A stretch of DNA of 64,000 bases from Xylographa opegraphella (lineage: Eukaryota), in assembly GCA_022813865.1 (NCBI GenBank), contig JALDZX010000029.1, positions 1 through 64,000 of the forward strand. Direction: 5' to 3'. The notes beneath the pieces were generated by a model. That model was not told where the DNA came from, ran no database searches, and saw nothing but the letters and a program-made list of their open reading frames with translations. The position numbers and the translations under genes were made by a program. Position 1 is the first letter of the stretch. Each line of letters starts with the position of its first letter. Below, piece by piece: positions 1 through 64,000 of the stretch.

Positions 1-61
1 ATTGACGAATCCAACCCAGATCCCTAATCGAGCTATACTAGTGAGAGGCAGGATCGTAACA

Positions 62-1600
62 TACTTGGTTAAATGAAGAAAATATTTAAATTAAATAATA
101 TATAAGAATTATTTACTAACCTTGAAAATTATTAAAAACTTTTTCAAAGGTTTTATCGAATAAGTTTAAAATATTACAAAAGAAATTTAAAGAAATTAAA
201 AAATAAAATTTTAAAGAAATCGCTAATAAAATTTACGACCTTTCTGCGCTCGTTTTTTTTTTTAAAATTTCGATATTAAATTATTTTTAAATAAATATTT
301 TTCGATAAAATTTATTTTGCAGCAGCCAACTTTTTTTCGAATTTAATTAAAAAATATTTTTTAGTAATTTATTTATGACGAAAGGCAGTTACACGGTAAT
401 ATTGATTTTTTAATTTTTTTAACAAATTTTTTTAATTATCATTCGAGCTCGATTCGTATTAATAAAAATTAATAAATAAAATAATTTCGATTTAATACAA
501 TTTACGTAATAATTCGAATCAGTAAATATTTAACAAGCCAGGCTATTTTTTATATATTTATCGCAAAGGTGTATCGCGAATTCTTTTTATATACGAATAA
601 TTTTAATTTATCGCTTTATTTTATTATAATTTAATATTTTATTCTTAAACATTATTGAGGAAAAAAGGGTTTTAAAAATCAAAAATCAAAAAAGAAGTTA
701 ATATTAAAATTTCTACCTTTATAAAATAAGTTAAAAACGTTAAAAAATTAGCGCTTAATAAAAAACGGCTTAACTTTAATTATTTTTTGGTTACTTTTTG
801 ATATTTTTATAAAGAGTATAGAAGGGCATAAAAGTGTATTTTAAATAAATTTTTTATATAAAGTAAAAAAAATATTTTGTTGTAAAAAACGTGTTTAATT
901 TATATTATAATTTATTTTATAAAATACGAATCTTTAATACAATTTTTTACGAAAATTACTATTTTTTTTAAGAACGATAAATTTATTACTATATTTTTTA
1001 TATTTATTTATTGACAAATTTAACTTAAATCCTTGATCAAACTGTATTGATGAGATTCAGAATGATAATATTTTTTTCGTGATTTTTTTGCTAAAATCGT
1101 GACTTTTTTGCTAAAAATTTAAAAATTTTATTCTGCAAAATTTTTACCTTGTTTATTTCTGCAGAATTAGCGAAAAAAACCTTATATAATAAAACTCGAT
1201 TTCATAAATATTCATTATTTTTTATTTATATAAAAATCTCACATTGCTTATAATATTTTCAATAAATCGATTAAAATTAATATTACAAAAATGTATAAAT
1301 ATTATTATTATTATATAATTTGAACGCAATTTTATCGATAAATATATATTTATAAATTAAAAATTAATTTTTGAAGAGTTTTATTTATAAAATTATTAAA
1401 TTAATTTTTCGATTTGAAATCGATTAAAATTGAACAAAAATATATAAATATTATGTCGTAATTAAAATTATTTATTGATTTAAAAATGCAATCACAAATA
1501 TTATATATCAATGAATGTGAATTAACATATATTCAAAGAATTTTCTCGATTTTCGCGATTTGTTGAATACTCGATTCAGGGTTTATATTTTTCAACCACT
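62..1600. mobile_element. AT-rich degenerate repeat/transposon relic, probably RIP-mutated
   Basis: Extreme A+T content and no ORF >=60 aa. Remaining C/G lie largely in CpG (tcga, acga) or GpC contexts. Composition returns to normal at about 1500-1650. Element family cannot be identified. Confidence 0.7.
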
Positions 1601-1855
1601 TGCAATGATTCGCACATCTTAGCTTGTACTTTTGTATTTCTCGCTTCGCACAAACCATCGCTAAGTCAATCATTTACGGTCGATGTCCTGACTTCTCGAG
1701 GTGAAAGCGACCAGTGTATCTTCTCCGTATACAACTTCGGTATACTGGCGTACTATCCTGGTGGATGGCTGTGCTGACTTTGTAACAGTGAATCATATCT
1801 CCATCGCCTTTTCTTTCCTAAGTCTTCTCAGTGAACGGAGACGCACTCCGCAATC

Positions 1856-2690
1856 ATGGATCAAGTAAAGTTGGCAAAGATGCAACAATCGGTTCGAATC
1901 GGTGAGTCCTTTGCAGCATCTGGAAAGTTGGAGCTGCGGTCGTAGTATTCGGGTGCCGCTCACCCGTAAGGCTCGCACTCACGCTGACTCTGTATCTACA
2001 CAGGGTAAGCATACTGTTCTCTCCTGCTTCGCCTTGTCCAAGTTGCGGATGTTCTCCTTTAGTCAAGTTAGATAATTGGTCTCTGGCAGCTAACGAAAAT
2101 ACTGTATGCAGAGGGAAAGGCACGCCGAGAAGGAAAATGAAGAAAGTCCATAAGTCCTCTGGCACAGATGACAAGAAGCTTCAGACTTCTCTCAAGAAGA
2201 TGAATGTACAACCAATTCAGGCCATCGAGGAAGTAAATATGTTCAAGGAGGATGGCAATGTTATCCACTTTGCGGCTCCTAAAGGTGCGTTACAGCATGC
2301 ATAGAGCTAGAGAGATTCCAGTAATGTCACAAGCCGTGGAGTGTAGCGGATCCCAGCCACTACGCTTTCGCTAACATCATTGGAACATGACTGCCATCAT
2401 TTAATGTACTTCCTACACGTTTGATACTGACTGCCGTTTCAGTCCACGCTTCGGTGCCATCAAATACCTTCGCCATCTACGGCAATGGAGAGGATAAGGA
2501 GCTTACGGAGCTCGTGCCCGGAATTCTTAATCAGCTTGGCCCTGACAGCCTGGCGTCCCTCCGCAAACTTGCTGAAAGCTACCAGAGCATGCAAAAGAAG
2601 GATGGCGAGGATGGCGATAAGAAAGAAGATGACGATGATGATATTCCAGATCTGGTGCCGGGCGAGACCTTCGATAGCAAAGTCGAATAA
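1856..2690 (+). CDS. EGD1: Nascent polypeptide-associated complex subunit beta (BTF3)
   Basis: Exons 1856-1901, 2004 (1 nt), 2112-2284 and 2443-2690 give [40 protein letters not shown]...[34 protein letters not shown]...DDDIPDLV, the NAC-beta signature. Confidence 0.95.
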
Positions 2691-3010
2691 TGCCCGAGCA
2701 AGGGCCGAGACTTGAAAATTGCATGTACGGCTAGCACGAATTCTGCTGCTACTTCGGCTATATTTCTGGTGTATACTCGAAGATGTGCTTGCCCGAGCGG
2801 GTGCCTTCATGGTGTAGGCTTACCATTTCCCCTATCTTGAAATCAAAAATGTGATTATTTCCTAGTAGCAAGGGAAATAGAAGAAGTCTTCTGAGGTTAA
2901 AATCCATAATATTTCGAAAATCGATTAAGGCCATGCGTATCTTCTCGTTGATTACCCGGATCAACTCATTGTATTACATGCGCAATATCACTGGATGAGC
3001 TACTGCGCAA

Positions 3011-4942
3011 TCATTCTGCACTGACGGCGCCATTCCAGATAGCTTTGTCCATCGTGCCCATTCTGCCTTGACCTTTCGTCTTCTCGGCTTTGCCCCGCCC
3101 TCTGTAGTGACCTGCTGATCCACCACGAGTTCCGCTTGTTCCTCCAGCGCCGCCGCCGCCGCCGCCGCTACTTCTACCGGCTCTCCCACCCTTCCCAGGT
3201 GCCTTTCTTCCCCGCCCTCCATGGTTTGAGATTCTAAACTCAATCTTCTTCAACGGGTCCTCTACCCACTGGACTCCTTCCAGCTTGACCTCTTTTCTCG
3301 CTTCGACTGGTGTCCGCCAAGCTTGAAAGACGTATTGTGGATCATCTAGTCCCCGTAATTCTTCGACCCAATTCTTCACATAAGCTCCTTCCGGGTCATA
3401 ATCGAAAGATTGTTTCACAGGATTGAAAACTCGAGCTTCTCCTCTGGGATCGTTTCCAACTCCAGCGGTGTATTGCCAATTGCCCCAATTGCTGCTAAGA
3501 TCGTAGTCGATCAGAAAGCACTCGTACCATTCCGCACCGATGCGCCAGTCAATACCTAGGTGTTTTGCCAGGAAAGATGCAACATTTTGTCGGGCTCGGT
3601 TTGATGTATAACCCGTAAGAAAAAGTTCCCGCTGACTGGCATCAATCAAGCCCGTTCCTGTCGTGCCTTCGAGGAATCGGGTGAGCTTCTTCTGAGTATC
3701 GTTGTCCTTTTCAGGATACTTCCAAGCAGTAGAGTTGTCATTTCGAAATCCTTCAACACGAAACAGGCGATGACCGAACTTTCGAGTACAGAGACGCATG
3801 TAGTCTCGCCAGAGAAGTTCGAAGCGGACAGCTGCTGTGCCTTTATTCTCGCCTTTGCCGTATCCTTGCACTCCTATGCCGAGGACTGTATGGCCTTCCT
3901 CGAAATCGAGTAGATATTGATGAATTTGGCGGGCTGTGACGCAGCCAATTGCCAGCCAGGCAGATAACTTCGTGCTGAAGTCAAGGCCGAGCATGCCGTT
4001 ACGAGTGTCTTTATACGTGGTCATATTCCCGGTCTCGACCAGATGCTTTATGCGTTCGTGCCCGGCGTGCTCACCCCCAACAAACGGATGGGCAGACGCA
4101 GCATCCGACGGCCATTTCGGGGGGTTTTTGAGGCCGAGGTCTTTCTCTAACGGTTCATTTAGGCAAGTGACGGTTTCCTCGAGCGATTTCGGGGTCTTAA
4201 ACGGCGCTTTTTGGCTGGGTACAAAGCCTGGCAACGGCGGCAGCTTTTTGGGCACGGGGAGCGTCCGCCGGGGAGCGTCTCTGAGAGGCTCTACTTGCTT
4301 CCGGTAGGACGTAAAAACATCGGGCAAGTCACTTGCGGACTTACAAGGCACATCTCGACTAATGTCACAGCGTCAGTTTCGCCAATAAAATCATAGCTCC
4401 CCCACCTGGATGACAAACTCATCAACGTAATACTTTTCGTCGGTCCACAACTTAAAGTCTTTCCCAGCTGCAACAGCTGCCTTTCTCACATCTCGTTCCT
4501 CCCTCTGCTCTTCGACCCCTTCTTCGCTGGTCATCCACACCCCTACCACTTCTCCGTGCTTTGTATCCTCGGCGTATGCATCGATCAGTTCTCTCACGAT
4601 CTGACCAACCAATCCGGTCCGAATCTCTAAACCGCTACCGGCTTTCTCCAGCGACTTCCTCAGGTCCCACACACTCTCGGCGAGGAACTTTGCTCTGTGA
4701 GGTCCGCACCTCCAGAAACCGGATGTGGTCGATCTTGCTTCTGGATATGGCGACCGTTCAGATCCCGATATTAAAAAACCCGATATCTCCACTTGCGGGG
4801 CAGCAAATATATAGAGCGGGAGAAGATGGGTGTAAGGCTGGTGAGAAAGCTCGCACGACCTGGAAATCTCATGCAGCACAGGGTTATCAGCAAAGCGAAG
4901 ATCACGACGCAGTAGATAGATCAGAATACGCGGTGCGGTCAT
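3011..4942 (-). CDS. cry: Cryptochrome DASH (photolyase family) with C-terminal RGG-rich tail
   Basis: N-terminal LRRDLRFADNP and FLAESVWDL; FAD-domain motifs ELLWRDY, GYTSNRARQNVASFL, GAEWYE and DYDLSSNWGNWQY. One intron, 4418-4359, restores YVDDRDVP. Confidence 0.93.
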
Positions 4943-5399
4943 GATCGAAGAGAGATTCCACCAACTGGAACCGCACCAAAAACAACGCGCTCTGTTCCAG
5001 AGCGTTGCAATCCGCGGTGGAAGGTGAGGTCAAAGGATGGTGTGCGCAGAGGCAAAGGGGAAACGGGGTGGAAGCTCCAGTTGAGAGAGAAAGCCAAAGC
5101 AAATATGGTAGTTTGGCTTGTTTCTGCACACATGCGCGGCGTTTGGAGCAAGCATCATCGATTACCCTATTTGAAGTAGCGGGTAGGCGTCAACGACGAC
5201 GGCCACAACAAAGCCGAGCGGCTCAGAAGGACACCGGACAGCGTGCATCACACACGGGCGATTGGTACCACTTCTGGCGACGATGGTGGAGGTTGGCGCG
5301 GATCGCTGGGGGAGTTATTGGGTTTGGGTGGGGGGGGGGGAGGGCGTCTCCGGGCCACCTCGTGTGATGGCAGGGAAGCGGTGGAAATAGCGTGGAATG

Positions 5400-5450
5400 G
5401 GATGCGATCATAGATCTGTCAGATCTTGCGCCAAAGATCTCATCGCATCC
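5400..5450. promoter_or_regulatory. Candidate light-responsive element: four GATC inside an inverted repeat upstream of CRY-DASH
   Basis: GGATGCGAT (5400-5408) and ATCGCATCC (5442-5450) form the arms. GATC occurs at 5406, 5413, 5422 and 5436. Confidence 0.5.
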
Positions 5451-6019
5451 TTCCGGTTGGACAGCAGCAGTGCGTCACAACGCATGAGTCATTGGTGGGC
5501 AAGTACCTCGGAGGTGCAAACCCTTGGTTGCAACCCGAATCGTGAAACTTTAGGATCAATTTTCTTCATCGGATTTACAACAATTGTGTAGGCACACGAT
5601 CTTCAAAACCTGGCCCTGCGTGGTTTCCTGTCATTAGGCTCCTGGCTCGTTAGCAGTGTTTCCATTCCTTAGCTGAGGGCGCTATATACCAGGTCCCAAG
5701 GTAATGACGCCCTCGTCCATAGCTTCATCGAATTTTCTTTCCCATCATAATCTTTTCACTTTAAGCGTACTGCGTATAATGTTTTCGTGTCACCCATTCG
5801 CGGAGACCAACAGGAAAAGTTATTGCAAGGGATTCCACATCCACGAGATAGCCTCGGGAACTATGAAACAAACCCCCCAAAGTGTCGGAGATTCGATCGA
5901 ATGTTTGAACTTAGTATTTTCTGCCAAACAGCGCGAAAGCCGTGCTTCCGACCATACCATACCAATCATGGTATATTGCTGTTCAATTTCGCTTGATAGG
6001 CCCATCGTAGTCCTTGCTA

Positions 6020-7399
6020 CTAGCTTTCCTTCATCCCGCACAAGTCCATGCCGAAGCGGGTATCAACCCAGTAACAGATCTTCCAATAGAAACTAGCCGT
6101 CGACCAGTCAAAATCGCCGTTCTCTAAGCGAGGTACCCCAAAGCCTATGATATCGCCAGAAACCCAACCGCTCCGGGTCAATCGCCTGAACGCTTTTTCC
6201 GACCACGAGGGTTGTGGTAGAAACGCCTCCGTAACGGGCTTTAAGACGGTGCGAGTAGTGTCTGGAAAGTGTGTGAAAGTTCTCGGAGGCTGTTTCGTAG
6301 AAGTTAAAGTGATGTCCGTTGGTCGCTGACTATCCGAACGCGATACTGTTCTTGGTCGAGCTTCAAACTGGTCGGGGCTTATTGCCGTAGCAGAAGATAC
6401 CGTGGAAGAAGACGGCGAGACACCTTCATCAATCTGTTGACTGTCACCAGCTCCGTCAGTGTTGGTTCCATTTGATCGAGGTGATGTGGCCGAGAATCTC
6501 GCAGGTCCTGCAGAGCGTGGCTTCATTGATGTCAAAAAAGAAGCATTCGATGGTTGGACGAGTCTCGTTGAGGGTTGCAGACCTCTAAGGTGTCCATCTT
6601 GTCGCTCGTCGTTCATCATTGGAATTGGTTTATCAAGATCATATTTCTCGCCAGTATACAACTTTGCATAGACCCAATGTCCTTGTATTAGGTGCGGTGA
6701 ACCATAGATAGCACTATTCGCAGCCTCAACAGAATCCATGGTTACTTTAATCCAGCAATGCCCACCCTTGTACTGACTCGCCAGTGCCCGTTCTGCTTTT
6801 GTTAATGTTCGTGGAAGAGTATATCCACTACATCCGAGACCTAGCTGATATCTTCGACGTTCGTCAGGTGCTTCTCGCTCGTAGTCTTCGCAGATCATGC
6901 CTCCTGACACTGACTCATAGTAATGGATTGCTGCCCATTGACTTTCTGGAGCATACCCGTAGATCATCACTTGCGTTGGTTCGTTCACGACTGAAGGCGC
7001 GCTAGAATGAACCGGATCGGTAGGCACTTGCACACCCAAGAGCGGCCGGTCATGGGAGACATTTTGAGCATCAAAATTGAGAGCAGCTTCAAAGCCGTCC
7101 AAGGTTGGGTTCTCTTTCTTGGCAGGAGTCTGAGTCCTGGTGGCTCGCAAGGTTCCTCTTCGACGTGTGGATTTGCCAAAAGAACCTTTATCCTCTTGTT
7201 GACGCTTTTGAGGTCGTGCTCCTGGGTTATCGCTCCCAAAATAGTTAGCGAAAGATTCGTTTCGAATTCCTATTCTCACTCACTCCGCCCATTCTAGCGC
7301 CCATGGCAGGCGGTTGCCCTGAGCATCAACGGCACGCTCTTCGATGGGGACTCCGTGGAACTGAGTCGGTCGTCCGATCCGGTCCCTTGTTGCGGCCAT
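6020..7399 (-). CDS. NUP53: Nucleoporin Nup53/Nup40 (MPPN/RRM-like domain)
   Basis: PTQVMIYGY...AIHYYE...ICEDYERE...HCWIKVTMDSVEAA...SPHLIQGHWVYA and C-terminal IGFGVPRLENGDFDW...YWKICYWVD match Pezizomycotina Nup53 as I recall it. Exon 1 is 7399-7284; intron 7283-7233. Confidence 0.8.
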
Positions 7400-8028
7400 C
7401 AGCAGTTCTGATTGATGCTGAGTTGGCGGTGACAAGGAAATCCCAGCTAAAAACGGTAAACGAAGCAATTTACCTAAGCCGTTGTCATTCGTCCGGCATC
7501 CACAAGCTAAACTACGGAACTAGCTGAGGACCAATCAAGCCGGCAACAATCAGCAAAACAGACAAGCTTCTAACAACGGCCAAAATGTCAATACAATTAT
7601 ACTGCCAAAGTAGAGTGTTTGGGGTGGATGCCGGACGACCATGATCAGGAATCTATTGTTTCACGGTGCGATGAGCATGGCATTTGAATCGCATCGGTCA
7701 CTACATATTACGTACAGTCAAAGGGATAAGTTTAAAATCACAGCTGGGGCGGTGCATAGATCCTGACGTAGCGGATGAGTCTTGTGTTCTAAGTCCTCCC
7801 TTGAAGCAAACGAATCCTGCCTCAGTAGCCTGTGCGATAGAGCAGTGACATAACGGTCCTGAATCTTTAACGTGTAACCGATTCGCTTTTATATTATTCT
7901 CGTCTTACCAAGGTTGAAAAGCACAGTGGACACTGCAGGTGTCCACTGCGCAACCCTCAGACCAAGGATTCTTACTGTGCAATCTTTGTCCCAGAGGTGA
8001 TCCACAGACGGCGGAATCGCTTCGGCTT

Positions 8029-8724
8029 CTATGCCCTAGTAGCATCCTTGACCGTCGTAGCTACATCCTTCGAGGCAGCGTTTGCAGTCTCTGCTATATC
8101 TCTTGCGTCTTCCCTTACTGCTTGGACGACAGTACCATTCTTGATACTTCGTTGATACATCAAGATCCGAGTGACTTGAGCAACGCCTACGCATCCAAGG
8201 AAGAAGTTCACCGTTGCTAATCTGAGGCGTCATCAGAGTATGCTCACTAGGCAGGGAAATCAAACGCATTGGCCACGTACAAAACATTTCTAGGTTTTAT
8301 CACGAAGCACCATCTCGTCCATATCGCCCCTGTTGCCGTTAAAGCCAAATTCTGCGTAAGAGAGAGATTTTCCGCCGGTCGTGCAAAGTCAGAGACACCA
8401 GCAAGAACGATGAGCCACTTTGAACAGGTTAGAACATGAATACAATGGTTTTCATCTCGGCAAAGATCGGATTACCTTCATTACTGGAGCCCTAAAATGT
8501 AAACATCAGCAGATGAAATCTCCACTATAGACTCACAAGGTTGCCTACCAGAAGTGAACTGTTTTGACACCCACCGGACTAGTCCATAGCTTTTGAGCAA
8601 GACTCTGCGTTGGGATTGATGAGGCAGCTTGCGAACTGTCATATCGCTTGCTTGATGCTCTGCTCATTGGTGCTCGAAATTGTCGAGACATCTGAAAGAG
8701 CCGAAGACCTGAACGCGAAGACAT
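8029..8724 (-). CDS. MPC2: Mitochondrial pyruvate carrier subunit (MPC2-type, UPF0041)
   Basis: Spliced translation MSSRSGLRLF...WTSPVGVKTVHFWAPVMKWLIVLAGVSDFARPAENLSLTQNLALTATGAIWTRWCFVIKPRN...VNFFLGCVGVAQVTRI; three introns. Mostly missed by the ORF track. Confidence 0.9.
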
Positions 8725-8919
8725 GCTTCATAAAGCTCTGTATTGTTAGAAGATCGAGAAAACAGCCGTTGTGGTAATCAAACGTACCTCGTCGGAACCT
8801 GACGTCGATACATAGTACAATGTCAATTATGTAGGATAGCATAAAATTATGCCATCTGTGCAGGAACTCTGGGGGCTGAACCTGCCCAAGAGCTGTCGAT
8901 CAATCGTGATACTTTAGCC

Positions 8920-9364
8920 ATGTCTGGCAAGTATGCCTTCACGCAAACGCTCAAGGAGGTGCGGTTCCTTCTTTGTCAGTCTTCTGAACATAGCGCTGCT
9001 ACTCGGTAAGATATCATTGTCCAGTACAGAGCCGGTAATTGACACCTCCAATTGTAGATTTTTTCTAAACAGAGCATATCCTACCATGAAGAAGAACAAC
9101 CCGGATACTCCTATCATGATAAGGGAAGCACTAGGGATTGAACCAAAGGTGTTTGCAAGATACGGTATGTTGATTCATGAGCACTACGAAACCACGGCCT
9201 GTCTTAACAATTATCGTTAGAATATGGGAAGGAGAGGCAGGAATCATTATCGGGTACAATAAGCCAGTATCTTCAATTATGCATGTACTAACCACTATCT
9301 TACAGGCCTAAGTGAAAGGGAGATCGAAGATAAGGTTACCAACCTCGTTAGAGCCGGTATCTAA
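8920..9364 (+). CDS. NADH:ubiquinone oxidoreductase NDUFA2/B8 (10.5 kDa) subunit
   Basis: Exons 8920-9005, 9058-9164, 9221-9253 and 9306-9364 give MSGKYAFTQTLKEVRFLLCQSSEHSAATRFFLNRAYPTMKKNNPDTPIMIREALGIEPKVFARYEYGKERQESLSGLSEREIEDKV. Confidence 0.9.
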
Positions 9365-10874
9365 ACTGGCTATCATCACAAACCCCCAAGTCAAATTTGG
9401 CCTTGAAGTTTTCAGTTTTCAGAACGGTATTCTGTTGAGTAGACATGCGTGTCTAGACAATTCTCTGCCCCGATCACTCCTGCTGCCCTGAAAACTCCAA
9501 GTCTACCCTGCCAGCAAGCTATCCGGTTCTGTCTTTACGAGCTACTTACTTCGCCCAACCTGGTAAAATTGCTTCAATACGTTACCAAAATCGCCCGCGG
9601 ACCTTGTCCGACATCAGTCAGAGTGTGCCACGGTACAATACTGGTAAAAGTAGCTGTGATAATCTCATCTCTATTTTGGTGCCAGATCTACCTGCTGCTT
9701 GCGTTAGCAAACATGATTTCATTTCCAGTCTCTCTATACGCTATGTGTCAAAGGTATCACTATGGCAGTCAAGCCAACGACTTATGCTTTATGCCCCCCC
9801 AAGCACATGACAGGTTGAAGCATCTCAAAGGCGCTCTTCTGATCCATTCTGCATGTTTAAACGGGCCAGCTTCGGTTACAGAGTCCCATGGAACGGACTC
9901 GTTGTTAATGCAGATGGCTGTAGAAATTCCGAATCAGCAGGTGATTGTGCTGTACGGTGAACTTGCTGCTCTAATACCTAGAGCCTGTCGAGATTTTTAT
10001 TGAACAGAACCTGGCTTAAAAGAATCGGACCAATGCCTTTAAAACAGATGGCTCATATGACCACCTTTAGTTCTCAAGATAGATCAGTGGGGGCTAGTAT
10101 CAATAACGCTGAAGTTCTTGGTGTTATGTATAATGCCAAAGCTCAACAATAATCTATGTATTTCTATTTGGAAAGCAGATTGTAAGACGTATACAACGCC
10201 CTCAAGAAGGTAAAGCCACAAATTGGTAGAAAATTACCTACTTATAGAATAATAGCAACGTTTCTGTTTTAGTATGCCCAGACGCTAACACGTACTAAAG
10301 CTGCACGATCTCACGATGTACAGGGGCTGGCTCGGCAAGTATGGGACCATAAGGTAGGGTGGGCTTCCAAAACCCCACAACTTCGGTATCTAAGGTACCT
10401 TAAGGTAGTACCTTACCACCGTACGCTGTCACGATTACTCCAACTTCCGGATGTCAAGCGCAGAAGATTCTCATGACACGTTTCACGCACCAAATTCCGC
10501 TGCACCCGTGGGCACAGCCGGCGAAGAGAACAATCTGTTTTAACTGGTGGCATTGACCCGCAAGTCCTCTCCGCTCGCAGTAAGCTGAAGCCTACCCCAC
10601 ACTCACACATGCTCAAAATGACGATCGGTTGTCCTCATCACATATGCGATCCAGAGCCCGCTTGCCCGAGGCGACTAAGATCCGATGCTCCCCGTCTCCG
10701 ATTACTCCCCGATTCGTCCCGGCGTCCTCCCCGCTTCTGAGACCAGAGCTTCACATTTAACAACTTTCATTCGCGCTGACATAGTTTCTCTGTTCTTCAA
10801 CTGCTATCACCAGTCCTCTGCAAACATCCCCCCTATGCAATCGTCCCTTGGCCCATTACTCTAGCACGCCCATC

Positions 10875-12746
10875 ATGGCAAATATCGAGAACAACTTGCA
10901 AGGAGTGTCCATTTTAGGGCCTGTCAATGATCAAACTAGCAGAATCTTGAGCGAGGAAGCAACAGTCTTCTTGGCATTGCTACATCGTGCATTCAATCCG
11001 ACACGCAAGGAGCTCCTCCAGCGACGAGTCATACGGCAAGCCGAACTTGACAAAGGCATTCTCCCGGGCTTCTTGCCCGAGACGAAGCATATTCGCGACA
11101 ATGCTACATGGAAAGGAGCGCATCCTGCCCCCGGGATGATTGATAGAAGAGTAGAGATCACTGGGCCTACGGATCGGAAGATGGTCGTGAATGCTTTGAA
11201 CTCTAATGTCTGGACGTATATGGCCGACTTCGAAGGTAAACCGTCAACCCCGCCCTCGCAAGCAATCCCGAGACTGAATCTGAAAACACAACAGACTCGA
11301 GTGCACCAACTTGGGACAATATGATCAACGGACAAGTCAACCTTTACGATGCCATCCGGGATCAAGTGGATTTTAAGCAAGGGGAGAAGGAGTATAAACT
11401 ACGGAAGGACCGCACGTTGCCCACTCTTATAGCCCGCGCACGTGGATGGCACCTCGAGGAGAAGCACTTTACTGTGGATGGGGAGCCAATATCGGGAAGT
11501 CTCTTTGACTTTGGTCTATATTTCTTCCACAACGCTCATGAACTTGTCAAGCGCGGCACCGGACCATACTTCTATCTCCCCAAAATGGAGTCATACCTCG
11601 AAGCTCGATTATGGAACGATGTCTTCAACCTAGCTCAGGATTATATTGCTATGCCTCGAGGAACGATCAGGGGTACCGTTCTGATTGAAACTATTCTTGC
11701 CGCTTTCGAAATGGAAGAAGTAGATTCCAACGTCATCTTTCAATGTCATAGGCTGATAAGAAACGTCAGATCATCTATGAACTCCGAGATCACAGTGCGG
11801 GTTTGAATTGTGGGCGGTGGGACTACATCTTCAGCGTTATCAAGAAATTTAGGCAAAGCCCGAATTTCGTGCTGCCTGATCGATCTGCTGTTACCATGAC
11901 CGTCCCTTTCATGGATGCGTACGTAAAGCTCCTCATTAAAACATGTCACAAACGAGGAGTGCACGCAATGGTGAGTAGTCGTTGATGAGCATAACAAATA
12001 TGCTGACAAAGTACAGGGCGGGATGGCAGCACAAATTCCTATAAAGGACGATAAGAAGGCTAACGACGCCGCGATGGCTAATGTCTATTCGGACAAGCTT
12101 CGTGAAGTACGAGCAGGGCATGATGGAACATGGGTTGCGCATCCTGCTCTGGCCTCAATTGCTTCCGATGTCTTTAATAAACACATGCCAACTCCCAATC
12201 AACTCTTCGTACGAAGAGAGGATATCAATATCACGGCAAACGACCTTCTGAACATGAATATGCCTGGCACCATTACCGAAGAGGGTATAAGAAAGAACTT
12301 GAATATTGGCCTCGGCTACATGGAGGGCTGGTTGAGGGGCATCGGCTGTGTGCCTATCAATTATCTTATGGTACATTCCAATTAATACCAGCATAATATC
12401 TACTGACTTTCATTGCAGGAAGATGCTGCGACCGCAGAAGTCAGTCGGAGTCAGCTTTGGCAATGGTGCCGACATAATGTATCTACAGCTGAGGGTAAGA
12501 AGGTCGACAAAGCTTACGCCCAGAAGCTACTCAAGGAACAGGCCGAAGAACTTGCATCGAAAGCGCCGAAAGGGCACAAGTATCATCTTGCTGCTCAGTA
12601 TTTTTCCAGCCAGATCACAGGGGAGGATTATGCAGATTTCCTAACGTCGTGAGTCTCAATGTTGGAGCTCATGGTACCCTGCTGACGGACACCTCAGATT
12701 ACTCTATAACGAGATTACTACCGTCGGTCCAGCTGCGAAATTATGA
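10875..12746 (+). CDS. MLS1: Malate synthase (glyoxysomal), C-terminal PTS1 AKL
   Basis: Motifs [54 protein letters not shown] and [17 protein letters not shown]. Five introns; ends GPAAKL-TGA. Confidence 0.97.
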
Positions 12747-14660
12747 ACGTTAGACCGCCAGATGGATTAACGCAACGGGATGGCCAAAAGGCATATCCGG
12801 TGTCGTTACCAGTAGATGACAATGGTCAATCAATACTATATGGTTCTTGTTTTAGGCTTGTAAAATACTGTGCATATACCATTCTGTGATTGCCTACTAA
12901 ATACCGTGGAACTGAGAGGGTGCGGTTCAGTGAAAGCCTAGAGAACCGTTCAGCGGCTCCTATCGATTAATGTAGAAAGCGAGATGATACCTACCTTAGC
13001 TTGCTTGACGCAAACACATCCTCGACTACCTAAGGTAAGGTAGAACTTTGGGAGCACGACTTAACGTTGTTCCGTTTCCGTCATTATTCCTTCGCAGCTT
13101 TGTAGCCGCCAGTGACAGCCAAGCTTACACATAAGTCATCACCAGTCGACACCTTTCTATCTTGGTCTCTCGAACTGGCTGGCAGACAGGCGGCTTGTGG
13201 CCGTCCACGTTCTTGAGGGCATGATCGAACGCACTCTACATCGTACATTCCGGAGACAAGGACTCGGTGGATGGAGTATATTGAATAAGAAGGGCATCAA
13301 CCGACAACACTGTTTACCCCGGACCAAAGACTTCTGTGCCAAGACACTGTCTAGCTTATACGCCTGTTTAATCTCAATGACATGTATCACATATAAGGAC
13401 CAGACATTCGCTGTACTACGGATAAGCGAGGGAGGAGAATGGCCGGACGCAAGACAGAGATTTCTCGTATCCATTGAGCATGGCGGGAGCACCAAGAAGA
13501 AATGATCAGTACCTGATACAGCCAAAGTCTCAGGTCCACCACTTTCATCCAGCGCTAGAAATTCAAGGACATGGACAGACATCACACTCGCTAACTGCAG
13601 TGATATGACCAAGCCAATATCGATATTTAGACCTCGGACTTACAGCAGCTCTCCTGTAGCTTTCGAATCCTGGAATAGTTGAATTTGTAGCTCAGACCAA
13701 CATCAGCTAATATTCGATGATATCAGAGGACAGAGTGAACTCAGCTGCGAGCGAACCAGCTGCGCAGAATGTCCAAAATCCTTTGCAGGCGGCATAGAAG
13801 GACATGGCATGGATTGCGGGATTGTAAATCTGTAATAACGGAACATGATGTGGAAATCTCTTAGCGCAGAGGGGAGGAAGCATTGTATCGGTAAACAGCG
13901 GGGCATTGCCTAGAACTTGCAGCACTGTGGCGTGGCAGAAGATTACCTTGGTAGACAAGAGAAAGATGAGCGAGTTAGAGACCTGTCGTGTAGTCGCCTT
14001 TTCTGGGAGAACGTCTACCACTCTTTGCGAGCATTCCAATGCTGCGCCTCTTTACGAGACTAAGCCCAAGGCGAAGCGCAGACTGCTCTCTACAAATAGA
14101 GGAAACGACGTCCACAGCGTGAGTTATGAAGAGCGGAAGATAGTACCAAGGCGTATGCAGCCGAGGAGAGCTCTACGTTACAGAAAGTGAGAAAAGCGCC
14201 TCCTGAATTGGCAGAAACGGGTCTTGTCTCCTGGAAATGGTAGTCCAGTGCGGGAATCATTACTGAGCTTCTCAGGTACTTTACAAAGTCCCTCAATATG
14301 ACAACCGATGTCTAAGATGACCTCTCCGTGACTGCGGAGAGAGGCACTTGAAGCTGGATAAAGTTCCGCATTTATTGCCTGAGGGATTGAATTGAATAGT
14401 AGCGTTTTGACGTTGTTTAGAGTGGGCGTCTGTCCCGAGAGCAGCCTAGTCGTGCCGTCAGAGATGCATAAATGTGACTTCCAAGAGCAAATGAGCTGAA
14501 AAGGTTGTTATTGACAAAGCCAGGGAATCTGGTCCTCATAGTGCTTATGCTGCCGGCTTGTTGGCAAAAGTGGTACTGAAAACTATGCAGATATGGGCGC
14601 TCGTGAACAAGCAAGTCATACAGGTATAATCATAGAGTAGAACCGAAATCAACAGATACA

Positions 14661-15243
14661 CTAATTAGTATTAAGAGAATGTCTTTTGATCTCATCTCTC
14701 CGCTTCTGAATCTCCTCCGCGATACGACGTTGCTCTTCGATGCCTGTAGCTCTAGTCCGTGCTTCATCCTCCGCAGCTGCTTCCCAGACTAGACCAATGT
14801 TAGTGCTTGCACGAGTGGGTACCAACTGAAAGCGAACAGTGAGCGTACTGGGCTTGTTTGATCTGGAATACTCCTTCAATTTACCCACGAAGTTGTCGAA
14901 GTCCTCCTGCTTCTTTTGTCGGTTCTCCAGTGATCGCTTCTGCAATTCAGGGTTATACCGCTATGATAACGATATATTAGGATGTCACCAACACTGTTAA
15001 GTACGATGTACCTTAAAAAGTTCTTCTTCGGTTGGCGTGACATAGTAGATGAGAGCCGGGCCTGTTTATCCCATAAAGTAGCCTCAGCATGTGCTCATTT
15101 TACACTCCACAGCGGGAGATGAGATACCCCCAATACACATGATACCTCCCCTGGGTGAACAACATCAACATACTGAAGATTCATCATGGGATGCTGTGAT
15201 CCACTTACGCGGCTCCCATTTTTAGCCAAAGCCGCCCAGACAT
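14661..15243 (-). CDS. CBP4: Cytochrome bc1 assembly factor Cbp4
   Basis: Spliced [76 protein letters not shown]; four introns. Confidence 0.9.
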
Positions 15244-15931
15244 GGTGACAAGTAGGACAAATCTAGTGAGGGACGATCGGAGCTTTTCTTGGCTACGGAG
15301 AAGTCGTTTGACTCGAGAGATATGTGGTGCACCGGCAGTTTGCTATCCAGGTGGCGTATGAGGCGCTACTCCCGATTGATACTCCCGTGGCTGTACGGTC
15401 AGGTGAAGCCACATATTAATGCCACACTGCTGCCGCCAACGGACATTAGTGCAGGGGTCGGGTTTCTTATGAAACAAACATGGTGCACGTATGACGAGCC
15501 ATGGGTATGACTTCGAAGCTACCTGGTCGAATTTTGAGATCCCCATTACCAGTCAATCCTAATCTGTCTGCCGGGTGACGTGCTTTCTTGTGGGCTGAGC
15601 CTACTCGTATGTGGATGTCCCTGCGGTGCTATAACCGCCACTCACAATGAATAAGGAAGTGCCATCTTAGTGATGACCAACTCTGCTTATCTCTATTGCC
15701 GTGCTCGTATCGCGCAACTTGGTGCCTCGGTCGACGCATCTGTACCCAAGACTGTGTTGACCTCGTTCCAAATATGGTCCGGCACATCACTCTCCACTCT
15801 ATTGGCCTAGGAAGTTTGAATTGTCATTCTGCTATAACACTCTCTGAATGTTCCGAACTGCTGCACGATTAAGATCTTTTACGTCTTCTTAGGGCAGCTA
15901 TCAGGGCTCTTGGTCTCGAAGTCCATACCTC

Positions 15932-18900
15932 ATGGACCACCATAATATTGCCGGATATGGCGCGTCCTCAAGGTCAGGGGAGTACGGCGGCGAGTACGGC
16001 CAACCAGCCCCAAGGCATTTTCCAGAAGAACAGTGTCAACAAAATCGCCGCGATGAGAGACGACAAGGTTATGGGTACCCTCATGTCAGTAATGGCTATC
16101 CGGTGCATCACACTCCTGCTCAGATTCAGCTATACCAGCAACAGTTACAAGCATTTCACAGACCCTCCCAGCAACCCCTGCAGACTTGTGATAGACCACC
16201 CCAGCAACAGGCCTACAAGCAAAGACTGGAAGGTGTATCTAGTCACTATGCGGAGCCATATCAGAGTCGAACTCAGTATCTGCAATCGCCAGGATATGGA
16301 AATGTGCAGCACAGTCACATGCCAGATGCGTACGGGTACATAAACCGAGATGGCATCAACACACGACCCGAGCAATCCTATTGTGGGCCATCATTGATGC
16401 AGCAGGCTATGGTGCCAGCCCAACCATTCCAGCCCAATGGAAGTCTCGAATCTCCCAGGACAAGACCACCGCTGCCTCAACGCTCACACACTGACGAGGG
16501 ATGCCAACGGTCAAACGATAGAAAGTATTCGACCAACATGAGACCTTCAGCACCGCAAGGACAACAAGTCTTATATACAAATGGCGAGTCCGCGAGCATT
16601 TTGAGATCTTACGCTCCCGAACGACAACATGTTCCATACACCGATGGCGAATGCTCGAACAATACCAAGCCACGAAGTGGACAGATCAAGCAAGGTAAGC
16701 ATCTGTTATGGTCGGTAATCTAAAAAGGATTGAAGGGTGTGTACTAAATCTGTACGCATAGCAAAAACCCGGATACTGGCTTCTCCTGTATCACCGGAAA
16801 CAATTAGTTGGGATAATCCATTTCCAACCTTTCCGACGAATAGAAAGAAACAGCCGTTTCATGACACAAATGGGCAGAGGCCTGCGACAGCGAGTAGCTG
16901 CAAAGGTCATGAATTCATTCGTGCTCAGCCAGTGTCCACCGTCGGCATTAGAGATCAGAAAGTCGATCTTGCGAAATTCACGCAAAGCTTACCGGGTCCT
17001 CTGCCTGTAATTGGAGATGGAAGAGGACATCTGACAAAGGAAGCTACGGGAAAGCCAGAGAATACTTATGAAGGAAGCCTCGACCAGCCTTTACCACAAA
17101 AGGGACATGATATACCCTTCCAGCCTCCGAGCCAAGTTGAGACGAGATCTGCTGAATATGATAGATCACATTCACTCGCTGTGGATCGAGGCCTGCATAA
17201 TCAAGATGACCAGGATCAACAGCCATTACAACGACTGCCTCAAGCAGTTTATGGAAGTTATGACGATCATTTGGACTCGTATTATGAGCCAGTGAATGAA
17301 CGTATCCAGCCGCAATCGAATCAGTGGACTCGACTGCCTCAATCGACAGGAGACGGAGATATGCCCAGTTTCGTTGCCAGGCCCGACGAACGACTCGGTC
17401 ACGGTTCTAGCATAATGGTGGATCAGCAATTACGCCTTCGACCGCAACAACCCGCTCTTACTAGTTTTCTAATAACTAACACAGACCAGCATGGGAGGTC
17501 TAACGACCAAACTCTAACTGCAGAACGTGTTGGATACGCAAAACAGAGCGGATCAGACCCTACCTATCGTGACCAGCGACAAACAAATTCGAACGAAGGC
17601 TTCATGTTCAGTGTCGCAGCGTATACTCCGCCACGACCGTCCTTGAGCGGCTATGCTGCTAAGCTTCAAGCTCACGGAGGATATATTGATGTGTCATCTT
17701 CAAATGGTCCACAAAGACTTCCATATAGAGCTTACCAGCATAGCAGTGGATATCAGAGACAACTTCCGCCACCGCAGGGATCTACACAGAATCAGGTCAA
17801 CTCATTGCCAGGGATACAGCCAGGATGCCACGTAGACAGCAGAATGCCAGGATCTGGTCAACGAAAAAGTCCTGTTGTATATTCTAGTAAAGACAGCCGT
17901 GAAGGTCTTACTTCACCCATGGCTGATGAAGGGACAAGCATGAGTCTGCTAAATGAACGCAGTCAACGTTCCTACCATACCCCGGAACACAACGGCAGGC
18001 TTCCATCAGCACCAGGTAGACGACCATCTAATCCAGATGCTCTTCCAGAGCATCCATCACCAACACGCGCGGGCGTTGCACCAGCAACGAGTTTCATCCA
18101 GCCCAAGCCACCTCCTGTACGGCAATACCACGATGTCGCTTCGCCTGGAGGACAACCGAGTATATCGCAACAGGCTCCGCCACGAAAATTGACAGGCAAT
18201 GCGACATCTGTGCCAGTGACACATGAGGAACTTCAGCATTTAGGACGTATTACCAAGGCCAACCCGAATGATCAAAAGACCCAACTACTTTTAGCACAGA
18301 AGATGGTAGAGGCAGCATCGGTGCTTGCAGACGAAGGTGGCCGCGCAGATGCGAAAACGCGAAATAAAAATCGAGAGAAATACTTATTTGATGCTCACAA
18401 GCTAGTCAAAAAGTTGGTCAGTGGAGGCTACTCAGAAGGAATGTTCTACCTGGCAGATTGTCATGGAAGAGGTCTGCTCGGATTGCAAGCAGATCCTAAA
18501 GAAGCATTTAGCCTCTATCAATCCGCTGCTAAATTAGGACACGCGCCGTCAGCATACCGAGTGGCAGTGTGCTGTGAGATGGGTCAGGAGGATGGTGGGG
18601 GCACAAGGAAGGACCCGCTTAAGGCAGTCCAATGGTACAAACGTGCAGCCACTCTAGGTGATTCGCCAGCCATGTACAAAATGGGCATGATCCAACTCAA
18701 AGGCCTCCTTGGCCAACCAAAGAACACACGCGAAGCGGTGGTATGGCTCAAGCGAGCAGCCGAGCGTGCGGATGAGGAGAATCCGCATTCTTTACACGAA
18801 CTAGTAAGTCTCTTCTTACCTTTACAACCGAGATTACGTTGACTCCATTTGCAGGGTCTTCTCTACGAAAGCGCAAGCGGTAATGACAATATCATTCGCG

Positions 18901-19452
18901 ACGAGTCGTACTCCAACCAACTATTCCTTCAAGCTGCAGAGCTTGGTTACAAATTCTCGCAGTACCGTCTTGGCTCTGCGTACGAATATGGCCAACTTGG
19001 ATGCCCAATTGATCCTCGTCAAAGTATTGCGTGGTACAGTAAGGCCGCTGTACAGGAGGAGCATCAGAGTGAGCTTGCCCTCAGCGGGTGGTACCTTACC
19101 GGCGCAGAAGGTGTACTTCAACAAAGTGACACAGAAGCGTACCTGTGGGCACGTAAGGCCGCTGTTGCTGGCCTAGCCAAAGCCGAGTATGCCATGGGAT
19201 ATTTTACGGAAGTAGGCATCGGAGCGACGGCAAATATGGAAGACGCGAAGCGGTGGTATTGGAGAGCATCCTGTGAGCAACCTTGGTTGGATATGGAAAC
19301 ATCACTAATACTACTATCTTCTAGCACAAAACTTCCCCAAGGCCCGGGAACGTTTGGAAGACCTCCGCAAAGGTGGTGCGCGAATGCAGAAATCGCGGGT
19401 CTCTCGTTCGGCGGTGAACAAGCAATCGGAAAATGAATGCCGCGTCATGTGA
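15932..19452 (+). CDS. CHS4: Chitin synthase activator (Chs4/Skt5-like), SEL1 repeats, C-terminal CaaX (CRVM)
   Basis: A long P/Q-rich N-terminus precedes SEL1 repeats (AFSLYQSAAKLGH, AVQWYKRAA, AVVWLKRAA, SIAWYSKAA, AYLWARKAA). The final exon after intron ~19274-19324 ends ENECRVM-TGA. Confidence 0.88.
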
Positions 19453-20187
19453 TGGCATATGAGGTGTTACTGATGGAACTGGTATTGAAGCCTTTTTGGT
19501 TCTTGTCGGTCGGCTCGGTCATGCATGTCGTGTCATCTTCCCTGCCCGAGTGCGAATTATGAAAGATGGAGATGGGTTTGCTTGAAGCTTCGAATTTACA
19601 TCAGGTGCCCTGATGCGGCGTTGCCATCAGAGCAGCACGGACTGAGCAAGCAGCCGCTTTACACACTCTCTCCAAACCTTGTCGGTTGTAATGTATTCCG
19701 GGAGATTGAGCTCTGAGCCCATAAGGCGGCAGGTGTAGGGTTTGGATTGGACAGTGGTACATCTGAATTGCCAAATTTTAGCTGAGAACATCCGCAACCC
19801 ATGGTGATGGTGCGCGTACTCTAGGCACACAGAGATGGTGCCCGTACATGCCTGATTGCCTATCCCTCTCACAGCCGGATACGTGCGAGGTCTACAGTCA
19901 AAGGTGGAACATGAGAGATTCTGTATACTGGTATTCTCATAATCTTGTTGGTATCTACAGGCAACAGCACAAATCCCTATATTATATCTCTCTGCTAGCT
20001 TTTACTGCTCAACCACGCTGAATATCATACGCATGCGAGGTATAGCGAGGCTAAGATGAAGACCCAAAATTCAGTAAGAATTGCCTACGTCTCGTTCGTC
20101 GTAGCCGATGCCAACATAGGACTAACAATATGTCGTGGAGACCATTTAATCATAGCTGGCAGAGTAACGTCTCCGAAGACAAGTGAA

Positions 20188-21050
20188 TCAAATACCGCGT
20201 AGCCCAGTTTTGTCGTCGATTAGCCTGTACCTCTCTTTTTGTGCCCGATCTTTCAATACCACGAGAGTACATAGGAACAAGATGCCATCCAGAGCTGTTC
20301 AAGATCAGTTCTCGCTGGAGTACTATTGATGAGAATGTCGGTCTTACCGACGAGGCCGAACATCGAGGTGAACACGATATCCAGGAAGGAGTTGGCAAAC
20401 GACGCAAAGGGGCCGACGCAGCCGACTATCTGCGTAGCTACAGCAACGGATGTACACACATCATCGATTTGGAAAGCTGGCGAGGTACTGTTCAGACCCG
20501 AGTATCCGCAGCATTGGAACTACAGCATGCTTAGCGATGTTCGTACATCCCCCAGAGCATTCAGGCAATAGAGTCGCTCGGCTTACCTGTTGTTGCAGCA
20601 AGCTTTGCTCCATAGGCGTTTGCATGTCCCACATGACTCCCAAGTTAGACCTTGTCTGTAGCGTTGAAAACCATATCTCGAGGCCGACGGCAAGGCTGAC
20701 CAATGCACAAGCGATGAGGAGCCATGAACAGATTCTCAAGAGGATCCTTTTTTTTGCGAAGATGGCGCTGGGAATTGAGACGAGGAAAGTGAGAAAGATC
20801 AGGCCGGCGTTGAAGAAGGCGACTAGATTGTCCGGCAGTTCTGATCAGTTCGAGGAAGCGTAAGTAGGCAGGGCAGGAGGTTACCGGTGAGCGGAGTGTT
20901 CTGTAAAAGGAGTTTCGCCGCTGCACTGACGGTCATGGACATGCCGGACGCATTCGGTTGAAAGATGATAGCGACTGCCAGTAAAAGAGGACCGGTGAGA
21001 AGAAACAGTAGATCGAAAGCCAAGAAGGTGAGAAGAATCTTGTTGGCCAT
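20188..21050 (-). CDS. PLS1: Tetraspanin Pls1
   Basis: MANKILLTFLAFDLLFLLTG start, four hydrophobic segments and CCGY in the large loop; GCVGPFASFANSFLDIVFTSMFG; C-terminal LKDRAQKERYRLIDDK. Three introns. Confidence 0.88.
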
Positions 21051-23129
21051 TGTGACGAACGGTGTTCGACTACGCAGATTTTTCTCGAGAAGCTTGTAGG
21101 GGACTTTTGAATTACGGAGGACGGCCGGCGCTGCCAAAGGCAAATACAACGCACTGGGAGAAAAGAAGGTCAAAAACGACAGTCGTGCTCTGCACCGGTC
21201 CCGGACCCGAGACGACAAACTCGAGAGCGATTCAGCGGCAGCAGGTGACGAAGAGTGTGAGAGAAGTGAAGACGGGTCGCTGTCAGGTCAAGTTAACAGT
21301 ATGGACTCGAGGGAGCATGACGACTACAACAGTATCAAGCATAGCTCGTACACGGCAGTGGCGACCCCGAGGGCAAATGTCAGACCGGATGAGTTTCATG
21401 GAAGCGAATAGATTGATTGTCGAGTCAATGCGTAGAAGACTGGGGCAAAGGGGGCACCGAGTCGAAAGTGTCGGGGGAGGAATAGATGATTCCATAGCAG
21501 TGTCAGAGTGATGGCCTAATAGTAAGACAGACAGGGTCCATGCATTGATCGTCCGCGCCGACGAGCCCACCTTATATTTGAGAATTGGGTGGAGACATGC
21601 GTTTGCACATGCATGACATGGAGAACAACGCCCTGCTCCATAATCGGGAGTCCAGGCAAGGACATTCCCGTATCGCCAGCAACAGCAGTCAGCGGGCCTC
21701 AGTGGTGATGGATGGAACTGATCAGCAGCAGCCATAGCAAGCGAAGGAGCGCATGAATGAGACTCAAGCAAGATCCAACACTGGGGGGGATTGAACGACA
21801 TGAACGCGGAGAGACGGGAGGAGACTGGCGAGGTTTGACCAAGAGTCGGGCCGAGTATTAATCCGACACTAGCGGTTAGAGATACGGACCTTACACAGTA
21901 GTAACTTTAGTTTTAGTAAGGGGCAAAGTACGGAAGTGCTAAGGTACTGCGTAGCACTGTGTACTCTAGTGGTAATTTACCGGAATGCTAGGTACTGACT
22001 GCCGCCCACGTGACTCACCCGCTCTCACTTTCCGCACTGCCCCGCTTCATCGTCTTCGGACAAGGAGACTTCGTCCATGATTTTCCATTTCCATCCCCGT
22101 CCGGTTCCCCCCACACCAGGACCATTTGGGACGCTCGATTATCTGCAGCAAACTCTCGTCGGTACAGTACACAACAGTAAGTTCCACCTCGACTCTCGTT
22201 GCAAACAAAACGTGATGTGACCTGCCTCGAAAAGCGTGATCCGACCGGTGGCTTCCGATCGCTTGTCGTGGGTGTCTGCATGCAGCTTCGACCAGCGCCC
22301 GCGTTGCAACATTGACGGCCCATCCATTCTTTCTGACGACCGTGGCACGAAGTCCCGCTGCTCTGCAACCTGCACGTCTGCCGAATCACAAGTTACAACA
22401 CAGTCGGACGCGACAGACTACCTAGATCAGAAGCGATACCGAATTTGCTGTTGTTCTCTGCCTAAGGTACTCCGTACGGACGAAGAGGTACTGTTCGCGG
22501 CCTCTTCCTGGGATTCACCCCCCATGCTTCCCCACTTCCCCCTACCACCCCGCCCGGGGCTCCTTCCATCCGGCCCTTTCGTTGTTCCTTCTCCAACACA
22601 CCTACCGACCCCCCCCCCTCCCCCCCCCTTCACTGTCCCCCCTCTCCCAACCCTTTCTCCCGTGTCTTCTCTCACACGCAGCCGAAGAGGCAGGCCAAAC
22701 CTCTTTTTATCCAAGTTCCCTACCGCCCTTTCCCCCTTCCGTCTAACTGCGGATTCCTCCCCGTTTCGCAACGGAAACTGCCCATTCAACACAACACGTC
22801 CACTTCCTTGCGCGCACTTGTCCCCTTCAGATCTAATTAATTGACTTTGCACCTGTGCTGAAGCTCTCGATTTGATTATAGCCTCTCTCGATTTACAGCC
22901 CGTTCAGGAGCCTGCTCCCCCCCCCCCCCCACACCCCCTAAGCCGAAGGTGGGTCGAAAGGTGTAAGTTCCCTCCCTCGTCCCTCGATCGGCTCTGCACT
23001 TCGCATTATTCCCACCTTCCTCGATGCGGATTTCAATGACCTTCTAACCTCAAGTAGTAGGTACATCAACATCATACCTCTTTGGGATCAACGGCAGCAG
23101 TCGCGATACTTCAGCTCTCTGCACGCATC

Positions 23130-23901
23130 ATGGCTGACGTGGCCGATCCTAATGACCAACAATCGCCATCTGCTGGCGACGACAGTCTTACCACCGGCAA
23201 TGGCAACGGCCAGGGCGGAGAGAACCGCGGCATCAAACGCCCTCGCGTCAGTGCAGCGGCCGGCGACGACGACGACGACGACGACGATAAGCCTGGTCGC
23301 GAACGACGGAAAATTGATATCAAATTCATTCAAGACAAGTCGCGTCGGCATATAACATTTTCGAAGCGGAAGGCCGGCATCATGAAGAAGGTACACCTGC
23401 TCGACTCGCAACTCCAACACAACTCAGACCGTGTCGAGTCGCATGCTGATAACACTCGCTAGGCTTATGAGCTATCCGTGCTCACTGGAACCCAGGTCCT
23501 ACTGCTTGTTGTGTCTGAAACTGGACTCGTCTATACTTTCACAACCCCGAAGCTCCAACCTTTAGTTACAAAGTCCCAGGGCAAGAACCTGATTCAAGTA
23601 GGATCCCGAGCTCCAGCTTGGTTGTGCAATTGCTTACTTCACATAGGAATGCCTCAATGCACCCGAACCCTCATCCGATAGCCAGAACGGCGTGGATGGA
23701 GAGGAACCTGGCAACTCACCAGAGGACGTTGGTCATGCGCAAGTTGCTGCACAACAGCCCAGCATGCCTCGTAACAATGGCCTTCCGCCTCAATACAGCC
23801 TCACTCCGGAGCAACAGCAGCAAATGGCGTATCAGCAATATATGCAAGCTCAACAACAACAAAGCGTGGCAGGGAACTACCCGATGCCACCGCAGGTCTG
23901 A
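23130..23901 (+). CDS. MCM1: MADS-box (SRF-type) transcription factor Mcm1
   Basis: ERRKIDIKFIQDKSRRHITFSKRKAGIMKK|AYELSVLTGTQVLLLVVSETGLVYTFTTPKLQPLV followed by a Q-rich tail. The 3' end could include a further intron. Confidence 0.95.
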
Positions 23902-24756
23902 GCCGGATGGTTATGCGTAACACCTGCTTCAGCCTCTCATGCGATAACAACTGGAGCGTTGGGTAGAAGTGCTCACACATCGAGATGCTCTCTGACCGTC
24001 TGCTTGATACCCAACCTGATCCGAGAGAACATCTCTGCTACCGTTGATGCGCTTTATGGAGCAAGCGAGTGGGAGCCATGCAACTTGACAAGAAAGGTCT
24101 GAAATTAAAACGGTGTTTGGAGCATGATAATGTGTATGCTAAGTGCTTAGGTACGCAGCTTGGGAAGGTTGCCCACATGGTTCGGCCCAAGATAACACGT
24201 GAAGGCGCTGAGACGGCTAGGTAGTCTTTCCGAAGGCATTGCAGCTTGCTATGGTACATACTCGGCTCGGCCTTTTGCTTTTTGGATCTCTCATAATAAC
24301 TCTTGTCTATGCCGCTTCAGTGTCTACGTCGACAGGCTCCTCCAACTTGATTGGATTTGTGCTTGACAGAGCTCATAAGCCATCTAGTCTGCTGCATGAC
24401 TGTTTTAGACTTCCTTGGTGTTTCTAGAAAGCTCAAGCGAACCACTGGCCCTGAGCGAATCGCTGTAATATCTTCATCAGCCCCGTACCAATACGAGGTG
24501 ACTTATCCCAGAGCGCCTGCCTTCGACTTCACTCGAAGTCGCTTGCCGGGCGCACATAGCGGATTGCGCCTGTTTCGCCGGTACAAGATTACGCAGTCCT
24601 TTCCATTCCAGGCTAGAAACAAATATCCCTATCATTGGTACCAACTACCACCCAACGCCCTCGTGATGCATGCATCCATGATACCGCGACCCAATGCAAT
24701 GCTTTGTATAAACACCATACGGTCCCTCGCCCAATGCAAGATTTAGTCCTTCACAC

Positions 24757-26583
24757 TTAACCCCTTTCCCGTTCAGCCCCGTTTCGCCACCATCGCATCT
24801 TCCACCATCCCCCCAACGCTTGTTGTGCTAATCCCACCCTCTCCCGATCTTCTAGTGGCGCAGACCGCCTGCGCCTCCAAACACGATAACTACGGCCCGT
24901 GCCTGACCGCGCGAGCAGACCCGTGGTCTCATCAGGCAGGGGTAGTTCTTCGTTGCTGAGCATCGAGCTCGAAGGCCTGCCACCCAATAGCGTGCTTCTA
25001 ACGCTCAATCTGCGGGAGCCAAATGGTGATGATAGTGGAGTCAGAGCGTCTTCCTCCAGCTCGCCCCATATCTCATCCACTTCTGCCATGGTCGTCCGAC
25101 GTGTTCGAGTGGCACCTACCGTGTCGTTGTTTTGAGCATTGGGTGTGAGAGGCGCAGATGGAAAGCGGAGAGAGCGGCTCATACGGCCGGAGAAGCTGGC
25201 ACGATTATTGCCATTGGTATTGCTGCTCATACCGTTGAGAGCCGTCTTCGAGGGAAGCTTGGCTGGCTGAGATTGCGAGCGTAGGCGGTTAGGAAGGAGT
25301 TGGGACTCTTCATCCTGGGCAGGAACGGAGGATCCTACTTCCTCTTGATTGCTGTCCGAGGGAGTAAAGCCCATACCCGGTGTTAGAGGCGTTTGTGGAA
25401 CTGATATTGGCAACGTATGGTCACTATTCAGCCGCCACGAGAGTGCGAGGACGCCAGCAAGAAGGATGACTGTTCCAAGAGAAATCTGTAGTTCCGAGCT
25501 TAACAAGATGCTTAAAGTTCTGGAAGGGGTTGCACGTACCAGGAGACTAGAGAGAATGGATAGCCGCGAAGTCTGATGAAAATAGATGAGGCCGTCTAAA
25601 ATGGCTATAATATTATACACGCAGAACACAAAGGGGTATAGGATGCTGGTAGAACAAAGCTTCAGACCACGATGAAGATAGTAAAGTTGGGTAAGTGCAA
25701 GTGTCCCTAGACCAAGAAGAATAACCCAGGATTGCCAGCGGTTGAACTGATTCTTGCGGTCTACAATTGTTCTCACAAGTAGTTCCACCGCAGACTTGGC
25801 GACAAGGAGGGAGTGAGCTGACAGTATTCCACTGACACAACCATATGCCATTCCCCTGACGAGTCGCATACGTGGGCTATTGCTATTCCGCGGATTGAGA
25901 TACTTGAGCCCCCGTATTGCGGCGATTATTCCCAGCACTAGGATGGCTTGGCCGATCATCCAGAGAACAAATTGTCGTCTTCCAAGTAAGTCTAAAAGTT
26001 GATCAAGGTTGTGGGCTGGTTCCCCAATGGCTCCAAATATTGCAATAAGTATCGCTCCACCACAAACGAGAACAGTGCCCACAAAGGAATACCGCGTGAA
26101 AGCCTCACCAAGTATCAGAGTAGCGCATATGGAGTTGAAAACCAGACCAGACTGTCAGAGGTCAACAGGTTTTCTGCTTCGTAAAATAGATTGAACGTAC
26201 TGCCTGGAGCGTCGACAAAACTGGCAGCGGCAAGGTTGTAATCTGGATGGTGCTGCCAACAACATTGGAAACCACGAACATGAGCATGCCCAGCTTTGAT
26301 ATGCACATCAATAATTGATCCTAGCTACAGCTTCGCGGTCTTACCTGCCATCTGCGCCGTCTATATGGTGGTCGTCGAGTATCTTGAATATCTTTCTCAT
26401 CTTCCAAGATGTGCGACTTTCGCTGAAGGGTCAATCCGAGGCTTTGTACACTGGTGGAAACGAGTCCTACAAATACACCCAGCTATGAAGGAGGGGATAC
26501 AATTAGCATGATTCTAAGAAACAGAAAATCTCTAGGCCTACTACGACGCTGCCCGGCAGCGATAGGTCACCAATTTGTCCCAT
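24757..26583 (-). CDS. DUF803/NIPA-like magnesium transporter family membrane protein
   Basis: GVFVGLVSTSVQSLGLTLQRKSH...RRPPYRRRRWQ, QLYYLHRGLKLCSTSILYPFVFCVYNIIAILDGLIYF and multiple TM segments; multi-exon. Confidence 0.8.
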
Positions 26584-27095
26584 ATCCAATAGCCTGTCGC
26601 ATTTACACGGGCGAAGGATTGTCTGTCTTCTTTCCACTAGATAGTGCTCGTATAATCATGATGAATGGTTCTTGAAATTCATGATCTCAAGTCCGCGCAA
26701 GAACTTTGTATGTTGTTCACGATTAATTCTAAGGATGCTGATGGCAGCTGGTGGCCCCTGCCGATTGAACTGGCTGCCGATGACCACCAGTCGTCACTTG
26801 AGTCGCAACTGCGGCTCATACATAACCTAGCCAAGCTCGGACGTGTCGCTGTTAGCCTTCCACAGCCACCACAAACATACCGTCGTAAGTCTTGACTCCA
26901 AGGTTTATCACGGGATCATCTTGCATCTCAATGCATACTGAGCTTCTACAGGGCCAGAGTTACATCCTTAAGACTTGCCTAGGCTCTGGGTAACCTGGAC
27001 GAGTGCTGAAAGTGTGACAGCTAATCTACCACCAATTCAATTGATCAACCAAGGCAGATCCTCTCCATAGTTACATTACTATTATCTCCAGCAAC

Positions 27096-27885
27096 ATGTC
27101 GCACGCCATGTCAGACGACCAGGTCTGCTCTGGTCGTCAATGTCTGTTCAGATATGTACTGATATTTTTACAGGTGGCTGGGGAGCTTAAGAAGATGACG
27201 ATGTTCATCCGACAAGAAGCCTTAGAGAAAGCTAAAGAGATACAAATCAAGGCAGACGAAGAATTTGCCATTGAGAAATCGAAGCTAGTCCGGCAAGAAA
27301 CGTCCTCCATCGACAGTCAGTACGAGAAGAAGTTCAAGCAAGCTTCCATGTCGCAACAGATAACTCGCTCGACGCTGGCAAACAAGACAAGGCTAAAGGT
27401 CTTGAGTGCAAGGCAGGAGCTTCTGAATGACTTGTTCGAGAAAGCTCGAGACCAATTGAAGAGCTACTCGGAGGACAAGAGCAAGTATCAGGAAATCTGC
27501 AAGAACTTGATATTGGAAGGCCTATATGCCTTGAACGAAGATAAAGTTGCAGTCAGAGCAAGAAAGGAGGACTACGAGGTCGTGAAGAAGTCAATCGATG
27601 ATGCAATGAAGGAGTACAAGGAGAAAGTATCAAAGGACGTTGAGATACAGCTGGATGAGAAGAACCCTCAGCCTGAGGCATTGTACGTGTTCCAAATTGC
27701 GATGGTAGTAGACTGACAATCTAATATGCTCCAGATCTGGTGGCGTATCTATTGTAGGCACTGGTGGCAAAATCGACATCAACAACACCTTTGAGGAACG
27801 TCTAAAACTTTTGGAGACAGACGCGTTACCTATGGTCCGCACGAGTCTGTTCGGCAAGAACGAGAATCGTAAATTTTACGATTGA
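27096..27885 (+). CDS. VMA4: V-type ATPase V1 subunit E
   Basis: ELKKMTMFIRQEALEKAKEIQIKADEEFAIEKSKLVRQE...NKTRLKVLSARQELL...KIDINNTFEERLKLL...LFGKNENRKFYD; two introns. Confidence 0.96.
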
Positions 27886-28068
27886 TCATCCATGTCATTA
27901 TGCAGAGGTGCCGAGTATGTGCTCTTGGGTGCTTTCTACCCCTTTGAGCATCTGCCTGTGTGCTGCAGTTTTGGCCATGAACCAACAAATACATCATTTA
28001 TCATACCTAGATTATAGCAGTTCATGCACTTATCCGCTGTTCATATCAAGTAATTGTATATCACTTAC

Positions 28069-30466
28069 TCAGTCTGACGCCTTCTCTGAAGACGTCTCGT
28101 TGTGTAGTACGTCTTTGATGTCGACTGCCAGTTTTCGATTTGATAAGAAGTTCGACATGAATCCGCCGTTTGACATCACGTCGCCTGCAGAGATGTTACT
28201 CGTTCCAAAATGCGAATTCTTGGGTCTTGGTTTAGTCCTCACAGCGTAGACGATACGGTTATAGAAAGCTTCCAGTCCATCCTTGGCTTCTGTCCTGGTC
28301 ATAAATGACGCACCAGCATCTGCGATCTTCGACAATATATCTTTCACGACCTCTGCGAGTTTATCGACCTTTCCATTGAATATAGTGTCAGGATCGAGAT
28401 CGACCGCGAAGTCAGGCGGGTCACCGTCATCGAGACCTATGTCTAGTATAGCTATGTTCGCTGCGAGTTGGACATAGTCTGTGTTGATTCCTATGGAGTA
28501 CTCGGGTTTGCGAAGCTGGGCGATGATGTCTCTAATACTGATGAGATCTGGTGGCTGTTTTGTGAGATAATTCGAATTCTCATAAAAAAAAGCTAAGGAG
28601 AGTCTCCGTCGCAGCAGACTAAGTCGCAAGGTCGTCGCTGGGATGCATCTCAGCAGTTGCAAGCGGAGCTGAGCGTCTTTGAGTTGTGAAAAGGCAGAAC
28701 TCAATATGATCAACGACTGTCCAGTTTGAGTATATGCAAAGCCAATGCAGCCAATTTTGCTTACCTCGGCTTCCAACTGAATTTCCGGTATGGAGGAAAC
28801 GAGGCATTCAAAAGCGTCCTCAGCAGCCTCGAGAGTGCTTCTATCTTTTGTGACACAGGTATCCACTAAAACACGGCACAAAATACATAGAGAATGAGCA
28901 CGGCTTTCGGAGTACATCCTGTGTAACTATATTAGCATTTTCGACCAGCCATTCACTGGTGCTTACCAGCCAGAAACGCTCGTCAGTAACTTTAAGACAT
29001 TGCGCAGACCCGAGGTAGAAAGTGCTTTCGCGCGGAGCTCATCATCTTTCGTAATTGTTAGTATGACCTTGCAGCATACACGCCTTTGCATTCGATACCT
29101 TGGAAAGGTATTCGCCTGACAGGCTCAATAGGACTTTCAACATTCAGAGCATCATTCTTAGCTCCAAGTGGGCGTAAGAGCATATCGATCGATAGCGGAC
29201 CGAAATTGGACATGGCTTGCGCTCCAGCATGCTAAAATAGATTAGATACTACTGGCTAATTCCACAGAGCCTTGCCTACAGAGAGTGTCGAGACATATGC
29301 CCGTCTCAGATCTTCCGTGAATTCTGTTGATGCTATATCAGCCAGTCAGTATATATATGCAGGAAGCTAGGTATCTGGAACCAACCGGCATCCAGTATCC
29401 AGTGAAGCAGCTCCTTCGGAAGTTTGCCCCTCGCAGCAACTTCTCCAAGATATCCGTTTGCACAAGAGATGTAAAAAGTCGACAAATCTAGGACTATTCA
29501 GCACCAGAAAATAGCCTGAACTGATAATGGACACTACTCACTGTGCGGTAATAGTGACGAAACGATCCGTGGGAAGTCCTTGGGTGAGTTGGACTCCGCC
29601 TCTAAACTTTCGGATGTTGTGGACTCGAAGAATGACCAGCAATTTTGCATCGAAAGCGCTTCAGTTCGCTCAATAGCTTGCATGAGCTTGCCAAGAGTAT
29701 CGCCGTCCCCATACTTTTCTGCGACCGATGCCAGCAACCCTCCAACCGGATTTTCGATCCCCAGATCCTGATCGATCTTAGCCTCTAGAGCCGCCCGACG
29801 ATCTTCCAAGGATTCGATGAGCTGGCGAGCTTGAGCAGTACCCTCATCCGTGGCGTCATCCTGTTCTGCTTTTGCAACCAAAGCAGCAAGCGAAAATTTG
29901 TATTTCGTGGTGGGAGGAAGGGTAGTAGAAACCCTTGAAAACCGGGATATCTCGGTCTGTCTGCTAGGTCGTACGCGGTTCGCCGTCGGTTGTGGTGGAA
30001 GGTCTGGCTCGATGGGCGGAGATGACCTGACAGTAGGCTTTTTGCCAATCAATATATCCCTGATATCCTCCAATGAGATCTCCGAATCGGTATCATCGTC
30101 AGAGTTTCTGATCATGAACTCGCCATTTCGTGACACTCTTTGACTGCTGGCAACCAGTGGGAAGGTGGTGCTGCTCAAAGTGTCTTGCGCCACGATATCT
30201 TGAGGGATCTTGTCTGGGATATAGAACGTTGAGTCATCGCTCTGCAGGGAAGACAAGCTTGAAGTTGTCAACTCGTCCAGTGATGGCCGGGCATCAGTAG
30301 GGTTGTGTTTGGCACGCACTGCAATTCTCGCGCTGCTTGAGCTTTCCGCTACCGGAGTATTGTTTTCTTTGACTTGTTCGTCCTCGCCGCCGTACTTGGC
30401 ACGCTTTGCAGGACGTGGATTTGCAAATGGTTTGAAGAAATCCGTGATGTTTCTATTCTTAAACAT
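28069..30466 (-). CDS. Conserved fungal protein, possibly Nse6/SLF2-like (CANIN-type) SMC5/6 cofactor; N-terminal PIP-like motif
   Basis: Long coding exons 30466-~29541 and ~28922-28069 with spliced exons between. N-terminal NRNITDFFKP, acidic IRNSDDDTDSEISLEDI and a helical Leu-rich C-terminus. Family assignment is from memory only. Confidence 0.55.
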
Positions 30467-31540
30467 AGCTTCCAGAGATCCAGACGGCTGTTCATAATGC
30501 GCAGAAGGGCACAAGAGCTGGAATAATGACGCGCCGGGGGAGGGGCGCGAAACCACGTTATGTCGAGTCCCGAGCACCGGCTTGGCACCGGAACTCGCAT
30601 TTATATTTATGCTACGCCGCGGCTGCTTACTGCGTAGTATGACTGACTGTCAGCCGAGCCAGTGCTGGCAAGGTCGGCCGGGCGCGGAGCACTGCAATTC
30701 GTAGCGTAAGCAAACTTGATGTGTTGCACTCTAGGCGGAGGGGGAAGGGAAATTGCAACGAGCTTCTTGCACCGCCATCAGAGCGGCATCAGGAGGAGTT
30801 GGGTTCGCAGCCGAGAGGCGGCTTGGCACTGCGACAGGCGTACAGTACGAAGTACGCTCCGTAAGGTACCGTAGTTAGCAGGATAGAATGCCATTGGCGA
30901 TGACCAGTGTGAGAATATTCAGCACCACCTCAGCTCAGAGAGCACAGCTCGCCATCTCATCCTGGATTTTCCACGTACCTTCGTTGTGATCGCAATACGC
31001 TTCGACCTTGCACCACGGCAGGAGGAGGTAGCGGACTTAAGTCGCCGGTTCCTCATCCCTTTGTGCAATAATTATCCTGCCGTGCTCACGCAGTTTATTA
31101 TTATTAATCACCCACGAATCATCACCGCTATTCTGTCCGCAACTGAGCGCATTCATTTGTCGCGCCGGCACCCAAATTTCCACCTTCACCTGCGACCCTA
31201 TTGAACACTTGATACCAGTTTCGTTTAGATTTGTCGTCGGGATAGCTCAGATCCCAAAATTCGGTACGGCCTCTGTTGCCACCCGAGCCACCGCCTCAAC
31301 TTGACAACGGACCCGCTCTACCCGGATCTGAATAAACAAAATCAACAGTAGTGAACTGTCGATAACTTGACTATCAGATTGCTGGAGGAAGATAAGGAAC
31401 GGGCCAGAGGCTTGTTGAGTCGTCTTGGATCCGACTTCTGCCTTTCCTAGAAACGCATCCTGCAAATCTGCACTGCATTCCTTAGTCACACGCATCTAGT
31501 TCTTCCTTCATGAACACCGCACCGCGTTACGTTTTCCGCC

Positions 31541-34500
31541 ATGGCGACCGAGCCCACTCAGGGTAACGATATCTCTAAGCCTGGGGTCAAGCGCATGAGA
31601 TGGGCTACGCAGAGAGTCACAAGTATGCATGCTCAGGGCAAGCGGAATGCCATTACGAGCAGATTTCATAGAGGTGGCCATGTTGCCGAGAAGAAAAGAG
31701 ACTCTGGCGGCACAGACTCGGGTGATGGTTCAAACCTAGGAGGCGTGGGAAGGGATACATCTGGTATTGATGAAGATCCACCTCGGAGGATGTTCTTCAA
31801 CATGCCTTTGCCTGATGATGCGAGGGACACGGACGGAAGACCTATCGCACGTTTTACGCGCAACAAAATAAGAACATCCAAGTATACCCCATTGAGTTTT
31901 GTCCCAAAGAACTTGTGGTATCAATTTCACAACATCGCCAATATTTACTTCTTGATCTTGATAATACTTGCTGTAAGTTTTGCAATTGGTAAGGCTATAA
32001 GGATCTTTCATTGATCAGACCGGTACAGTTTTTCCCGATATTTGGTGCCTCCGATCCTGGTCTCAATGTTGTCCCTCTTACATTCATCCTCTTCATAACT
32101 GCGGTTAAGGATGCAATTGAAGACTGGCGGAGAACTGTCCTTGACAACGAGCTCAATAATTCGCCTGTTCACAGGCTCGTGGACTGGAACAACGTCAATA
32201 CCTCAGAGGACAAAATATCGGTATGGCGGAGGATTAAAAAGGCATCCACGCGCGGTGTTATGTCAATCTTTGCACTATGGCGAAGAAAGAAGAAGGACAA
32301 ATCACTTGATGGGAAGACTTATACCCAGCGGGCTCTGGATGAACCTCGAGCTTCAGTTGAGACACGGCGCACCAAGAGGGATTCTGCGGTACTCTCGCAG
32401 GACTCGATCGGAGAAGAAGGCATTCAGATGACTCCAGTACCCTCGCCGCTCCCCCACACTGTACCGAATGGGGAGGACGTAATGCCAGGAAGAAGTCGCT
32501 CAAACACGGGTTTCTCATATGAAGATAATGAACTCCCAGTTGGTGCCTTCAATGGACCTTTGGGTGAGGATCTGAAGGATGACCACAAAAGTATCAATAT
32601 TCCCGTGAAGTTTCATGGGAGCTTGATCAATCCCTTGAAGCAGATCCTCGAGAAAGCTAGATTCAAGAAGGATTTTTGGAAGAATGTCCAGGTAGGTGAC
32701 TTTGTGCGAATCTATAACGATGATCCGATCCCTGCCGACATTGTAGTCTTATCGACTTCGGATCCAGAAGGGGCTTGCTATGTCGAGACAAAGAACTTAG
32801 ATGGCGAGACCAATCTCAAAGTGCGAAATGCTCTGCAGAGTGGACAAAAAGCAAAACACGCACGGGATTGTGAGCGTATGGAGTTTGTCATTGAAAGTGA
32901 GCCTCCTCATGCCAATCTCTACCATTACAGTGGCGTAGTGCGATGGAGGCAGCGTGATATGAAAAAACCTCTGGAGGAAGGAACGGATATGGCAGAACCA
33001 ATCTCAATAAACAATTTAATGCTTCGAGGATGCAGTCTGCGAAATACTGAATGGGTCTTGGGGGTGGTCATTTTTACAGGAGAAGAAACCAAGATAATGA
33101 TCAATTCAGGTATATCCACACGCAAGAGGTCCCGCATCACTCGCGAACTGAACTGGAATGTCATCTACAATTTTATGATTCTGTTGGGCATGTGTATTGT
33201 CTCCGGAGTTGTCAATGGAGTGACCTGGGGAGAAGGCAACCATTCCTTTGTCTTCTTCGAGTACGGATCGATTGGGAAAACACCAGCACTGAACGGCTTC
33301 ATCACTTTCTGGACCGGCATCATTCTGTTTCAGAATCTGGTGCCTATTTCGCTGTACATTACACTTGAAGTCATCAAGACTGCTCAGGCTTTCTTCATCT
33401 ACAGCGACACCCTCATGTACTTCGAGAAGCTCGATTATCCATGCACTCCAAAGTCCTGGAACATATCCGACGACGTAGGCCAGATCGAGTACATTTTCTC
33501 GGACAAAACTGGCACCCTTACGCAAAATGTAATGGAATTCAAGAAGGCCACGGTCAACGGAGTCCCGTATGGTGAAGCTTATACCGAAGCACAGGCAGGA
33601 TTGCAGAGGCGGCAAGGTGTCAATGTGGAAATAGAGAGTGCTAAAGCTCACAAGCAGATCGCGCTTGATCGTATCAAAATGCTTGAAGCGCTACGAAAAA
33701 TCCACCATAACCCTTACCTTCATGACGAACAACTTACATTTGTTGCCCCAGATTTCGTCGCCGATCTGAACGGCGCTGCCGGCAATGCTCAGAGAACAGC
33801 TAACCGAGACTTCATGCTTGCCCTTGCTCTCTGTCATACCGTAATTACGGAGAAGACTCCGGGTGACCCTCCAAAAATCGAGTTTAAGGCTCAATCCCCC
33901 GACGAAGCCGCTCTTGTTGGGACAGCTCGAGACTGCGGTTTCACTGTTCTGGGCAGATCTCAAGATGGTATATTCTTAAATGTATTGGGTGAGGAAAAGG
34001 AGTACAGGGTATTGAACACACTCGAGTTCAACTCGTCACGAAAACGCATGAGCGCTATCGTGCGCATGCCAGATGGCCGCATTATCTTATACTGCAAAGG
34101 TGCTGATAGTGTAATATATTCTCGTCTGAAGAGAAGTGAACAGGCTCAATTGAGGAGAGATACTGCAGAGCATCTGGAATCATTCGCCCGCGAAGGTCTC
34201 AGAACTCTTTGTATCGCTCAACGCATATTGGGAGAGGAGGAGTATCAGACATGGAGCAAGGAGTATGACATTGCAGCGGCTGCTGTGTATGATCGTGAAG
34301 ATAAGCTTGAAATAGTGTCAGACACCATCGAAACGGAGCTCACTCTTCTTGGAGGTACCGCGATCGAAGATCGACTTCAAGATGGGGTGCCTGACACCAT
34401 TGCACTGCTTGGTGATGCGGGCATTAAGCTCTGGGTCTTGACAGGCGACAAAGTGGAAACTGCTATCAATATTGGATTTTCTTGCAATCTTCTCAACAAT

Positions 34501-36246
34501 GATATGGAGTTGATCGTCTTTAAAGTCGAGGATGATACCATTGTAAGTGCTGGCAAGGAGTTGGAAAAACACCTGGCGAAATTCAACATGACCGGGTCAG
34601 ACGAAGAGTTGAAGGCTGCTCGCAAAAATCATGAACCACCAGATGCGGGGCATGCTATCGTTATTGATGGCGATGCTTTAAAGCTTGTCCTCACCGAAGA
34701 ATTACGCCAAAAATTCCTACTTCTTTGTAAGCGCTGCAAGTCAGTTCTATGCTGCAGGGTGAGTCCTAGTCAGAAAGCAGCAGTCGTACAAATGGTCAAG
34801 GTTGGGCTTGATGTGATGACATTGTCTATTGGCGATGGGGCCAACGATGTCGCAATGATTCAGGAAGCTGATGTTGGCGTTGGTATTGCCGGCGAAGAGG
34901 GTAGACAAGCTGTTATGTCGTCTGATTATGCCATTGGGCAGTTTAGATTCTTACAACGACTTGTGCTTGTCCATGGCAGATGGTCGTATAGAAGACTCGG
35001 CGAGACAATTGCCAACTTCTTTTACAAGGTAACTCTCATTCTGCTGATGTGGTTATACCGAAGCTTAACTAAAACTGCCGCAGAACATGGTTTGGACATT
35101 CGTGTTGTTCTGGTACCAGCTGTACAACAATTTTGATGGCTCCTACTTCTTCGACTACACCTACATTCTGCTCGTCAATCTCGTATTTACTTCCATTCCC
35201 ATAGGTCTGATGGGAATATTGGACCAGGACGTCAGTGACAAGGTGTCTTTGGCTGTTCCGCAGCTTTATCGGAGAGGAATTGAAAGGAAGGAGTGGACGC
35301 AAACGAAGTTCTGGTAGATTTTTATCATGTCGGCAAGAGATTCTAGCTGACACTGAGCAGGATATACATGTTTGACGGTATTTACCAGTCCTTAATATGC
35401 TTTTTCATGGCCTACCTGCTCTTCTCGCCTGCAACTTTCGTCACTAGTAATGGCTTGGGCATCGAGGACCGGGAACGTATGGGTGTATATGTTGCCTGCG
35501 CCACGATTGTCGTCATCAATGGTTACATTCTCATGAACACCTACAGATGGGATTGGCTTATGGTCCTCGTTGTAACCATTAGTACATTGCTAATTTGGTT
35601 CTGGACTGGCATCTATACACTTTTCCCGGGCAATTCCTCTATTCCATTCTATATGGCTGGCCCGGAAGCTTACGGCCAATTGTCGTTCTGGGTTCTGTCT
35701 CTGTTGACTATCATCATATGTTTGCTACCCAGGTTTGTTTGTAAATCTTTTCAAAAGATCTTCCTACCTCGGGATGTGGATATAGTACGAGAGCAAATTC
35801 GCCAGGGCAAATTCGCCTATTTGGAACAGGAAGACAGCTCTTTCCTAGTCTCCGAGAAGGTTTCCTCTGCAGATTCTACTGATTCAACAAATCCTAAGAA
35901 CGCGGGGCATGCGGTTCCACGATTTTCTCCAGATGATGATTTGAGACCCATATATCCTCCCTCGGTAGCCGCGACTGGTACAACTCACAACCCTCGCAGT
36001 CAGAACGGCAGCGATGGAACGGACTATACCGGGCATAGAGCCTCGCTCGAGCAGCCGCCGCCAAGGCTTTCACTTGATCGACCCCGACCCTCGTTCGAAA
36101 GGTTACGGCAGTCCATGGACAGAACAAGGCCAAGTTTCGAAGCGAGCGACGACTTCACGTCTGCCGCGCTGTTGACTCGAATGGAATCAAGCCATTCACA
36201 AACACCGACTCAGCGAATGCCGCACGGAAGTTCTTCTCTTCGATAA
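31541..36246 (+). CDS. DNF1: P4-ATPase phospholipid flippase (Dnf1/Dnf2 type)
   Basis: Motifs NKIRTSKYTPLSF, ETKNLDGETNLK, LVPISLY, FSDKTGTLT, QSPDEAALV, WVLTGDK, IGDGANDV and VHGRWSYRR; three introns. Confidence 0.95.
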
Positions 36247-36779
36247 CGTCGTTTCACATCGTTGGTCTGTTGTTTGCAGTTCTGTAAATATCATAAGAGC
36301 AGACTATTGTCCCTATTTCTCCGCATGTGTATGCTCAATCTACTTGCGTGTCTTCGATGGACACCGTATGAATTGACCGGCGTTTTATGGTTCACGACTA
36401 CGAGCAAGCATCGTGGTGTGGCGGAATTTTGCTGCTGTGACTTACTTCCGCAAGGCGACGGAGGCGAGCATTGTGTTTCTATCATGCTTTTATGCGAAAC
36501 AGTTTGTCAATCCCTTGATGTCGGAGGCGAGCTTCAGTATATCTCGATAGAGGACGTCAAGCATATTCGACTTAGAATGTCATAACAAAAGCTGTACACC
36601 TTGCACAGTCTGGTTCTACAAGCCGTCGAGGGTATCCCGGAGTTAGTACGAAATAAATTCTCAGCTGCTGATTGTCCTTTTGGTACATTCTTTGATCACA
36701 TGATAGCAAGAGTTGCGTTGCCTCATCAGAATCGCTGTCAGATTCTGAACTCTGCGTTCCTCCGAATTTCTTCCATGTC

Positions 36780-37330
36780 TTCAGATCCTACGCGCTGCAT
36801 TGCTGGCGCCACTCCCTGGTCCTCTTAGACCCGTGATTTTTACTAGAGAACTCTCGTTCCTAGTAATCTACAGAAAATCGGGCAGACTCTCACAGAGCAT
36901 CTGGTACCATCATACTCTGATGAGATGGACTTGTCATACCATCAGCTATTGTGTGGCAATTTACTGATCGAGGATCCCATAATCCGGTCCTTTCTCTCAA
37001 GGCGAGTCGCTAACACTGCCTTTGCAATTCTCGAGATACAAAGCCGAGAAAGGTCTTGAATCATACCGCGTGCCTATACATATTCCACACCTCTGTTCAG
37101 TCACCTAGCTCTGCCTCTGTCGTCCTGTAACGCACTTTGCCACACCCCTTGGACTCCGAGAACATCCCGGCGGACATCTTGGAGAATGTATATGAGCGGC
37201 TGGTCGCCCCAATATGTCGGTCGACGGACGACTTTCGAGGTCCCACTGATGTTCTTCACGGCAGCAGCGGCATAGTAGCATTGCATGTCAGCTGGGTAGT
37301 TCTGTCGTATTATCCGAAGCGGCACCTGCG
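36780..37330 (-). pseudogene. Possible decayed type-B carboxylesterase/lipase
   Basis: Fragments GTSKVVRRPTYWGDQPLIYILQDVRRDVLG and KGPDYGILDQ*IATQ*L (36993 downward) resemble the IIYVSxNYRLGxLG and GNxGLLDQxxALQWV motifs in the correct order, broken by stops. Confidence 0.35.
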
Positions 37331-40300
37331 ATGCAGGGTCGGATCATCCCCATCTGCTCCTGTCGAATATGATGACCGTTGACACTACGTTATCTATGCT
37401 GGAACCTCTGCTGGGTAGCTCTATTTCCTGCAGAGGTGTACAGACGGTTTAGCGCTGATATCTTGGGTAAACCGCAGCGGAAGAGAGCAATGGAGGTGAT
37501 CAAAGATGTTCAGCTAAGGTTAGGAAGGCCGACATCAGCACGTCAAGCAAGGTTCAAGTTAGAAGGCAGATGAGAAGATGAAGAGGAGAGGATCTTTTGG
37601 GACGGCGTCACAGTCGAGTGACTTACTGTCTTCTGGGGCAGACGTCCATAATGCATGACAGGACGGTCCTTTGCCAGTCTTACATGCACACAGAAGGCTT
37701 GGCGTTGGCTTCTTGTTTGCGGTGATCAGGTATAAGGAAGTTCGGAGAAGCGATTGAATTATCTTGGGTTGAAAGACTGACCATGAAGCTACCGCAGTCG
37801 TTGATGGTAATGGAATGTTGGCATTTGAAGTATTCGTGGCATTCGTGATGCTGAATGGGTTGCACCTTGGCTTGATAAGATGTCCCGATACTGGTGGCAT
37901 GTCGAGAGGATGTGTCGGCAGATCAATATCGAGTGAAAATGCACGCATACAAGAGATTAAGCTAGCTACCTCACTCTAAGCAGCTTTACTATACTACTGA
38001 GGCCTTCCTCTTAGTCCCACAGTGCAGCATATCCAATCCTTCAAATTCCCAACTTAACCAGTCACTGTGCGTATGCAAGCACCAAAGTCCGCATTCTATG
38101 GTGTATGTTTCACTTGGACGAGCATGAGACAAGTTTTCCATACCTAGCCGCTCTTGAAGCGCACATCCCTCATCTCAAACTTTGTCGTTGTTTCTACCCG
38201 AACGTCTTAACTCGCTACTCCCTAACACTTCTTTTAATTCTAACGCTGATACCATGGTTGATTGACCTTACCTCTCGTACAAAACGAGACTCTTTCTCCT
38301 TGCGAGTTCATCATGATATATGTTCGCGTGTTTTAGCTTCATCTCAATTGTATGGGAAGCCACCCTAGCATTGCGTGAATTTGAATGTTGCTGGAAAATT
38401 TTTGCATTGAGGGGACACCCTCTTTTGAAATGTATATGGCGAAGCCAAAGCTGCTCCTACGTGAGATCCATGATTTCGGAGAGAAATAGGAGGTAAGGAT
38501 GCTGGATGCTTGATGTGAAGGGCGAACATCAACATGAGTTGAGTCATGTTCGTTATAAGGAAGTTGTCTGAAGTCATCAAGCGGATGGTACGCTCATTTT
38601 CTAGTAGATTCAAATGCAACCCCGGCCTACTCAGGGTCTACATACTGGTCAAGCGTCACGCCCAGCCGACCTGAGCTTTGTTTCAGTATCATGAACCCTG
38701 TAAACACGTAGTCCTATCGGATAGTCGCAGCATGCTGGCTTTATGAGCATTTGAGCCTGACTGTGCAGGATCCATACTGACCAAGCAGGCAGAGTACTGG
38801 TCGTGCATATATCGCACTCCGATCATATCGTTTTTAACTGACGGTTAGCACAATAGATGCCACGGAAGTTGACGGCTTGTAAATCGTGGGCACAGCTGCG
38901 GTAAAGGGGCCGGCGCGTGCTGGTAATGGTCCGTGGGTTTTTCTGCGCACGCGGTCCTACTCTTTTGTCCTTTGCTTGAAAGACCTTTTACATTGCTAAA
39001 ACCACCGTTCTTTCGCCCCTGGGCAATTGTCATTCTAGCAGAATGCAACATAAAGTCCAAGACAATCAAACGTGAACTCTGGAGGACAGATGCCACCAAC
39101 TGCATGTCGTCCATATTCTCAAGTCGCCACTGTTAGTGTGGAGCAATCTGGCGTGGAGCTGAGCTATAAATTGAAGCAAAACGTCGTCGCACTGTCGAAA
39201 TCAATCGTACAATACCCAGAACATTCAGCAGTCATTCGACAAGCTATAGATAGTGAGCCTATAACACATGGTCTTTGAAACCCAAAACTTGAGTTGGAAT
39301 GAAAAACCGGGAGATCTCGACATAAGTGATCTGGAAACCCGAGGTCGACAAGTCTGGCTCACAAAACTGCTCTTATATCCTTTGACATCGCCCAGCAGAA
39401 TAATACATAAAAGTACCCATTCACAGCTTGTCCTGACCAGCACCAGAAGTGTCAATATGCATCGAGCACGGCGCGCAGATAGACTCGAGTCGTGTTTTAA
39501 TGATGGTGTCACATACCTACTGACAATACACCTTCTAACGTTTTGCAAGCTCTCATTGCATCAATGATCAATCTGCTCCGCACCTACATACTCGCCGGCT
39601 GAAGTCTCAATGATTGGTACAGCGTTCATCGTCTTTGAGAATCGATATTATTGCGGGACCGGCTTCTGAAGCGGGTCGACTGGCTACCCAGGACTGGAGA
39701 GATGGCAGTTCTATCATCGTGAACTAAGCGAACGCTGGATCTGCGTTCAATCCGTCAGTATACATGTATATAGCCTGCGTCAAATATGAAATTCCTATTG
39801 CTCCAGGCTACTTCGCTCGAGCTATCCACTGCGCCTCGTTATAAGCTTATTCTGAAGCTCGTAGGAAAGCCCTACCTTTGCAAATACTGATACCTCCTAT
39901 ATCCGCCTCTGCTCTCCCAGTCGCCTAAAACAGGTCGCTGAAGGATTCACCCCGTTTACCTTCTCAACCGCTCCGTATCTGTGCAAGCTTCCCCAGGTTC
40001 CGCTGTCCAGCATCTGGGCTTGCTTTGCCGACCGCTTGTCGATTTGTATGGGTTATGAACTCACCAACTTTAGATTTAGAGACAATGATGAGGTTGATAT
40101 CGTTGATGCGCATGCTGGAGGCCTTCCATATTCAAATCAGGTAATTCGTGAACAGTCGGTTCCTCTTAAATATCATAGTGTTTCTTCAAGGAGTAAAAAG
40201 GTTCGGCAATGGCAGAACGATATTGTCGTTGGACGTCGTTACAAGCCAAGATAGAAAGTCCTAGAAATCGCAGTCAAACTTGAGTACGTGGATCTAAAGG

Positions 40301-41023
40301 GTGGTGATGAACCACTCACAAGCAAGTTCGGCATCCGAGATCATTTGTAAAAAATTAAAAAGTTTTAACAAAATTAAAGTTAAACGCAATCGCGAATTTA
40401 AGTAAGTACTGCGACCATGTCGCCATCGCGGAATTGACTGCCAAGGAGAAGAGGCATCATATTCGAAAATGAAATCATAAACATAGGACATTCTTGCCGT
40501 AATGGTCTACGATAAGGGTTGTACTGGTTCCGAAGTTGTTGCATCCAACGCCTAAACTTTCTGTATTCTTTGATTTGACATTGAGCGGGCGTGCGGCACA
40601 ATCGAGGAGGGTGGGCAGGCCGAAATAACAAGGCTTTGCGTATCTTATTGATGACGATGAGATGCTATAGGTAGTGGGAAAGAAATACAGGGTTGCGATG
40701 GTGAGGGCAACGGGCTCGTCATCTGAACATGTTCATTTGCATACAATCAAGGATTTGTCGAATCCAGATTAAGTAGACAGAGGGATAGGATACGCTAGAC
40801 ATATGATAGAAGAACCACAAAAGTTATATACTGCGGAGCACTAGTAGTGAAGGAACAGTCAATGTATGATACTGCCAGACTAACTAGGTCAGTATGCAGA
40901 ACGTACACCTGTATCAAAGGATAGATTGAGAGAAACTGGCGGACAGAAAACGAGGAGAACAACGGTCTACGGCTTGCATAGTGAGTAGACAAACTTGAGC
41001 TACATCGGATGCAGCCAGCACAA

Positions 41024-41612
41024 TCATGCAGCGCCTTCTGCTCTCTATTCACACAACCCAAGGTCAGCACACAGAAGCTCAGACTCCATAGAGAAACCCT
41101 ATTCATGTCCTTGAGCCGTCTGCGTTCCAGGGAATAGAAACCTACCTGACCAGTGTAGAATGCCAAGCCCCCTTTCTCAGTCTCGAATCGTATCTTGCTC
41201 CCCTTTGGGAAATTGAACACGTCACCCGCCACGGCATGTACCTTCTGTCCGGTCTCGTCTGAAATGGTAAAGTCGCCCTCTAGAATGATTTTCATCTCAT
41301 GGTACGTATAAGTGTAGTCGAGAGGGACGCCTGGCTCGAGACGGTAGAGACCGCAGGAGATAGGCGCCTTGGGAGCGACTTTCTCGCTGAGGAGTGAGTC
41401 AGCTAGCGGACAAGCCCTTTGCGGTGATTGAAAGGGTCCGAGAGGGGAGTACGATACCTGGAGAAAATATCCCCCAGGAAGGCATTGCCGTTGGCGATCA
41501 ACGGCGGCTTGAACGTAGACTGAGCTTTGGCGTAGTGCTTGAATGCTGGTGGGCCGGATGCCATGTTTTTGGGAGATGACTTCTTGATAAGGCTGCTGAT
41601 GTAGGAGCCCAT
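41024..41612 (-). CDS. EutQ-like cupin (ethanolamine utilisation protein-like); alternative start at 41564
   Basis: FKPPLIANGNAFLGDIFS|SEKVAPKAPISCGLYRLEPGVPLDYTYTYHEMKIILEGDFTISDETGQKVHAVAGDVFNFPKGSKIRF...GLAFYTGQ|RAEGAA*; two introns. Confidence 0.85.
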
Positions 41613-42682
41613 GATTGTTAGCTGGATTGCACTATATATAAGGGCATATAGAATGAGCTTCTAAGGTGAGCAATTGAAGATCTGCACCAACCTATCTATA
41701 ATATTTATAGTAGACACAGGTACAGCTTTCCTGGATGACCGGACGTCTACATCAATGCACAGAGCCAGAATATATGGCAAGATAAAGACAGACTCGAGGG
41801 GAGCATATCCAGAACTCTAGCGTTAAAACAATTCCTCATCGAGACTGGAAAAGGCCGATCGCAGCCCCTCTGCCAGTGCTACGGGATTTAGCAAAGCAAG
41901 ACGCCGAGCTTGATAGGTAAGATGGATCAATTGGCTGCTTGAAGCGTAGCGCTGCTCACACAGCAGCGGCCTTGCATGTCGCTCGCTAAGACGGAGTCTC
42001 GGAGAAGAAACAAAGTGCCGGTACTGAAGTAGGTACCTTACCTAGACAGTGCTTGTCGGCTCAACCTTCGACCGGCAGGACGTTCGGTGGATATAATAGC
42101 CTAATTGAGCATAGTCTGGAGCTGGCGCGGCTCACTGTGTAAGGCTCCGAGGCTCAACCATGAAACCGTTTTGCCTAGGTGAACATTGGAGACCCCGACC
42201 AGGGAGCGATGAAGTAGGACGTTACTTCACAGTGACAGAAGCAATTAGAAGTAGTATACCTTATATAGAGTATTATGGAGAATGTGTCCCACGAAGCACA
42301 GCGGTCGTTTTGATGTGAGCTGTGCCTCATTTAAATACTTCAGGTGGACACGGATCGAGTAAGCGCGAACCACCAATGTCAATTACTCCTTCGTCTGCAG
42401 GGATATATAGTAGCTAAGCTCTCCTTGTGACTAACTACATGAACCTTGGTAATATATGTATGATTCCAAAAACAGCTCAATCCCCCAACACTATGAGAAT
42501 CCAGATCACAGCCCTCTGTCAAGTAATGTCCAGCGCCACGCTCAAAAGCTTCAGAGTTTCCAATGGACAACGAGCGTTCGGGGTATCTGATAAGGACGAT
42601 CCAAAAGAAGTGACAGGGTAGCTAATCATGGACGCAAATGACTAACAGCGGAGCTTGGAACCAGGAGCTCACCCGTAACGCC

Positions 42683-45248
42683 TCATCCGAGGAGAACTGA
42701 GAAGTATAAGTCGGTGCAGGAACAAGGCATCAAGAAGTCTAAGCTTACCTTCCCAGTGCCAGTCCCTCATAACACCAGCCCAGTGTAGACGTCCACGAAC
42801 AGTTGTTTCGAACTCAGCATTATCAAGGATATCGGGAGCGCTCTTGTGGGCTCGATGGCCTCTAACAGGTGCTGGCATTCCCGAGTCACCCTCAGTTGCT
42901 CGCCGTTTGATGCCCGCATAAGCATTCGACCAACCGAAGCATTCTGCCTCGGCCTGGTCCTCGGAATTGAAAGCTCTTTTTATGCTTGACATCGGAGACT
43001 CCAAATAGGACGTCATCCGACAGGCTATACGTCGATTCCACTCCAAGGTTTTCTCCGCCTCATTTGCGTCGCGACGCCGCCAGACCTCCTTGACCACCTC
43101 CAGACACCGATCGACATTTCCAATAAGCATTCTTCGTGACATCATTGTCCACCTGTCTTCAACCCACGCTCGGTCTTCCGAGGTAGCCGCTTCGCAACCC
43201 GCAGCCAATAGAGGATATATCTGAACGATGACAGCGCGAGATCCGGGCGGTACAGTCGCCAGATATATAAGAACCTTCTTCGCCAGTTGAGCAGCGCTTG
43301 GGCTAGGGATTTCCGGAACAGCTTGGCGCAGATATAGCAATGTCGCCCACCGATATGCTTCGGCGGTTTGCAAACTATCTTGAATTTCCGACGTGGGGTC
43401 CTCAGGGGGCTCGAAAAAGTTTGGTGGTTCCCACATCTCCAGGTGCGTCTTGAGTTCATTGGCTTGTGAGATGATGTTGATAGAATTACTACTACTTTTT
43501 CTAACCTTCCCAACTAAATTGGCCGCACGCCCGATGAGAGGGAAAAGTGTGGTTGCACAGCCCATAAGAGGATCAACTTCAGTGCTGGATCCGAAAGGAT
43601 CCGAAGATGTCCATAGGGACGGGTTGATATTGCCCGAATCCTCGTCATCAACGTTGGTCAGCCTTGCTATTACATCCATGTATACCCATGTGTTATAGAG
43701 AAACCGGAGCCGTATGAGCTCTTCACCACTTAGAGACTGTTGACGATGGCGCGTCAAGGCTTGGTTGACGAGGACTTTCGCACCACGAAGATGTTCAATG
43801 CCGGTTGAAACATGCACATCCCAAGACTCAGAAAACGCTAGTACCAGGGTGGTTGCCAGTGCAGTATCTGTCCTCATGTTCTCGATCCCGCTTGCCAAAT
43901 GTCGGATGCTGTGTCTCATATGCTCCATGCCTACAACCTTCATGGAAGGCTTCAGTTTTGAAGTATGAAATGCGGCCATGGAGCTGATAGCGTGATACAA
44001 AGCGGGAGAATCTATGGCCAATGGCCAAACATGCGTCCGCCAAGGGTTTTCCGTCGGACCATCCTTGACAGACAGAATCCCACATGTTTGTGTGCCGAAA
44101 CCCAGCATAAGCATTTCCGCACTCTTGAGATCTAGCTTGGGTTGGCTGTATATGTTCAGCGGGTCGAACAAAGAGCTTTCGGCCGATGATGATGAGCTGG
44201 AAGCTGATGGTGAAGGTGAAGGCAGCCGCATGATCCACGCTTCAGCAGCAGGATATGGCTGTCTCACAATCTCTTCAACATCTTCATCTAATTGCATTGG
44301 AATATATGGCCTCGGTTGGTATGGAGTGTCAGGTTGTAGCGGTTGAAACTCCATATGATCAAGTGGTACTGCATTGAGATCCGTGGCCGGAAGTGAGAGG
44401 TCTATTGGACGCGGCGACCGACCAGATGCCAAGCTGGGGTCTGCAATATTGAAGCTCCGCACAGTTGCCGCTCCTTCAAAGATCCCGTCCAGCGAGTTAG
44501 GCGTGGAAGTGGACGGGTCAATTTCTGGAAAAATTGATCGATCTGTTGCGCATGATTTGTCGTCCGGTAAGGCGACTGGGAGGCAGTCATCCAAGCTCCG
44601 GCTTGTGGTAGTGGAAGCGACAGGAAGGGATTGCTGAGTGCATAGAGATAGAGGTGAAAACTGTATGAAAGACGCCGACGGGGCTGATCGCGAGAATTGT
44701 GGCAGGACGGTTGATCCGGACGTATCTGATGCACAGGGACTTTCTGAATGCGGATGTGCTTGTGAAGCTTCCACAGGTATTGAAGCTACAGCATGTCAGT
44801 ACAGGAACACCCGTCAACCGTATGTCCTTACGTCTCTGGATCCGGGGTGGTGCTGGCTTGCTCATAAAGCTTGTCTCCTCAAACGACCTCCACTTGAAAT
44901 CTTTCTTGTAGCCGCCACAGTCGACACTGCGTTTGTGACACTGCTGACATGTCGGTTTTGTCTCGTCACATTTCAGCCGCTTCGCTTTACAGGTAACGCA
45001 GCCTGGTCTCAGTTAGTACAAATGAACGGCGGACAATAAGAAAACAGTATGGCAAAATCCCTACCATTGCGACTCTTAGACTGTTTTGGCTTCACCAATC
45101 CATCGATTGCGACGGGCGCTACCTTCTCTCTTCTCGAAGGCGCAAGTCTCTTTTTCGCCGCCTTCCTTGGGCTTACCGTAGAAGTGGAAGTCGTGAGTAT
45201 TGGCTTGTTCAAAAATGCGGAGGGGGACGAAAGAGTGATTGTCTCCAT
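42683..45248 (-). CDS. Zn(II)2Cys6 transcription factor with fungal-specific TF domain (Acr-2-like); start uncertain
   Basis: KPKQSKSRNG|CVTCKAKRLKCDETKPTCQQCHKRSVDCGGYKKDFKW; TCGILSVKDGPTENPWR; EVDPLMGCATTLFPLIG; ends WHWE|VLLG*. Confidence 0.88.
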
Positions 45249-46077
45249 CGATGCATGAAGACCGATGGAATCGACGGTCTGGAGGAGCGTGAAGGCATGC
45301 GTAATGCTCTTCGGGCTCGAATGTGAATACCCGTTATCGGACACGACCTTTTGCGACCTTGGAGCGATATCAGAGGAATTGGCTGCCCGCTGGAGGTTAA
45401 TCGGGTCCAATGGGTCATTCGGCCGCTAAACGAAGGGTTCATCAGGTAAGGTAGTTCCCGTGCCCTAAGACCAGTTGTTCCTACGACCCTCACCTGAGGT
45501 ACCTTGCCATGTACGTAACTAAGGTAGTGCCCCAGATGACATGTTTGTTCCAGACCTGCAATCATTCCTACACTGGGCGAGCGTCAAAGGCATATAGCAC
45601 GATGGACGATACGCTAACAATGTTCGCTGTGCACCAAATTTACAACCAGAAATGTGTTGTTGCTTGTAACTATCCTGATGTGTTTCTCCACTCCCGATCC
45701 ACCACAGCTTCCTCCTCCGATGTAAGGATAAGAAATCATAAAGTCGCTAGGAGGTCTCCTGTCCTAGACCCAAATGAATGTAGCCGCCCGTCCCTGTCCG
45801 CGGTCATGATCCCCGTGCGTGGGCGTGGTTGTAACAATGCTCTATATGTTTAAGGTCCCCGACGTCCAGTCCCAGTTTTCCACCGAAGTGGAATACGCCT
45901 AAAACGGGTCTATCCCAGCCGAACGCCACGTTGCCCGGAGAACCGGCCTCTGCTGTTGAGACTATGTGCAAAAATGGAGAGAAAAGAATTATAAAGATAT
46001 TACCCGGCACCGATAAATGCAACGCATTCAACAGATATTAGTTGACCCCGACAATTAAGATTATTTCGGAGCGTCGA

Positions 46078-49064
46078 TTACCAGGAGAACGTCATCAATG
46101 CCGGATTCAGTACGATCGGTAGAAGCATGTGACTGACCGTTACAGTTGCCATGGGTAGGATCGCCACGAAGTCCGTGATCATCCAATCCTGTGGGATGAA
46201 CGTGCACGTCGCAAGAATTATCATACCCGCAATACCGACAATAGCAAACACCATGCTGAACTTGAACTTCTTGAGCACCTTAGGTACTTCGATGAAGAAG
46301 TTGGAGAATTCGGCTTCTTTAGAGGTGGCACCCCAGGTCATGTTGATTTCAAACATGTGGGCAAGAAGAGCGGACGATACGTGGAGTGAAAGGCCGCCCA
46401 GGAAGATGGCAAGCATGAGCACCCATTTAAAATTCTCGAAAACTGCAACATGGTTAGAGCTCGGTAGGATCGAAGTTGAAGCAAGAAGATACTTACGTGC
46501 GTAGCCGAATGATCGCTCCCCAGTACGGTATCTCATGACAGCCAAAGCGATGTTCCCCAAGCCATTGAAGACAATGACGATCGAGAACCATACCTTCCAT
46601 GAGTCGATGTAGTATTGATCCAGGTATCCGTTGTACCAACCTACAGCAAAGTAATTGGCTGTTGTCATGATCCACGCAGCACCAATGGCGTAGTATGTAC
46701 CGATATATGAAATAATGGTGATCTTAGAGGTCAAACGAATGTTGGAGAACAAAAATCGACGGAATAAGGGGGTAAATGGACCTCTCCACAGCCAAGTTCG
46801 AATTGGATTGAAAAGAAGCTCGTTGCATCCATAAGCATACTTCTCCCAACGAGCCAACTCGTCATAAACAGTAAGGGAGACCCCCTCTTTGAATCCGTCA
46901 CCGGCCCATGCTGCAAGACGAATGATATACCCCGTACATTGGAGGCGAAGCGACATATCAAAGTCTTCGGACACGTGAGACTCCGACCAGAACTTGTCGT
47001 AGCCATCCTCGTCTTGGTAGGAGACCTGTTGGATGGCAGACCAGCGAAGGATTGCGTTATGTCCGACAAAAGGAGCAACATCCCCGTTGGCGACAGTATA
47101 CCTAATTGCTGTGTAGATCAAATTGGTGAAGAAGGTAATGCCGTTCTCGAAGTAGTTATGCACAACCTGCATAACGCCGGAAGAAAATTGCATGATGCCA
47201 ACATCAGGAGAGAGTTCCATCTCGGAAGCAGCATCGAGAATGCAGTCAGCAGGCACCCGCGTATCGGAGTCGATTAAAATAATGTAGTCCCCGACACGAA
47301 TGTTACCGTCGGCCCACGCAACGCCGATCTCGTCGACGACATCTTTAAGGCATCGCTCGTAAGCGTGAGCCTCGTCAGCTTGTGTCCAATCGTCGGGGCG
47401 CTGGATCATTTGTAGTTTCTCCTCAACCTTGCACGAGATCATAAGTCCATAGTTCATGTTGGATGCCTATAGTGCGATAAACATTAGCCTTGCACATACC
47501 ATGTTTGCTGAAAGCGACCATGATCAAAAAAGCGCATTGCGCCATCTGAAGGAGCGGTGATAATGTGTAGCGGTCTATCTCGAAGGTCCCAGGCCACGAG
47601 GAACATCCCCATAAGCGGGGTGCAACGGAACAGAGCCTCAACTAATTCAAGGCGCGAGTTAATCACATACCTTCTTGAACTTTCCTTTGCGCACGAACCC
47701 ATCCGCGCCATGTTTTGGTCGCGCAGTCCATCCAATTGAGTGATCGGCGTAGAAGTCAATACGTGCCTGTCGTTCGTCTTCGCCAATGAGTTGCAGACCA
47801 TCGTCGTTGACGAACATATTTGCCGAGCCACCCTGAAGTTCATATGTCGAGATGGCCTGTTTGATGGATTTTACTGTCGGAGCGATGACAGATGCGAGAC
47901 CTTCCTTGTACACAGGGCACTGGATGGTAACGTGAGGTAGAATGCGATTGGCCAATCGAGGAGGCTTCTGAGCAGAATAGAACTTCGAGTTCTGATGCAT
48001 CTGGCGGACGGGACCGATGCATTGGGCGATACAACCAACAATGACCTGAGCAAAAAACTGCAGCATCGTCAGTCGTGGTTCAAATCACTGCATGAAATCT
48101 ACGATAACATACCAAGGTAAAGAATATTTGGACGGGCGTGAGAAGGACGAAAGCAACGCGGATGTAATTCTTGTCCACCATGGTCTCGATAGCGACTTCT
48201 CGGAAACCGGCTCCCAGCATAACGATGATTATGACAAGGGTAAAAGCCACCAGTATGGTGTTCAGGAGATTTGTTGCACGTTTCTCAGGGATGATCTCCC
48301 CAGATTCTTCGTCGATTTCAACTTCCGTCACATTCGGACCCTTCTTCGCTTGACTTTCTTCGGCATCGTCCGTATCTCCTGTTTTCCATACCAGCTCCAT
48401 CAACTCCGACTCAATTAGCTTTGCGCGTTCTATGAGATGAAGTGCATCATCGTCCCACACCACGAGTAAAGCCTCGGAAGCAATAAAGGCTGCGAATTGA
48501 TGCTTGCGAGCTCGTGGTAGATCCTCAATAGTAGGTAAGATCTGGATTCGAAGGCCATTCATGAGAGGAACATCCACCGCATCCGGAGACCAATTCAGAA
48601 ATGTTTTGATGACTCGAGAATTGACCGTCATGGCAGACTGAGATGCGTAAGCTGTAGAAAAAAGATATCATAGTCTCGGGACTGACCTGGCAATTTAGTG
48701 CTGCACAAGCCCGCGCGAAATCGGATGAAGCCAGTTGGGGGGGACAGGCCATATATTGGTTTCTGCTTTTTCGCAGTAATACACCCTCCAACTCTCCGCT
48801 GCCATCGCTGACCCAGAGATGCGAGCATTGCTGCTGATATAAGTAGTTACACATGACCTCATGCTTGATCTCGTCCACGAAGGTTGAGCTTCGTGTTGAT
48901 GGCGCCAATGACGCCCGTGATGATCCAAATCTTGGTGTGTTGCTCATCTCCAGGCTCTCCGTGAACGCTCTAGGATTCTTTTCAAGCATGGGGGGCGTGC
49001 TTGAGGGTGGCGGCGCTGTCTTTGCAGAGCCTTTGCTCGCCTTGAAATAATTTTTGAGACCCAT
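46078..49064 (-). CDS. Integral-membrane family 2 glycosyltransferase (processive beta-glycan synthase-like)
   Basis: PHVTIQCPVYKEGL, FVNDDG, RKGKFKK|ASNMN, IDSDTRVP, FVGHNAILRW, VSEDF and DELARWEKYAYG (D,DxD,D,Q/ExxRW set), plus N- and C-terminal TM helices; four introns. Confidence 0.9.
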
Positions 49065-50267
49065 CTTTGTCCACTCCCGACCACCAGCGAAAGTTTTTGT
49101 CGAGCCAGACGCAACGGTATACTTGAGACCAAAGAGAAAGGCCTGCTATGAGTGGTTAAGGCTATAGCAATAAACGAGAGTGATGCTGTTGCAGTCCACG
49201 AATCGAGGTCGTCCCTCAAATGTCAAACATATGGAGGATGAACGGGTCGAAGAGCTGCAGATGATGCGGTCAGTCCCGTATTACCGGCATATTGTGGATA
49301 GAAGACGACTGCATGAAAGACGGCGAGGCCTACCTACGGAGAGGGTACTGCAAGAGCCTCTTGACTGCAAGCTGGTGCTCTGGCTTGAGTTCAGCGAGGC
49401 TCGGCAGCGAAGCAAAGCGAACGTGGTGAAGAGTCGAAATGAGGAAACGAACGAGAGTGGGGGACAGCTGCTAACCGCAAGCAAACGATAAGGCGAGGTT
49501 GCTGCAAAGGAAGAAGGACAAGACGAAACGGAAGGAGGAAGCCAACGAAGACTCTATCTTCCAAACGAAAGTAATGTGGTCGCACAAGCTCGGAACAGTG
49601 GTGGAAGGCTTTTTCCAGGACGATGGGCCAGGGGAATTAAACCCAAGTCAGCTTTCGGGCCAAAAGCTGGCGTCCATGGTCTACGCACTGGACGGACCGG
49701 CCGGCTGCCTTGGCTTCATGACTGATAGCAAGACCCCTGACCACGGTGACCGAAACATTGGTTTCTTGCAGGGCGCCTTGAAGTATGGCGGGATGCGCAA
49801 TCGGCACGGTCTTGCATGGAGGTAAGGTAACCCAACCCATGTGGATGGAGCTTGTGCCGCTTACACCAGAATGATACGGAAGCCACGGCTGCTGCGTGGC
49901 CCAGAGAAACGAGCTTTTCGAATGTGCCTAGGGATATTATGTTGATATTACCGTGGTAATTACGGCGATAGGCGGTAGATCCGCTCTGGCGACCGGGTTG
50001 GGGAATTTGTCTGGATGCGATTCAGCATGAAGTTGATGCTGTGTTCTTGGCGTCAAAGCGACCAGACTACCACGGCGCTAAGCCACAGCTTCCTTTTCTG
50101 GGCTGGGGGAGAGGCAAAGGAGTGCATGGCAGGCAATCCTACCTTAGCTACCTCACCTACCTGGATGGGATAACCGGGAACATACATAAAGGCATGCTTG
50201 TCGAGCGGGTGAAAACTACGCGATGATCGGCGACCTTTGCACGCCCCGTCACTCGCTTTGATGGTGG

Positions 50268-50305
<38 letters not shown>
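50268..50305. repeat. Heptamer tandem repeat (TGAGCAC)x5
   Basis: Read directly from the sequence. Confidence 0.95.
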
Positions 50306-50645
50306 TCAGCCGTGTCCGATGTAGTGCTGAGGTCAGGACTCTATCATGAGGCTGGCCCAGCTGACGACCGATTGTAACGTTGACAAACGTACTGTACAAT
50401 GGACGTCCAACGTTTGTGAAACGGGGGACCCCGGGTGCACGGTATACGAGATAGCTTCCAATCCTCCTTGGATTCATCAAGCTTTGTCGCGCGGTAACTA
50501 GCCAGAGATTGTTGGCAGCAAGCTCCATGAAGGGTTCCGTGGCATTCTCTACGATACGCCACCGCAGCTACAGTGGTGCTACCGCGATTGAGGGATAAAG
50601 GGGATGGGGGGAACGAGGGCTGCTTGATTACGATGTTCCTTGGTC

Positions 50646-50677
50646 GCTGATTGCTGATTGCTGATTGCTGATTGCTG
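50646..50677. repeat. Heptamer tandem repeat (GCTGATT)x4
   Basis: Read directly from the sequence. Confidence 0.95.
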
Positions 50678-52697
50678 GTTTGGGAAAAGAGTCAGCTGTT
50701 TCGGGGATTTTGCCTCTAAGGTCCAGTGGAGATGGCATGTCGTGGGAGCGGGTGGAACGAGAAATGAAAGGCGGTAAGTTTGGAAGCGTCGTGATCCGGA
50801 ACCGGAAGGGAAGCTAGGCCAGATAGGGGCCAAGTCAGGGCAGAATCGAGCGGACAGGCGTTGGAGCCACGGGCGTGAAAGATAGAGTTCAAGGAAGTTG
50901 GCTGAATGACAGGGGCAAGCACACACACGCGGGACCAGCGTGTCCGGCCCGCTTCTAAAAATTGTCTCAACTGCACAATCATAGATACTGCTGTATACAT
51001 CATCATGCACTGCTGGGCCGATATCTCATCCGTGACCCGTCTCGCCCAAAAGCGTGCCCGCCCGCATCGCATGGCGGTGGAACGAGAAGGCGTGTTCGTG
51101 GTGTTCAAGCTGCACCGGAGGCGACAGGTGGGACAGTCGGCGACGGACCAACGGCGGACAATCGGCGACGTACGCCAAGGCCTTTTTGGCGGGGGATTGA
51201 AATCTCGTTAGAGTTTCTCCTCTCCACCTCGTCCCTCGACGGAGGCCTCTCGCCGGCGAGCTTGGAATGAGCCGGAAGAAAATGTGGGGGGACGGAACGG
51301 CACCAAGGAAAGCGCGCTATTGATTCGGGCTCACTAAGGTAAGTTAAACGAGCTCTAGCGTCGACGCTTGAGGGTGGCGTCCCCCTTTCTACCCAGACTC
51401 CCAAACGACAACAACACGAAACGCCTGAACAATTCCTCCGGTTGTGAGCGACACAGGTGGAGGGATCTGATGTGGAGGGGATGCAACCCAGATTACCAAT
51501 AATGCCGTGCCTCTCATCCGTCCACGACCCCACGTCCTCGCCTTCTCCTGGAGGGCCTGCCAAACCAACGATGCAGATCATTTAAATATAAAGTGTCGGC
51601 CTCAATCCTGAGAGATTCGCAGTGGATGGGATCCCGGACTGCTTAGCAAAGGGCGAAGTCGCTGTTTGTCCCGTGGGTTATGCTTAGGTGGACTGCCCGC
51701 GGAAGGGTGGTACGACCACTCACAACTCCCCACAACGCGTGAAAAGCTGAAGCGATGGTGCGCGACGAGGGCCGCCCCCATCGTCGAGAACCTTGGCTCT
51801 AGGGGCCGCGGTGCAACGTGTTTTAGGGGCGTGTCGGCAGTCTCTGCTCTCCCACCCACCTGAAATGGCCCCCTTTCACATCTGAGAATAGGGGCGACGT
51901 TTGTGCTTGCAATTTCTGATCCTCCCATGCCAAGCCCAAACTGCCGTCACCATTTCAAATGTGGACGAGCTTCGCGGCACTCATCGGTCAGATCAGCGGA
52001 AACCCCCACATGAGAATATTTCGATGTTCCTTCTCGGTAGCCATCTTTCGTCGGAGCTACCATGGCCATGGTGGTGGACTTGTGCCCACTGACGGCCATA
52101 CGCTGCGGATTTGAGGTCCCGGCCGTCGCAGGTGGCTGGCTGCGGGCGTCCTGTGGGACTGTGCACGTGCCTCTGAAGCTGTGTGATGGAAGCTGCAGGC
52201 AAGGCTTTGGAGCCTGGAGTCCAGACTTTGGGATCTGTTTATCGAGCTCGAGTTTTGTAGATAAGGGTGCTCGGCTCGCAAACGTCGGGGCCCAACCGTC
52301 ACCGCAAGTGGGCTGGGAGGGTGCTCTAATCGTCAAGTGGCCATTCCGCCCAGGGTGGCAGCCTCATCTACGATCCGCCCACGATGCGGACAGGAGGATT
52401 GGTGGCCGACTGACATTGGGACTTCGGCGAGAACCACTCAAAAGTTACATCAACGGGTAGAGTGACATTGGCATCTTGTTATCAATTTATGCTAGGTGTA
52501 TCGCCGTCGTGCCTCCGATTATTCCACCCTACGAACAAGAACCCCCGCCCCCCAATATGGCGGGCGAACTGTCTCGTGCACGTAGCCAAACTCCAGTCCC
52601 GACCCTACGGCATCTAGATGACCCTCAAGAAGTGAAACGCCAGCACGTCTATGATTAGTGCGCAGAACAACATGTAATCCGTGCAAATGAAAATCTA

Positions 52698-54135
52698 TCA
52701 GCAACCATTGTAGCCTTGTTGCTGCCACATCTTCACACTGGTAACCTTCATCTGACCATTGGTTTCCCACGTGGGTTCCCAGGCCGCCCTGGCTTTCCAG
52801 AATTCCAGCTTCGCCGAGGGGTCCGCGTCCACCCATGGCTTGCCAGAAGCGCCGTCTTGGAACCATCCATTTGTTCCTCCGACGGCGACGTTGAGGATCA
52901 AGTAGAATTCCTGGTCAAACGGAGTTCCGTCTCGGCCAGTCTTGCTCCACGGATTATCGATGGCGGTACCGTTGGAATCGGAGAGAGGGAAGTTGCCCTG
53001 CTGCCACAACGGTTGGTTGAAATTGGTATACAGAACTTGGAGGAGACGAGTGTCGATGTAGGTGAAGATGTATTTCTCGCTCCATTCGACACCGAAGGTG
53101 TGACTGGTGGCAGAGAAAGTGGTGTGAAGAGCATTTCGCTTCACATTCGTCCTCCACCAAGCATCATTCGCGGGGTTAGGTCCCCAATGCAGCGCACTCG
53201 ACATGATGTTGTTGCCTCCCTGCGCATAGGTGTAGTTGTTGCCTCGTGACTCGCAAATATCGATCTCACCCGATTCTGGCCATGGGCCATACACGCTGTC
53301 AACCGGTAACATCCATATTGCAGGCCACAGCCAGTCGCCTTGCGGTAGGGTAGCTGTGACTTCAACTCGTCCATACTTGATTGTGGCGCCTTTCTTTGTG
53401 TTGATACGTCCAGACTTGACAGGGTTGACAATAGTGCCGTTGGTGACATTGGTGACGGCAACACAGTTGGACCAGATGTCAGATGTACACCCGTTCTTGA
53501 GAAGATTTATGACGTTATTAGTCTCAACCAGGTTCGCTTCTTGAAGCGTGGGTTTGATGATAAGAGCTCCGTCTTGGATAAAGACATTCTCGTCGGTGTT
53601 GGTTGTCTGCTCGAATTCTCCGTTCCTGGGTCACATTAGCTCCACCCGATTGAGTTCCAGAAAAAAGAGCTCACCCGAATCCACCAACCTCAACCTCTTT
53701 AGTCCAAACCTTGGTGTTGAATCCTTCGGACCAGTTTTCGTCGAGCACGGGACAATAAGTATGATTGACCACGGTTTGCAGACCATCAAAGATCAGGAAA
53801 GCAGCGAGAGCAAAGCCGACCACGATGCCAATGATGGGAATGATGGTCACCCATTTCTCTCGCGGATCTTTCTTGTTCATCCATGGCCGCTCCACTTCGC
53901 CCTTCTTCACTCTCCTCGAGTGGAAGTATCTCTGGGCAAGGACTTGCTGGTTGAGATCAACGGCGGACGACGACGGACCAAGCGAGCCAGGCCGGGACTG
54001 GAAAGGAGAGTTGAAAGGGTTCGTTCGTGGTGCTGGGGTGATATCATCGCGGAATGGCGAGGCATCTGGAGAGTAACTTCGCATGGGAGTGCTGGAAGCG
54101 GTGGTTTGGGTTGTGTGGGGATTCGAATAGTCCAT
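52698..54135 (-). CDS. Membrane-anchored glycoside hydrolase family 16 (beta-1,3-glucan-binding protein/laminarinase-like)
   Basis: Cytosolic N-terminus with YFHSRR; TM segment WVTIIPIIGIVVGFALAAFLIF; EVEVGGFG|NGEFEQTT; GDWLWPAIWMLP; catalytic WPESGEIDICE; PFDQEFYLILNVAVGG. One intron. Confidence 0.92.
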
Positions 54136-54497
54136 CGTTAAGAGTAGGTTGAGGTCGATCCTCAGCAATTGCAACCACAGACCAGATCAGAAGGATACTC
54201 CAAGCAAGTAGTTACAACAAACGAAAGGATTGAGAACGAATGTATGTTTCACACCCACGCGAGATGAAAAGCGAGCGTACGGGTGATGCCAAGGCAATGG
54301 TGTGAGGCAGGCTGGGTATATCTAGGAGTCAAGACAGGAGTAAGCAGCAACGGACTGCCGAATGGGCGCTTGATCGAATGCTGCTATCGGGAGCCATTCC
54401 AGGGGAGCAAACGGCCCCTGTTCAAGGGAGCAAAGCGTGGGCCAGCAAAACTTGGATGGAAAAGAGCTGGGAAGGCTAGCGCCACCGGATTGCTATT

Positions 54498-54519
54498 ATT
54501 GATTGATTGATTGATTGAT
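54498..54519. repeat. (ATTG)n microsatellite upstream of GH16
   Basis: About five copies, read directly. Confidence 0.85.
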
Positions 54520-57500
54520 CGGGATGGGCGTTGAGGTCGGGGGCCTGGAACGAGCATCACTTAATCGGACTGGCACCGCCTGTGTGAGCGACACGACTTC
54601 TCTTGCGGGCCTCGTGTGGTATGTGGATCCTTTTGGTGCGGCATGCTATGGGCCATGGCTTGGATTGGCATGTGGGTGTCGGGTGGGTCTGAGTCCTGCT
54701 TCATTTCAGGGTGGGAAGTTCAACAGTCACACAACCCTTCGCGTCAGTGACGAGAGGACGGCTAGCCGAGCCGTAAGGAGGCGAGTGGAGGACGACCTGG
54801 ATGCCACGGCCACTCGAATTAGAGTTCAATAACTTCCGCACCCTCACACGCACATGCAGCGGCCAGCATCGAAGGTACTGAAGTAATACGAGCTCACGAG
54901 CCACAACCTCGCACATGCTGTCCCCGCGACTGCCACGCCAATCGTGCTATTAATGGGATCGAGGTCGCTCGAGGGACCCTCGATTGGGGGCGTCAGATGG
55001 ACACGACATGCTCGTCGTCTTTGGTGGTGATCTCTTTTCGTCGTCGCACTTGAAACATTGTCATTTGTTACGCGGGGCTGCTTCCGCCAATACCGGATGG
55101 TGGTTTGACTGTCCACTAAACTGCATTTACGCGCAAAACACCGCCCTCAGAACGAATCAGACCTGGATGTCCGATGAAGGCCGCCCTGCATCTCTCATCC
55201 TGCTGGATCAGCCTCGGAGCACGATAATACATGCGAAGCAACGAGAGTTCTCGCGATTCCAGCCTATCTGATACATGGCCTAGTACCAGTTCACGCGCGG
55301 CACGCAGAACCACAGGATTTACGCAAGAACAGCTCAAGAGGTTGTCTTCAGTACGTACGTACGCAGTACAACAGGCTACGTTTCCTTCCTACCCCAATGT
55401 TCAAGAATTAGCTGCAGCGATCTTGTTTCCAACCATAGCGACGGCACGGCACCGACGGGCACATATCGTTGCAACCGGGCTGGCTAATTATAGCTTCCGC
55501 ATCTTCGTATACTGCCAGGTCCAACGTATCTTTGGGCTTGACTGGATCGACGATCCTATCTTGACCTCAATGGAGCGTATCGTACTGCGCTGCGTGCCAG
55601 CTCATGAAGCTTGAATTAGTTTTGATTGCGGGACCGAGAAGATGACCCATAGTCGTCCGGCCTTTGCGGCAAGGTGCTTGAATCGGCCAACAATGCCCAC
55701 GCAAGCGACAGCGTGCTAAGCAATCCTGCGTCTTGTAAGCTTATTCCTTTGCACCTTGCAGTACCCGGGTGGCGAGAGGCCTAAAGGACTCCGAAATCTC
55801 GCCGATCACCTTGCACAATAATGCACGTTACATGGATAACCGTTGCAACCTGATGGCGACGAGAGTCACGAAGCCCCGAAACCTACCCGCAATTGTCGTG
55901 GCCGGACATACCAAGGTATGTAAGTGCCTACCTTGTGTATTTATTATTATTATTGGCCGAGTCTGCGAGGGAGAGGCTGTAAGATACGAGCCATGTTTTT
56001 TGCCCTGCATACGTGCTTTTTCGCCTGTTCCGTTCGCTGCGAAGCGAGAAAAGCTCAATCATCATTGTCAGTCTACGGGATCGTAAATATAGACCGACGA
56101 TCTCCCCAATTGGAACTCTCCCGTCCTTTTTGTTCTTCCTCTTGTAACCAGTGTCAATCGACCTCGGGTGTCGAAGTGTGATCGTCCAGAATCATGCAGA
56201 CGAGAGTGCACCGCCTTCTGCGGTGGCCGTTGCACTGTACTGACTGAATGAGCGCCCGGGTACCACCATTGCGGACAGGTGTGCATGTGGGGGACCATAA
56301 GCACTTCGCACGCTGGAGCACGCCTTGGCTGTCGAAGCATTCTGAGCCTGTAGCTGATCCGTTCCTCCAAAACTAGATCCAAACTCTCTGCTGCGTCTTT
56401 GCGCTTCTTATCTAGCACTGTCTATCGTGCCCAAAGCGAGAAGCTCCGTTTCAATTCCTAGTGTGAGCGCCTGCCTAACTTCTTTATATGCGACGTCTGC
56501 CTCCGCTGGTACTACGGTGTGGTGGCAAACGTTGATGGCGTTGAGATCGTGCATCCACCACGTCAGCTTGCTCCATGGCGGTTGGTATGATTCAAATTTG
56601 AATTATCAGTGCGGCTTATCTTGCGTTATGTGGCTGTTTTCTTACATGCCGACCTATCCATTTCCTGGAGGCGTTTGTAGCCTTCTTGTGTATCGATGCA
56701 AGACGCGTACAGCACTGTCCCAATTGTGTCCATAGAAGAAAACGATTCAGCCATGTAGTCGCAGGAGAGAAATATAAACCTCACTATAGCTTACACATAC
56801 ATACAGGCTAGTCACGGTTTGTGGCAGGAGGCCAGCCATAGGTATCCAAACTCAACCATTCTCGTGGAGTGTACGAGACTAAGCTTCTTATACTACCTAT
56901 CTTCAAGGGTGCAGGCAACAAGACTCAAACCTTTTTAAAATGAGGAGCCACTTCTGATTTCTCGGTCTCATATGTGTAAATATTTCTGTATTGATTTTTT
57001 TGATTGAATTTTCTTATTCAATATCGGAACTAGTTCCGGAGGAGCCGGTAGGCCCCTTTCATACCAGCCAGGCTCGGTCTTGCTATGGCTTGTGCTTCTG
57101 CATCCTGGAACATAACGTGCCATTTCCAGCTCGTGGCCCGTCGTAGCTACTCGTTCCTACACACAACGCATATCTGAGTACTACCGTCATGATTAGCATG
57201 TCGGCATATCTCCCCAACTCTATCAAACTCTATCGATTCCGATACGACTCTCTTCTCTTCCTCGAATTGTTGGAACATTGTCCGTGATGTTTGTCTCTCC
57301 CAAAGGCCTGAATGGCTTATGATCTCACAGCTTTGCAGTAAACCCATGCTACCTCCTGGAGTCGCAGAACTTGGAGGGTGGGAAGAGTGAAGAGACCGAG
57401 GACAGCTATCATGTCGATACGAGGATCCTCAAACTACGTTTCAGTCGTGGTTTTGAGATCTCTAGATCTTATGTATCTGTTAGTTAGCAATTCGAACGTC

Positions 57501-57895
57501 ACAACTGTCAAACGCTAGTACCAAGGGGCGTGCAGCTCTAAGACAAAGAGACCACCACAATCATCCTTTCGTCCTCGTCCCGATAGATGGCAATAAAGAC
57601 TTCGTAGACGGGAGAGGCATGGATCCTGATAGATAGCAAAAACGACTTCATAGACCGAAAGTATCTGGATCGATATATTGAAGGCACAGTGACATATGTA
57701 AACCTATACGTAGTATGCGTAAGATGTACTGCCCTAATCTGGAGCTACGTGCTCTTCGAATTGGTTTTCATATGCCGCCAGCCACTCACGAGCACTTTCT
57801 GCCCAATTTCGACATGCCCCGAGATTTATTTGTAATCAGACATGGCTTAGACAAAAGGTATATATCTGACTATAAGGAACTGATCATTATTCTTC

Positions 57896-57988
57896 GCCCG
57901 GGTGGCACAATTGGTTAGCGCGTGGGCCTTTTATCTCCTTGTGGAGAGCGATAGCCCAAGGTTGAGGGTTCGAGCCCCTCCTCGGGCG
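57896..57988 (+). tRNA. tRNA-Lys(UUU) with 19-nt intron (57934-57952)
   Basis: Acceptor stem GCCCGGG/CTCGGGC with G discriminator; anticodon stem TGGGC/GCCCA; anticodon TTT at 57930-57932; T-arm GAGGG-TTCGAGC-CCCTC; Pol III terminator TTTTT at 58001. Confidence 0.93.
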
Positions 57989-59191
57989 ACACTGTATTCA
58001 TTTTTGCATTTTTGTTGCTCTTTACAAAAAGTTGCGCTGCTGGTATTCGGCAAGCGATTTCTTTTTGTGATAGCAACAAGGGGGATGTTTTGGCAGCGAG
58101 GCAGCGACGAATTTAAGCGACTTTCGATAGGAACTCCAGAATTTTCAAACAGTAACCGAGCCGACGGTTGGGACTCGAAACTCCCAATATTGGTGAGAAC
58201 CAAAAGTTCTTCAGACTCGACAGCCAGCGGCTCACCTCTGTATACCACATGATCGCGGTGCTCGATAGGTCTATTTTCTTTCGCAAATTGTCTTGCCAGA
58301 TCTCGGCCTGAATCTCCTCCACACAGCGTGAACGCAGGAGTCAGTTTCAATGACTCCCATTTGTACTTATTCTTTTTGTAACCACGAATATCGTGTGGAG
58401 TGTTAGTTTGGCGGCCGCCAGCATATCCAATATGAGCGAATCGCTGTCAGGATGAGTGCCCTACCTAGGTTGGACGGAGTTGCATTACTGTGGCATCTGC
58501 GCTGCAGAAGTCATGCTGAGGCTGCTGGCCGTTCTGCCTTGGCTCACGTCCATAAGTTTGAGCTTTTAGCCATCGCAGCTTGGAGGTCCAGGCAGTCCCA
58601 GAGACTGGAGGCACCGCGCGTTGTTCTTCTGTTGTGTAACCGATGACAGCTTTGCTTGCGCACGACCGGACCGTTGGGTGTCAGATCTCAAGCATTCCGG
58701 AAAGAGCTGTCTAACCCTTGGATCGCCGAAACGTGTTGGCGATTGCGTGTGCTTATTGCTTTCTGTTATGATCTCTCCGAGCGGTGTTCACCTGTGGTCT
58801 TGCCATATGCTGAGACGGACATCTTCTTGTCACTCACACTCTCTGTGCATGACCCTGTCCAATTGGGCAGTTGGCCTTAGGAACGGTCTCGTGGAACAGG
58901 AGTGTGTGAGCACAAAGGATGTCCCACCTTCGACATCGACGCATGTTGATTCTCACTGCTAGCGCCGTCGTTATATGGGCGAGAAAGGTTGAGAGCTGGG
59001 GTCGAGGAAGAATTTGTTATACTTCGATTATGTGTTAGTGCTACAAGTTCTATATATTCTATACTTTAATATCATCCTAAGCCTAACAGAGAAGGCGCCT
59101 TCATAGAAAATAAATCTTCTTCACTTCGAATGCGGTTGGTAATTTGCTTTCAGATGGCAATAAATACAGCCGTCACAGCATCTGCCTCGTC

Positions 59192-62113
59192 TTACCACTT
59201 GCCCTCCAGCGGTAGATCCCTCGAACTCTTCCCCACTCGGATGATGAATTCACCCCCAACAGGCATGACCCAATTCTGCTCTACAACACTCCAATAGCTC
59301 AAATCCTTCCTCGTTAAGCCCAAAGAGATCCGTTGACTCTCGCCAACGTCCAACTCAACCTTCTCGAATGCCCGGAGGACTTTGGTAGGGAACTCAATGG
59401 CCTCTCCAGTCGACTCTTCCAGAACGCCTGAGGGAAATGAGAGATAGAGCTGCACGACTTCCTTCCCCTTTCTATCTCCAGAATTGGTCAAAGTCAAGCT
59501 GACGTTGACATGGATATCGTAAAGAGATGGATTGCCCCCTTCCCCTCCACCCGCTTGAGAGGGAGCTTGTTTGACGGTGTATCCTTGAGGATATGGATAA
59601 TCACCTTTGTTGATCTCGTCGGTGCTTGAAATGTAAGGATACACATATTTCTTCAGTTTCCTAAAGTCTGCAGGGAATAGTGCAGTCGAAGGGTCCAGGG
59701 GTGGCGAATCGGATTTAGGAGGTTCGAGGTCATCTGGTCGTGGAGCTGGGAAACTTGATTTGGCTTTGGTGGTAGTCAGGGTTAGATCTGCAAACGCAAA
59801 GGTCGTGTATGAGAGACCAAAGCCGAATTCGAACCGTGGCGTGATGTCGAATTTGTCGAAATGGCGGTAGTCGATGTTCAAGCCTTCCGTGAAGTCTTGC
59901 TGTGGTACAGCACCGTTGGGGTAATAGAGTATCTGACCACCTTTGCCGTAGTCTTCTGGAGCCTTGGCAACAGTGTAAGGGAGGCGGCCGCTGGCATCCA
60001 TATCCCCGAACAGCACATCGACCAAAGCATTTCCACTCTCCTCTCCCGGTAAATGTGCAAGTAGAACAGCTTTGACCCCAGGTAGATCAACCCAATTATC
60101 CACGATGATTGGTCCTACGGCGTGAACCACCACCACAGTATCACTATCTCCGTTGCCACAGCTATCCGTAACCATCTGAACAAGAGAGTCGCCTCCCTTC
60201 TGCGCATAGAGATCGCTACGATCACCACGATTTCCATCCACAGTGCGGTAGCCTTCCCCCGCATCTGCATTGATAAAAACCAAACATAAGTCTTGATCAT
60301 GGATGATCTCCGGTGATTGCTTAAAGGGCGGATTGTTGGTGAGAAAACTGGTCATGTTTACACATTCTGACTCAAAAGCCGACTCCAGGGCTTGAATTGG
60401 CGAAACCAGATAAGGAAACTCTACAGCACCACTTCCCCAGCCAGAAGCGAGAGTGCCTTGATTACAGGCTCGATCTGGACAAGCATTCGGACCATCGCCC
60501 GGTCCTGCGTCTTCACCAAAGATACCGACTCTGTACTTTGTATCTGTAACCCACTGATTCGTCTCGGATCCACCCTTTCGACTCAAGGGTAATATATTGT
60601 TCTCGTTTTTTACCAGGACAATGCCCTCTGCTGCAATAGTCTGTGCCAATCGTCCATGAAAATCTTTGCCTGTTCCCTGGACATCGATGAACTTATTCAC
60701 AACCGCAATTGTCTGATCGTCGCTACCGAAATGAACCAACCCAACTTCATCATCTGTCCATGACGAGAAGTTTGGCCCGCCATCTCCTTCGGGTGGTGGA
60801 GATGGCCATACACTTTTGTCGTCTTGGCCAAGTTGGTACCATGCTGCTACGATTCTCATGGCCATATCATTAAGTCTTTCCATGGGCAATGATCCATTCA
60901 AGGCAGCCAGGGTGAGTTGTGGACCGAACAAAGAATTACCATCAGCCCAAAATAGCCCATCGCCAGGCATAGACATATCGAGACCCGCTAGAGCACTCGC
61001 CACTCCGCTCCTTTGCGCCAGCCAGTCGCTTTGCACAAAGCCTTGGAATCCAAGTTCATCTTTGAGAATACCATTCATTAACTTGCTGTTCCCACAAGCA
61101 TACGAGTTGTTCACTAGATTGTAGCTGCACATGACACTCGCCACACCTGCCTTGATGCTGGCCGCGAATGGCCAAAGATAGAGTTCATGCAGTGTCCGAT
61201 CGTCAACGTTGGAGGACATGGCATTCGGTAAACCCCATTCGAAGGATTGGCGGAAGTGCTCTTGCTCATTGACAATAAAGTGCTTGGCTGTTGCAATAAC
61301 GCCCTCATCCTGTATGCCTCTAATAGTCGCTGCCGCTGCCGCACCTTGGAGTACGGGATCTGAGCCGAATCCTTCCCAATTCCTGCCTCCTGCTGGCATT
61401 CGTCCTAAGGCCCCCATGCAAGGGCCCAGAAGGACGTTCACACCTTTGAGTCTGGCTTCTAATCCATGTGCTCTGCCTCGCTTGTACATTAAATCACGGT
61501 TCCACGTCGCTCCAACTGTGATACCAGCCGGAAAGGCAGTGCTGTGATCTGCAAATCGAATGCCGAGGGGCCCATCTTGAAGACAGAGCGGAGGGAATCC
61601 AACAGACATGGCTGGTGCAGTGTTCCCCACACACAGATCTTGGGACCAGCCAGTGCCAGTAGTGATGTTGACTTTCTCGACTAAGCTCATCTTCTCTACC
61701 ATAAGCGCTGCCTTTCGGTAGCTGTCTTGCCATGACTTTTGGGTGCCTCCGAGAGGAGTCGGGTACCATGGTGGAGAGAGTCCATCCAAGGGAGCGGTCT
61801 TGTACATATACAAGCCTGACCCAGATAATACTCCGATTAAGCCGCCGAGGAGTATTAGGATGATAATCACATTTTTCCGACTTGGTCGATAGCGAGTCCA
61901 CAATGACTGTTGACGCACGGCTTTGAATACCTTCTCAGACGATTGGCCATCTTTACCTGTGCCGGAGCTAATCCCCTTAGACCTGCCCTTGTATTCGAGC
62001 AGATCAAGCTCATCAAGACTTTCAAGTTCAGAGGAATACCCATCTGCGTGGGATGCTTCGTGTCCGTGCAGGAGACCTTCTCGACTGCTACTGAGCTCAT
62101 CTTCGCGTACCAT
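59192..62113 (-). CDS. bglE: GH3 beta-glucosidase, type II membrane-anchored (BglE-like)
   Basis: Intronless 973-aa ORF with an N-terminal TM (VIIILILLGGLIGVL). Motifs CLQDGPLGIR, GGRNWEGFG, VMCSYN, GFVQSDW (nucleophile), GIVLVKN and FEFGFGLSYT; FnIII-like tail. Confidence 0.92.
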   Translation of the reverse strand: MVREDELSSSREGLLHGHEASHADGYSSELESLDELDLLEYKGRSKGISSGTGKDGQSSEKVFKAVRQQSLWTRYRPSRKNVIIILILLGGLIGVLSGSGLYMYKTAPLDGLSPPWYPTPLGGTQKSWQDSYRKAALMVEKMSLVEKVNITTGTGWSQDLCVGNTAPAMSVGFPPLCLQDGPLGIRFADHSTAFPAGITVGATWNRDLMYKRGRAHGLEARLKGVNVLLGPCMGALGRMPAGGRNWEGFGSDPVLQGAAAAATIRGIQDEGVIATAKHFIVNEQEHFRQSFEWGLPNAMSSNVDDRTLHELYLWPFAASIKAGVASVMCSYNLVNNSYACGNSKLMNGILKDELGFQGFVQSDWLAQRSGVASALAGLDMSMPGDGLFWADGNSLFGPQLTLAALNGSLPMERLNDMAMRIVAAWYQLGQDDKSVWPSPPPEGDGGPNFSSWTDDEVGLVHFGSDDQTIAVVNKFIDVQGTGKDFHGRLAQTIAAEGIVLVKNENNILPLSRKGGSETNQWVTDTKYRVGIFGEDAGPGDGPNACPDRACNQGTLASGWGSGAVEFPYLVSPIQALESAFESECVNMTSFLTNNPPFKQSPEIIHDQDLCLVFINADAGEGYRTVDGNRGDRSDLYAQKGGDSLVQMVTDSCGNGDSDTVVVVHAVGPIIVDNWVDLPGVKAVLLAHLPGEESGNALVDVLFGDMDASGRLPYTVAKAPEDYGKGGQILYYPNGAVPQQDFTEGLNIDYRHFDKFDITPRFEFGFGLSYTTFAFADLTLTTTKAKSSFPAPRPDDLEPPKSDSPPLDPSTALFPADFRKLKKYVYPYISSTDEINKGDYPYPQGYTVKQAPSQAGGGEGGNPSLYDIHVNVSLTLTNSGDRKGKEVVQLYLSFPSGVLEESTGEAIEFPTKVLRAFEKVELDVGESQRISLGLTRKDLSYWSVVEQNWVMPVGGEFIIRVGKSSRDLPLEGKW

Positions 62114-62970
62114 CTGACTCGGGTATTAGCACTACGGAAACGACTTGTTTGCTAAGCTTAGAAGTCATACATTATTGTCCGAAATTTGTGGAAATCAAAT
62201 ATACAATGCAAGACTGTTAAATAGGATGTCTAATGGTCCGGCTAAGTTGCCATATACCAAAACGAACCAGGATATACAGATTGCCGTGTCCTGAAAATCA
62301 TCAATTGGGTTCCTCACTTCTGCCTTTGTGGGATATTTATTACAACGAGATGACAATCTCTCTATCCAAAATGAGAGGTTGCGGAACTTCGGGATATTTC
62401 AACCCGTCTGGAAGTCCTTACCCGAGTAATGGTTACCTAAGGGTATGCTCAGAGTCAGTGCGCCGGGAGTCAGAGCCGGACTTCCGCGTATGCTGCAACA
62501 ACCCTTACGGCTTAGAAGGATCACTCGATGTACTTTGCCAGTGCATTCGAGAACGATCGACCGATACAGCCGTATTAAATTCAGTCGTTCCCAAGGCATT
62601 CAAACTATGAGGCAACTCAATTTTCCCATCGAGTAGGACTTGTCTGGTGGGACAGCTATCACAAACACCTACTATTTCTAACCACAGTCATATTTGCCCT
62701 CTATTCTGGGCAGTAAACTTTTTTGAATCTGAAGGCAGATAGATGCCCTGCTATAATACCCGAACCTCCATAAGACATAAACAGCCATGGTTGCGACACG
62801 CATAATAAGTTCAGAGCAAATAGGTATCCACAAGCCAGAGATCGTAAGCACCATCACAAAGCAATTTATCTGGGAAATCAAGAATATGATGAATACCAGA
62901 AAGCAAGCTCGCCATCAGCGAGGAACCTCCATAGTTACCAGTGAAACGACTTCCTTTTCCAAGAATCAGG

Positions 62971-63922
62971 TCATAGGACGCGATATGCATCATAAATTAC
63001 CTCAGTACCACGACGCATGCCGCTCCCAATCCACATGCCAGTGTTGAGATGGAGATACCTGCTGTCGCCCGTCTCCATGTGTATGTAGAGTCTAAATGAG
63101 TAGCTTTTCGGATCCACTTCATCAGACTGCATGGGATCGTCGAGCTTCTCCAACACTTCTCTTGGCCCAACACGCCAGCCCTCAGTGCGGACTGCGATGA
63201 AGGCTGGCGGGTGGTCGTGCGTTTGGAGGAGGTAGTTTGTTTCGACATGCGTAGAAAGATCTTGCGCAACGAGTTGTTTGTCTTGCCCACCAGGCTGTTG
63301 AAGTTAGTATATACACAGTACCACGATCGAATGAACATACGATGACGGTTCCTTTGCCCCAACGACCGTTCCAGTGTCCTGAAACGAATGCGATCCAATT
63401 CCGCTGGCCCCAGATCCCGGGTCCAACGGAGATCTTGGGATTCAATTGTACACACATCTGAAAGTCCCGCTCAAGGGATGGTTTCGGGATAGGAAAGGAT
63501 CGGGATCCACTGGCGTCGCCCTGGAAGCCGTTAACCATGGTGTCGAGATCCCTCTTTTTCGGTGTCTTCATAGCAGGAGTAGGAGTTCCGTTAGCAGCCA
63601 ATTCGAGCAGCGGATTCTGAGGATTATGCTCTTTCATCGCATTGAGGTAATTGGGACATTCCAGCAGATGTTGGCGCTGGCGACTCGTGTTCTTCGCGCG
63701 CACCGACTGGCAGTAGATACATTGCGCAGACAGACACTGCGCGTGTCAGAAACTGATGGACCGCAGAAATGCAGGGACTTTACCTTGTCTGATTCTTTGG
63801 CCCGGAACTCGACGAAGGCAGCGTGAACATCGCTGGCAGCGACGCAGTATCAGCGACGTTACCAAAGTGGAACACCCGGGGGAGGCCGGGGGGGGTAATT
63901 ACGCATCACCAAGACGGCCCAT
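62971..63922 (-). CDS. BED-type zinc finger fused to UPF0311/DUF3237 domain
   Basis: Exons 63922-63903, 63832-63784, 63736-63341 and 63294-62971 give MGRLGDADVHAAFVEFRAKESDKCLSAQCIYCQSVRAKNTSRQRQHLLEC...GQRNWIAFVSGHWNGRWGKGTVIPGGQD...YLLQTHD...YSFRLYIHMETGDSRY...VIYDAYRV. Confidence 0.85.
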
Positions 63923-64000
63923 GTTTGGCGACGTTTTGGGTACAATGTTCTTGAAGCGTATTATGGGATTCATAAACGCACTATTTGACTAGGATTTCGC

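Follow-up and report, generated by a model that had tools for sequence, protein, structure and literature searches.

Can an exon of a housekeeping gene be as short as one nucleotide? The question is raised by the NAC-beta gene (EGD1/BTF3) of Xylographa opegraphella, which lies at 1856-2690 on the plus strand of the window, the whole stretch of 64,000 nucleotides analyzed here (contig JALDZX010000029.1, positions 1 to 64,000). An initial reading made from the letters of this DNA, here called the sequence-only reading, had proposed that G2004 is an exon by itself, supplying the middle base of the first glycine codon of the GGKG motif. Both the reading frame and the conservation of the arrangement in 62/62 distinct unspliced intervals bear out this proposal, and G2004 is very probably a true exon of NAC-beta, one nucleotide long and constitutively included.

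Structure and Identity of the NAC-beta Gene

The gene has four coding exons and three introns. The coding part of exon 1 (1856..1901) begins with the ATG at 1856 and ends with ATC G, the last G being the first base of a glycine codon. Intron 1 (1902..2003, 102 nt) has its donor gtgagt at 1902-1907, its branch site gctgac at 1983-1988, and an acceptor, acag, ending at 2003. It is followed by the candidate one-nucleotide exon G (2004..2004), the middle base of the glycine codon G-G-A, and then by intron 2 (2005..2111, 107 nt), with the donor gtaagc at 2005-2010, the branch site gctaac at 2089-2094, and an acceptor, gcag, ending at 2111. The distance from the branch A to the acceptor is 16 nt in intron 1 and 18 nt in intron 2. 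The acceptor and donor that border the lone base are canonical (cag/G/gtaagc, slashes marking the splice borders), and both introns are complete, each with a branch site of its own. Exon 3 (2112..2284) opens with A GGG AAA GGC and encodes GKGTPRRK together with the start of the NAC domain. An ordinary phase 1 intron, intron 3 (2285..2442), which served as a control, separates it from the coding part of exon 4 (2443..2690), which extends to the TAA stop at 2688-2690. When the sequence was re-read, all coordinates that had been given for exon ends, donors, branch sites, acceptors, and the lone G proved correct.

Exon 3 alone matches the Pfam family NAC (PF01849) with an E-value of 2.4e-15 and 56.6 bits (cut-off 21.3), and a protein search returned 925 homologues, of which those named by their source are mostly NAC subunit beta. 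The window gene therefore has the NAC domain by which NAC-beta/BTF3/Egd1 is recognized, and its exons 3-4 show 99% identity to Xylographa proteins. Ahead of the NAC domain lies the N-terminal basic segment ..IGGKGT.RRK.., which is present only when G2004 is included; in NAC-beta, this segment functions in ribosome binding. The near-identical protein P0009, which has the same residue as the window protein at 152 of 155 positions, matches the human BTF3 chains with an E-value of 5.7e-48, and its alignment with human BTF3 is free of gaps across VRIGGKGT.

The surroundings of the gene are uneven in composition. An AT-rich block with a GC content of 0.16-0.21 occupies positions 1-1500 of the window and stops about 350 nt short of the NAC-beta start codon; in the rest of the window, the GC content is 0.46-0.56. 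The block may be a repeat-degraded, RIP-type isochore, although this is a guess.

Reading Frames With and Without G2004

Joining 1856-1901, 2004, 2112-2284, and 2443-2690 gives 468 nt in a single frame, encoding a 155-residue protein with RIGGKG. When G2004 is omitted (donor 1902 to acceptor 2111), the product is 467 nt long, the frame is lost, and a TGA at 2138..2140 is met after 24 codons, which is the early stop that had been predicted for skipping. The base is thus needed both for the frame and for a conserved residue.

The sequence-only reading had gone further and held that nothing except a one-nucleotide exon would work. This holds for RIGGKG; it does not hold for the frame, since paths with a single intron are open too. 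One of them was missing from that reading: a tandem AG (2112..2113), two bases past the acceptor of intron 2, can be joined to the strong donor at 1902, and the resulting single intron (1902-2113) leaves 465 nt in frame, encoding 154 residues with RIGKG, one glycine fewer. Other in-frame paths with one intron lead from donor 1902 to acceptors 2062, 2071, 2089, and 2119, and a further one leads from a weak donor at 1906 to acceptor 2111. Because several such paths are in frame, the frame alone is no proof of a one-nucleotide exon.

Conservation of the Lone G in Orthologous Loci

Metagenome contigs were scanned with the exon-3 peptide, which gave 565 matched stretches, 426 of them encoding relatives; the best 80 were analyzed. 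Exon 1 and exon 3 were recognized by pattern in 78 of these best 80 of 426 loci. One of the other two, L020, is an intron-less contig that escaped the pattern because it has no start codon; the second, L048, is unspliced, and its exon 1 was not located on the short contig. In 78/78 loci, exon 1 ends with ..RI plus a G followed by GT, and AG plus one base precedes exon 3, so that one base of the glycine codon is missing unless the interior of the interval supplies it.

With the window included, the loci comprise 64 distinct intervals, of which 2 are intron-less and 62 are unspliced (61 metagenome loci and the window). The sequence-only reading, which had this one genome to go by, had suggested aligning EGD1 loci for a conserved cag-G-gt arrangement. 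In the loci analyzed here, every orthologous unspliced interval has the same arrangement: all 62 are split into two introns by AG/G/GT, and YAG/G/GTA is present in each of them, within otherwise unalignable sequence. The first introns are 59-487 nt long and the second introns 58-190 nt, in both cases with the window counted, and 58/62 first introns and 61/62 second introns have an NCTRAY branch motif at a distance of 5-60 nt from the acceptor.

Grouping of the 62 intervals gave 39 clusters between which BLASTN finds no alignment, so the arrangement is kept while the intron sequence diverges. With one representative taken per cluster (n=39), the information content is close to zero except at the splice signals. 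A pyrimidine at -3 and an A at +3 are found in 39/39 representatives and a G at +5 in 34/39, and the pyrimidine at +6 is also informative; the invariance of the AGGGT core follows from the way the site was chosen, but the conservation of the flanking Y, A, and G does not.

Controls indicate how often such a site arises by accident. AGGGT occurs in none of 51 distinct sequences (5337 nt) of intron 3 of the same loci, and it is found on average in 14% of shuffled intervals, compared with 62/62 of the real distinct intervals. In the 64-kb window, AGGGT by itself is found at 55 and 45 places on the two strands, and the longer motif YAGGGTANG occurs once on both strands together, at 2001. The presence of AG/G/GT in the NAC-beta interval exceeds chance.

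Spliced Products of Relatives

A search for RNA runs found none from X. opegraphella itself; it returned two metatranscriptomes, X1 and X2, with word shares of 0.06 and 0.05, whose contigs come from relatives only. These contigs were placed on the window at 80% likeness, and most are less than 90% alike; the best of those that span the site is about 94-95% alike and differs at 8 of 172 exon-3 bases. One X1 contig and one X2 contig of relatives have a joint from 1901 to 2111 in which 209 bases are skipped, not 210, which means that one extra G stands between ATC-G and A-GGG. In two more X2 contigs, an equivalent reading, ..ATT G / G A.., is found, with diverged exon-1 ends. The aligner cannot tell whether the extra G comes from 1902, 2004, or 2111, and it is assigned to 2004 because of the canonical splice sites and the conservation. 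As for the control, the joint of intron 3 appears at 2282 to 2441 (cut +2) in 5 X1 contigs and 2 X2 contigs.

Four intron-less contigs of relatives have the codons GGT, GGT, GGA, and GGA, all with GG (GGT in L037 and L051, GGA in L038). Short-contig proteins agree with this: 21 of 26, P0009 among them, read RIGGKG, and the remaining 5 start in introns or read through them. From their size and the absence of introns, the short contigs are taken to be transcripts. Among the loci, there is no matched pair of genome and mRNA; the best is L037 with L045, L046, and L049, at about 80% nucleotide identity.

Two observations were made in passing. One X2 contig (depth 42.8) has joints at 1904 to 2157 and 2284 to 2625 that match no splice site, and it is probably a divergent relative that was badly placed. 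L037, L045, L046, L049, L054, and L062 encode a NAC-beta with a long acidic C-terminal extension, with 161-167 residues from exon 3 on, and the group has an unusually long first intron of 200-222 nt; L037 itself is an intron-less contig from a relative of this group, at about 79% nucleotide identity.

Alternative Readings

It has been suggested, as an addition to the one-nucleotide exon and not as an alternative to it, that inclusion of G2004 is regulated: joining 1902 to 2111 would give the premature TGA, and nonsense-mediated decay (NMD) of the skipped form would tune the dosage of NAC-beta. The stop is reached after 24 codons, upstream of intron 3, and the long retention of so awkward a structure invites a functional reason. 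Retention can be explained otherwise, since there is no easy way to lose just these introns, and the skipped form was seen in none of the contigs and proteins of relatives, a comparison in which assemblies drop rare forms. An early stop follows any frameshift, so the stop itself is no evidence for control by NMD, and nothing else was found in favor of this proposal of the sequence-only reading. We regard regulated skipping as unlikely.

In a second reading, the gene has one intron from 1902 to 2113, G2004 is intron sequence, and the protein is the RIGKG form. The path keeps the frame for 154 residues and uses a strong donor, and this is how the public models P0002 and P0059, both of relatives, are annotated. 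It depends on the third base of the glycine codon. This base is variable among the 62 intervals (A in 24, C in 18, T in 16, G in 4), so that rescue by a tandem AG is possible only where it is A; the escape is absent from 38/62 intervals, in which the third base is C, T, or G, and these nevertheless keep AG/G/GT. The products of relatives also speak against it, as 21 of the 26 short-contig proteins and all four intron-less contigs have GG, and RIGKG was read in none of these 26 proteins and four contigs; human BTF3 has GG as well. Moreover, the first AG past a branch site is the one normally used, which counts against acceptor 2113, and a single intron from 1902 to 2113 would not account for the internal splice signals (donor, acceptor, and branch site) that are conserved. 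This reading is very improbable.

A third reading also invokes one intron, with borders shifted to non-canonical sites (TG..AG from 1903, or GT..CA to 2110), so that the extra G of the mRNA would be G1902 or G2111. The placed contigs fit a G from either position equally well. Such borders demand non-canonical sites though canonical ones are on hand, and they do not explain why YAG/G/GTANGY is invariant, together with a second branch site, in 39 clusters that are mutually unalignable; we consider this reading barely credible.

Two candidates were rejected on the structure of the site. A stwintron ([D1,2] or [A2,3]) would have an interrupted splice signal, but all signals here are intact: the first acceptor is followed by G and then an intact GTAAGC, and the base before the second donor is G, not A. 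The view that the locus is not a D1,2 stwintron stands accordingly, the two introns being complete and consecutive. A zero-nucleotide recursive splice site does not fit either, since G2004 separates acceptor and donor and is needed in the mRNA.

Splicing Mechanism

The best explanation is that two complete U2-type GT-AG introns interrupt one glycine codon, the first in phase 1 and the second in phase 2, which would leave only the middle G of the codon between them and yield the 155-residue protein with RIGGKG in its N-terminal segment. Intron definition would allow each of them to be recognized alone, the signals being the donor, a YAG acceptor, and a CTRAY branch site that lies 16-18 nt before the end of the intron. 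The introns would then be removed one after another in the manner of recursive splice sites, with one base left behind. Since a few bases belong to both the acceptor of intron 1 and the donor of intron 2, stepwise removal is most likely; two spliceosomes could hardly occupy the shared border together. Either order of removal would regenerate good splice sites. Ordered, sequential splicing, which had been put forward for this locus before, is therefore plausible on steric grounds and by analogy with stwintrons and recursive splicing; splicing intermediates were not observed.

The gene offers a ready natural substrate for studying how the spliceosome handles two introns that share a border, and it could reveal the order in which the introns are removed and what prevents skipping.

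Taxonomic Spread and Age

Loci were assigned to classes by their best protein identity (92-100%) to named proteins and by nothing else. On this basis, loci with the arrangement are nearest to Pleopsidium (99%), Letharia/Pseudevernia/Alectoria (95-98%), Trichophyton (100%), Exophiala (96-100%), Plenodomus/Delitschia (97%), Sphaerosporella (95-96%), and Mollisia (93%). The groups indicated by best identity are Lecanoromycetes, Eurotiomycetes (Onygenales and Chaetothyriales), Dothideomycetes, and relatives of Pezizales. If the assignment is right, the structure was present before Pezizomycetes and the other classes diverged. Judging from the best 80 of 426 loci, the arrangement was probably inherited from an early ancestor of Pezizomycotina.

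A one-nucleotide exon thus appears to be common to a whole fungal subphylum in an abundant gene of the essential type, and its spread possibly takes in genetically tractable molds. A stronger claim would be that no known one-nucleotide exon is older or more widespread, and that this one has been kept since the Pezizomycotina ancestor as an NMD-coupled control point for NAC-beta dosage; in this full form, the claim is unlikely.

Relation to Known One-Nucleotide Exons and Other Systems

In Drosophila and vertebrates, recursive zero-nucleotide splice sites (YAG/GTAAG) allow very long introns to be removed in two steps. They share with NAC-beta the juxtaposition of acceptor and donor; recursive sites keep no base, whereas NAC-beta keeps one, and both NAC-beta introns are only about 100 nt long, unlike the very long introns that recursive sites serve.

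The stwintrons of Pezizomycotina ([D1,2] and [A2,3]) consist of one intron nested in another, such that a splice signal of the outer one is broken up by the inner one and no exon base lies between them; intron definition is described as the rule in this group in the relevant passages of the stwintron work (PMC5587772). As described there, stwintrons resemble the NAC-beta case in requiring two consecutive U2 reactions, in occurring in the same fungal group, and in having intron positions 1 nt apart (PMC5587772). They differ in that both NAC-beta introns are complete and independent.

One-nucleotide exons are already established. The exon of Arabidopsis APC11 has been proven by mutagenesis (Guo and Liu, 2015; PMC4674806). 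According to the parts of that report bearing on it, the APC11 exon resembles that of NAC-beta in being constitutive and essential for the frame, in lying between AG and GT, and in having been overlooked by annotation, and the authors likewise propose intron definition and stepwise removal (PMC4674806). The base is A in APC11, where its identity was shown to be irrelevant, and G in NAC-beta (PMC4674806). The two cases also differ in depth and in kind of evidence: in the same account (PMC4674806), the APC11 exon is not deeply conserved, rice APC11 having no introns, whereas the NAC-beta exon is conserved, and the former was shown by mutagenesis, whereas the latter is argued here from comparison alone.

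Among fungi, a one-nucleotide exon in the Fusarium P450 gene CYP621A, supported by SRA reads, is billed in the passages describing it as the first in a fungal gene (PMC12940212). It shares with NAC-beta the AGGGT core, a G in the middle of the codon for a conserved glycine, and wrong gene models (PMC12940212). As far as these passages go, it is found in one P450 subfamily of one genus and is rarely expressed (PMC12940212), whereas NAC-beta is a housekeeping gene in which the arrangement is found in 62/62 distinct intervals and in several classes. A long-read annotation of Coprinopsis cinerea contains 13 one-nucleotide exons, spread over 13 genes, according to the passage concerned (PMC12230235), which shows, in line with the NAC-beta case, that fungal spliceosomes process such exons routinely; C. 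cinerea is a basidiomycete, and the passage gives neither gene names nor conservation data (PMC12230235).

A search of the literature outside subscription journals, supplements, and database feature tables found no micro-exon paper for NAC-beta/BTF3/Egd1, nor was a paper found that joins stwintrons with NAC. Among one-nucleotide exons, the new NAC-beta case stands out by its unusual age, by its breadth, and by having a housekeeping gene as host.

Faulty Public Gene Models

That gene predictors miss one-nucleotide exons, as the sequence-only reading had remarked, is borne out by the public models of this family. Among 26 mostly genome-derived NAC-beta models, only 3 read VRIGGKG; the 2 that read VRIGKG are the models of relatives mentioned above, and 21 are garbled or start elsewhere. 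The faulty models (among P0002-P0214) have read-through, spurious residues, a lost glycine, or a false start. A break between VRI and GKG is also found in models named as Sordariomycetes, Leotiomycetes, Pezizales, Dothideomycetes, and Eurotiales; a second protein search, which returned only proteins of at least 182 residues, mainly over-long models, was used for names only.

The lone G between two ordinary introns explains why automatic NAC-beta models are so often wrong. The error is systematic, with models from many classes broken exactly between VRI and GKG, and a simple rule for repair is to seek YAG/G/GTA between a phase 1 donor and a phase 2 acceptor. The few correct public models, such as P0017, P0062, and P0090, may already encode the one-nucleotide exon silently. 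In the Xylographa parallela model P0005 (RIANGVHASRGKG), a false acceptor analogous to the internal one at 2089 of the window appears to have been used.
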